This document shows positions 1-64,000 of a stretch of 64,000 bases of DNA, piece by piece. Below the pieces are notes generated by a model that was not told the DNA's origin, did no database searches, and was given only the letters and a program-made list of their open reading frames with translations. The stretch's first letter is position 1. The number at the start of each line of letters is the position of its first letter. Source of the DNA: Callorhinchus milii. Lineage: Eukaryota. The stretch covers positions 83,516,001 through 83,580,000 of the forward strand of contig NW_024704742.1 of NCBI RefSeq assembly GCF_018977255.1. Reading direction: 5' to 3'. The position numbers were made by a program, and so were the translations under genes.

Positions 1-3000
1 ACCATGTCTGACTGACAGAATATTGGAAAAACTGTTTGACAGAAATAATCAGTGAAGTCTCTCGCATACTGCAAGCACTTTCGAGACATCCTGAAGTGAA
101 AGCCACAAGATAAATGTAAACTGGCGATGACTCCAGTTGTCTGTCTTCAGCTATTACCTTCCTTTTTTTTTGCAATTTCTTAGCTAATGGAGTCTCGATA
201 ATGTGCCACTTGACTGCCCTAATGGTATGTGGTAGTTAGCCAAGATCACAAGGTTAGCATGGTAGATCAAACAAATTATTCTTTTGTTAGCTCACAAGGA
301 GAAAGTTCACTAATCTCCCAATCAATAGGATATAATTCCACTGACCACACTATTAATATTGTATAAATAGTTTACATACAGTAAAACAAAACTAGGCAGC
401 AGTTTTTTGTATATAAGGAGGAATTTCCATTTATCTCTTAAAACTATAATTAGCATATAGCAAGTGCAACTGAGAACCAAAATCAGAATTTATGATCTGT
501 GTACAAGTTCCCACAGGGTAATTTTATGAACAGCATATATTGCAATACTGGACGAAGTCCAAAAACACTGGTACTATTCCAACGAGACATCTGCAAGTGG
601 AATATCAGTCATCGAGGCTGGGGAATTTCATGATGGCATTTTTATTTACAAGGTTATACATACACTGCTGCACAAAGCTTCTACATCATGAGAATTCTTA
701 ATTATAAACACCACTGCACGCATTCAAGTGGGCAGTCCAATTTCTTTCTGAATTAGTTTTTTCTCAGCCTGAAGCCTTTGGTTATGTTTTTCGTAAGTGT
801 TTCACACAGTATGGTACAGTGAAATAAATTGACTGTTTGTTTCTGCCTGTGTATTTGACTCTACTGTACATATTTATTCCTGTGACAATTCTTGTATATT
901 TCTTGCTTTGGTTACTATAACCCAGATAATAGTTATCCCTGAAGCTTGCCCTTTCCTCCATGGTATCAGTCTAGTAAATAGCTTTTTCTCCCTGTGAGAC
1001 AACAATGGCACCTGAGGCTGCTGCTGCACAAAAACAAAATTTCTTAGCAAACGTCTCCAAACAGTCAAGCTGAAAATCTAAGCCAAAGTTTCATTTTACA
1101 GCCTGTCAGTTTTCTGATGAGAAACTAATGAACATGGTACCAAACAAATCCATCAAATACAAAATCAAAACAGCTACGTTGTACATGAGATGGTGGGTGG
1201 GGGGAATGAGGGGAAGTTCAAAAATATAAACTCAAGGTTGAGATTTAATCCAGCAAAAGCACCATTATTAAGTGTTTTTTATCCTCCCCCAAATAGGCCT
1301 TTTTAAAAATAAGAAAATATGCATTAACGCTTCAAATACTACAGAAGAAATCGCTCTGGTGCAGTTGGTTCCCTGTGCCACCTGCAAGTATTCTAGTTAA
1401 AAGCTCCAATTCCCTCAGCAATTGTTGCACATTTTGATATATACAGCCCCCTTCAGGTAACATCTTGAAGCACTTAAGAATGGTGGAGTTCGACACCGAG
1501 TCAGGGAAAGAGAGGCATTGACCTAAGCACGGTCGAAGAGGAAAGTCTTGAGGTGTGAACTGAAGACGGGTAAGGATGGGGCAAGAAAATAGAAATGAGG
1601 CAGAGAGCTCCAGAGTTTGGGGGCGTAGGGGCTGAAAGCACAGCTGCCAAGGATGGGGCGGATGAAATGAAAGACATGCATTAGGATACATCAGGGATTG
1701 ACATGGTCACATCTAGACCATGGTAAAAGTTAGAGTCCAAGCTTTTATTTGGCTGAGAATCAGCTTTAGAGGTTGTTTTTGCGGGGGATGAACTTCTAAA
1801 CACAACATGCTCCCACCAACAAAACAGACTGTGTAAGATGAAAGAAAAAGAGGAAGAAACAGAAAGGTAGAAAGACTACAATCACACACATTAGTTAGGG
1901 AAAAGGTAGAATAACCTGATAAAAAAAGGACAGATAGAAGGGAATGAACAATGTGAAGGAAAAAGAAATCACAAGTAGAGCACAAGTAAAGTTAAACAGA
2001 AAAGGTACAGCTGCTAGAAATTGCTTAGCACAGCAAAACCTGAAGCCACAGTAGGACACAGTGGTATAAAGTGTGCCAGAGGTAGATAGACTGCCCATAT
2101 ATTTTATAATACCACATCTGTATATCTCATTCCAATTGAGATGGCTTATTTTTTATTATGTACAGCCCTTTAACTCCCTGTCCAGGATTTCACAATTTGT
2201 TAATGACCAACTGCAGTTTGGGGTTTTACATGTTTAACTTTTGTTTTGAAATCAGCAAAAAATGAAAAATAATTGTTCAAATCTGTTCTTTTTTTTAAAC
2301 ATTATAGGTAATATTACAGTAATAAATGTTGGTCTTGATGTAACTGTTGCTTTATTATTGTCATATTAGTATGGTTTTGTAGCATCGCTATTTGTAAGCT
2401 GAAACATACAGAATTGCTGGACCCATAGAGATATGAATTCCTATGGATCAGGTCATTGAAATCTTAAACCAATTTGCAACAAGATTTATTAATAACAATC
2501 AAGAGTCACTAATGGACAATCTCGAAGGTAACTATCAGTAGACCACGAATGACTTGAAGGACCCCCTGTCTGAAGTGCCGAAACTAACGCCACAGTATCT
2601 TGCACCAGATAATGTCACTTGATATAACTTAAAATTTGTTAANTTTTTTTCTTGTAGTTAAAGCATCTGATCTCCCTCAACTGCATTGCTTGGCGTCGTG
2701 ACAAGCACTCTGGTACGTTAACCTGAGTGAGGAGCACTGTATAAATGCAAGTTGTTGTATTGCATGTAATCTTGTAAATATTGTAGCTCCAATTGTATCC
2801 ATTATACAGCTCAGTCAGGTTGACATGCCAGTGGGAGAGCACTACATTATCAGAAGAGCCATCCTTCAGTTGAGATGTTTAAACCCAAGTCCCATCTATC
2901 TGGTCAGGTGGATGTTAGAACACCAGGTGGATCCCCACTTTCCTCTTTGGGGGAAGGAGAGAGGGGGTAGTAATAGTCTCCTCAGAGCTGAACTGGCTTA

Positions 3001-4909
3001 AGGTGATATGCTTAGAAACACTGTGGTATACAAAATGCTATATAAAATGCAAGGATTATAATCTACATAATAATGCCTATAAATTTATGAACACTAAATT
3101 GCTGTCTTCCAAAACAAAGGGCGTTTATTAAACGTACTATAAACAATTATTTATGTTCTATTAGGTATTCTTTTGAAAGCGTACTGTAAAATGCAAAATT
3201 ATTTCTAGTACTAAATGAAATAACCACAACTCAATTTGAATAATAATTGGAGCAAATTGAATTCATAAAAATATAGTCATTTGCCTGGATCTTCAAAGAG
3301 AAAATATATTGCTTTCCTTTAGCTATAATAGTTCTAATTATACAAACAATGTTATCTTCCACATACCAGAAGCAGAGAAATAAAAAGGGAGATTGTAGAG
3401 GTTATTTAGCAAACTCACTTTATGTAACCCTGATATGGCTTTCCTTCCATTCCATTCCACCCCAAATGCAGTCAACATCAGTCAATCATAGAAGCATAAA
3501 CCGCATCTGATTAAACAATGAAACTTCAAGATGCATTCACCCACAAAATTCACAGTCACTTTGCAGTATATCCTGTGAAGCACTTTAGGTCATCCTCCCA
3601 ACGTGAAAAGCACATGCAAGGATTATTATTATTTATTATTTTCTACAATTTTTTTTGAAAACTCAGTCCCAGCAAATTTATGGAGACTTCAATCTCTTGA
3701 GGCAAGCTGAATCTATATCGTTTTTAGCTCATGCATCAAAAAATAGTTCTACAGTAATAAAACTACCCAACCATCTGATGTACCTTACTATACATCATTT
3801 TAATAAAAGAGAATTAAAAAAACATACTTTAATGTAACTATAAAAGATTTTAAATAAATCATATGTATTGTTCTTTTTTCTCCTTAACTTCATTCTGTTT
3901 ATTTTTAATTTATTCTATCTTTCATCCTCGACTTGCCTTTCACATTCTTCCAGCTTCTACTATTCCTTTTGGAAGATGGTAGCAATTAGTATTCAAGTTA
4001 TTTTGATAGGCTCAAATCGGGCCTGGCAAGTCAAATTTTGCAATGAATCAAAAATGAAAAGGTAAAAGATTGCCAGAACAAAACAAATTGAAGCAGACTG
4101 CAATTCAGATTGTCAGAGGAAGATAGATAAGGTTGAAAAGTTGGGGCTTCAAGAAGCGTACTGGAGAAACCCAGCAAGTGTGCAATTCAAACATGCAGAA
4201 TATACTTCATTGTATTTTATATTTGAAAGTAGCTCGAATTTTGGTAGTTCATTCACATGAATGTGCAAGAGATACTTCCAGTCTATCTGTCTCAATTTAC
4301 AGAACATTGACCAGTTAAAACAAATGTAAAACCTATAAATAGAGCATTCATTCACCCTCTTATTAATGCATTATTTGTCCGCCGTTATCAATCAGATCCC
4401 AATCTCCCAGATGATCCAGCCAAGGACTGACACTGAAAAAATACTGCTGGGAGTCAGAATTTCTGTGCTGTGTGGGTAAGGCTAGAAATTCCTACACCCA
4501 AAGTGCTATACTGAGCTACGGTAGCAGATAGCCAAGGAATTTGTAAGCTTTGGGAGGACATTGGGGGGGGAGGGAGAAACAAATAGAGAAATGCTAAATA
4601 GTATTCAAACATGGCAATTGCAAGTGAATTACCAATACAAACATTCCAGAAAACGTTTAATATAGAACCAGGTTGTAGTAGGACTTGCCAAAAAGAATTA
4701 TATGAGTATATTTTTTGATAAATAGGTGCTGGGCTATTGAAAAAAATACAGTAAATGTAAAAGCTATCAGTGTGACTGAGTAGCTTTCCGCAATATATTT
4801 TAGCTGGAGGTTTAACAATGCATATTAACTTAAAACACACAGAAATCCAAGATCTTAGAATTAATTCTCCTTCAGTTGCAATGAAAGGAAAAGCTAATTA
4901 AATCATTTA

Positions 4910-5110
<201 letters not shown>

Positions 5111-5589
5111 TTATTACAAGATATTTATATTTATAAATAACCGACCATTAAATAATAATACATAATACTCTACTTTGAGACAGTCAAAGGTTTTGTATTG
5201 TGCTTGCCTGTGACACAAGTGCAATAACAGTAACTAGGCAGGTAACAGGCGAAGTACCCTATACAAAAGATGGAACTAAACAAGATAGTTAAAATTGGAG
5301 CTTTACAAATAATTTCTACCTATTATGAAAATATCCTCAGAGAATGAGAATATACTTCCAAATCAGAAAACATGTGGTGCGATATAAAATACTGCATTTC
5401 CACAAACATAGTAATAATAATCCTTGCATTTGATATAGAGCCTTTCACATCATCGAGACATCTCAAAGCACTTCACAGAATATACAGTGGATTGACTGTG
5501 TATCTTGCAAGCGAACATTAAAAAGGAATTTTACATTCAGCCACCCAGAAAAAGTAATGCAGCCATCTAAACCCTAAGTCATTGCTAAC

Positions 5590-6215
5590 CTAAGAGTGGA
5601 GGAGCAAAGAGATCTGAGGATACAGATCTTCAAATTTCTAAAATTAGATAAGACCATAAAATTTCCCAATGGGGTCCTGGACTTTATATCCAAAGGATAG
5701 AGTATAAAAGTGAGATGGTGATGTTGAATTTGTATAAAATCCCGGTGAAACCATATTTGGAGTCCTATGTCCAGTTCTGGTCACCATACTATCAGAAAGA
5801 TATAGCAGTGATGGGAAAACATACAGCATAGGTTTACTATGATACCAGGGCTGACAGGTTACTGCTTTCAGGAAAGACTGAACAGGTTAAGACTTTTTTT
5901 GCTAGAGAACAGACATTTAAGAGGGGACCTGAAAGGTGTTCAAAATTATGAAAGGATTCCCACTTGTTGGGGAATCTGTAGTCAAGGGACACAAGTACTC
6001 AAGATAGCAACTAGGGTATCTAATAGAGTATTTCGGAGGAACTTCTTATTGCAGAGAATGTGGAATTGCTCAAGGTGGAGGTTGAAGCAGATAATATAGA
6101 TGTATTTAAATATACACGGGAGAGGATATGGGAGTATCATGTGAAGTATAATCACCAGCACAGACTGGTTAGGCTGAAAGGCCTGTTTCCACGCTGTACA
6201 GTCTACGTAAATCTA
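5590..6215 (+). mobile_element. CR1 LINE 3' fragment, degraded
   Basis: VQFWSP-coding gtccagttctggtcacca, ERLNRLRLFLLE.R.LRGDL, and a ggctgaaaggcctgtttcc tail. Confidence 0.75.
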
Positions 6216-8725
6216 TGTATGTAAATGATAACTTGTTCCAGTTTAAGAGAATGCAATCCAATATGGCAAATATTTAGCTGTTGTTTAAAAATTATCATTT
6301 CACATTTTCCAAAACATGTTTGAACATATCTGGGGCACAGAACAGAGAATTGGGAAAAAGGGAGCAAAAGGCTACATACATATTTATTTTAATTCTTTAA
6401 ATTGTGTGAGGTTAATGTTCCAGTAATTTAGCTGCTTTTCACATGGTACACTGTACTAGTTTGTTTCAGCTTCTCAGTGTGATATTTAGTGTAGGCACAT
6501 AGATATGTGTTTAAATGTGTTTAAATAGAAACCAAAATATGATCTTTAGAAAAGTAACATTCATCAGCTGACATATCTTAGAAAAATCTTCCACAAATAG
6601 GTTATGGCCAGGATATTTGCATTCAAAATATCAATATGTACATGTATGATATACATTTGCAATCTTTGCATGGTTTCCCAGTGTATGGCCTGAAGAATTT
6701 GCAATATCAGAAATTATCTATAATGGCACAATGGAGTCCAACTTCCTAGAATAATAATTTTAAATGACAATCTAGGGGAAGAGCTCAAAAATATTTTTGT
6801 TAGTGCTGCTAATGTTTACAGAGGTACAAGTTTTAAGCAACTATTCAAACATTCTGGAAAAAGTAAGGTATGTTCAAGATTTTGTGACCAAGAGTTTTGC
6901 TGGTATTAAACATAGTTAATAAGAAAGTAATGACATTTCTGGGTTTCAGCAACTTGTTTCTTTCATCAAACAATAAATACTCCACTACTGTTTAGCACTG
7001 CAGATGTGACTTGTGAGCAGCAGTACAGCTGTCACCCTGCTCCTCATTGGTCACCTTATCAGTGTTCAACACATTATTATTTCAGTGTCACACAAGCTAA
7101 CAGCTCACAGTCAGCTCCTCTTCTCCCTGCATTCAATCAGAACTGCAGGAGGGAGCAGGCTGCTTCTTTATAAGCAATTTAAGTGCTAGTTTTAATTCAC
7201 TTTTTTTTAAAATTGCCTCCCTTTTCTTCTTGCTACATTTCCTGAGAACATTCCCACCTGGATCTGATAACTATGATGAAGTTATTTTCTTTTTTCCCCA
7301 CCCAAAAATGTTACAGTACACCAAAGGGAGCTTTCTGAGAGTGATACAAACAGGAAGCCATGGCTGTACTCCTGCCTGCACCATTTGAGTTGAGGAAATT
7401 ATCATCTCCGTGGCTGCTCATCAGCATTTGATAGCAAGGGAAATTTCTGGTCAGAACAGAACTAAGACAACTGCTGGTTCTTTCCATCAGTAGCAAATTA
7501 AATACCGGTAAATAAACTTCAGGCCAGCTCCATGTTGGTCATTTTTTCCCTTTTCAGATTGACTTATCAATGTCAAAATCCTAAATGCTGAGAAAATCAG
7601 AAGAATGGAGTAAATTGGAGGTAAGACAAGACGCTGCACACTATCTATGCCTGATCTTTGAAAGCTATAATTTGGACTGCACCAAGGCAGGCATTTTGTT
7701 CTTGTTATCTCCAACATAACATGAAAGGTCTTGAATTATAGTCAGTTCATTTGATATTCTTTATCTATTTCAATGCTGCTACAAATTATAAAATTAGGTA
7801 AACCTCCAATTTACGAACTTGAGATAGAAATTTAAGCCTAAGTATTTGAAAAGCACTTAACGTTTGTACAAAGTGGCACTCAAGAAGCTCAAATCAATTA
7901 TTTGACAGAGAATATAAGTCAACAATTTCACAAGAGAACTTTAGCCCTTGATCTCATCCTTCTAGAAAACTTACCCCACCATCTTATCATTAAGTAGCCA
8001 AACTTTTTTTTAAATGAGTAAATTCTGATCTCTATCACCCTTTCTGATGACTCACTCTAGCTGTTGTTAACACTATTAACAAACATGTTTTTGTGTCTAT
8101 TCTAGAAACAGAACAATCCTGAACATATGCCCTCCTGTCTTGCTATCTTGATATATCTGGAAATGTAGTATAACTTCATTATATCATAGTAATTGTGGTA
8201 CATAAAATCACAACCAGCCTTAGAACAGGGCATCACTGGCGGTCAACACTTCTGCACTGCGATGCCACCAATGATGTCACTGTGCAGAGGATATACTGAA
8301 GAGCGATAGTATGAAGGCTTGTTTTGTGTTTTTCAAGAGCATTCTAACGATCATTAACCACAGCCCCATAAGTATGAAAGTGCATGTATAGCAGTGGAAT
8401 GGGATGGAAAACCCAAATCAACCACATGTAAGGACATTTGGGAGTACTGTGGGCACACTTACAACATCTTGCATTCGTAGAGTGCCCGTCATATTGGATA
8501 ACTTCAGAGAGTTTCATAGGCATGGTGTTTATTCCATTTTTACACAGAGTCCAAGATCTTATACCAACATTAAGAAATTACCTATGTTTTATCTAATCAA
8601 AGGCACTTCATCTTAAAAATGATGTTAGTATTTGTGTAAATACCTCAACTATATATTTTAACTTTTCAGTGCAAGAGAAAATAAAAATATACAAAACTTA
8701 ATTATTTTATTAATATATTTGATAC

Positions 8726-8829
8726 CTTGTCAAAAGGAATTCCATATTTCTTTAATATTGAAGGAGATATGAGGGTCATCTTGTGACGAAGAAAGGCATC
8801 ACATCCTTGGGAACTACTTGGGAAGAAAC
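8726..8829 (-). CDS. KDM4C: KDM4C coding exon F: (G)[34 protein letters not shown]
   Basis: 104 nt, tag acceptor, gtatc donor; [16 protein letters not shown] is the KDM4C-type sequence and carries Zn-site C/H residues. Confidence 0.96.
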
Positions 8830-11800
8830 CTATAAAAAGAAAATAATGTGAACTATCACACAATAACTCAGCTATGAAATTGTTTGTTGCAACGGAAGAA
8901 ACATTAGGTGGCTGTTTAGGTGGCATGATTTCCTCAGGCAAATTAAACTCTTGAGTACAACTTTTGGCAAAGCCAGAGGCCTGACAAGATTATGCAGGAT
9001 CTACCACTAATGCATATAGTTCTCTAAAACATGGGTCAGCAAAATGGAAAGTGCAAGCTCATAAGTTCAAAGAGTTCTTTATCACAAACAATCCCAACTC
9101 TAAATTAGTAACAATTTGAGAAGCAAAACACCACATTTCCCTGGTATTGTTCATGATACCGCTGTGCGCAATTGGCTGCCATGTTTCGCCCACAGAATAT
9201 ACAGATAATTCACTTTACAGTATATCATGTGAAGCACTTTGAGACCTCCCAATGATGTGATGAGGTGCCATATCAAATGCAAGGATTATTATTATCACTA
9301 ATTCAAATTCAGATATTCCTAAAATGGCTAGCATTTTCACTGTCTGAATCTTATGAATAATGATATCACAAGCTGCATTGCCACTAAATTAAAAAAGCCT
9401 CACTGCCAACAGATCAGCATCCCATTGGAGCGGATACCTGGAACAAGGGCTAAACGTTGGTTCTGGAATTTGGCCACCAAGTCTATATTGGTTTGGATCA
9501 GTTAGTGAAAAAAACAGAACAAATAAAGGATACTTTATTCTGCATTCCCTCATAATGTTGGACCAACATATCCATCAAATGCACCAGTACCAATGCCAGA
9601 CTTTCCATAAAGTTGAGGAAAATTTCTAGGGTTCCAGTCAGACCTCTTCTCTTTGAGGTATCAAAGCACAGTAGTATTGTTTGTCCACAGCTCTATTATA
9701 AACCTATTGGAAACTCATTCTACAAAACAGATCAGGAAGAAGGGGAGAAAGGAACTGAGTCACCTCGAGGTGAACTGGCTCTATGAAGTATGCCTATCAA
9801 AGGTTAACTAGATTATTTGCCTTATCAATGAGACTTAGAAGAGTAGACATATGCACAACCGTGCAAGCCATAGTTCTAACAATAACCATACCCCTAATTA
9901 AATAGATATCACAAAATTTACAGGTAAATTAATACAACCCATTTCATTGTGCCCTTGTGTCAAATAATTTGAGATTTTTGACAAAAGTCACTATATTAAA
10001 TGAAAGAAAACCTTTTATAAAACCAGCATCAGCTTCAGAGAAAATGCCAAACCCAGAATATGAAAATAACTATAACTTTCTTGAGGCTGTAATGGATGTA
10101 AGAAAATTCCAACTTCTTTCTCTTTTAGGCGTTAAGAACCCTGAGCATAGCTTCACCAGTGTCCCTTCTGTGAAGTATTTCAGAGAACAATGACTACAAC
10201 AGAAGGATCCCATTATAATGTGATAGTTGGGGATCCTTAAAGTCCCAACCAGTCATCTAATGGGTGCTGACTGACCATAATGTCATCAACCATGATGTCA
10301 CTGCACGTTCCCGCAGAAAGCCAGCTGGCTCCATCATACTCTGATTCAATTTGAGTCAATGTGAAACAAATTGGACTATAAGAGAACCTGTGTTATGACA
10401 AAGTTTAGTTTAATTTCTACCTGTCTACAAAGTTGGTTAAGTTTCTGCAGAGATGTGGAAGAATTAAGCTTCAATGTTCACCCAGAGCCTAGAAATCCAG
10501 CAAATAAGTCTCTCTCATTGACCCCCTCCTGGTGCTGTCTTTCAAGCAGGCTTTTCACTCTCAAAAAGTCATGCAGTGTTGGAAGAGATTAAAACAGATA
10601 TTGTGCGTGCCTAGGAAGAATGCCTGATATTTGATAGATTTTGAAATAAAGCCAACATCTGGTGCGGTTTATCCAACTGAGGTTAGTCCCAGCAGGCAAA
10701 CAATAAGGAGCAGCAGATGTCTGTCTACTAGCAACTCAATGCAAGAAAATGCTAGCTACATGCCATGCATAAAAAGGGGAAATGCTACATTAACAGTTAC
10801 AATCAAATACAGTCAGTCCAGTTATAGCTTGGTTTCACCATGGACTTGTGGTATAATGGGAGTAGCACACAAGCTCAATAGCTCAGAAGGCCTCTCGGCC
10901 TGTTTCACTGGAACCGCTCACAAGAACTGTTGCCAGCTTCCTGTTTGCACATGTAGCATGATTCAGTGTTATCCCTCTACCAACCTGGAAGTGTTGACTA
11001 GCAACCATTTTTATAACGTAAACCATTATAACGAGTTGTATTGTCCGATTGTATGGACTCAAACCACCATGTTATAGTGTCACAACTCCTACTTGCCTCA
11101 CGATTCAGATTTACACAGATTTGGCAGTGCCAAACGTTGACTACAAAAACAGTCACTTAACAGTAATTACTGTAAAGCTTTTGAGAACTTTGGCATACAT
11201 TGTTTACCCACAGAAATCCTTCTTCAATGGAATAGTCAAAAATTCTCATAGAAATATAATACAGCATGGAAACTGGCAATTCGGCCCAACTAATCTGTGC
11301 TGGTGTTTGTACTCTACATGAACATCAACCACTCCTGATCACCTCACCAATACCCCTCTTTTCCCATTTGCCTCTTGTAAGTACCAAGGTTTCTCTTAAA
11401 TATTTTGAAGAAATCTTAAATCTCTTATAAAAAGTATCAGGAACAGCAAGTAAGATTTTACAGGATGTTGCATATTTTACAGCATGCTTCACAATAGTCA
11501 GGGACTTGTGTACATGATGTACTGGGGCCTCGATGGCGATCAGTGGATTGGAAAGCGACAATCCAATTGAAAAGGTCACTTGATGGCTTTGCTCAGTCTG
11601 ATAGTTAGACAGTAACATTAGAATTGATTCTATGAGCTCATAAAATGGTCTGTTTTTATGATTATATCTCACTCTCCAGTTATATATTTCGATATTGTGG
11701 GTGCTTTAATTGAAACAATGCTGTTTGAACTTTGCAGGTTATTGATACAGTGGAATACTGTTGTAACATGCTGATTGGAATTCATCAAATCTAAACAAGT

Positions 11801-13417
11801 TGTCTGTTTCAATTTGCTTCGTCCTCTTTGGCCAGTTGCTACATTGAAAGAAAAATGGCCAATTCTGGATTATCAGGACACTGCAAAGCAGGAAATTATG
11901 TCATTGGTGATCTGTTGGCCAGGAAGTTGGCTATTTTTCTGAATTCAATTTCTGCTTTACACGTGCGCAGCAAAGCAGGAATCGAGAAAATACCTAATGA
12001 ACTAGAACTCGCTCTTTTTAGCACCAAAGCTGGCTGAAGTGCAGCAAGCAAGCGAGCGAGGTAGCAGCTCATGCACAGTGAATGGGGTTGACAGTGCAAC
12101 TGTATTATAACTAAATTTGCACTATAAACACGTTACAACTGAACTGGACTGGGCTGTGAGAAAACATACAAGAAAATAGATCAGTCCATTTTCTTGTCCA
12201 ATTCACTATCTACTATATAGCATAACGCTGTTATTGCAGTCAGAGACAATTGCTATCGGTATTAGGTATAAACACAAATTTCAAACCACATCAAAAACAT
12301 TGATGCAATTTCCAATATAGCAATGTACATATAATACCAATGGAGAACAAATGATAGTATATACAGAAGTCTATAGTCTAATAAATAATTCCTTCCCAAG
12401 GCATTGTTGAATATCAAGCGCAAAGTTGATTATGTAATTTTTTTTAGAAAAACTTCAAGCTGTCATTGTGATTCAATAGCTTTCACTGATTTGACATGAT
12501 AAACTCAGTAAATTTAAGACTCATAACTACATGTTCCTTGCAATAATAGTTCTCAGCATTTACATCATCTTGTGGCCTACACAAAACAGGATGTAAAACA
12601 AAATTCATAAATCAGACAGCAGCTGAGAGAAAAAAAATCAAGTTTCACTATTTATTAGATGAAACTATAATGTCTTTCAGATAAAAATATTTGCCGGTGT
12701 CAGAGTCAATCATGTTTTCAATAGAAGCCAGAGATGAAAGCACCGAAGCATAAAAGTCAAGAATGATAATTACAATGTGCAGACAGAATGACTGCAAAAT
12801 AGCAACGATTTCTTTTAATTTCCAACCAAAGATGACCTATCCTTTCAGAACTGTCAAGTGACCTATTCCAGAAGCAGATATGGATGGAACATTATGATGC
12901 AAAGTCAAATGACTTATTGTGATTGTAGATTGATTTATGAAAGAGCTGCAACAAGATATTTGCTTAACTTTACATAATTCTGTGGCAGGTATCAAGGCAG
13001 TGCACCTTACTCATGGGTTATTTAAAAATAATTTTTTTATTCCATTCTCATTCACACTGTTCAGGTAACTGAAACCATGCGTGAAAAACTAAATTATAGT
13101 TTCTATCAAACGCTAACGTGCAACACTTCATAAGTGATTTAAAACATTTCCCTCATACTTATTAATTTGAACGAAAACCCTTTGAATCATGATTCAAAAT
13201 ATAAAAGTATCTGTAAACTAAATAAGATGAATTCATAGAAAAATTACTATTTCAAAACCAGCCAGTTGAAGGTGGCATGGTAATATGGGCAATTCAAGAG
13301 AAATGGGAAGATGTCCAATAACAATAATGTTTTTTTAATCCACATACAGACAAAGGTGAAGTTGTGATTTTATGCATAAGAGCTTTTTGTTTAATAATGA
13401 CTTCAGCTTAAATTTCT

Positions 13418-14325
13418 CAACAACAACAAATTACATTTGTATAGTTCCTTTCACGTCAAGAGGACGTTCCAAGGATCCGCACCCGAGCAGAGGGTTGGCA
13501 TCAGGAGGTGTGGAGGGCGGGGATGGCCGGGGTAGGAGGGTGACCGAAGGCATGGTCAAAAAGGAGGGTCTTGAGACAGATCTTGAAGGAGGCAAGGGAG
13601 GGGGCGAGGTAGAAGGACTGTGGGATGCAGTTTCAGAGGGTGGGGGGAAAGAGGCTGACGGCCTGCCCACCAATGGTGGGGAGAGCAAGGCAGGAGGTCA
13701 CAGAGGTAGGCAGGAGCAACGCCGTGGAGGACTTTGAAGGCAAGGACTAGGATCTTGAACTGTATCCTGTGTGATGGGGAGACAGCGGAGTCAGACGAGG
13801 ATAGGAGTGATAGGGTCACGGAACTTGGTGCGGGAGAGACTACAGGCTGCAGAGTTCTGGATGATCTGCAACCCTTGAAGGGTGGAGTTGGGGAGGCTGA
13901 CAAGCAGGGAGTTTGCGTAGTTGATCCTGGATGTGATGAATGCGTGGATGAGGGTCTTGGCGGCCTGCGGTGAGAGACAGTGGTGGAGGGGTGAGTGGTG
14001 AAGAACAGTTGAGGGTCGAACAGAACGCTGAGCTTCCATATTGGCTCTGTGAGGTGCAGAGTGCATCCATGAAAGGAAATGCTGTCAGCGCCCAAGGTAT
14101 GGAGGCGCTGATGAAGGCAAAGCAGGAGGGCCTCGGTCTTGTTGACATTCAACTGGAGGAAGTTTGCGCTCATCCAGGACTTGATGTCCGACAGGCAGTC
14201 TGTGAGGACAGCAGTGGTCCTGGAGTCGAGGGTGGAGGCGTACAGTTGGGTGTCATCCGCATACATGTGGAAGTTGACCCCATGTCTATGTATGTTGTCA
14301 CCAAGTGGGATATAAATGGCATACA
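13418..14325 (-). mobile_element. L2 LINE 3' fragment, degraded
   Basis: [27 protein letters not shown] motifs and a (TTG)n tail. Confidence 0.9.
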
Positions 14326-14664
14326 AATCGATTTAACAAAATTGCATGCAGTCTTTTTTTCCGTTAAGCCTAAACGTTTTGCATCATAGGAACATAGGAA
14401 CAGAAGTTGGCCATTCAGCTACATGAGCCTGTTCTGTGGTTCATGGCTGATTTGTACCTCAACTCCAAACAAATGCATCATTTGTATTGGTCAAATTTAT
14501 CAGTACTGTGAGGCTGAGGCCTGCTGAATAAATTCATTCCTTTTCCTACAAAAAATATACATTTCACTGGAAGATACCCAAGTTGGAAGGAGGATAAAAT
14601 CTAGAAAGATTTAAAATTTGAAAACAGAACACATTCAGGTTGATAGCTTGATGATGATGATGAT

Positions 14665-15001
14665 AATAATACTTGCTTTTTTATAGCGCCTTATCAAGTC
14701 ATTGAGACACCTCAAAGCACCTTCACAGAGTATATTTTAAAGTTATTTTGTGTATTTTGTGGGCGAAATGCAGCAGCCAATTGCTCACAGCAGTGTCCCA
14801 CAAAACAGTCATGGAATTGAGTAACCATCTTTTTGGGAGGAGGGATTATTGCTCCTGGAAAGCGATTTGCAATCGACTAACAACCAGATTCCTACTTACT
14901 GCTCAGTATAAAGGCATGTGGAGTAAGGAAACTGGCCTAAATTGTTGTCCAGGTCTTCTCGCTTGCGAGGCGAACGCGCTAACCACTACGCTATGGGACT
15001 C
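14665..15001 (-). mobile_element. tRNA-derived SINE, full length, 38 bp into the intron after exon E
   Basis: Same head, body and tail as the 27990 copy. Confidence 0.85.
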
Positions 15002-15038
15002 AACCATTGATATACTATAACATATTCCAATTAATTAC

Positions 15039-15088
15039 CTTGTGCAAGACGCTCCAGCCTCTTCCCATGCTCCGGAGGAATGGCATAC
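15039..15088 (-). CDS. KDM4C: KDM4C coding exon E: (W)YAIPPEHGKRLERLAQ(G)
   Basis: 50 nt, ccag acceptor, gtaatt donor, phases match both neighbouring exons. Confidence 0.95.
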
Positions 15089-18000
15089 CTGGAAATGAAA
15101 CAGCAAAACATCACTCAGCCACCTCAATTCTGGATTCTGATTCCATGCCTCCTTTCCCCAGAGGTTAAAAACATTTTACAGAATGTTTAAATGCAGCATT
15201 ATATTTAACAATAGAAAAGTAAGACTACAGTGTGAATATTTTCATATTTGCTTCACAAAAAACACTTTAATTGTTCAAGTGTTAAATAGAGTAATGGCAA
15301 TTAGAAAATGTAACTGTCCTTCCTACTCCACATCCAGTTCCTGACCAGGAATGCTTTCCTCCACCTCTGCCACATCGCATACCTCACATCCAAAGTAGCT
15401 AAAACCCTTATCCACACATTCATCACCTCCATCTCAGATTTTCCAATGCCCTTCTCCCCAACTCCACCATTCATAAAATGCAATTACCAAACAGGTGTTT
15501 TCTTGGGAATATATCCATAGTGTTTTTTTCACAGCAACAATTTTTTTGGATGCAGGAAATGGAGTGACCAAAATCTTCAAGAATGGAAATGATTGGCCCT
15601 CCCTCCTCTCTTAGGAAAAGAGAGATCCGAAAATTTGAAGCGGTCAGGGAACTCTGGTAAGTAATGAAAATATGTTTGGAAGAACTAATGTGTGGTTGGT
15701 AGCTGCCAGGAAGACCTGCCAGTGGGAAGGTGGATCAGCAAGTCCAGGTCAAGACAAAAGAAATATAACACTAGCTTGAGCCGGTACAATATATGAATCT
15801 AAACAGGTTGCCCTAGACTGGAAACACCATTTGGCCCTAATCTTAACCTTATGTTCTACATCTCTGGTATCCACCCCCTTTTTAAAATATCAAGGCTATA
15901 AAATATGAAAGAGAGACATAAGCTTCTAGGCTAGTAGAAGCTCTTGCAACTGGCAAGGTAGATATCTGTCAGTTACAGAATGATTACTCAGAAACAGTGA
16001 GGATGATCAAGTTCAGTTATCCAAAGAAAAGAAAATTCGTTGATTGCACAGTACTGCTATGATTTTCACTTGAAAGCATGCCAAGTGATTTTAGTAGCAA
16101 GTGAATTTGTGCATTTCATAGGAAATATAATCTAAGATTTCAAATTCAATTCTGAAACATTTTAATACTACAAGACACAATAGTTTCCTTGCTGCTGCCA
16201 GAGAGGTAACAATACATCTGCGAGGCGCAAAAGCCCAATACCTGAGATATGGTTATTGATTAACCACAAAGATTAGGGCCAATTGGTGTTTCCAGTCTAG
16301 GGCAACCTGTTTAGATTCATGTATGATTAATATTCTGCAGACTTCTCTTGCTTTATGGATTGGGAATTACCTCTGCAGAATTTTTCCCTTCAATACAAGG
16401 TTTCATGACTAAAGGAATTTTTTTTATGATGTATGGAAAGAACAGATATGAAGAACTGAATTCCATATATCCTCGTGCTCTTTGTTTGACACAGACCAGA
16501 AGCTTCACTCAAAGGAGTAATAAATGGCTATTGTGGAAAATGTGAACACTCGCCTTGGTACTGCAGGAACAATGTTAACCCACATTTTTGAAGCAGAAAC
16601 AATTAATTATTTCTTTACTTCTGTCTGTCCTGTACATAACCTGGATGATTTGGTCTAAATGCAAGGTATCAAAATGGGAAAGGCATCCATCCCCCAAAAC
16701 ATGCAAGAACTTGCGTAGAAAATTCACCCCACACCCAAAAAAAACCTTGCGGAAGGAATGGCAGAGAAAATAACAAATCCACAATGCTTTTAAGATTGCG
16801 CTGATCAGTGGATCATCTATTGTTTGAATCAAATGACAAATTAAGAAATTCAAGTGGTATATTAAACTACCAGAGCTAATCACAGAGATATTATTTAAAA
16901 TAAAGTCAAATAAGAATATGGACAATCTAAAGCACACTTGTAATTTGTAGCATACACTTGTCCACAACCTAGAAGGTTATGCTGATAGACTTAGTTGAGG
17001 AAGGGCAGGAGGAGGCTCATGTGGAGCATAAACGCTGGCATAGACCAGTTGGGCCAAATGGCCTGTTTCTGTGCTGTATATTCTGTGTAATTCTATGTAA
17101 CATTATCTTTCATTGCTCAATAAAAATGCTATCATATTCCGCAAAGCAAACACAAACCAAATGGGTCAGCATGGATACTATTAAGAGAAATTACCAAGAA
17201 TGCTGGCAGCAACTTAGAAAAAGATCTTCTTCCATCTGGTTCATCAAATGCTGCAAATTAGTAAAATTATTTACTATTAGTCTTCTTTAGCTCGCATCAT
17301 AACTCATCTACGCATCAGATATATATTCATGAAACTTCTTTACCATACAACAGGATGTAAAGTATGGTAAGGAAATAAATTGCTTTCTGGATAAAAAAAT
17401 AAATTTAAATAAATTGAACTTTGCCTACAAAATATAAGCTCAATTCACTTTACAGCATATTCTGTAAAGTGCTTTGAGACATCTCAACAATGTGATAAAG
17501 CGCTATATCAAATGCAAAGGTTATTATTATTATTAAAGGAGCAAAACACCAATCAAATACAGCAAGAAACTCCTTGAACTATATTTAACATGTTTATAAA
17601 CCATTTTGGCATTGTGAAGCGCTCCAAAATGTTATCAATAACAAGATTACATTTGTATAGCGCCTTTCACGTTGGGAGGACGTCCCAAGGCGCTGGACAG
17701 AGTACAGCATTTCATATCCTATATGAAGGGCATTTTAAAACTGCAAGTTGTTGTTGTTTGGGAATCGAGAGATTTCAATCCTTAAAAATCTTTTCTTGCC
17801 TGATAAATCAAAGAATAGTTCAGTTGAAACTGTTAAGATCACCCTGAAATTGGTGTGCACAATATATTTTAAGTCTGAAGGCTGCTGCAATGACTGCTGT
17901 TGTCCAGTCATTGATCACTTCCAAGCATCAAGAATGTGGCTTGGATTAAACATTCATTTCATAAACTCTGTAGTTTGATGTGGTCAACTCTTACTGCTGA

Positions 18001-21000
18001 GCAATCTCCAATTCCTCAGCAGTAAAGTTCTAATTTATTTCTTTATTGAAATACTGATAAATCTGCGATGATAAAATTACACTCAAGAAAAATATTAGCA
18101 GAAGGAGCTTATATTTCAGTGCTATGTTCGGAAGATTAAATCTGGTTTGAATTTTTAGGTCCACAGCATTTACACTGAAAGTATTTCTAATTCCATGTTC
18201 TTAGAAGGAACTAAAGCTCCACCAAACTACCAACTGAGGAAATGCACTTTCAGTGAATACCGACAAATGCCTATGCAAGGCACACAGAATCATGGCACTT
18301 GATTCAGTCCCTTCAAGATCTATAAATTACAATAGTGACTGTGATAAATCATTGTAATAAGAACCGATTAAAAATTAACCCTTTTTGTGCATATCACTAT
18401 AAATCAAGGTCTAATTGTTCAATGATAGTAGAAGTACTAGTTCAACATCTTGTCTTCTCTTCAGCGCCTTGGGATGTCCTCCTGACGTGAAAGGCGCTTT
18501 ATAAATGGAATCTTGTTGTTGTCGTTGTTGTTGTCTTGCAAAGCTGGTGCACTGATCTTGTATGGGCAGCTTCATAGCAATGTGCAAAAGGCTGCGTGGA
18601 AGTTAGTGAGCTCTGTGAGCGCTTCTGTGGAAAGACCCACGAAACCAACATCCGAATGTCAGGTTTTTCAAGATTAACAACTTGAAAAACCTGAAGGTCA
18701 GACCATTAGCCACCAGCAAAACTTTAAACTTTAAATACAAATATAAAATATGGCTTCTGCAATGGCTGCAGATTTGGCGCTCAAACAAATTGCACCAAAC
18801 TGGTACAGAGTATGTAGTATAACAGCAATTTTATTTTTTATGTACATATATACTATATATATGTATATATACACCATGTGCAATGTCACCAGACATCAAG
18901 AGGTCTTTCTAGAAGATTACAAGAGGTCTTTCTGAACTCTAGAGGTGACTGCTTTAGATGAACAACAAGTGATCAGATCGACGATCAGATCGATGGGAGG
19001 CAAGGCTAACACTGACACCATTTACCTAGTTGCATTTTTGATTATTTTTAAGAATGTAGGAAAGGGACAAAGGTTATTTGTGCATAAATACAAAAGTATG
19101 GTCTGGAGAGGAGGCAGAACCAGCAAGGAGGAAAAATGGGTAAAATATGGCCTGATGGGCTTCACACAGGACTTAAAACACAAAAGATTTATTAAGTCGG
19201 TTGTTGAGGCACAGGGCTCCTCTACTGGAAGGTTGAACAAAGCCAAAATGTTTTTTCAATAGAGGGTAGCAAAATATGAAAGGCGGAATGAATGAGAAGA
19301 AGAATACTGAAACAGGCCTCGAAGCAGATCACTTGCGCTTTCAGACATGAGGGCCACTTGATACAGGGAAACAAAACATATAAAGCAGTGGAGCTCCCTA
19401 AAAAGTTCAAGTGGTCTGTGCTTTAACTAAGCAGGGAGAACTTCAAGGGAACAGGATGTGCTGCTGAGGAAAGGGAGTTTGTCAGAAAAATTCAGCTACA
19501 GCAGGTTGATTAAAGGCCAACAGCTTAGATTTGCACAGAAGGTACAGCAGGGAAACCGACCATTCAGCCCAACGAACCGGTGTCTATTCTCCACTCCTTA
19601 CTCCCTCCCTTACCCTTCTATTACTTTCTCCCTTATGTGTATATCTGTCTTGTTCTTAAATGCATCTCCACCTTGAATATCTTTGTTCAAATGTAACAAA
19701 GTACATGTAGAGAGAAGATTGTGCCCCTCAATGCTTAAATGGAAAGAAGAAAATGAGGGGGAAATTGAAAATAAATCACAAGACAGAACTCGATGTGCAA
19801 TCCAAGCTTGAAAAATCTGCACACAATGAGGCTCCAACTCCAAGGTTGCAGATTTTGTTAAAACAATCAATGCTGAAAATGTAGACTTATTCTGAATCTA
19901 TCGTGGTACGCATGACTTGGAGGACTCAATACAATCACTGAGTATCGAAAAATGAGAAACAATAGTGTGGTAACTTTGCATCTACCTAAATCACAAGGCA
20001 GAAGGAACCTATCATACAATTATAAATGGGCTAATGACGTGGAAATGAATTATTACCATCAAGAGCCGCACAGATATTAGGTGAATCTGCTGAATTATGT
20101 ACCATGCATGCATAGCTTCTAATTTCAGACAGGAATGTTATCCTGAGCATATGATGGCAACAGTAATAGCTTTTAAGTAGGTATCAGGGTTCGAAGAAAA
20201 GTAGGAAATCCAGTTGAATCCACGACTGTTTGAGGGACACTGCTGTGCACAATTGGCTGCCATGTTTCGCCTACAAAATACACAGTCAATCCACTTTGCA
20301 ACATATTCTGTGAAACGCTATGATGCTTCTCAATGGCGCGATAAGATGCTATATCAAATGCCGGGAATTAGAGAGAAAGAAAGAAACACACACACCAAGA
20401 AAGAGGTAGAGAGAGAGGCACACAACATTGTCCACACCGTTCCCATATTTGCAATCCTCACTGTCCTAATTAGTGCACATATCAGCCTCTTTAGTGTATT
20501 TATAAAAGCTTTAATTCAGGTTGGCAAAAATATAATAAAATCCTCGGTAAAATGAATCCCCAAGGAAACTAAATCCACTACAAAATAAATCTATATCTAG
20601 TAATTGGATTAAGTATTAAGTATTAACGGGGAAGAGTCCCAATGTCGGTGAGCAAGATTAGACACAATTAAAATGCTAGCTTGTAAGGATTACAAACACA
20701 GTTTATTTCCCAAGAGTCAATTCTGCATTTCGCAAAGAGAAAGAGTGGATTTATTTGGATGAAGAAAAATCTCCAATCTACATTGTAGACTTAAAATATC
20801 AGCAAAAAAGGAGAGCTTCAAGCTAAGCAAGTCATTTGGCATTTCCAGCAAAGCAAATTTTCCACTAGTTATGTCCAGCATAGTCCTATTTCAGTTTACA
20901 AGATAATCTAGAAGCAAGTATTCTTTTTCAATGTCTGACAAATTCCAGAGAATGCTGCAAATACTGTGATTGAAAATGTTACGCTTATAATTCCAATAGA

Positions 21001-22784
21001 TAAACTTAATGCAAGACAAAACAATTCATAGTAAGTTGAGACAAAATATTACCTAGTCCTAGTGCACCCCATTCTTTGAATGTAATTCAACCTCCACACA
21101 GCAATTGTTAACCCATCACACACAAGACGAAAAAACATACATGTATACGCTTTCATTAAATATTTGGTACCATATATTATAACAATAATAATCCTTGAAT
21201 TTGATATAGTGCCTTATCACGTCTTCTAGACGTCACAAAGTGCTTCACAGAATATACTGTAAAGTGAATTGACTGTATATTTTGTGGGTGAAATTTGGCA
21301 GCCAATTGCGCACAGCAGTGTCCCACAAACAGTCATGGATTGAGTGACCAAATTCACTCCCCACACACCCCCCACCCTCCCCCCACGCATCTTCCCACCG
21401 ACCTCCCAGCAGCTCCTGGTTCTGTGTCCTCCCGGCCTGCGGCAGTTCCATGGTAACCGTCACTCGGTTATTCACAAATAAAGTAAGCCTTGTGCACACA
21501 TCAAGTTTAAGTTTAATTCAGTCAGACGATGAGCTATGACAAGAGACAAGGGGAAGAGCTTTATAAGAGAAATTAAAAACATATGGTCTTTCTCCACTTC
21601 CAATACGTATGGGGCCTCATTCTAGAAGCTATCAGCTCTTTCATAAGGAAACAGCAGGACTGTCGACTACCAAGTTGAATCAACTGGGAATTATATTTAG
21701 CTCTCATTGACCGTAGACCTATTTGGTCTGATCTGACAGCAATTAGCTCTCAGGTTCCCATTAAACATTCTATCAAATCTCAATCTACTTCCTACTGGAT
21801 ATATGGCTGTAGTTCTGCCCATAACTTAACACTAATTGGCACTAATTTGGCTACTTAGCTCAGAGAGGCCGAAAAGATGTATATTAGGGGAATTAGAGTG
21901 AAAAATCATACCGGTGCCGTATTAAATTGTCACTTCTGAAGTGACATTTGGATTTATTTTAAAGATACGACTAGCTGACTGATGTGCTGCATCTGACCCA
22001 ACCAACGTTTGCTGGTAGAGTACAATACCACTTTTAAGTTGTTCAATGAGTGAAGATAGCAACTGGAAATTGGAGTACAACAACAACAAGATTATATTTG
22101 TATAGGGCCTTTCACGTCGGGAGGACGTCTCAAGGCCCTGAGTAGTGCTCAAATCAAGCTTACTGCAAAGACACTGGGGTTTAAAAGGTTGCAAAATAAT
22201 AATAACCCTTATAGCGCCTTAACATGTCAATTGAGATGCCTCAAAGTGTTTCACAGGATTTATTGTAGTATTTGCAGCAAACACAGCAGCCAATTTGCGC
22301 ACATTCTTCTCATAATGAATTGAATGACCAATTTTGTCTCAGGGATCGTTGGCCAGGAACGAGAGAAACTCCCTTTACATATTCGAATCGTGCCTTGGGA
22401 TCTTTAACATCTACCTAAACAGGAAGAAGGAACCTTCGTTTAAAGTCTCATCCGAAAGATAGTACCTTCAACAATGAGGCACACCCCCAGCAACGCAAAA
22501 TAATTAATAATGAGCAAAACCTAAATGGAACTTTGATTAGATATTGACTTCATTGATGTTGAGCAGGTCGTCATTATACATCCAAGATTTTCTGGAAAAT
22601 CCTTTTGACTTTCCATTTTAGACTCCAATGATACAGATCCAGGGACAAGCAAGGTGAGATACAAGGTACAGAAGTACATGTAATTAGAATGAGAGTATTC
22701 CTCGAATGCATAAAACCAGCAGTAAATGCAGGTTTATAGACCTGAAGATCATATGTACCTTCTTACTTCTGTGACCTGCTAACT

Positions 22785-23100
22785 CCAAATCGACCTGCCC
22801 ACTACCTCCGCTCAGCAGGCTCTGGCCTGCTCCACGTACCCTGCCCGACCCAACCCACTTCAGCCTCTACCCCTACCCTTTGGAACTCCATCTCAAAATA
22901 CCTTCGTCATGCTGCCTCTCTTGCCTCCTTCAAGGCACGTCTCAAGACCCTCCTCTTTGATGGCACCTTCAGCCATCCTCCTACCCCTCCCTGCCTTACA
23001 CCCTCCCCAATCCCAACCTCCCTGTTCAGGTCAAAATCCCTGACTGTTCAGTGCCGTGGGACGTCCTCCTGATGTGAAAGGGCTACACAGATGTAATTTA
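22785..23100 (+). mobile_element. L2 LINE 3' fragment
   Basis: Similar to 32640-32940 and to the 3' end of the nested L2. Confidence 0.8.
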
Positions 23101-23459
23101 TACAATTGATTCCCAGTCTGAACTGAGTTAACAAATCACAGCTGGGGGAATCAGATGGACTGTTACAAAGAACCTCAACACCTGATGGTTTGAGCGAACA
23201 AAAAAATGATTTGCTAGAAAGTAAATATGTATGAATGTCGGGTGACGAGAGAATTGGCTCAACCTCAACACAATCAAATAATTTGTCAATAAAGTGTCCA
23301 GGCTCATATATGAAGAGTGACCACTTGGAGTGTAACACCAGCAGGGTGCTGGCACAAGTGGAACCATACCACAGCAAGAGCTGACACTTCAGAAGGAGGA
23401 TCAGTTAAAAAAAATGACAGTCACACCTTAATAATTACAGTACTTATGTTTTCTTAATT

Positions 23460-24427
23460 CAACAAGAACAACTTGGATTTATATAGCGCCCTCCACGCCG
23501 GACGGCGTCTCAGAGCGCTTTACAGTAACGGATCCCAGGCCCGAGCCAGGGGGAGGGGGAGGAAGGTGACCAAAGGCGCGGTCGAAAAGAAAGGTCTTCA
23601 GCAGAGACCTGAAAATGGGAAGGGATGGAACGAGACGAAGGAAGTGAGGAAGGGAGTTCCAGAGCCTCGGGGCATAGTGGCTGAAGACACGGCCGCCGAG
23701 GGTGGAGAGGAGGACTCGAGGGACGAGGAGGAGGCCAGACCCGGAGGAACTAAGGCAACGGGTACCATTTTGAGGAGAGAGGAGGTCAGAGAGGTAGGGG
23801 GGTGAAGAGGAGTGCAGGGACTTGAATACAAGGGTGAGGATCTTGAAGTCGATCCTCTCTGGGACAGGCAGCCAGTGCAGTCTGGCAAGGACTGGGGTGA
23901 TCGGGGAGCGGAGTTTCGTGCGGGTGAGAATGCGGGCGGCAGAGTTTTGAATGATTTGGATTTTATGGATAGTGATGGATGGGAGACCGGCGAGGAGGGC
24001 GTTAGAATAGTCCAGCTGAGAGGTGACAAATGCATGGACCAGGGTTTCAGCGGCTTTTGGGGAGAGGTATTGGTGGAGACGGGCGATGCGTCGGAGGTGG
24101 AAGAAAGTGGTGCTGGTGAGGGACCAGATGTGGGGGAAGAATGATAATTGGGGGTCGAACCTGATGCCTAGGCTGCGTACGGGATTGGAGAGTTTTAGGG
24201 GAAGGTTGGGTAGGTGGAGGAGGTGAGAGCCGTGAGATTTTAGACGTTGACGAGGGCCAAAGAGTATGGCTTCCATCTTGTCAACGTTCAGATGAAGGAA
24301 CATTGTGCTCATCCAGCTCCTGAGATCTGGCAGGCAGGCTGACAGAACATCAGGGGACTGGAGGTCGTAAAGAGAGGTGGTAAAGTAGAGTTGGGTGTCA
24401 TCTGCATACATGTGGAAATGTACCTCA
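23460..24427 (-). mobile_element. L2 LINE 3' fragment, subfamily B
   Basis: 310-aa open frame from MYADDTQLY to the C-terminus; tail gcgctctgagacgccgtccggcgtggagggcgc plus TTG-type repeat. Confidence 0.92.
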
Positions 24428-25018
24428 ACAAAACCAACAACAACAAGATTGCATTTATAGAGCGCCTTTCACGTCAGGAGGACGTCCCAAGGCGCTGGAC
24501 AGTTGGGTCGGGACCCGAGGAGGGGGAACCGGTCAGGATGATGGAGGGAAGGGAGGGAGCGAGGAGGGGGTAGAGAGTCGAGAGGGGAGCTGAAGGCACG
24601 GTTGAAGAGAAAGGTCTTGAGACCGGCCTTGAAGGAGGAAAGGGAGGAGGCGGCGAAGGCACTGGGGGATAGAGTTCCAGAGCCTCGGGGCTGAGAGGCT
24701 GAAGGCCCGGCCACCGATGGTAGGGCGGTTGGGGCGGGGGATGTGGAGCAGACCGGAGCCAGAGGAACGGAGGGTACGGGCAGGTAGGTAGGGGGATAGT
24801 AGGTTGGAGAGGTAGGAGGGAGCAAGGCCGTGAATGGCCTTGTAGGTGAGGATGAGGATTTTGAATTCGATCCTCTGGGGGATGGGGAGCCAGTGGAGGC
24901 GAGCGAGGGTGGGAGTGATGTGGCCCCGAAGCCTGGTGCGGGACAGTACACGAGCTGCAGAGTTCTGAATGACCTGCAGCTTGTGGAGGGAGGTGCCGGG
25001 AAGGCCGACGAGGAGAGG
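24428..25018 (-). mobile_element. L2 LINE 3' fragment, subfamily A (near-identical to 58140-58724)
   Basis: Direct alignment to the nested L2: LHKLQVIQNSAARVLSRTR...; tail and TTG repeats. Confidence 0.93.
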
Positions 25019-25639
25019 AGGGAGCATGTAGATCAGAAAGAGGAGGCCAAGGATGGATCCTTGGGGTACACCGCAGGTAACCGGGTGAGAGTGGGAGGAG
25101 AAGCCGTTTGTGCAGATATGCATTGTGCATTTGTGTTATAATTCAAGATTATACTGGAAATCCTAGGGTATGGACTTCAGATATATGGTACCACACACAA
25201 ACATGGTTATTTGTCTACCAGGGCAAAAAATAACTAATTGACCCAAACAAACTGCACGGCTTCCTTATATTGTTATCTCCCTTTAAGCTCCTTTGTCCTG
25301 AAAATTAAATTGAAGAACAGGGAAGCTTTTATCTCATTTTCAAGATCCCTGACTACTTCAAACGTCAGTATTCCAAACTTAAAAAGTATTCAATAGGTAA
25401 ACAAAATACGATTGACAAGAGTTGTCCAGTATGCGTTCGTCTGCTGAAGTAATGAATCTATCTCTGGCAGCAGGAGTAAATTTTGTGCTCGCAAGTTGCA
25501 ATTATAGCCCGATTATATGATGAAATGGTTCTGCAAAATCTACGCCCATCAGCAGTACTTCACTCATGTAAAATCATATCATTCAGGAAAAAAATGTACG
25601 GGAATTACATGCAAACTACCGTTTCTGTTTAAAGTGGAT

Positions 25640-26012
25640 CGACTTCAAAATTCTCACACTTGTGCTCAAATCCCTTTACTCACTGGCACCTCCCGACCTC
25701 CTCATTCCTCAATCCACCACCCGGCGCCTCCACTCGACTGGCACCGGCCTCCTGCTCGTCCCTCGCACCCTCCGCCCCATCATCGAAAGTTGTGCTTTCA
25801 GCCATTACGCCCCAAAACTCTGGAACACTCTCCCTCAATCCCTCCACCTTGCCACCCCCCCCCTTTTTTAAGTCCCACCTGAAAACCTTCCTCTTCGACC
25901 GTGCTTATGGCCACCTCTCCCCACCCCAGCTCGGAGTCAGACTCCGCCACTGTTAAATGCTCTGAGTTGTTACCCTGCGTTGAGGGTGGTATATAAATGC
26001 AAGTTGTTGTTG
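25640..26012 (+). mobile_element. L2 LINE 3' fragment (subfamily B-like)
   Basis: AFSHYAPKLWN, FKSHLKTFLFDRAYG; tail ataaatgcaagttgttgttg. Confidence 0.85.
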
Positions 26013-27989
26013 CATTTGTGAATTCAAATGCTGAGAATTAACAACAACAAATTGCATTTATATGGTGCCTTTCGCGTCAGGAGGATGTCCCAAGGTGCTG
26101 GACAGATAAAGGAAAGCAAACCAGTTTCCAAAAGGCAAACCATTTCTTTCTAACAGATTTTCACGCAAATCGATCAGTCCCCCAGCAAATAGTCCTTTGA
26201 AGCAAACATGGCAATTAAAGTACAACTATCAAACAATATCATTTTCCTGCTTTGCTAAATTAACCGAAGAGAAGCTAGAAGTGCTCAAGTCTGCTATTTT
26301 CATACTTCAGCTGAGAGATACAAAGATAGAAACCAGAAATAAGGAAATACTGGTGTTATATTTAAAAGAGCATTAAAAAAGTTAACTCCATTTCAAAAAA
26401 GACAATCTGTACCCATTAGCTTAATCCAATTGCTGATACCAATAAGAGCTTCCAGGACAATTGCTGAATATTCTTGCCATTTCCTTTCATTCAATTAATC
26501 TTATTAGATGAGAAGCATGAAATTCCACAGCACAAGATCATATATTGTTCAGCGATGTGCCTACTGATAGCACAATAGCAACTGTGATCTATTGTTTTCA
26601 ATAGGGAGCCACGTTGTTATGTCGGCATTTAATCATCTCATTTTACTTTCACACAGTGCAGCAATTCACCAGATTGTGTCTAACCATTCTCCCTAAATAA
26701 GTTTCTTCTCTCTCCCTTCTCTCTTCAAGGAATTTTATTTTTTCTATTCCTCTAACTCTGTAGTTCTAATAGGTTTCCTCAGTTCCCTGACCATCTCTCC
26801 TTGAATTTTGGACCCTTTTTCTGGGCACCCCATTTCCAAGAGAAATTGGAAATGGGCTGCCCAGAAAAAGGTTCCAAAGTTGTCGTTGCACATTGCAAAT
26901 TGTCAACCCACAAACTTCTCCCTGCCAGTACCCACTGCAAATTTGCATGAAACATGGACTTCAAATACACGCACAAATATTCCCAGTTACAGATATAATT
27001 GAACTTCGTTGGTGCCTAAAATTAACATACAAGATTCTTACAAAATAAAATAAAATAAAACAAAATTGCTTGTGTATTTTGAGGGAAGGCGGAAATGAGC
27101 TTACATACTAAAAAACTTCTTTTGATACATCACCATGTGAATTTTCATATTGCAATATTATAATATCCAGCAGATGGCAACGACGTATTACTATTAGGAT
27201 AGATTGGAATTCCATAAAATTGGGATTTGTCAGATTTGTCACGGCAGAGAAAAGATAACGTGATTTTTCAGTTTTTCTGTGACAAAACCCGCTTGTCCCG
27301 TACATTTCGCACAGTAACCCCGAGAGGGGCCGACACATACTCTCTCAAGGTAAACGCGGGAAATTCAAACTGTTCCTGCGAGGCTGTTGCACACAATCCA
27401 GTCGCTGCCCTGTCCCATTTGAATTGAAGTGGCTGGACCGTGTGCTCGCATATTCCAGCATCTCGCAAGATCACTGCAGGAAATTCAAACCATTCTCGTT
27501 CATGCTTGCACACAGCTCAGCCGCTGCCTGCACTCATAGGTATTTTTTTTTTCACGTCTCGGTTTTAAACGTTGGAAATATTGGGAGGTATTAAGAAGTG
27601 TACTTGAATATCCATATCCCCGACTTCTCCCAGAATTTCCTCATAAACCTGCAACATTCATTATTTACCATGACTGCGCTGTGGTTTTCGACAAAAAATG
27701 CTGTGCCAAATCTGCAGCCCTTCATTTAATAATCTACACTCCTTTCGGGAAGCAAAACAGATGATCAAAAAACACTCAAAGTGAATTTTCAATAAAAATA
27801 AATTCATAGTCTTATGAAAAAAATTGTGTTTCAAGAATCTTTAGTTACTCGTCACAACTTCTCTTATAAGATGCTGTATTCTGTGCTCTGAGGGAACCTT
27901 TACCTAAGCATTTTCTAGAAAACAAGCCTTTACGAATACTTTGCACAAAAAATCAGTAGAGATCAGATGTTAAACACAGCATCAATTAA

Positions 27990-28278
27990 GGAGTCCTGTA
28001 GCTCAGTGGTTAGAGCATTCGCTTTGCAAGTGAGAGACCTGGGTTCAATTCCAGGCAGCGCGAAACCTTGGGCAAGTTTCCTTTCTCCTCACAGAGCCTA
28101 ATAATAATCAGTCCATTTTCAATCTACGACTGTTTGTGGGACATTGTGTGCGCAATTGGCTGCCGCGTTCGCCCACAAATATACAGTCAATTCACTTTAC
28201 AGTGTATTCTGTGAAGCGCTTTGGGACATCCTCCCAACGTGAAAGCGCTATATCAAATGCAAGGATTATTAGTATTAT
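27990..28278 (+). mobile_element. tRNA-derived SINE, full length
   Basis: A box tagctcagtgg, B box ggttcaattcc, body gcgcaattggctgcc, L2-like stem-loop tail, (TTA)n. Confidence 0.9.
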
Positions 28279-29653
28279 ACCTCGAAAAACAATAAATTAG
28301 ATGAGACTATCACAATAGCTCCTGGACCTAATCTTACATTGTCAGGCACAATCAAGTTCTCAAGTAACAAATGCTCAGCACATGAACATAGGGACCAAAC
28401 ACTCTTACCAGTATCAATTCCAGACAAATAACTACCTTTCTTCTACAGGTCAGAAGAAAATGAGTCTGTGCCTTTGAAAATCCCTAAGCACACAGTTTGT
28501 TTTTTGAAGTACATCTTAAAATATCATCTGTGATAAAGCCCTTTTATTTAATAGTCACAGTTCTTCCTTTTTAAAAAGGATGTCAATGTTTTTCTAAATC
28601 CTATCACAAAATAAAGAGTTATCAAATTAACTTTAGGTTTGCCTTTAAATCACCTTGTTACTCATTTTAACACCCAATTTCAGTGTAAACATCTACGAAT
28701 TCCAGAACAAGCAGTAAAAATTGTTTCATCAAACAGCTTCTTCTCTGCCCCCCATCCTCCGCTCCACATACAGCCACTTGCAGCGTTGCTCAGGGCACTA
28801 ACCTCACTCCTCTCCTCTTCGTTATTTACATGGTCCCACTCAGTAACACTCAGTAACACTATCTGCAGACATGAGGTTCACTCCCACGTGTACGTGGATG
28901 ACATCCCACTCTCTGTAAATCCATCTCAGAGTCCTTCCGGCACCCTCCACCCTCATCTCACGCAAGGTCCATCTCAAGATCTCTTTGATTCCACTTTTGG
29001 TTATCTTTCTCATGCCCGCATCCACCCTCCCCAAGCTCGTGCGCCCAGCCAGCAGTTTTAAGAGCATTGAAATGTCCTCCAGAAATGTTTACGTAACAAG
29101 GATCATTACTTTGCACTACAGTGCATATTGCTTCAGTTCTCAGGTTCAGTCACTAGGTGGTGATATTGCTAACAAATCTACATCCTTACTCAAGTAGGAT
29201 GTCAGTAGCACAATATTAATGGCAGTGTACATTAAGAAATACTTTCCTACCTGGGTCCATCCTCTCCAGTTTCACTTCACATGTAACTGGGCTTAACCTT
29301 CTTGTGAGATAACATTAAACCCAAGCAGTCCATAATATTGCAGAATGGAGTTTAAAGTTACATCCAAATTGACAGCAGAACACATCTCTGATGAGTTCCA
29401 GGTATTCACACACTCAATGCACACTAAACCTGACCCTTGTCAAGGGCTTTGTTAGCACATGAAATATAGCTGCCTTAATGGTTAGAAGTGGTAACGTTTA
29501 CCTATGAATGCAGTTCCCTAAACACAGAAATTATAATATCCCATAAGCATTGAAATAATCCCAATATCACTCATTTTGGGGAAAGCAAAAGTAGTTCCAA
29601 AGTAAACATAGGAATTAAACTTTAAAGAAAAGGATAATGGATACTGAACCTAC

Positions 29654-29847
29654 CAAGATTTGGGCTCTCCAAAATGTAGGTAGTTGATGCTGTAAAGATC
29701 CATGTCCTCAGTATGCCAAGCAAAAGTGGTTTTCCACATGCCAAAATACAGATATGGTGTGTTCACTCCTTCAATGGCAATGCCACTTTCTTCTGCTACG
29801 ACATCAAGAATTGTGTTCAGTCGAGTGATATTCCATTCATCGATATC
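29654..29847 (-). CDS. KDM4C: KDM4C coding exon D (JmjC, H-x-E iron ligands): [64 protein letters not shown](W)
   Basis: 194 nt, tttttag acceptor, gtagg donor; invariant KDM4 motif [27 protein letters not shown]. Confidence 0.97.
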
Positions 29848-31505
29848 CTAAAAACAATTAAATATGAATAAAATATCAGAGAAAGTACAGCATTAACTCA
29901 AGTGTAAACTCTTTAATGCTGTTTTGTTCAATCACTGAATAAACTCAGTGACGTTAATGAGAAAACTTAGTTCGATCACCATCTTAATGAAAAGTTGAAG
30001 ATTGCACAAAGCTATCAGTTCAAAAAATTTCAAAATGTACCTCGCTGCAGAGCAAATACAGATCACATAAAGTCTCTGATTGTGGTGCCACTACCGTTGA
30101 CACTGCTACCCTAGGTGGAAGGAAGGAAGTCTGGAATCCCAAGATCTCTGCATAAGTCATCCACATTAGTCTGGACAGAAGGTTCGATCTCAGCCCTGAC
30201 ACTTCATGGTAAAATAGCCCATTAAAACACACTGTCTCTGCTCATGAAAACTACCACCAGGAGCAGGAATCAAAAGAATGCACATCCCAACAGAGTCATA
30301 CTCTCATGTCAAACTTCAACAGAGGGAGCAATCATCAGCATAAAATAGGGACAAAATAGTAGCTACTCAGTCCTACACACTTATCATGTCCAGGTTTGAT
30401 TATGCCAACACTCTGCTCGCTTGACTCCCCAGATCTTCCGTACACAAACTACAGACTATCCAGAACTCTGCAGCCTGGATCTTCTCCCGCACCAGACTCC
30501 GGCAGCTTATCACCTTCATTCTCACGTGGCTCCACTGGCTCCCCATCCCTCAGCGGATCGAGTTCAAGATCCTCTTTCTCCCGTTCAAATCCTCCACGGT
30601 CTCGCTCCTTAGAGCTGAACTGGCTCCAAAGTGACTTGTTGATCAAAGGAATGAATTCCATTCAATCACGTTGGACAAGCTCAGCTCCAAGACCCTCTAC
30701 TAGGTCAATGGTATAGAAAAGTATAAAAGTAACAATTTATAGCGGCATATGATACATTATGTGATATGTGATTTTGTTTTGATTGCTGAGCTGGATGTCT
30801 GACATACGTAGGTTGACTCAATTCCAACATTCCGATACCAAGTATGTCACCTTGGAGCTCGGGCAAGCCCAAGCACAAGCTATTAGTACATTAGTTATGT
30901 CATAAATATAAAGTACCATCCATATACCTGATCCTCAATTTTTTTTAACCCTTTGCAACACCCCAAGGTTTGATGAGCTTTCAGTGTTGAATCAATGTAG
31001 AAGCAAATACAAAGTTAGAGGAAGGAGGTATGTTGCAGTCCATACTCCAGAAAGTATATTCAAGGTCAGTTTGTCATGAGAATATAATGAAGAGAACATG
31101 GAATTTGGTGGCAGAAGGAAAAAGTCACATTGTAGCATGCTTCACGTGCTTCAATATTGTATGAATGCACTTATTACGCAGATGCACTGTGGACCCCAAT
31201 CACTGGACATGCACAGCCAGCTTACTCACTTCCCACAGGAAACAGGAATGGCATTTTAAAGGCCACTTAATGAGCCATAAATTGATCATTTTGGCGCAAA
31301 GTTGGCTGGCTTGAAGGAAGTGAGGACCAGGGAATGCTAATTCCTAATGAATACGGTCCACAGTCCAACCAGATTATAAGTGAATGTTTGCTATAGTGAA
31401 GCGTATTATAGCGGAGATGCACTATACATTAAATTAATTAAACATTAAATAATGTTTGTGAGTGCAACTAAGTACCAGAAAGATTTATTTCCACAAAAAA
31501 CTCAC

Positions 31506-31620
31506 TTCATCATAGAGACTGCCACTGACATCTGCTCCATAGATTGGTGCTACAAAGGTCAGATTCTTCCAATATTTACGCTCAAGATCTTCATAATCCT
31601 GGTAGCGAGGAGTGCAGTAT
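31506..31620 (-). CDS. KDM4C: KDM4C coding exon C: (K)[38 protein letters not shown]
   Basis: 115 nt, ag/gtgag sites, phase compatible with exon B; KDM4 motif [11 protein letters not shown]. Confidence 0.96.
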
Positions 31621-31899
31621 CTGCTTTTAAATAGTCACAAATCAAAATTATCACTTTGAAATTCGAAGCTTTTCCATGCTAATATCTTAAGAACACTAAA
31701 TATATATTACCACTCTGTCTTTACATGGGAGAAATTGGGAGTGTTTCATAACCCCCTTGTGTGATATTTGCATTAAACTGAATACATTACAAAATATTGC
31801 AAACGTCTTGCCATTTGATAATCACCACCAGGATCAGCAAAGCCCCTCCCTACCTTACTCATGTTGAGATCCGCTGTTTTACCAACTTCCCTGCACAAT

Positions 31900-32480
31900 C
31901 TTGCATATTATCAAAGAATTACTAATATGGTTGCATAGAGTATTAGTCAGACCTTATTTGGAGTATTCTGTTCAATTTTGGACGGTCAACCTTAGGAGGG
32001 ATACACAGGCTTTGGAAGGCATCCAGCAATGGTTAACCACATTAATACCTGGGATGAAGCAGCTTAGTAATGATGAAAGGCTGGGTAAGCTTGTGATATA
32101 TTGCCGAGATGTGAAGAAATTAAGGGGTATTCTTATTGAGAAAACTGAAAAGGGACTGACCAGCTAGACAGGGAACTCTTGCCCCTCATAGAGGGATATA
32201 AAGCAAATTCTAAGCGAATGTTTGCTATAGTGAAGTGTATTATAGTGAACATGCACTATACTTGAATAATGATTGTGAGTGCAACTAAGTACCAGAAAGA
32301 TTTATTTCCACAAAAATCTCACTTCATCATAGAGGATGTCACCGACATTAGAACTAACCAGGTTAGTCGCCAGATCAAAAAACATTTTTTCACACAGGGT
32401 TGGCACAATTTGTGCAATTCACTGCCTTAAAATTATAGATGTAAAGATCAGGCTCGAAAGGCTGTTCCTATATCCTACTG
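31900..32480 (+). mobile_element. CR1 LINE 3' fragment carrying an inserted local duplication
   Basis: LVRPYLEYSVQFW...ERLGKL..LRGILI is the CR1 ORF2 C-terminus. Confidence 0.75.
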
Positions 32481-32527
32481 TCCCATATGAGGTGGTGGAT
32501 ATTAAAAGTGCACCTGCACCCTTGTCC

Positions 32528-32940
32528 AACTCCACTACCCCAGAGGATAGAGTTCAAAATCCTCGTCTTCACCTTCAAGGCCCTCCACAGCTTTGCTCCT
32601 TCCTACCTCTGTGACCAGCTGACCCCAAATGAACCCGGCCATTCCCTCCTCTCAGCAGCTCCGCCCGGCCCGCCTCACCATCGGCAGCCGGGCCTTCAGC
32701 CTCTCTGCCCCCACCCTTTGGAACTCCATCCCACATTCCCTTTCCCTCGCACCCTCCCCTGCCTCCTTCAAGACACACCTCAAAACCCTCCTCTTTGACC
32801 ATGCCATCGGCCACCCTCCTCTCTTGGCTGCCCTCTACCCTCCCTGATCCCAACTCCCTGTTCAGGTCAAAATATGACAGTCCAACACCTTGGGCCATCT
32901 TCTCGATGTGAAAGGCGCTAAACAAATGTAATTTTGTATT
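32528..32940 (+). mobile_element. L2 LINE 3' fragment
   Basis: QRIEFKIL...RAFSLSAPTLWNSIP...FKTHLKT; tail aaggcgctaaacaaatgtaattttg. Confidence 0.85.
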
Positions 32941-32965
32941 GTGCATTGTACTTCCATGTACAAGT

Positions 32966-33310
32966 TAATAATAATAATCCTTGATTTGATAAAGCGCTTC
33001 ACAGAATATATTGTAAAGTGAATTGATTGTATATTTTATAGGAAAAACACGGGAGTCAATTTCGCACAGCAGTGTCCCACAAACAGTCATGGCTTGAGTG
33101 ACCAAATTGTTATTTGGGGGCGAGTTTATTACCCCGAAAAAAGTGATCCCCAATCGACTAAAAACTGGTTAGTTACTGCTAGGTAAACAGAGTAACCTAC
33201 CAGTAAGTGGAATAAGGAAACTTGCCTAAGGTTTCGCCCTGCCCAGGAATCGAACTCGGTTCCTCTCGCTTGCAAGGCAAGTGCTTTAACCAATACGCTG
33301 GAGGACTCCA
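32966..33310 (-). mobile_element. tRNA-derived SINE (long variant)
   Basis: Head, body and (TTA)n tail. Confidence 0.87.
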
Positions 33311-33685
33311 CATTTAAAGATAAAATCCAGAGCAGATAACAGTTCAACACCTATAAACAACTTTCAGAACACTAGTGTCAGCAGTTGTCCATGTTTAATA
33401 TTGCTCAGCCCCAGCTTAGAAAGCATTCAATATCGGATAGTTATTGTATTTCAATTGTATTAACACATTTTTCACCAAAAATTATACAACTACAAAATTG
33501 TTGAAACTGGTTGTTCTTGATCGGATATCATTGATCGGATATGTAACTTTTAAATCTAGCAATGTGGATTGGGGGGCAAAAAAACAAGATTTAGTGAAAT
33601 ATTTTAAATACAATTTTTAGATAAAACATTTTCGCTGTATATTTTCTTCAGAACACAAAGATTAAACAGAGCAAAATATACTTAC

Positions 33686-33861
33686 TTATCACTATTCGCC
33701 AGCCTCCTGAATTCCAATACAGTCATTGGCTTTTTCTGTATGTTATACTGGGTAAAAAGGCCTGACTGACCAGTTACCATCTGTTGAATTGGAGCAGGGA
33801 TAATCAGATTGTCGATGTTATCGTAATTTCTTCTGGGTTTCCAACCTTTTGGTGGAATCAC
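33686..33861 (-). CDS. KDM4C: KDM4C coding exon [59 protein letters not shown](K)
   Basis: 176 nt, cag|GTG acceptor, AA|gtaag donor. [23 protein letters not shown] motif; QQMVTG is the KDM4C-type variant. Confidence 0.96.
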
Positions 33862-36009
33862 CTGATGAGAAAAAAATAAAAATTCCACAGGGTATTAGGC
33901 AAATCAGTGATGCCTAGATTTGTAAACACAATTTGCAACAAATCATCCTGCTGTATTTCATTATTCCACCAGTTAGAAACATAGGAGCAGTTTGGCTCAG
34001 TTGGTAGCACTCTCGCCTCTGGGTCACAAGGATTGTGGTTCAAGCCCCATGTTAATAATAATAATAATAATAATCCTTGCATTTGATATAGAGCCTCATC
34101 ACGTCTTCAAGGCCTCTCAAAGCGCTTCACAGAGTATACTGTAAAGTGAATTGACAGTATATTTTGAGCTACAGGTCTCCACGTGTTGGGATTAAGTTGA
34201 CAAATACTCCAGTTCAGTATAGTGGAAACACTGCCTTGTCTGAAGTGTTCCTTCTGTTTTTCACAAGCGATGCCAACCTGAGCTCTTGACTTCCTGTTCA
34301 GGTGGGCAATAAAGATCTCAAGACACTATTTAAAGAAAAATGAATTAAAACGAAATAAAATGGACCTTTGAATCATTAGAAAAAACTATTGACCAACAAA
34401 AGAAGGTATAATTTAGAGTAAACTAGATGCACATAAACATAAATTTGGCAGAATACCATTTGTTTTGAAATACCATACCATGGTAATTTGTTTAAATTGC
34501 ATAGTGCCAATATCATTATGATGACCTTTACTGATCAAGTAAATCAGATGATCTTTTCTGGGTAAAGGATGGCATGGATAAATTCTTAGCTTTCCATCTA
34601 ATCAATAGATTAAATTAGAACACAAGTAAAATTCCCAACATTCAATACACATCTATGTACTCCAATACCAGTCAAGTTCCCCACTTAAGTGTTCCCACTA
34701 CAACAGCTTGCATTTATATAGCCCCCTTCACACAGGGCAATGTCTCGGAGCGCTTAACAGTGGCAGAGCCTGGTCCTGGGGGGGAAGGAGGAACTGTTGG
34801 TACCGTATATTCAATAAATAATAAACTGAGCAGAGACTCCCTGTACATACTTCACTACATTTTTGAGCTGGATGTACTCTATGCTTGTCTCCAAATCTAT
34901 TCTTAATTTACCTTGGAAATAATTTCTTCACACCAAACCGCAATTAGAAGATGGGTGATAAGTTTTACAGATGATCACTGGACAGTCAGAATAAACACTA
35001 GGTTTAATGTATTTTTTATTCCAACTATGCAATGAAATTTTATCATTAAATTTCCATTTCTTGTTTACAGAATTATGAAAATAACCTTCCTATTTAAAAA
35101 ATTCTAATTATGATCCCAATGAAGATCAAATACTATTTCCCAAATGAAGCAATTTCTTGCACTATTTTATTAAACCAAATATTGTATGTTTTAATTCTCA
35201 ATAACATTTGCAAAGGACTACCAATGTTAATCCTGGTGTTTTCAACTTTGTATGATATTACAGATAAACTCTGGATGTCCTGGGAAAAACAGCTTTAAGG
35301 CTACAATTATATTCAAGAACATAATGGCACAAGTTGCAAATTACAGTCTTTTCAGTTATTGCAGTGAAATCTGATAGAAGATGTCAATGCTAGAAATATG
35401 TTTCACCTTTTGCCCACAGTCAGTATTTAACACTCAGATGTACCGGATAAATAACTAAGTTACTCATTTGGTACTATATATTCAAGGCGGATAAACAGTC
35501 AAATGCATTCCCATATTTTCATATACAGACCTTAATTTTATATTAGATAAAGTAATAATAATCTTTGCATTTGATATAGGGCCTTTTCACGTTGTTGAGA
35601 CGTCTCAAAACGCTTCACAAAATATATTGTGAAGTGGATTGACTTTGTGTTTTATGGATGAAATGTGGCAGCCAATTGTGCACAGCAGTGTCCCACAAAA
35701 TGTTATGGGTAGAGTGAACAATTTTTTTTAAAAAAAGGGATTATTACCCCCGAAAAGCAATCGGTGCCAGTCGACTAACATGTTTTGTTTATGTAGATAT
35801 ATATCAAAGATTCTTCAAAATACTGCTAAGAAAGTGAAGAGAGCCTACGCACATTATAGTAAACATTACAATGCAGAAGCAATGACTGGAGATTGTGCTC
35901 GCTTTCCAAGACTGGATAGCATTTTATGATCCCAATTACTACGCAATAATAAGGTTCTCCTCTATATAACAATTTGTTACTGGAGTGCAAAGAACCCTCT
36001 AATCATTAC

Positions 36010-36153
36010 CTTGGCAAGGCCAGCTCTGTGTGCACCTTGACACTCCATGCGTGCTATATATTTAGAGAAATGCTTGAATTCTTCCAGTGTAGGTTGAAAG
36101 GTCATAATTTTGCAAGCTGATTTTGAGGGAGAATTTGTATCTTCTGTAGCCAT
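36010..36153 (-). CDS. KDM4C: KDM4C coding exon A (exon spans 36179-36010), JmjN start: [48 protein letters not shown]
   Basis: Translation matches the KDM4 JmjN start (CKIMTF.P..EEF...GAHRAGLAK). Kozak gtcaccATGG, acceptor tttttag at 36180-36186, donor AAG|gtaatg; 144 coding nt. Confidence 0.95.
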
Positions 36154-37520
36154 GGTGACAGCAGCTCGACTCTTTTTTCCTAAAAAGATAAATGAAAAAA
36201 AAGTTATTGTTGTACCTACACAGATTAGAAATTACCATCTAGTTTTCACTGAACATTTAGGTATTTGGCAAAAAGTCCAAAACATTTCTTGGTCAAGATT
36301 TTAATCCAATATTTAATGATGTATATGTAAGATATACAGAGCTGGACACTAAGATATCATGTTTGGCCAATTGAACAATTTCAAACAGTAGAAATAGAAA
36401 CACACACTACCAACTTTGTAAACTGTTAAATGTTTCACAACTCCTTTTGCTAACCTGATCCGAAATGGTTAAAAGTGCTTCCAGAAAGATTTCTCTGTAT
36501 AATAGGTGCGAGAATATAGAATCTGTTATCTTAGAAGGTTACATATCAAGCACCAAATTGAGACATTGAAAAGGGGAGATGGAGAGTGATTTAGCAAGTA
36601 AGCCTTTTGAGGGATGTAAATGAAAAGATGCTAAAATTAGATGAAAAAAGGTTAAAGAGTTAGTATGCACAAATAACATCAAATAGGTTTATTCCATCCT
36701 TATAATCCTTCAAGTAAAACATATTTTGCTACGGATTTTGCTGCACTATTAGGACAGGTTGAAAATTTAATTCAGAAGAAAGTCAAACAAAAGTACCACA
36801 GTAATTGAAATTGGATCCAGTGTAGATATGAGGTCTCTGTGTGTTTCTCTCTCCCACTGGGTCTCTGTGTTGCCCACTTTGTGTGCAGACACACAACATT
36901 TTCATCTGACTTCAATTACTCATTAGAGTGCCAACAGGCAGATGTACAGATAAGCAGCATGTGAAAAGAGAGCAATCTACTTTTTTTTGTTACAAGTGTC
37001 ACAAATAGCAACTCCGGCCTTGTGTGTATATATATATAATATATAAAATAATATATACATAATTATTAAAAATACATTCCATTACAAAGGCCTCTTCTGA
37101 TATATTGCACTTACCATGCAGTGATCTGGAAGTAAATAATAATCCTTGCACATGACATGTTGGGGGGATGTCTTAAAGTACTTGGCAGGATTTACTGTAA
37201 ACTGCAGTAATTGTACTTTTTAAATGAATGCAGCCCACAAACAACTATGAAGTGAATGACCAATTTTCTCAGAGGTGAGAATGCTAAGATAATTAAGATA
37301 CCAAATGTCAAATTCACTTCAGTGGTGCCTCTTTGGTTTTGCCGCTAAAATTGTAACAAACCTTATACATTATGGAACCGCTTCACCATACACCACTTAC
37401 TCCACAATTAAAATTTGTATGTGTTCTGTGTGAAACATTATGTAACATTATGCACACTGACAGCGTATTCAATTAAGTCAATTTGCAGTCATAACTTCCA
37501 GTTGATGGCATGGTTTGGAT

Positions 37521-39547
37521 CGGGGTGGGCAATTATTTTGGCTGGTGGGTCACTTCACGAGGTTTGGTAAGCTTCGTGGGCCACACGCTTAATATAGATG
37601 CAAATGCTGAATAATAGCTCAAAATCAAGTCTTACACTTGTACATGCATAAAATAAAGTCTATATAATTGACATTCATTAAAATTAGGTTAAATAAAAAC
37701 AACTCATTGAATAGACATTTATTCGATATTTATTCACATATTGATGAGAATGTGAGAAGTTCACTCAATGGGAAGAATGAAAGCGCTGATATGCTTTAAC
37801 CAGACAATTGAAGTCAGGCATCGAATCCGTTGTTGCAATGCGGAGTACTGCTGCAAGGTGGTCATCAGTCATCACAGATCTGTTTTGATTTATTTAATTT
37901 AATCACAGAAAATGTCTCTTCGCATATGTATGTTGATCCAAACAGTACAAGCATCCTCCAGGCATGAGTCTTTATTTTTGGAAAGATATATTCATCAAGA
38001 GAGGCGTAAAAACTGGGAAGCGGCACTGATTTGAATTGCTCCACAAGCAATAGATCACATTGCAGGGCAATAAGCTTGAGTTGGTGGTCAAATGGGGCTT
38101 TGTCAACATCAAATGAGAAAGGTGAAGAGATCAAAGACAGGTCATTTTCGATCAAATTGAAATCCTGGAATTGGTGAGAAAATTTGGCACGCAAGTCAAG
38201 TAGTGATGAAGTATATTTTTTAAGGCTTTGATCGCAAACAGTAATCTGCTGCAAAGTTGGAAAGTGGGCGTACAACCTGTTTCCTATCTGACACAATAAA
38301 ATAAATAATTTTGTCATAAATGACTTGACACTGCAATACAAATTGTGCACAAAGGCCTCCTTTCGTTGCAGTTTTGAATTCAGTTCATTCATGTGGCCCA
38401 TGATATCAATGGCAAATGCGAAATCAGAGATCCAATTCGCATCATTCAGCTGTGAGAAATCCAAATCTTTTTGTCTCATTCCCAAAAATAATCAATCTCT
38501 GCTCTCAGTTCTCACACTCTTTTCAAGACCTTTCCTAAACTAAGCCATCGAACATTCGTGTGATACAGAACATCTGTGTGTTCGGATTCCAATTCCTCGA
38601 GCAGAGTTACAAATTGCCTGTGGTTTAAACCTCTTGCTCGAATGTAGTTGACTACTTTCGTAACTGTGTCCACGACATTGCTTAGTTTTAGAACACTCTT
38701 ACAGAGGACCACTTGGTGGACAATGCAGTGTAGAAAAACAATATTCTGTTCTGGATTTGTTTCTTTGACTTGATCTTGAATTCTTTTCATTAACCCAATA
38801 TTTTTGCCTGTCAGATTTGGGTTTCCATCGGTGGTCACATTCACCAATTTTTTCCACTCCACTCCTAATTTTAAGATACACTTATTTACTGTCTCCAAAA
38901 TGTCTTCTCCATTTGTCGTATCTTTCATTGACTGCATTGATGCCAATTCTTCTATGAGTTCAAAATGTATGGTGATACCTAGAATAAAAATTATCAACTG
39001 GGCTGTGTCTTTGACATCACATCTCTCATCGAGTGCCAGTGAAAAACGTGCAAAATTGCTTACTTTATTTTGTAACTGCACACTTCTTATTTTCTTTATT
39101 TATTTTATAATTTATTTTTATTTTATTTGTTTTATTTTCCACCCACACTGGTAAAAAAATATTTAGAAGTCCATTCTTTGTTGAACATTCGGCCTTCAGG
39201 GTCCACTTTCCGCTTCTTTGATAAACTCATTTCGAATTAACGTCCTCTTCAGTGAAAAGTATTGCCGCAGTTGCCGCTGAAAAGTATTGCCCCGGTTGCC
39301 GCGCGCACATGTTTGAAAATTTGGCGATCTGTCCATTTCTGACATCAGCCGGATTCAACACTGAAGGGAGCGCACAGCTGAGCAGTGTGATTGGCTGATG
39401 TTCCCGGTCAGATTCAAATGCAAAATTTGTGCGACTTTCTGGGACTGAACAAACGATAATTTTTTCTATTGCTAGACACAATGACGGGACGGACAGAATC
39501 ATTTGGCGGGCAGGATATGGCCCGCGGGCGTCTTTTGCCCAACCGTG
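37521..39547 (-). mobile_element. hAT DNA transposon (Charlie/SPIN/GTF2IRD2-like), internally deleted
   Basis: 8-bp TSD gtttggat (37513-37520, 39548-39555); imperfect TIRs cggggtgggcaa / ttgcccaaccgtg; transposase motifs inside. Confidence 0.93.
37790..39230 (-). pseudogene. Disrupted hAT transposase
   Basis: Starts MSLSKKRKVDPEGRMFNKEWTSKYFF (ATG 39230); after an AT-rich break reads FSLALDE, TTDG, HCIVHQ, VRWLS, FGSTYICEETFS (DDE triad, CxxH). Frameshift near 38500. Confidence 0.9.
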
Positions 39548-39712
39548 GTTTGGATGGTCACAAAATAACTATTCAAAGTTGAAATTTTTTTTAAAAAAAT
39601 GATCGTCACCTCTGAATGCCAGATTTCAAATATCATTTTCATGACAATGTCCTACCTGGCTCCAAAAAAACAAACACATGACAAAAAGCACACCTACTCT
39701 TCTGCGCCAGAA

Positions 39713-42318
39713 CAACAACAACTTGCATTTATATAGCCCCCTATACGCTGGGCAGCATCCCAGAGCGCATAACTATGGCAGAGCCCAATGCCGAGCCAGG
39801 GGGAGAGGGAAGGTGACCAGAGGCACGGTCGAAGAGGAAGGTCTTCAGCCGCGACCTGAAAATGGGGAAGGAAGGGGCGAAGTGAAGGGGTTGAGGGAGG
39901 GAGTTCCAAAGTTTCAGGGCGTAGTAGCTGAAGGCACGGCTGCTGATGGTGGAACGGAGGATTCAGGGGACAAGGAGGAGGCTGGACCCAGTAGAGTGGA
40001 GGCAGCAGGTACTGCTGTGGGGAGAGAGGAGGTTAGAGAGATAGGGGGGTGTCAAGGAATAGAGAGATTTAAACACTAGAGTGAGGATTTTGACAAAGAA
40101 CCAGTGGAGTTTGGCAAGGACTGGAGTAATCGGGGATTACGGAGTTCAGTGCGGATGAGAATGCGGGTGGGGGATTTTTGGATAAGTTGAATTTTGTGAA
40201 TAGTGGAGGACGGGAGACCGGCTAGGAGGGCGTTAGAGTAGTCCAACCGAGAGGTGACGAAGGTGTGGACAAGGGATTCGTCAACTTGTGGAGTGAGGTA
40301 TTGTTGGAGACGGTCAATGTGGTGGAAGTGGAGGAAAGTGGTCCTGGCCAGGGACTGGATGTGGGGGAGAAAGGATAACTGGGGATTGAACCGGACGCCT
40401 AAGTTGGGCACGGGTTCAGAGGTTTAAGGACAAACCGGGTAGGTTGAGGAGGTTGGAACCATAGGACAGAAGGCGTCAGCAGGAGCCAAAAAGTATGGCT
40501 TCCGTCTTGTTGACGTTTAACTGCAAGAAGTTTGCGCTCATCCAAGTCTTGATGTCTATCAGACAAGTTGACAGAACATCGGGGGACTGGGGTTCGCAGC
40601 TGGAGGAGGAGAAGTAGAGTCAAATGTTATGCGCATACATGTGGAAGTTAACCCCGTGTCTGCAGATGACATCACCGAGAGGGAGCATACAGATGAGGAA
40701 GAGAAGGGGGTCAAGGATGGAGCCTTGGGATAACCCGCGGGTGACCGGGCAGGGGAGGGAAGAAAAAGCATTTGCGGAAATGTAATGTTGGCGGTTTGTA
40801 AGGTAGGACTCGAACCAAGTGAGTGCAGTCACATTGAGGTGGATGATGGAGGAGAGGCGGTGGAGGAGGATGGCGTGATCGACTGTGTCGAACGCAGCGG
40901 TGAAGTCCAGGAGAATGAGGAAGCAGAGGGAGCCCTGGTCACAGATAGAGAGGATATCTTTTGTGACTTTCACGAGTGCTGTCCCTGTACTGTGGGCAGG
41001 GCAGAAACCGGACTGGAGGGGTTCGAGTAGGGAGTAGAGGGAGAGGTGTGAGCGAAGTTGGCTGGCAACAACACGTTCCAAAGCTTTGAGCAGGAAGGGC
41101 AGGTTTGAGATAGGGCGGTAGTGGCCAAGATTGGAGGGATCGAAGGTAGGTTTTTTTTTAAAGGAGGGGGGTGACGACAGCGGTTTTGAGGGGGAGAGGG
41201 ACTGTTCCTGAGGAGAGGGATTGATTAATGGTATCTGCCAACAGTGGGCAGAGGAGGGGAAGCTCCTCTGCCCACAGCAGTTGGTGGGGAGGGGTCAAGG
41301 CAGTAGGTGGTGGGTTTCATCAGGGTGATGGAGGATGAGAGGGAAGGAGAGATGGGAAGGAGGAAGGATGGAAGGATGGGAGCAAAGGAATGTAAGATGG
41401 GGGCCATGGTAGGAGCTGTGGTGGGGTGTGGGGGTGGGGGGACAGAGCAGGAGGCTGAGGCTGCCAGGCTGATATTTTCTATTTTAGAGGTAAGGAAGTC
41501 CATGACCTCTGCACACTTAATAATAATAATAATAATCCTGGCATTTGATGTAGCGCTTTTCACGTCTTCTCGACGTCTCAAAGCGCTTCACAGAATATAC
41601 TGTAAAGTGAATTGACTGTATATCTGTGGTGAACGCGGCAGCCAATTGCACACAGCAGTGTCCCACAAACAGTCGTAGATTGAAAATGACCAATTTATTA
41701 TTGTTTTGTTTTGGAGGGATTATTATCAGGTGTGTGGAGTAAGGAAACTTGCCCAGGGTTTCGCCCTGTGCCTGGAATTGAACTCAGGTGTCTCGCTTGC
41801 AAAGCGAGTGCTCTAACCACTGAGCTACAGGACTCTACATTGAGTCTGATGTAATGATTGAGAGTGCTTGAGGAGGCTCACAGAGGAGGGGGTGGTGGAG
41901 AATAGGATTTGGGAGTTATTTTTGGCCTCCAGAATGGTCTTTGAATGATACAGTTTTTGGTTGTGAGAGGGAGCAGTGGCAGGTCCGAAGGTGCTCGAGC
42001 CAAAGCTGGTGGTGAACCGTGAGGCTGGTTTTCTGCCACCTGTGCTCGAGCAACCGGGTTTGTGATTTTAGGGAGCGGAGATGGCTGTTGTAACAGGGGG
42101 AGTGGGTGGGTTTGGAGACAGCCCTGGATTTCTGGGGGACAAGGGAGTTGAAGGTGGAGGTGAGGCGATGATGGAGCAGCTTGACGGCTGCATCAGGATT
42201 GTTGCGAGTGAAAGGCCCAAGAGAGAGCAAGTCTGAAGATGAGAGGCCATTTGTGAGGGTCTCAGCGGGAAGCCTTTTCCATGTCCGGAAAGGGATGGTG
42301 GAGGGCTGGATGGATCTT
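39713..42318 (-). mobile_element. L2 LINE (subfamily B), ~2.3 kb, interrupted by a SINE at 41518-41836
   Basis: RT motifs [29 protein letters not shown]; tail at 39713; linker region extends to ~42318. Confidence 0.92.
41518..41836 (-). mobile_element. tRNA-derived SINE nested in an L2
   Basis: Full head to (TTA)n tail; L2 sequence on both sides. Confidence 0.92.
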
Positions 42319-42933
42319 TAAAGAAAATCTGTGCCAGAAGCTCCCACCCTGAAAAAATGGCATTTCCTTTTTAAAAGCCTCCTGCTTCCTTGATATTGAA
42401 TGGCTTGAGGAGAAAAAAAACATTTTCTCAAACTGTTTATTCCTTTTTTGTGTCAATCGGTTCAGCAGCGTCCAATTCCATTACATCCAACCCAACAATT
42501 TGCTGATTCTCAATAAGTGAAACAGTCAACAAAGCAGACGGTACCAAATGCAGAATAAGCAAGATCGCCATCATTATACCATGCTTTCCAAGGTGGACAG
42601 GCAGACACAGTATCAACACTTGACTAGTGGTGATCCAGCAGTATAGCAAAATAAAGAATTTGACATTTTGGTGGGGAGTTAATGTTGAACTAATGTCTTA
42701 TGGCGTTCGGTATTCAGTTCTGGGATTTCATTTCTTTGAAATACCAACTTAGTGAACAAACTACACAGTCCTTTAAAATGGCAATTACTCCAGACTGAAA
42801 TCTGGACTCAATCCCTAGAGAAGGGAGGCTCTCATTATGTCTAGCCAACAATCCACAAAATAAAGTTGGTCTACAAAACACGTGCACTACACTGTTACAG
42901 TAAATTCTGTTACGAGCTTTGAAACACGCTCCT

Positions 42934-44120
42934 GGCACTGGGGGATAGAGATCCAGAGCCTCGGGGCTGAGAGGCTGAAGGCCCGGCCACCGATGGTAGG
43001 GCGGTTGGGGCGGGGGACGTGGAGCAGACCGGAGCCAGAGGAACGGAGGGTACGGGCAGGTAGGTAGGGGGATAGTAGGTTGGAGAGGTAGGAGGGAGCG
43101 AGGCCGTGAATGGCCTTGTAGGTGAGGATGAGGATCTTGAATTCGATCCTCTGGGGGTTGGGGAGCCAGTGGAGGCGAGCGAGGGTGGGAGTGATGTGGT
43201 CGCGGTGTCTGGTGCGGGACAGTACACGAGCTGCAGAGTTCTGAATGACCTGCAGCTTGTGGAGGGAGATGCCGGGAAGGCCGACGAGGAGAGAGTTCCC
43301 ATAGTCCAGCCTTGAGGTGATAAAGGCGTGGCCCAGAGTTGGACCAGAGTTGGAGCTGAGAGATAAGGAGTCGAGTGGGGATGGGGTCAAGGGAGCAGGT
43401 GGTGGGTTTCAGGGACAGGATGAGTTTGGTGACAGAGGGTGGGGAAACGGGTACAAAGATGTGCGGGGAGGATGGGTAGGAGTCGGATTGTGGGAGGGAG
43501 GGGGTGGGGGGTTGGTGGAAGTTGGAGGGGGAGTGACCGCGGAGCGAATTCCCTTGATTTTGGATTCAAGGAAATCCAGCATCTCCTCGCAGTGAAGGTT
43601 GGAGGAGATGACCTGCGCGGGGTGGCGGGGGGGACGGAGGAGTAGGGATGTGGTAGAAAACAGTAGCCTGGGGTTGTTCTTCGCCTCCAGGATTATCCTG
43701 GAGTAGAAGGACGATTTGGCCGAGGCTAGAGTGGAGCAGCAGATTTTGAGGAGGTCCAACCAGATTTGTCGGTGGACCATTAGGCCAGATTTGACGCAGG
43801 TGCGTTCAGCGGCCCGCACCTGGCTCTTCAGTGAGTGGAGGTGGGTGGTGAACCAGGGGGAGGAGCGGGAGTAGGAGACAGTACGGGTGGTGATGGGGGC
43901 AAGAGTGTCGAGTGTGGAGGAGAGGGTGTTGTGGAGGAGGATGAGAGGAGAAGAGGGGTCAGTGAGGGTTGAAGGCCAGAGGGAGAGGAGTTCAGAGGAC
44001 TCCAAGGCAGCGGTTAGGGATTGTGGGGGTAACTTCTTCCAGGGGCGGTAGAAGATGATGGTGGGTCTGGTGGAGGTGGGGAGGGGGGTGGAGGTGGTGA
44101 AGGAGATGAAGTGGTGATCG
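42934..44120 (-). mobile_element. L2 LINE subfamily A fragment with ~1-kb RT deletion and no 3' tail
   Basis: Aligns to 56346-57115 and 58097-58499 of the nested L2. Confidence 0.93.
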
Positions 44121-44154
44121 GAGCTCCAATACAATCAAAGCTCCAATACAATGC

Positions 44155-44930
44155 AATAATAATAATGCTTACATTTGATATTGTGCCTTTCATGTCGGGA
44201 GGAGTCTCAAAAAGTTTCATAGGATATACTGTAAACCAGAGCGACTGTGNTTTTTGTAGGTGAATAAGGCAGCCAATTTAGACACAGCAATGTCCCACAA
44301 ACAGTTATGAAGCGAATTACCGTACCAATTTTATTTAAGGCTTATTGGCCAAGAGAAACTTCTTTTGAATAGTGCCATGGAATCTTTAACATCCACTCCT
44401 TTAACATCCAGATGATTCAATCCTCATCTGAAGGACAGCACCTCCAACAAAGCAGTACCCCCTCAGCACTGCATTGGACTGTCAGCAACAAAATTACATT
44501 TGTATAGCACCTTTCACGTCAGGAGGAAGTCCCAAGGCGCTAAATAATAATAATCCTTGCATTTGATATTGCGCTTTTCACGTCTTCTAGACGTCTCAAA
44601 GCACTTCACAGAACACACTGTAAAGTGAATTGATTGCATATTTGTGGGCAAAACGTGGCAGTCAATTGCGCACAGCAGTGTCCCACAAACAGCCGTGGAT
44701 TGAAGTGACCAAATTATTATTGTTTTTTTTCTTCAGGGATTATCATCAGGTGTGTGGAGTAAGGAAACTTGCCCAAGGATTCGCCCTGCCGGGAATCGAA
44801 CGCTTATGAGGCGAGTGCTCTAACCACTGAGCTACAGGACTCCACAAACATACGAGTTTCAAGACCTGACATGGGGCTTGAACCCACAACCTTCTGACCC
44901 AAATAGCAAGAGTGCTGCCAACTGAGCCAG
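44155..44930 (-). mobile_element. Older Deu-domain-type SINE (SacSINE1/AmnSINE1-like), split by younger insertions. Relatives at ~2800-2930, 22195-22495, 33983-34335, 60985-61205
   Basis: Reverse strand reads cttcagatgag...ggatgttaaagattccatggcactattcaaaagaag...ttgtgggacattgctgtg, resembling the Deu central domain (recognised from memory, no alignment run). Confidence 0.6.
44543..44843 (-). mobile_element. tRNA-derived SINE nested in an older SINE
   Basis: Full head to tail; older SINE halves at 44155-44484 and 44850-44930. Confidence 0.9.
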
Positions 44931-45289
44931 GGTGATCCATGCCCTGACCAAAAGGACAGCTCACACACAAGTCTCCCCACAATCCAAATCGCAAAACAGA
45001 GAAAAAGCAGCCCTCACAGAAAAACTGAATCAGTTTTTTGCCTGTTCACGCGGAGAATGGTACATTCACGTGGATAGGAGGAAGGAGTTTCGCCCAAAGT
45101 CAAACCATCCTCAATATGAAATTGGTCATTCACTTCATGGCTGTTTGTAAGAACATTTCTGTGAGCAAACTGACTGCTGCGTTTGCCAACAAATACGCAG
45201 TCACTTCACAGTACACAGAGTTTGGTGCAGGTGAGGATACAGGCGGCAGTCCTGAATTAGCCAAATATTGGAGAAGAGACTTCCAGATT

Positions 45290-45482
45290 CCAGAGTTCCA
45301 AAAGGCTGTGGATATTGGATCCATTAAAATTTTCAAGACTGAGGTGGATAGAGTTTTTATTAGGTCAGGGTATCAAGGGATATTGCACAAAGGGATATTA
45401 GGAGCTGAGGTACTGATCAACCATGATCCAATAAATGGCGGAACAAACTGGAGGGGCTGAATGGCCTACTCCTGTTCCTATA
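45290..45482 (+). mobile_element. CR1-type 3' end
   Basis: FKTEVDR coding plus gggctgaatggcctactcctgttcctat tail. Similar tails at ~14385-14470 (-), ~16990-17100 (+), ~19530-19680 (-). Confidence 0.7.
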
Positions 45483-47854
45483 TTGTGGACGGTGGATCTG
45501 GGTACAAAACTGGGTAGGTGTAAAATACAGGAGTAAAAGCAAAGGCAGAGAGAGTGAACCAATGTTTTGTCCCCAAAGCTTGTAAACCCAGGCTACTCTC
45601 CTACACGTCAAACTATAACCTCATTTTCAGAATGATTCACTGCAGGAAACTCAGAATGAAAAATATGTAAAACGACATTGGGGGAATTGGATTCACAAAG
45701 AATTCCGCAATTTATCCGCTCAATTATGTTCCCCCGTTCCTACTGTCGTTCCACACAAGAGCAGCTTACATTCATTAAAGACTAGACAGATATACCAAAC
45801 TACTTTTTATAGAAAAACAATAATAAATGACAAAGGAAATAACTGAAAAAAGTGCAAAAATAAACCAAAAGAAAAACTGTGATTTTAAAATTGTAGTCTC
45901 TATTCCAGTTTCTTGGAAAATACTAAAAAGTGGGGATAGGCTAATTTTCAGCTATAATCCTGTAAACAGATTACAATTTCCTACATAAAACCAAAAAGAT
46001 ATCACTGTATACATTCACTAACCAGACAGATCCTAAAATTGTCCTTAATAATAATACACTAAATCCTTATAACTCATCACTGCAAGGGAAAAGGTTCAGT
46101 GCTGTGTTATCAGGAGTGGCAAGTTAGGCTTCTGTATAAATACATAAATAAATGTGGCCAGGATATTGACTTAAGTGTAGTGACAGGTTAAGCAGGGTTC
46201 AAATTATCAGGAGTTTATTGTGTAAAGATCAAATGAAAATGATAAATTTTCTGTCAAAGGTTACTAGCAAAAAGTTCTTAAGTGGCAGGATTACTGAACT
46301 GATTAAATTAAATTCACCAACCAAAGCAATTTCTACTTTCTACTGAAATAAAACCCAAGCACTCAAAAATATTCAACCATAGTTTGTTTTTCACTGGACA
46401 TAGTATGTGGTAATGACACAAAACAAAGGAAAACGCTGCACTAATTTTACTAACCTATCATAAAACCACATCTTACAATAAAATGATGGCATTCACAACA
46501 AAAAAACACCAACATATATTAAAGTGCTCCAGCAGTTACCAGACATCATGTTATCAGGACAATGTATTACTAATTTCTCCAATTTCCGAAACAAACGTGT
46601 GCAAAAGTAACGTGTGCACTGGGGCAATGCTGACTGATTATTTAGAAAACAATGCCCCTTTTCTTCCTGAAATGGGTAATACTGTATTATATTCCAATGA
46701 AACACTGATAGAACGTGTTCATTCCCTGACTGCAGAGCAATTTCTTAAGGTACCACTGGAAGAACCCAAGTTCTTTCAGAAACATTTTTTCTACACGACT
46801 TTTTTAAAAAAAATTCAATGGACAAGACCCTCCTCTTCGACCGTGCCATCCCCCCTGCCCTCCACCCCCCCGAATCCCAATCCCCAGCTCGGGTCTGAAA
46901 CACTGATTTTCCAGCGCCTTGGAACATCTTCCCAACGTGAAAGGCGCCATACAAATGTAATTTTGTTGTTTTGATATTTAATATCAGCGGAACAGGATGC
47001 ACAATAGGCACATGATACACAAAATACACAAGAGGCTCTTGTACGGCTAATAATACTCAATTAGACCATACTATATACAGCTGGTTTCCTTTTAAAAGAT
47101 AAGCTTGTTTAAACATGCAGCATCTTTCTATTTTCCTCTCTTCCATGTCTCCTACCCCAATCCTTCCAATTTTCTCAAAAGTCAGCATTCTGTAAGTGGC
47201 AACACTGGTGAAAGTTAATCTTTTGATGCACTGGCACAGCCCTGCTTTGGTGTCAGTTTATAGAAATCTCTTGAAAGTTTGTAAACAGTTTGTAATATGA
47301 TATCACTATATTCCACGCAAAAAGAAAAACACTCTGGGCCAATTTCATTGTTTTTAAAATGAAAATCCTCAACCAGCAATCAATTAAATTCAAAGTGATG
47401 AGAGTTCCCTTCATTGCGACCAGTACTTTTTCTAAATTATGCCAATGAAGTGATCACTTGACAGTTTTAAAATACACACTTGAATCACCTATTAAAAAAA
47501 ACACACTATTGTAATAAGCTGCAGAACTTCAGAAAATTTCAAACAGTTTTGAGCATATTTAACAGTATATTTGTTTTGAAATGTTTAGTATGCACAATTA
47601 CATTTGTTCAATGCTTAAATTAAATGTAATCAGTTTAAATTTAATGATATTTAAATAAATGAAAGTGGAAATAATTGATCTCAAAACATAATTAAGGCTT
47701 GCATTTAATCTCGTATTTATAACACTGAAACGTCAAAGTGCTTCACAAGGAATTAGTGTAGTGTACTAACTGTATTTGTAGGTAAATCCGGCAGCCAATT
47801 TGCACAGAGCTGTTCCAGATACAATTTATCTGTAGGAGTATTGGCCAGGATAGC

Positions 47855-48160
47855 AGGGCGAAACGTTGAGCAAGCTTCCTCACTCCACGTGCCTCTGTTT
47901 ACCAAGCAGTAAGTAGGAACCCAGTTGTTAGTCGATTGGCGATCGCTTTTCCGGGGGTAATAATTTCTTCAACAACAATTATAATAAATTGGTCACTCAA
48001 TCCACCACAGTTTGTGGGACACTGCTGTGCACAATTGTTTTGCCCACAAAATATACAATCAATTCACTTTACACTATATTCTGTGAAATGCTTTGAGATG
48101 TCTCGAAGACATGATAAGGCGCTATATCAAATGCAAGGATTTTTATTTTATTATTATATT
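47855..48160 (+). mobile_element. tRNA-SINE, 5'-truncated. Further partial copies at ~3540, 5410, 9165, 17440, 20215, 21180, 34053, 35553, 63595
   Basis: Shared body and tail ...atatcaaatgcaaggattattat. Confidence 0.8.
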
Positions 48161-48194
48161 ATTCTTTGTGGTGTGGAGTTATATTTTTTGAATG

Positions 48195-48380
48195 GTGTTG
48201 GCCTGTATAATCTGTATAGTTTGTGTGCACATTTCTGGGTGGTTGGACTGTGTAACCTGTGTTATAGGTATATAGTTCTGGGTGGTGTTAGACTGTATAA
48301 CCTGGATAGTTTATACGTATAGTTCTAGGTGTGTTAGACTGTGTAACCTGTGTAGTTTATGTGTATAGTTCTGGGTGGTG
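48195..48380 (+). repeat. Minisatellite, ~45-bp unit x4 (gtgttagactgtrtaacctg...tatagttctrggt)
   Basis: Visible tandem units. Confidence 0.8.
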
Positions 48381-49608
48381 TGTATGTGTGTGTGCAGTGT
48401 GTATGAGGTGTGTGCAGTGTGTGTATGAGGTGTGTGTGCCGCGTGTGTGAGGTGTGTGCAGCGTGTGTGAGGTGTGTGCAGTGTGTGTATGAGGTGTGTG
48501 CAGTGTGTATGAGGTGTGTGTGCAGTGTATGAGGTGTGTGTAGGGTGTGTGCGGTGTGTGTGAGGTGTGTGCAGTGTGTGTATGAGGTGTGTGCAGTGTG
48601 TGTGTATGAGGTGTGGTCAGTGTGTATGAGGTGTGTACAGTGTGTGTGTCAGGTGTGTGCAGTGTGTATGAGGTGTGTGTGAGGTATGTGTAAAGTGTGT
48701 GTGTGCAGTGTGTATGAGGTGTGTGCAGCGTGTGTGAGGTGTGTACAGTGTGTGTGAGGTGTGTGCAGTGTGTGTATGAGGTGTGTGTGTGTGTGTGCGG
48801 TGTGTGTATGAGGTGTGTATGAGGTGTGTGGTGTATGAGGTGTGTGTGTGTGAGGTGTATGAGGTGTGTGCAGTGTGTGTGCGGTGTGTGAGGTGTGTGT
48901 GTGTGAGGTGTGTATGAGGTGTATGTGTGTGTGTGCGGTGTGTGTATGAGGTGTGTGCGGTGTGTGAGGTGTGTGTGTGTGAGGTGTGTATGAGGTGTGT
49001 GTGTGTGTGCGGTGTGTGTATGAGGTGTGTGCGGTGTGTGAGGTGTGTGTGTGTGAGGTGTGTATGAGGTGTGTGTGTGTGTGCGGTGTGTGTATGAGGT
49101 GTGTGTGTGTGCGGTGTGTGTATGAGGTGTGTGCGGTGTGTGTATGAGGTGTATGAGGTGTGTGTGCGGTGTGTGAGGTGTGTGTAAGGTGTCTGCAGTG
49201 TGTGTGTGTGTATGAGGTGTGTGTGAGGTGTATGAGGTGTGTGTGAGGTGTATGAGGTGTGTGTGTGTGTGTGTGCGGTGTGTGAGGTGTGCGGTGTGTG
49301 TAAGGTGTGTGCAGTGTGTGTGAGGTGTATGAGGTGTGTGTGAGGTGTATGAGGTGTGTGTGAGGTGTATGTGTGTGTGGTGTGTGTGTGAGGTGTATGA
49401 GGTGTGTGTGTGTGCGGTGTGTGAGGTGTATGTGTGTGCGGTGTATGAGGTGTGTGTGTGTGTGTATGCGGTGTGTGAGGTGTGTGTGTGCGGTGTATGA
49501 GGTGTGTGTAAAGTGTGTGCAGTGTGTGTGTGTGTATGAGGTGTATGAGGTGTGTGTGTGCGGTGTATATGAGGTGTGCGGTGTGTGAGGTGTGTGTGTG
49601 GTCGGTGT
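48381..49608 (+). repeat. Compound GT-rich array (gtgtatgaggtgtgtgcrgt variants)
   Basis: Direct inspection. Confidence 0.95.
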
Positions 49609-49633
49609 NNNNNNNNNNNNNNNNNNNNNNNNN
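49609..49633. other. Assembly gap (25 N)
   Basis: Run of N. Confidence 1.
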
Positions 49634-50089
49634 CCTCCCTGCCCGGCCTCCCCCCCCTCCCCCCCCCTGCCCTGCCTGCCCGACCCGGCCCTCCTGCCCT
49701 CCCCCCTCCCCTCCAGCCCTGCCTGCCCTCCCCTGCCCTGCCCTCCCTGCCCGGCCCTGCCCTCCCGGCCCCGCGCTGTGTTGTGTTGTGTCCCCGGGCT
49801 CCAGGCTCGGCCTTGCGGCGGTGCAGCCTTGGGTGCGGGCGGCTCGGGGAGGCCGGGCCCGGGCCCGGGTCCAGGCCACAGGGGGAGGGGAGGGGAGCGG
49901 AGCGGCCTCTTGTGTGTCTGTGTGTCGCCGGGACTCAAACGGCGGCCCCGCGCGGCCTCTCACCGGCAGCGCCGCCGCCGCCTCCCCCTCACCCCGGGCC
50001 CGAGTGACAGGAGGCGGCCACAGCGGCACCGAGAGAGCGGCGTCTGGACAACATGGACAGTGAGTAACAGCGGCTACTGCACTGCGATA
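49634..50089. promoter_or_regulatory. CpG island; probable KDM4C promoter/exon-1 region (orientation uncertain)
   Basis: The only very GC- and CpG-rich non-TE stretch, 13.5 kb upstream of an exon that begins with a splice acceptor. Candidate donors: gtgagt on + (50060) and gtgagg on - (49992). Confidence 0.75.
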
Positions 50090-53000
50090 CACACACCTCA
50101 TACAGCGCACACCTCATATACACCGCACACACACACCTCACACACCGCACACCTCATATATACACCCCAAACCACACCCACCATCCCCCACACCCACACC
50201 CCAACACCCCACCACACACCCCCACACCCCCACCCCCCCACACCCCAACACCCCCACACACAACCCCCCCACACACACACCCCCACACCCCAACACCCCA
50301 CACACACACCCCTCCACACGCCAACACCCAACACCCACCCACACACACCCCACCACACACACCCACACCCATACACCCCACCCACACCACACCCACTCAC
50401 CCACACCCAACACCCCACACACACACCACACACTACACACCCCAACACACCGCACACACCAACACCTCACACCCCTACACACACACACACACTCACCCCC
50501 ACACTACACCCCACACCGCACCCACACACTCAACACTCACACCCCCACACACACACACCCACACCACACACCAACACCTCACACACACCCTCATCAACAC
50601 ACACACACACACCACACAACCCCACTCCACACGCACACACACACACACACACCTCAACACCCCACCACCAACACCTCACCACACCCAACCACACACCACC
50701 CTCAACCACCTACACCACCCACCCCCTCACACACCCACACACACCCACACACCCTCATACACACACCACGCACACACCCATACACACACACCCACACACC
50801 ACCCCCCACCTCACTCACACAACCACCGAACACACCACACCACACCCCACCTCACCACACACCCACACACACACACACCACACACCCCCCCACACACCAC
50901 ACACACCCCCCCACACACACACAACACCATACACACACACACACACACCCCAACACACACCTCATACACCCCTCACACACCACACACCACACACCCACAC
51001 ACACACCCACACACACACACCGCACACACACACCACACACACACAGCCACACCCCCCACACACACACACACCCACCCACACACCCCTCACCACACCACAT
51101 ACACCCCCACACCCACACACACCCACACACCTCATACACACCACACACACCACACACCCTCACACACCCACACACACACACCCCCACACACACACACCCA
51201 CACCCACACACACACACACATCACACACACACACACGCCAACACACACCACACACCACACCGCACACACCCACACACACACCACACCTCAACACACCTCA
51301 TACACACACACACCCACACACACACACAACACACACACACCCCACACACACACACCCACACACACCCCCCCACACACACCTCCACACACCCACACCTCAC
51401 ACACAGCCCTCACACACCCTGACACACACACTCACCCCAACACACTACACACCCACACCCACCACACCTCAACACATCACACACTCACACAACCCACACA
51501 CCTACACACACCTCAACACCACACACCCTCAACACATCACACCCCACACAGCACACCCTCACACAACACATACCCCAACACCACCCCCACCCCCCGCACA
51601 CCACCACACACACACACCCCCACACAACTCCCACCCCAACCCCCACACACACCCACACACACCAACACCCCCCCACACACACACACCCCCACACACACAC
51701 ACACCCACACACACCAACACACCCACACACCCCAACACACCACCCCACACCCCCCCCACACACACCCCACACAAACCCCCCCACCACACCTCCACACCGC
51801 ACACCCCATTCACACACCCACCACCACATCTACACCATACACACACACACGCCACACACTTTACCACACACCTCCACACACCCACACACACACCCATACA
51901 CACCCCACACACACACACACACACACACCTCACACACCCCACACACCCCACACACCTCCCCCCACACCCCACACACACCCACACACACTCAACACACACA
52001 CACACCGCCGAACACACACACACACCGCACACACACACACACACACCGCACACACACACACACACCCACACACACACATACACCCAACACACCCACCACC
52101 CACCCCCACACACACACACACACACCACACCACACACACCTCCACACACACCACACACCCACAACACCTCACACACACGCACACACCCCCCACACACACA
52201 CACCCCCCCACACACACACACACCCACACACACCAACACACACACACACCCCAACACACACCCCCACACCCCCCCCACACACCTCCCACACACCCCACAC
52301 ACCTCCACCACCCACACACCCACCACACACACACACACACCCACACACACCAACACATCACACACCCCAACACACACCACACACACACACACCCCACACA
52401 CACACACCCACACACCCACAACACACACCGCACACACACACACACACCCCAACACACCACCACACACACCACACACCTCACACACCCCCTCACACACACG
52501 CCCACACACACCCACAACACCCCCACATACACCCTCACACCACACACCTCAACACACCCCACACACCCACACACACACACACATCACACACGCGCACACA
52601 CACCACACACAGACACACACACCTCACACACGCGCACACACCACACACCACACCTCACTACACACACACCCCCACACACAGACCACACCCACACACACAC
52701 ACACCCACACACACACACACCACACACACACACCACACACCGCACACACACACACACCTCACACACACACACACTCAACACGCACACACACACACACACA
52801 CACCCACACACACCACACACCTCACACACACGTGCACACACCACACATACACACACACTGCACTCACACACACACACCCTCATACACACCACACACACAC
52901 ACACACCCACACACACACACCCCCCACACACACACCCCCCCCACACACACACACACCTCAGCGCTGCCCCCCACACACCCCCCTCAGCACTCCCCCCCCC

Positions 53001-53420
53001 ACCTACCCCACACCCCCCCTCAGCGCTCACCCCCGCCCTACCCACACACACCCGCCCTCACCCCCACACCCCGCGCCCCCTCAGCCCTCATCCCCCGCCC
53101 CACCTCAACCCTCACCACCACACACCCCGCGCCCCCTCATCCCTCACCCCCATACCCTCCTCCGCCCCCCTCAGCTCACCCCCACACCCCCCGTCCCCCT
53201 CAGCCCTCCCCCCACACGCCCCGCCACCCTCAGCCCTACCCCCACAAAGGCCCCGCCCCCTCTCAGCCCTCACCCCCACACAGCCCCCGCCCCACCCCCC
53301 TCAGCCCTCACCCCCACAGCCCCCTCCTCCCCACACACCTCCCCGCCCCACACCCCCGCCACCTCTCAGCCCTCCACCCCACACCCCTCCCCCGCCCTCA
53401 CACCACTCTCCCTCTCATTC
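50090..53420 (+). repeat. Degenerate CA/C-rich array, probably low-quality consensus, grading into ccccctcagc units
   Basis: Direct inspection; the first ~75 bp are the reverse complement of the GT-array motif. Confidence 0.9.
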
Positions 53421-53594
53421 ACTGACACTCTCTCTCACTGACACACTCACTTGTTGACACTCTTTCACTGACACTCTCTCACTGACTCACTCTCTCTCTG
53501 ACACTCTCTCTCACTGACACACTCTCCCTCACTGACACTCTCTCACTGATTCTCTTTCTCACTGACTCTCTCTCACACTGATACTCTCTCACTG
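53421..53594 (+). repeat. (ctct)ctcactgaca minisatellite, left part
   Basis: 14-18-bp units; same unit resumes at 59970. Confidence 0.9.
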
Positions 53595-54109
53595 AGAGTG
53601 TGTCAGTGAGAGCCCAGAGTGAGCTACGTCCGGAGTGAGGCGAGGCCAGAGTGTGAGGGAATTTGGTGAGAGTGGGAATTGCTGCTGTGAGTGTCGTGAG
53701 AACTGCTATCGTGAGCACATAACCCAATGTGTTGTTGTTGTTGTTGTTATTATTCAAGTCTTGTAGCAGTTGTTGTAGTTGTTTTAAGTATTGTGTTAGT
53801 TAAAATTGCTGATACCATTGGTACATTGGTCTTGTGGGGTAACTTTACAGGGATCAGCTGTAGCCGATAACAAGTAACTTATTGATTAACTTAACTTATT
53901 GATTAATCACTTGATTAGGTGTTAATTCCAAATCACTGCTGAGCAAATCAGAAACGGGTTGCACCCAGAATCTATAAATGGGAGATAGCTGCGAGAGCCC
54001 AGAGTGAGCTACGTCCGGAGTGAGGCGAGGCCAGAGTGCGAGGGAATTTGGTGAGAGGGGGAAGTGGGGGCAGGCTATATATCTTTGTATCTATGTAAAG
54101 ATTGTGAAG

Positions 54110-55135
54110 ATGGTGTGGCAGGTAAACTGCGAGGTCTGTCACATGTGGGAGTCGATGGAGGGCACCTTAAGCCCGGGCGACTTCATCTCCCGCAAGTGTC
54201 TGGAAATCAGGGAGCTTCAGCTGAGAGTAGCTGAGCTGGAAGCCCAGGTGCAAACACTGCGCTCCATCAGGGACAGTGAGAGGTTCCTGAACAGTATGGT
54301 GGAGGAGACCCTCACTCCCCTAGGACTCAGTGATAGCAGCCCATCACTGTATAGGAACCATGAGATAGGGGTATTGGAGCCATCGGGAGGTCAGAGTTCA
54401 GGAGCAGGACCACTCCCAGAGGAGCCCAACACACAGCCACATGCTAAAAGTGATTGGGTGACAGTGCGATGGGGAAAGAAGAGGGCTTATGCAAGGCAGA
54501 GCACCCCCAACAGAGTACCGGTCTCAAATCAGTACTCAGCATTAGCAATTGAGAGCGTGGAAACCTCCCATGAGGACAGCAGTGAACATTCTGTCCAACA
54601 GGACAGGGGCATGGATCACACGGGCAACACTGTTCTGATAGGGGATTCAACAGTGCGAGGCACTGACAAGATCTTCTGTCATAAGAATCGTAAGGCTAGG
54701 ATGGTTTGCTGCCTTCCTGGTGCGAGGGTAGTGGACTTTACCCAGCGTGTGGACAAGATTCTTCAGGGGGAAGGAGAATGTTCAGAAGTCGTGGTCCATG
54801 TGGGGACCTACGATATTGGGAAGAAGAGGGCTGAGATATTCCAGGGCGAGTATCAAAAATTGGGGAACAAACTCAAGGCCAGAACATCCAAGGTGGTGAT
54901 CTCTGGGTTACTCCCGGTGCCTCAGGCAACGGGGCACCATAATGAAAGGATCAGGCGTATGAATGACTGGCTGGAAAAATGGTCCAGAAAAGAAGGTTTC
55001 CGTTTTGTGGACAATTGGGACCACTACTGGGGGAGGTGGGATCATTACCTTGCGGATGGGCGGCACTTAAGCAAGGCAGGGGTTAGCTTCCTGGCCAAGA
55101 GATTATCGAATGCTGGGGGGGCTAATTTAAACTAG
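54110..55135 (+). CDS. CR1 ORF1p: Zn-finger/leucine zipper plus SGNH esterase (341 aa from ATG 54110), open frame
   Basis: CEVC..SRKC, heptads LQLRVAELEAQVQTL, then GDS, CLPGA, HVGTYD, DGRHL blocks typical of CR1/L2 esterase ORF1. Confidence 0.9.
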   Translation: MVWQVNCEVCHMWESMEGTLSPGDFISRKCLEIRELQLRVAELEAQVQTLRSIRDSERFLNSMVEETLTPLGLSDSSPSLYRNHEIGVLEPSGGQSSGAGPLPEEPNTQPHAKSDWVTVRWGKKRAYARQSTPNRVPVSNQYSALAIESVETSHEDSSEHSVQQDRGMDHTGNTVLIGDSTVRGTDKIFCHKNRKARMVCCLPGARVVDFTQRVDKILQGEGECSEVVVHVGTYDIGKKRAEIFQGEYQKLGNKLKARTSKVVISGLLPVPQATGHHNERIRRMNDWLEKWSRKEGFRFVDNWDHYWGRWDHYLADGRHLSKAGVSFLAKRLSNAGGANLN

Positions 55136-55383
55136 TGGTGAGGGGGGATGGGTATCTCAGGATAAACAATAGATTAGGGAATAGAGAAAAAAGACAAGTG
55201 GGAAATATAGAGCAGGTACATGTGGACAATTTCCTCAAATGCATGTACCTAAATGCACGTAGCTTAGGGAATAAGGTTGATGAGCTGCAGGTTCAACTGC
55301 CCGTAGGGGGTTACGATGTGGTAGTAATTGAGACATGGCTCAAGCCAGGACAGGAATGGGAGATAAATATTCCAGGGTATAAT
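55135..55383 (+). pseudogene. CR1 ORF2, N-terminal endonuclease part
   Basis: CMYLNARSLGNK...ETWLKPGQEWEINIPGYN, cut by the L2 insertion. Confidence 0.88.
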
Positions 55384-58300
55384 TTGACCCGAGCCCCCTC
55401 ACCCCCTCCCTCCTGCCCCCCTCCTCTCTCCCCCCATACCCTCCCCCCTCTGCATCTCTCCCGCTCTCTCCTCCTCTCTCTCCGTCCCTCTCGTCTTCTA
55501 TCCCCACTTGACCCTCCCACAACCTCCCTCTGTTCCAGCCTGGGAATCCTCCGCCGGGCTCACCGTGGCACTCGGCGTTGGCTGTCCAGCAGCAGCCACA
55601 CCGACTGCCCCATTCCCCACCACACTCGCCACCCACCCCGGACACAGACCCGGGGAGTCAACCTCTCCTCCCTTATCCCCATCCCCCCCACCCCTGCCTC
55701 ACAACCTGGACCCCCCTCCCCTCCCACACACCCTTCTGTCAACCGCTCCCTCCACATCGGACTGCAAAATGTCCGCTCCCTCTGCAACAAGGCCCTGGTC
55801 ATCAACGATCTCATCCTTGATGAGAACGTTGATATCATGGCCTTAACAGAAACCTGGCTCACCCCAGGCGACACCTTCCCCCTCACGGAGGCCACACCAC
55901 CCGGCTACACCTCCCACCACATCCCCCGCCCCAACCGCCGTGGCGGTGGTGTTGCCCTTATCTCAAGGACACCACTTGCCCTATCCCCTACTCCACTGGC
56001 TCTTTCCCCTCCTTTGAGCACCTCACCCTCTCCCACCCCTCATTCCTCTCCCTTAAAATCCTCCTCCTCTACCGGCCCCCTAAAACCTCTCCCACCTTCA
56101 TCTCTGACATTTCAACACTCCTCACATCTCTTTGCCTCTGCTCCGATCGCCTCATCATCCTGGGCGACTTTAACCTACACTTCACCCCCTCCTGCTCCAT
56201 CTCCACAGACTTCTCTTCCCTGCTCTCCTCACTCAACCTCTCCTTACACATAAACTCCCCCACTCACAGTCACGGCCACCCACTCGATTTGGTGATCACC
56301 CGGGGCCTCAGTGTCTCGGATGTCACTATTACCGACAAGGCCATCTCTGACCACTACTTCATCTCCTTCACCACCTCCACCCCCTCCCCACCTCCACCAG
56401 ACCCACCACCATCTTCTACCGCCCTTGGAAGAAGTTACCCCCACAATCCCTAACCGATGCCTTGGAGTCCTCTGAACTCCTCTCCCTCTGGCCTTCAACC
56501 CTCACCGACCCCTCTTCTCCTCTCTCCCTCCTCCACAATACCCTCTCCTCCACACTCGATACTCTTGCCCCCATCACTTCCCGCACTGTCTCCTACTCCC
56601 GCTCCTCCCCCTGGTACACCACCCACCTCCGCTCACTGAAAAGCCAGGTGCGGGCTGCTGAACGCACCTGTGTCAAATCTGGCCTAACGGTCCACCGACA
56701 AATCTGGCTGGACCTCCTCAAAATTTACCGCTCCACTCTAGCCTCGGCCAAGTCGTCCTTCTACTCCAGGATAATCCTGGAGGCGAAGAACAACCCCAGG
56801 CTACTGTTTTCCACCACAACCCGACTCCTCCGTCCCCCCCGCCACCCCGCGCAGGTCATCTCCTCCAACCTTCACTGCGAGGAGATGCTGGATTTCCTTG
56901 AATCCAAGATCAAGGGAATCCGCTCCGCGGTCACTTCCCCTCCAACTTCCACCCACCACCCACCCCTTCCCTCCCACACTCCGACTCCTACCCATCCTCC
57001 CCACACACCTTCGTACCCGTTTCCCCACCCTCTGTCACCAAACTCATCCTATCCCTAAAACCAACCACCTGCTCCCTTGACCCCATCCCCACTCCACTCC
57101 TTATCTCCCAGCTCCACTTTCTTGCCCCACATATCACTGACATCATCAACCTGTCCCTCTCCTCTGGCTCTGTCCCCATTCCATTAAAAACTGCCATCAT
57201 CACGCCCACCCTGAAAAAACCCTCCCTTGATGCGTCGCAGCTATCAAGCTACCGGCCCATCTCCAACCTCCCCTTTCTCTCCAAGGTCCTGGAAAGAGTT
57301 GTCGCCTCCCAACTGCGCTCTTTCCTTTCCACCCATTCACTTTTCGAACCCCTTCAGTCAGGTTTCCGTGCTGCCCATAGCACAGAAACTGCCCTGGTCA
57401 AGGTCACCAATGATATCCTGACCATCTGTGACCAGGGCTCCCTCTGCCTCCTCGTCCTCCTCGACCTATCGGCAGCATTCGATACGGTCGACCACGCTAT
57501 CCTACTCCACCGCTTGTCCTCCCACCTCAACCTTCAAGGCACTGTCCTTGAATGGTTTAGGTCGTACCTTTCTCACCGTCTTCACTTTGTCTCGACGAAT
57601 GGCTTCTCCTCCACCCCCCGCACTGTCTCATGTGGTGTCCCTCAGGGCTCTGTCCTCGGTCCCCTCCTCTTCACCCTCTATATGCTCCCCCTCGGTGACA
57701 TCATCCGCAGACATGGAGTTAACTTCCACATGTATGCGGATGACACCCAACTCTACCTTTCCTCCTCTACTCTCAACTCCACGACCACCGATGTCCTGAC
57801 AGCTGCCTGTCCGACATCGAGTCCTGGACGAGAGACAACTTTCTTCAGCTCAACGTGCGAAAAACCGAGGCCCTCCTGATTGGCTCACGTCAGCGCCTCC
57901 GCACCTCAGGCGCTGACACCATCAGCATCCAAGGCTGCACTCTCCACCTCTCAAAGCCAGTCAGGAACCTCGGCGTTTTGTTCGACCCTGAGCTGTCCTT
58001 TCTCCCTCACATCCGCACCACAACTGGCACCGCCTTCCATCACCTCCGGAACATCGCCAGACTACGGCACTACCTCACCCCTCACGCTGCTGAAACCCTG
58101 GTCCACGCCTTTGTCACCTCAAGGCTGGACTATGGGAACTCTCTCCTCGCCGGCCTTCCCGCCACCTCCCTCCACAAGCTGCAGGTCATTCAGAACTCTG
58201 CAGCTCGTGTACTGTCCCGCACCAGGCTTCGCGACCACATCACTCCCACCCTCGCTCGCCTCCACTGGCTCCCCATCCCCCAGAGGATTGATTTCAAGAT

Positions 58301-58724
58301 CCTCATCCTCACCTACAAGGCCATTCACGGCCTTGCTCCCTCCTACCTCTCCAACCTACTATCCCCCTACCTACCTGCCCGTACCCTCCGTTCCTCTGGC
58401 TCCGGTCTGCTCCACGTCCCCCGCCCCAACCGCCCTACCATCGGTGGTCGGGCCTTCAGCCTCTCAGCCCCCAGGCTCTGGAACTCTATCCCCCAGTGCC
58501 TTCGCCTTGCTTCCTCCCTTTCCTCCTTCAAGGCCGGTCTCAAAACCTTTCTCTTTGACCGAGCCTTCAGCTCCCCTCTCGACTCTCTTCCCCTCCTCGC
58601 TCCCTCCCTTCCCTCCCCTCACCATTTCCCCCTGCTCGGGTCATGACCCAACTGTGCAGCGCCTTGGGACGTCCTCCTGACGTGAAAGGCGCTTTATAAA
58701 TGGAATCTTGTTGTTGTTGTTGTT
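55384..58724 (+). mobile_element. Near full-length single-ORF L2 LINE (APE+RT) nested in CR1 ORF2
   Basis: TSD gtataat (55377-55383, 58725-58731); [34 protein letters not shown] motifs; 3' stem-loop and (TTG)n tail; four 1-bp deletions and no in-frame stops. Confidence 0.95.
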
Positions 58725-58731
58725 GTATAAT

Positions 58732-59970
58732 GTGTTCAGGAAGGATAGAGAAGGAAGAAAGGGTGGAGGGGTGGCAATATTAGTTAAGGATACAATTGTA
58801 GCTGTAGAAAGGGACGAGACTCTAGAGGGCCCGACAACAGAATCGATCTGGTTAGACGTCAGAAATAGGAAAGGAGTGGTTACACTGATAGGGGTTTACT
58901 ATAGAGCACCAGACAGCGGGAAGGAGATAGAGGAGCAGATCTGCAACCAGATCACGGACAGATGTAGGGCCAACAGAGTTGTCATAATGGGGGATTTCAA
59001 TTATTCCAATATAGATTGGCAAAATAGCAGCGTTAAGGGCAAGGCAGGAGAAAGATTCATCAACTGTGTACAGGAAAATTTTCTTGAGCAGTATGTCTCC
59101 AGTCCTACAAGGAAGGAAGCATTGTTGGATCTTGTCCTAGGGAATGAAATAGGTCAGGTTGAACAAGTTTCGGTAGGGGAGCATCTAGGTAACAGTGACC
59201 ATAATATTATTAGATTTAGATTACTCATGAACAAGGACAAAGTACAGTCAAGGGTGAAAATGCTTGACTGGAAAAGAGCTAATTTTGATGGGCTAAAGAG
59301 GGACCTAGAGTTGGTGGACTGGCAAGTAAGAATGGCGGGTAAAACGACTCATGAGCAATGGGAAATCTTCAAAGATACGATAGCTCAGGGTCTAAATAGA
59401 TATATTCCTACAAAAGGGAAATGTGCGAGAACCAAGCCTGCTTGGATGACCAGGGATATTCTGTCTAGGATGAAAAAGAAGAAGATGGCGAACGACAATT
59501 GGCGGATGCAAGACACTGAGGATAGCAAAGCGCATTATAGAGAATGCAGGAGTGGTCTTAAAAGAGCGATAAGACAGGCTAAAAGATCTCATGAGAAGAG
59601 GTTAGCGGGTAACATAAAGGGGAATCCTAAAATATTTTATAAGCACATAAAGGAAAAAAGGTTAGTTAAAGGTAGGGTGGGGCCAATCAAAGACGATGAC
59701 GGCAATCTTGTTATGGAGGCAGAGGGCTGATGTACTCCACGAGTACTTTGCATCTGTCTTCACAACGGAAATGGATGCCCCAAATGCCGCAGTATTGGAT
59801 GAGAGGGTAGAGGACTTAGATCAGATTACTATAGACAGAGAGGAAGTTCTGAAAAGATTGACTGGGCTCAAAATTGATAAGTCACCCGGACCAGATGGGT
59901 TTCACCCGAGGTCGCTGTGGGAGATACCGGTTCAAATAGCGGAGGCTTTGGCCATTATATTTCAATCGTC
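58732..59970 (+). pseudogene. CR1 ORF2 continuation (rest of endonuclease, linker, start of RT)
   Basis: VFRKDREGRKGGGVAIL continues PGYN exactly; frameshift near 59728; ends at ...IIFQSSL. Confidence 0.9.
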
Positions 59971-60900
59971 TCTCACTGACACACTCTCTCACTGAAACTC
60001 TCTCTCACTGACACTCTCTCATTGACACTCTCTCACTGACACACTCTCTCACTGACACACTCTCTCACTGACACACTCTCTCACTGACACACTCTCTCAC
60101 TGACACACTCTCTCACTGACACACTCTCTCACTGACACACTCTCTCACTGACACTCACTCACTGACACTCTCTCACTGACACACTCTCTCACTGACACTC
60201 TCTCTCACTGACACTCTCTCTCACTGACACTCTCTCTCACTGACACTCTCTCTCACTGACACTCACTCATTGACACTCTCTCACTGACACTCTCTCTCAC
60301 TGACACTCTCTCTCACTGACACTCTCTCTCACTGACTCTCTCACTGACTCTCTCACTGACACTCTCTCTCACTGACACACACTCTCTCACTTATTGACAC
60401 TCTCACTCACTGACACTCACTGACTCTCTCTCACTGACACACTCTCTCACACTCTCTCACTGACACACTCTCACTCACTGACACTTTCTCACTTACCCTC
60501 TCACTGATCCCTCTCACTGACCCCCCTCCTCACTGACACCTCTCACTGACACCTCTCACTGACACCTCTCACTGACCCCACCTCCTCACTGAGCCCCCTT
60601 ATTGCCTCCCCATTTCCCCCTCACTGACCCCCCTCACAGAACCCCCCTCACAGAACCTCCCTCCTCACTGAGCCCCCTCACTGACTCCCCCCTGACTCCC
60701 ACCTCCTGACTACCCCCTCTCTGACTCCCCCCTCACTGACCCCCCTTATCACTGACCCCCCTTTCTCACTGAACCCCCTCCTCACTGACCCCCTCCTTAC
60801 TGACCCTTTCCCTGACTCCCCCCTCACTGACCCTCCCCTTCACTGACCCACCTCACTGTTTTCCCTGTCACTGCCCCCCAACCCACACACTGACTCCTCC
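59970..60900 (+). repeat. (ctct)ctcactgaca minisatellite, right part, grading into cccctcactgac units
   Basis: Direct inspection. Confidence 0.92.
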
Positions 60901-61209
60901 ACCTCATATCATTGAATCCACTCCGTAATCTCTGTCACAACAACGTTACACAAACAGCCAAGTGAGTTATCAATTTTATTCTAGGATTGTTGGCCATCAT
61001 GGAAACACCCTCCTCTTTTCGAGTATAGCCAAAGGATCTGATAACATCCACCTGATCAGCTTCAGGACTTGAGGTAATATCTCATCCAAACGACGGCGTC
61101 TCTGGTAATGCAGCACTTGCCCAGCACTGCTCTGGAATGTCAACCTGGACTGAGTTCCAAGTGCAATGTGGGGCTTAATCCCAAAACCTTCTGACAGAGG
61201 TGTGAGTGA

Positions 61210-61533
61210 TAATAATACTAATAATGATAATAATCCTTGCATTTGATATAGCGCTTTTCATGTCTTCTAGACGTCTCAAAGCGCTTCACAGAATGTACTG
61301 TAAAGTGAATTGACTGTACATTTGTGGGCGAAGCGCGGCAGCCAATTGCGCACAGCAGTGTCCCACAAACAGTTGTGGATTGAAGTGACCAATTTATCAT
61401 TATTATTTTTCTTGGGGGATTATTATCAGGAATATGGAGTAAGGAAACTTGCCCAAGGTTTTGTCCTGCCGGGAATCGAACCCAGGTCTCTCACTTGCGA
61501 GGCGAGTGCTCTAACCACTGAGCTATAGACTCC
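61210..61533 (-). mobile_element. tRNA-derived SINE, full length
   Basis: Near-identical to the 41518 and 44543 copies. Confidence 0.92.
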
Positions 61534-61679
61534 ACGATACCATTGAGAGCCAATGATGCTCTCTCTGGAACAATGCACTCTGCTTTCTTAATTCTGGAAA
61601 GTGTTGAGAGTCAAGGCTCCCCATTGTTTTTCCAGCTCAGATTACCCTATAGGTTTAAGACTTTAGCGAGTACAGTAAA

Positions 61680-62462
61680 CAACAACAATATTACATTTGT
61701 ATAACACCTTTCACGTTGGGAGGACATCCCAAGGCCCAGGATAATCAGCGTTTTGGATCCGAGCTGGGGTCGGGATTGGGTAGAGTGGAGGGCTGATGGG
61801 TGTGGGGCAGAAAGGTGATCGAAGGCATGGTCGAAGAAGAGCGCAAAGCCATGGAGGGCTTTGAAGGTGAGGACCAGGATCTTGAACTGTATCCTCTGTA
61901 TGATGGGAAGCCAAAGGAGTCAGGCAAGGATGGGGGTGATAGGGTCATGGAGCCTGGTGCAGGAGAGCACACGGGCTGCAGAGTTCTGGATGATCTGCAG
62001 CCTGTGGAGGGAGGAGTTGGGGAGGCCGACAAGCATTGAGTTTGCATAGTCAAGCCTGGATGTTATGAAAGGGTATATGAGGGTTTCGGCGACCTGCGAT
62101 GTGAGACAGTGGCGGAGCCGAGTGATATTGCGGAGGTTGGGGAAGGCAGAGCAGGACATGTCACAGATGTGGGGTAGAAATGATAGTAGAGGGTCAAACA
62201 AGACGTCAAGTTCCGGACTGGCTCAGTAAGATGGAGTGTGCAACCATGGATGGTGATGCTGTCAGTGCCTGAGGTGTGGAGGCGCTGACGGGAGCCAATC
62301 AGGAGAGCCTCGGCCTTGTTGACCTTCAACTGGAGAAAGTTAGCTCTCATCCAGGACTTGATGTCTGACAGACATTCTGTCAGGACAGCAGCGGTCCTGG
62401 AGTCAAGGGTGGAGGCAGAGAGATAGAGTTGTCACCGGCAAACATGTGGACGTTGACCATGT
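61680..62462 (-). mobile_element. L2 LINE 3' fragment, degraded
   Basis: [31 protein letters not shown]; stem-loop tail and TTG repeats. Confidence 0.9.
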
Positions 62463-62686
62463 CTGTTAATAGGAGCTAAGTGGGGAGAATCCATGCCTCT
62501 AATGATCCGCCCTTCCAAGTCCTGCTGACGAGTCAGGCAACTTTGTCTATCAACATTGCCTTGGAGCAATACGGACCCACCTGACTCAGGAACTAGACTA
62601 CCAACTGGACTACCTATAGTTTGCCTGTATTTTGATTGATGCACTCGTGAAAACAAAACAGAAAAGATGATTTTTTTTTAAAAAAC

Positions 62687-62705
62687 GCTCTCCATCTAGT
62701 GGTCA
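62687..62705 (-). promoter_or_regulatory. Candidate CTCF site (tgaccactagatggagagc)
   Basis: Motif match to CCACYAGRKGGCR only; a second match ccagcagatggca lies at 27167-27179. Confidence 0.3.
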
Positions 62706-64000
62706 TTGCATACGATGCAGCCTCATTCTCCCTCATAACAATGCTAAATGAGAACGGGTGTAATAGACGCCCATCTCGAACATTGCTAATCGTTTTTGTT
62801 ATATGTCATTAAAAGGTTCTGTTCCATAGGAACATATGAATGCATAGAAAAGATCACTAAATCCGCTTTTTCCACAAGGCATACAAAACTTACCCTAGGA
62901 CTCTTCTCCCTATATCCTAGTAAAAACTCTATTACTCAACTCTACAACAACTTCATTTACGGTGGCATTGCCAGATGCCAAGCAAGGGAGAAGACGAACG
63001 TGACCTTAGGTGGTTTTAAGGTGTGATTTCAAGACAGATAGAGAGGGGAGAACAGAGGAATAGAGGCAGGGAGTTCCAGATGCTAAGGGCATAATGACTG
63101 AAGGCTTTTGCCAGCTGATGGGGTCACAGAGGGAACAGGAGATGCGCAGCAGGCCCATGTCAGCTGAGTAGAGGAGGTTTACTCGACATCCTAAACCACA
63201 AATCAACAAAAGAATGTTCAACTTATATTTGCACAATTCAACCCTGGCCTACTTTCCTCACCAAATAATGTGCCCTTTACCTGCTCCAGCTCTATATCAC
63301 ACAGCTGAAATTCCACCTAATCTTAGCCTGTAATCAACAGTGCCCTGAAATACTACGGACCGCCTGGCTCAGAAACCGAGACCACCACAAAGGATTGGCT
63401 CAATTCCGGCTTGAGCATGCAAATTCCATTGCAACAATCTGTCTCTGGGATTTCCATGTGTAGGTGGGATGCATGGAATCCTCAGTTTGGTTCGGATACT
63501 CTTGATAGTATGTGTCGGACACCTGGCTGATCAAACATAAACTTAGCCTTTAAGATAATTTTGTCTTAAAGTCTTAAAGTCTTAAAGCCTGTGCCAAATA
63601 TACAGTCAATTCACTTTACAGTATATTCTGTGAAGCGCTTTGGGACGTCCTCCCGACGTGAAAAGCGTTATATCAAATGCAAGGATTATTATTATTATTA
63701 TTTACAGTATATTCTGTGAAGCGCTTTGGGACGTCTAGAAGACGTGAAAAGCGCTATATCAAATGCAAGGATTATTATAAATGGCATCATAATTTGGAAG
63801 CAGAATAACAGGTACCAAATTCAAATTCAATTTAACAATTGAATCTTGAATTTTAAGGTTTGCTGGTTTTACCAGCTACAACTAGGTGGAATTTCAAAAC
63901 TATTTTTTTCTTGACGTATTTTTCATCTCAGGGTTCATCTATTTCTCATATTAATGGTATGACAATTTTTAGGTCAATTCCAAGTTCACAAGAAATACTC

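Follow-up and report, generated by a model that had tools for sequence, protein, structure and literature searches.

Esterase-type ORF1s are patchily distributed over CR1 and L2 elements, which has been attributed either to movement of ORF1 from one lineage to another (Metcalfe and Casane 2014, PMC4120745) or to its repeated loss (Stuart et al. 2026, PMC13343379). Shuffling of ORF1 by cross-insertion was proposed in the former study, and 'mutual cross-insertion' by Schneider et al. 2013 (PMC3905857). In the proposal, a 5′-truncated LINE comes to lie behind the ORF1 of another LINE and forms a hybrid layout; the insertion falls between ORF1 and ORF2 and the incoming ORF2 is complete. In the literature searched, which held few subscription papers, we found proposals only and no worked locus for this route. 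A working chimera would have the layout of zebrafish ZfL2-1 (PDB 4C1B), with an esterase ORF1, an APE-RT and a cognate stem-loop tail. The ZfL2-1 family has an ORF1 of its own, exists in multiple copies and is able to retrotranspose, and ZfL2-2 and UnaL2 are single-ORF L2 elements. L2 ORF2 binds its cognate stem-loop (PMC4176376).

In the chimaera Callorhinchus milii, the element catalogue (PMC13343379) describes CalMil_L2-1 as a single APE-RT ORF without ORF1, and 141 of its 326 long copies have an intact ORF2. In CalMil_CR1-1a, CalMil_CR1-1b and CalMil_CR1-2, intact ORF2 was recorded in 0/9, 0/28 and 0/20 (PMC13343379). Within a 64,000-nt stretch of this genome (the window), we found an L2 like the former nested in a CR1 like the latter. 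The insert was assigned to CalMil_L2-1 by elimination and length, its match to CalMil_L2-2 being loose by eye over the first 400 nt, the part of the sequence available for comparison. Unlike CalMil_L2-1, it is 5′-truncated, has four frame breaks as written and carries CR1 sequence at its head; it keeps 1,088 codons versus the 1,128-aa top ORF of the family, i.e. 40 are missing. The host resembles the three CR1 families in its leader, ORF1 and ORF1/ORF2 boundary, as matched by eye to the available first 400 nt. Unlike them, it is interrupted by the L2, lacks the RT and the 3′ tail, and has lost a zinc Cys and the oxyanion Asn.

In contrast to ZfL2-1, the ORF1 here is CR1-derived, the start of ORF2 is a CR1 fragment, and any activity would be hypothetical. 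It also departs from the cross-insertion proposal: because the L2 entered 47 codons inside ORF2 and its own ORF has lost the ATG, the locus depends on an in-frame fusion. The layout of an ORF1-swapping intermediate is present here, and the locus shows that the proposed intermediate arises between two young families of one genome.

An L2 element nested in CR1 ORF2

The first-pass annotation had described a 3.34-kb L2 in CR1 ORF2 with a 7-bp target-site duplication (TSD), and this was confirmed (Table 1). The L2 lies in sense orientation, bracketed by the 7-nt duplications. The insert and one TSD copy together comprise 3,348 nt, and once they are removed the CR1 frame is stop-free for 418 codons. 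Judged by composition, a 7-mer match at this fixed place has a chance of about 1e-4. The first G or GT of the right TSD overlaps the (TTG)6 tail, the last G of which is the first base of the TSD. TSDs of the L2 clade peak at 3-5 bp (PMC4245944), and a 7-nt TSD with a tail overlap of 1-2 nt fits this.

Table 1. Features of the CR1/L2 block and its surroundings (window positions)
Feature	Position	Strand	Evidence
16-bp satellite 5′ of CR1	53419..53595	+	window sequence
Inverted 16-bp satellite unit, 5′ junction of CR1	about 53586-53613		
CR1 5′ leader	53608..54109	+	
CR1 ORF1, 341 aa, SGNH esterase	54110..55135	+	Pfam PF13472 and 4C1B matches
CR1 ORF2, first 47 codons from first in-frame ATG; NARSL and ETWL endonuclease motifs	55243..55383	+	
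TSD, left copy GTATAAT	55377..55383	+	
L2 element, 3,341 nt, 44% C, 5′-truncated by about 540 nt	55384..58724	+	
L2 ORF remnant: N-terminal extension, APE endonuclease, tail-binding region, RT, C-terminal part	55384..58646	+	
cTBR-like tail-binding motif of L2	56609..56671	+	
L2 3′ stem-loop	58658..58693	+	
(TTG)6 tail of L2	58708..58725	+	
TSD, right copy GTATAAT	58725..58731	+	
Remainder of CR1 ORF2, endonuclease plus linker; frame changes near 59727	58732..59968	+	
16-bp satellite again, joined to cut CR1 end	59969..60570	+	
Seven diagnostic places in CR1 head	54189, 54366, 54374, 54839, 54859, 54964, 55187		

The stop-free frame claimed for the junction also held: it is open from 55126 to 56253 and runs from the CR1 motifs NARSL, ETWL and PGYN through the L2 N-terminal extension into the L2 endonuclease. 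A random insertion would land in sense orientation and in phase in about 1 of 6 cases, and the L2 extension is C-rich and poor in stops. Directly after the L2 tail and the TSD, CR1 resumes in frame at 58732, which argues that the locus is the primary insertion and not a mobilised chimera. Similarly, the TSD surrounds the L2 alone, rather than a whole chimeric copy ending at the L2 tail. Empty CR1 is represented by a 232-nt contig of run X9 at depth 68, in which 55377 is followed directly by 58726; it is the one contig listed as joint across the insertion site. A loose end of run X1 at 58726 also consists of empty-site CR1 sequence.

The host element is itself incomplete. Near 55317, the start of its ORF2 has a 3-nt loss relative to a run contig. 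The satellite cuts CR1 before the RT domain, and the 3′ tail is missing; the last CR1 frame gave no RT match, and no continuation was found elsewhere in the window. The same 16-bp satellite flanks the block on both sides, with an inverted unit at one end, and a 25-N gap lies 4 kb upstream. These features would suit a block misjoined inside the satellite during assembly, and among the contig pieces listed none bridges either junction. However, a misjoin does not make a perfect TSD, a tail overlap and an in-phase resumption of CR1; it would account more readily for the ends of CR1 in satellite than for the nested L2. We consider misassembly highly improbable.

The nested structure may have formed as follows. 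A CR1 copy with an esterase ORF1 would have sat within a satellite array, and target-primed reverse transcription would have placed there a copy of an RNA of the abundant ORF1-less L2 family. In this scheme, the endonuclease nicked CR1 ORF2, where the (TTG)n tail could prime at the G/GT match. Synthesis would then have halted about 540 nt before the L2 5′ end, and repair would have left the 7-nt duplication. Sense orientation and phase would have been aligned by chance. We infer the order of events and the chance phase, and likewise the mechanism of insertion, which is established for L2.

The CR1 head and the L2 coding region

A 74-nt segment is repeated in the CR1 leader, 385 nt apart (53608-53681 and 53993-54066; 96%). 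The leader is a putative promoter. It contains TATAAA at 53973, ATTGG at 53817 and 53825, and three short upstream ATG frames; by eye, the available first 400 nt of CalMil_CR1-2 carry the same words.

The open esterase ORF1 reported in the first pass was recovered as well. It matches Pfam PF13472 (E 1.9e-10) and the ZfL2-1 esterase 4C1B (E 7.5e-23), its best relatives among named proteins are SGNH proteins from C. milii (55% and 43%), and the catalytic residues S180, D316 and H319 are retained. Two other conserved residues are lost. The CxxC...CxxC zinc motif carries C27S, so the four-Cys motif is not intact; this position is Cys in all 32 homologues that cover it and in all four runs. The oxyanion Asn is replaced (N234Y), a position with Asn in 33/40 homologues and Tyr in 0/40; N195 of ZfL2-1 lines the oxyanion hole. 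Among the listed ORF1 difference rows, 10 of 14 gave 7 amino-acid changes versus 3 silent ones (neutral expectation, 0.72), the four rows seen only in X9 being excluded. As read from its residues, this ORF1 has decayed. The damage need not stop mobility, because the ORF1 of ZfL2-1 was dispensable in HeLa cells. Four short out-of-frame ATG frames at 55110-55239 lie ahead of the ORF2 ATG.

The L2 lacks its 5′UTR, its ATG and about 40 codons, and no ATG was found before the endonuclease in the L2 piece. In 15 of the 23 relatives with the extension motif, a Met lies 25-34 residues before it. A CUG start at 55450 was considered for this reason and dropped, since the ATG of the published consensus sequences lies further upstream. 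The CR1 head supplies a leader and the esterase ORF1, and it replaces the lost codons by 47 that include an ATG. To this extent, the earlier suggestion of a route by which a single-ORF L2 gains a foreign ORF1 stood, as the geometry is the one inferred and, with this codon replacement, suits the route even better than had been suggested. The route itself had already been proposed in 2013-2014, and given the four frame breaks as written, the damaged ORF1, the resumption of CR1 and the family letters described below, nothing at this locus supports competence or spread.

Along the L2 reading path, PF03372/PF14529 (APE endonuclease) is followed by PF00078 (RT). Six full-length relatives align along it as five consecutive blocks, the coding path is free of stops, and the RT is 48-58% identical to theirs; among solved structures, the RT matched R2, L1 and group II intron RTs only. 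Translation of the sequence as written from the ATG at 55243 ends after 336 aa. By exact look-up in the protein collection, 0/4 translations were present. The cTBR-like motif has P, W and E at ZfL2-2 spacing, three of the four named residues; where ZfL2-2 has W344, both the insert and a second L2 copy in the window have Cys. At the 3′ end, a stem-loop (-19.8 kcal/mol, z -3.1), of which the window holds 5 near-identical copies, is followed by the short tandem-repeat tail. No AATAAA occurs in 53600-58731.

Frame breaks in the L2 ORF

As written, the L2 frame is interrupted by the loss of 1 nt of C at each of four places, near 55984, 56379, 56998 and 57802; four such deletions in an ORF without stops had been reported before, and we found the same. 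The accompanying view was that at least three of them may be consensus errors, and the evidence on this points both ways. All six L2 indels, including two in the 3′UTR (58589 and 58627), are 1-nt C-run contractions. The contigs of four runs have one extra C at each of the four frame breaks, and contigs also have an extra C at the two 3′UTR sites. C-run contractions without stops in the coding path are the pattern of long-read consensus error, and the 25-N gap may mark gap-filled, lower-quality sequence. The second L2 copy, on the minus strand at 43351-44123 (94%), has a longer C run at 56379 and equal length across 56998; at 2 of the 3 sites open to comparison, neighbour copies carry the longer run. 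Against error, the loss at 56998 also occurs in the second copy, whose C6 run is read correctly. Among the one-base losses listed, none fell in the 81 C/G runs of the CR1 parts, versus 6 in the 152 of the L2 (Fisher p = 0.09). At least one of the L2 frame breaks is probably real.

If instead all the C losses were errors, 5 of the 23 long C runs downstream would be affected, and at this rate the chance that all five C runs from the junction to the first conserved L2 motif are correct would be only about 0.3. The junction phase itself would therefore need re-reading. This weighs on the idea that the locus is an intact founder, with a true junction phase, that was copied never or rarely. Such a founder could produce a CR1-leader RNA whose ORF2, with 47 CR1 residues for about 40 of L2, recognises the L2 tail. 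The uniform, error-like indels and the lack of stops suit it, as do the intact stem-loop and tail of a young insert, the lack of AATAAA, the codon swap, the many intact CalMil_L2-1 copies and the nearby gap. The shared loss at 56998, the unequal losses in CR1 and L2 runs, the doubtful phase, the damaged ORF1 and the ATG frames ahead of ORF2 tell against it. We regard an intact founder as unlikely.

Two other explanations of the breaks were considered. Programmed frameshifting was rejected, since there are four separate sites and, by eye, 56998 has no canonical slippery heptamer. A family-wide split ORF was suggested by CalMil_L2-2, which has 0/92 intact copies and a top ORF of 593 aa, near half length (PMC13343379), and by the DNA-like runs, in which the extra C at 56998 reached depths of only 14/41,334 and 11/40,244. 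It was set aside, as the insert is only loosely like CalMil_L2-2 by eye and gapped short contigs are under-represented.

Possible copies of the chimera

Contigs over the CR1 head carry the family letters, not those of the window. At 7 of the 20 CR1-head difference rows among the 40 of 135 rows listed, the non-window letter takes at least 94% of the covering depth in all four runs. Since progeny would share the letters of this head, many copies of the chimera are argued against. Contigs drop rare variants and 78,097 pieces lay beyond those listed, so a few-copy chimera would be invisible. In metagenome contigs, a kind of collection that does not bear on the question, the 24-nt junction had 0 matches and the L2 N-terminal peptide had 0 confirmed loci among 352 pattern hits. 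The L2 insert differs from run contigs at 0 places over 115 and 152 nt and at 3 over 190, and this closeness suggests that it is young.

These letters bear directly on whether a chimeric family has spread, its CR1-head/L2-body RNAs being copied elsewhere either by the ORF2 that they encode or, in trans, by intact L2 proteins that recognise the common 3′ tail, so that an esterase ORF1 would enter an L2 lineage lacking one. With the stem-loop binding reported for L2 ORF2, mobilisation in trans would need only transcription, and for CR1 families without intact ORF2, an L2 body might be the way for ORF1 to keep moving. Beside the seven diagnostic places, however, 0/184 related proteins had their L2 extension preceded by a start of CR1 type, and by eye the available first 400 nt of the two L2 consensus sequences in the chimaera catalogue are not CR1-like. 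The pipeline of that catalogue removed chimeric seeds and clusters under ten (PMC13343379). A spread family is thus very improbable. We give equally little credence to the locus having founded a real CR1-head/L2-body lineage, with C losses that are errors or bypassed in trans, a transcribed leader and copies elsewhere. If that were true, a chimaera L2 would be seen in the act of taking over an esterase ORF1 from a CR1 family without a working ORF2, and spread would directly show that ORF1 can pass from one clade to another.

The locus is most likely one dead nested insertion. L2 and CR1 account for 12.7% and 5.8% of the chimaera genome, respectively (PMC13343379), so nesting is expected. The locus appears to have founded no family and to lack activity. 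A lone dead copy is silent on whether such hybrids ever spread; it offers a natural model with which to examine if the ORF2 of an L2 can function when a CR1 head precedes it.

Cover of the block varied among runs. X9, which we guess to be RNA although none of the runs listed is recorded as such, lacks cover of the first two L2 bins (depth 0.2 and 0.95; CR1 head, 12-112), and X1 and X3 have no contig over 55300-55329. In X1 and X3, the summed depth of the first L2 bin was 22,939 and 16,687, and that of the CR1 head bins 344-1,633 and 85-1,241, which are not copy numbers. The sole Rfam match was tRNA-like, at 61462-61530.

An L2 element nested in a CR1 element

The nested insertion at this locus is real, and it is laid out as a proposed ORF1-swapping intermediate would be. 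Removal of the insert and one copy of the target-site duplication (TSD), 3,348 nt together, restored the CR1 frame (PGYN-VFRKDR), with 418 codons free of stops. The chance of a 7-mer match at the fixed TSD place is about 1e-4, and mis-assembly seemed scarcely credible. The insert ends in (TTG)6, whose final G also opens the right TSD, and the L2 stem-loop word occurs five times in the window versus zero in 100 shuffles. Among eight proteins scanned against Pfam, an SGNH esterase was found in ORF1, endonuclease domains in both the CR1 and the insert, and reverse transcriptase (RT) in the insert only. A stop-free frame (55126-56253) passes through the 5′ junction. In-frame ATGs lie at 55243 (CR1) and 55837, and none is in the insert 5′ of its endonuclease. 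Thus, three claims of the first-pass annotation held: an L2 in CR1 ORF2 with a 7-bp TSD, an open esterase ORF1, and an uninterrupted frame from CR1 into the L2 endonuclease.

Features of the nested element and its surroundings in the window
Feature	Position	Strand	Detail
CR1 leader	53608-54109	+	
CR1 ORF1	54110-55135	+	open, 341 aa
TSD, left and right copies	55377-55383 and 58725-58731	+	GTATAAT
L2 insert	55384-58724	+	C-rich, 3,341 nt; endonuclease and RT domains (Pfam)
Predicted stem-loop-binding region of insert	56609-56671	+	3/4 named residues
L2 3′ stem-loop	58658-58693	+	-19.8 kcal/mol, z -3.1; 2/200 shuffles equally good
Remainder of CR1 ORF2	58732-59968	+	
JmjC and JmjN exons	4910-5110 and 35980-36231	-	Pfam
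(GT)n and (CA)n arrays facing across 25-N gap, and GC-rich island	48378-52956		
tRNA-like match	61462-61530	-	Rfam RF00005, 46.7 bits

L2 integration is described as tail-primed, with TSDs peaking at 3-5 bp and frequent 5′ truncation (PMC4245944, available text), and L2 ORF2 as contacting its cognate stem-loop via the region between endonuclease and RT (PMC4176376, available text). The CR1 would have been in place first; the L2 would then have struck it 47 codons into ORF2, orientation and phase agreeing by chance (about 1 in 6). As L2 makes up 12.7% and CR1 5.8% of the chimaera genome (accessible part of the PMC13343379 supplement), such nesting is nothing unusual. An L2 of almost full length, in phase right after an ORF1, would be less common than nesting as such.

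Families and condition of the two elements

Among named proteins, ORF1 is closest to SGNH proteins of Callorhinchus milii (55% and 43% identity), followed by shark and ray proteins (42 hits); it also matches the ZfL2-1 esterase 4C1B (E 7.5e-23). These matches point to a cartilaginous fish as host, probably a chimaera. In the available text of Stuart et al. 2026 (PMC13343379), esterase ORF1s occur in, or cluster with, vertebrate CR1s, and chondrichthyan L2s are without ORF1. The accessible part of the supplement gives intact ORF2s as 0/9 for CalMil_CR1-1a, 0/28 for CalMil_CR1-1b and 0/20 for CalMil_CR1-2, and intact copies as 0/92 for CalMil_L2-2 and 141/326 for CalMil_L2-1 (consensus 3,882 nt, top ORF 1,128 aa). 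By eye, over the initial 400 nt of the consensus sequences, the CR1 host resembles CalMil_CR1-1a/1b/2. By elimination, CalMil_L2-1 appears the likelier family of the insert, since over that length the insert is only loosely like CalMil_L2-2 outside a common 10-mer (at 55386; about 120 nt past the first ATG of the L2-2 consensus). The insert has 1,088 codons versus 1,128 in CalMil_L2-1, 40 missing, and is 541 nt short overall; the length thus agrees with the 10-mer on where the L2 was truncated. Given this gap and the absence of an ATG ahead of its endonuclease, the L2 has been stripped of its leader, its ATG and about 40 codons, before which 47 ATG-headed codons of the CR1 now stand in their place.

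The catalytic triad of ORF1 is intact (Ser180, Asp316, His319). In its four-Cys motif, Cys27 is replaced by Ser; Cys is present in 32/32 homologues spanning the position, and in each of four sequencing runs (X1, X3, X7 and X9) its letter accounts for 98-100% of the depth there. Tyr234 aligns with ZfL2-1 Asn195, an oxyanion-hole residue according to the available text of PMC3905857. This position is Asn in 33/40 homologues, Tyr in 0/40 and His in the nearest relative; Tyr234 may or may not be private to this copy. Ten of the 14 ORF1 differences listed (among the best-supported 40 of 135; four found in X9 alone were omitted) comprised seven amino-acid changes and three silent ones, in keeping with neutral drift (expectation 0.72).

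CR1 ORF2 is 3 nt shorter near 55317 than one X9 contig and changes frame near 59727, downstream of which its motifs are presumed. A 16-bp satellite terminates ORF2 at 59968, leaving the CR1 without RT. The same satellite lies on both sides of the CR1 block (53419-53613 and 59969-60570); one unit is inverted at the 5′ junction, and the 3′ cut falls at a short word common to both sequences. This arrangement suggests that repair or recombination with the satellite array deleted the RT half. Within the leader (53608-54066), a 74-nt segment is present in two copies at a distance of 385 nt, and a TATA word precedes the second by 20 nt; the element starts with the first copy, as expected from a tandem-promoter design. 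Candidate promoter words are TATAAA at 53973 and two ATTGG.

The JmjC and JmjN exons belong to what we take, from their translation, to be a KDM4/JMJD2-like demethylase gene. A GC-rich stretch (49634-50075) is a candidate for its promoter; in that case the CR1/L2 block would lie 3.5-10 kb upstream and on the opposite strand. Assembly quality is uncertain around the facing arrays. The tRNA-like match is probably a SINE head. P0076, a predicted C. milii eIF4E-transporter model, starts with a CR1 ORF1 piece, probably a gene-model or exonisation event.

Four frame breaks in the L2

Six full-length relatives aligned to the L2 as five pieces, with frame changes at the places where the first-pass annotation had put four 1-bp deletions in the sequence as written. 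It had read at least three of these as a C lost from a C run; all six L2 indels are C-run contractions. Contigs of the four runs carried one extra C at 55984, 56379, 56998 and 57802, and also at 58589 and 58627 in the L2 3′UTR. X1 and X3 are of unrecorded type and genome-like size, and X7 and X9 are RNA by guess; what these contigs show is the form of the family rather than how this locus itself reads.

Sequence errors would account for the uniform type of the losses and the stop-free coding path. The insert is also young (0 differences from contigs in stretches of 115 and 152 nt, and 3 in one of 190 nt), and its neighbours have a longer C run at 56379 and 58589. However, a second L2 in the window (43351-44123, minus strand), 94% alike, equals the insert in length across 56998. 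Over 360 columns compared with two neighbours, 6 letters are private to the insert (7 and 4 to the neighbours), so some real indels are expected. Among the differences listed, cross-run 1-nt losses affected 0/81 C/G runs in CR1 parts versus 6/152 in the L2 (p 0.09). If the losses were errors, 5/23 long C runs would be wrong. Five such runs separate the junction from the first conserved L2 motif, so the chance that the junction phase is correctly read would then be about 0.3. No indel was among the contig differences listed for that interval, which favours the phase, although X9 contigs barely cover it.

In the sequence as it stands, translation from ATG 55243 terminates after 336 aa. For the chimera to function, the CR1 promoter would have to be live, translation would have to re-initiate at 55243, which four short out-of-frame ATG frames precede, a 47-residue endonuclease fragment would have to be tolerated, and each of the four breaks would have to be an error; trans mobilisation would require the RNA alone. 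An intact founder is unlikely.

At 56998 the extra C made up 39-62% of depth in X7/X9 and 0.03% in X1/X3, and the insert and the second L2 have in common a 1-nt shortfall in the endonuclease-RT linker. Alignment may be the cause of this; alternatively, a sub-lineage of frameshifted L2s may be trans-copied while a rarer intact form is expressed. The second L2 (43340-44123 and 42934-43340) has an internal deletion corresponding to 57117-58093 of the insert.

Spread of the chimera and the ORF1-swap proposal

The TSD flanks the L2 alone and the CR1 continues after it; therefore, the locus is a primary insertion. Daughter copies would carry its head letters. For the CR1 head, 7 of 20 listed differences had a non-window letter in 94% or more of the depth at the position in every one of the four runs. 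An X9 contig of 232 nt and depth 68 passes from 55248-55377 to 58726 onward, an empty site, and an X1 loose end at 58726 agrees. No contig bridged the CR1/L2 junction among the pieces listed, beyond which there are 78,097 more. Because contigs drop rare variants and only part of the pieces were listed, this evidence opposes only many copies, not few. A CR1-type start before the L2 extension was found in 0/184 related proteins (sets of 34 and 150). A spread chimera is very improbable, and we are fairly confident that the nested insertion is single and dead.

The first-pass annotation had seen here a route for an L2 to gain a foreign ORF1. In the available texts, a 5′-truncated LINE landing between ORF1 and ORF2 of another was proposed to yield a hybrid (PMC4120745), and ORF1 exchange was proposed through 'mutual cross-insertion' (PMC3905857). 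The accessible part of Stuart et al. 2026 (PMC13343379) attributes the esterase pattern mainly to repeated loss, and that of bioRxiv 10.1101/788562 reports that ORF1 content varies among L2 sub-clades. In the literature searched, which left most subscription journals outside, we found the PMC4120745 proposal alone and no described case of cross-insertion. In layout the locus resembles ZfL2-1, but it passed none of the tests for an active chimeric family, and it functions like no demonstrated system.

Of the 184 proteins, two had been flagged as chimeras; one proved to have a duplication within it, and the other was a mis-paired hit. P0079, an unnamed protein of 497 aa, carries a complete L2-like endonuclease and, after it in the same frame, the start of a second one, which shows that in-frame LINE-in-LINE or tandem joins exist elsewhere.
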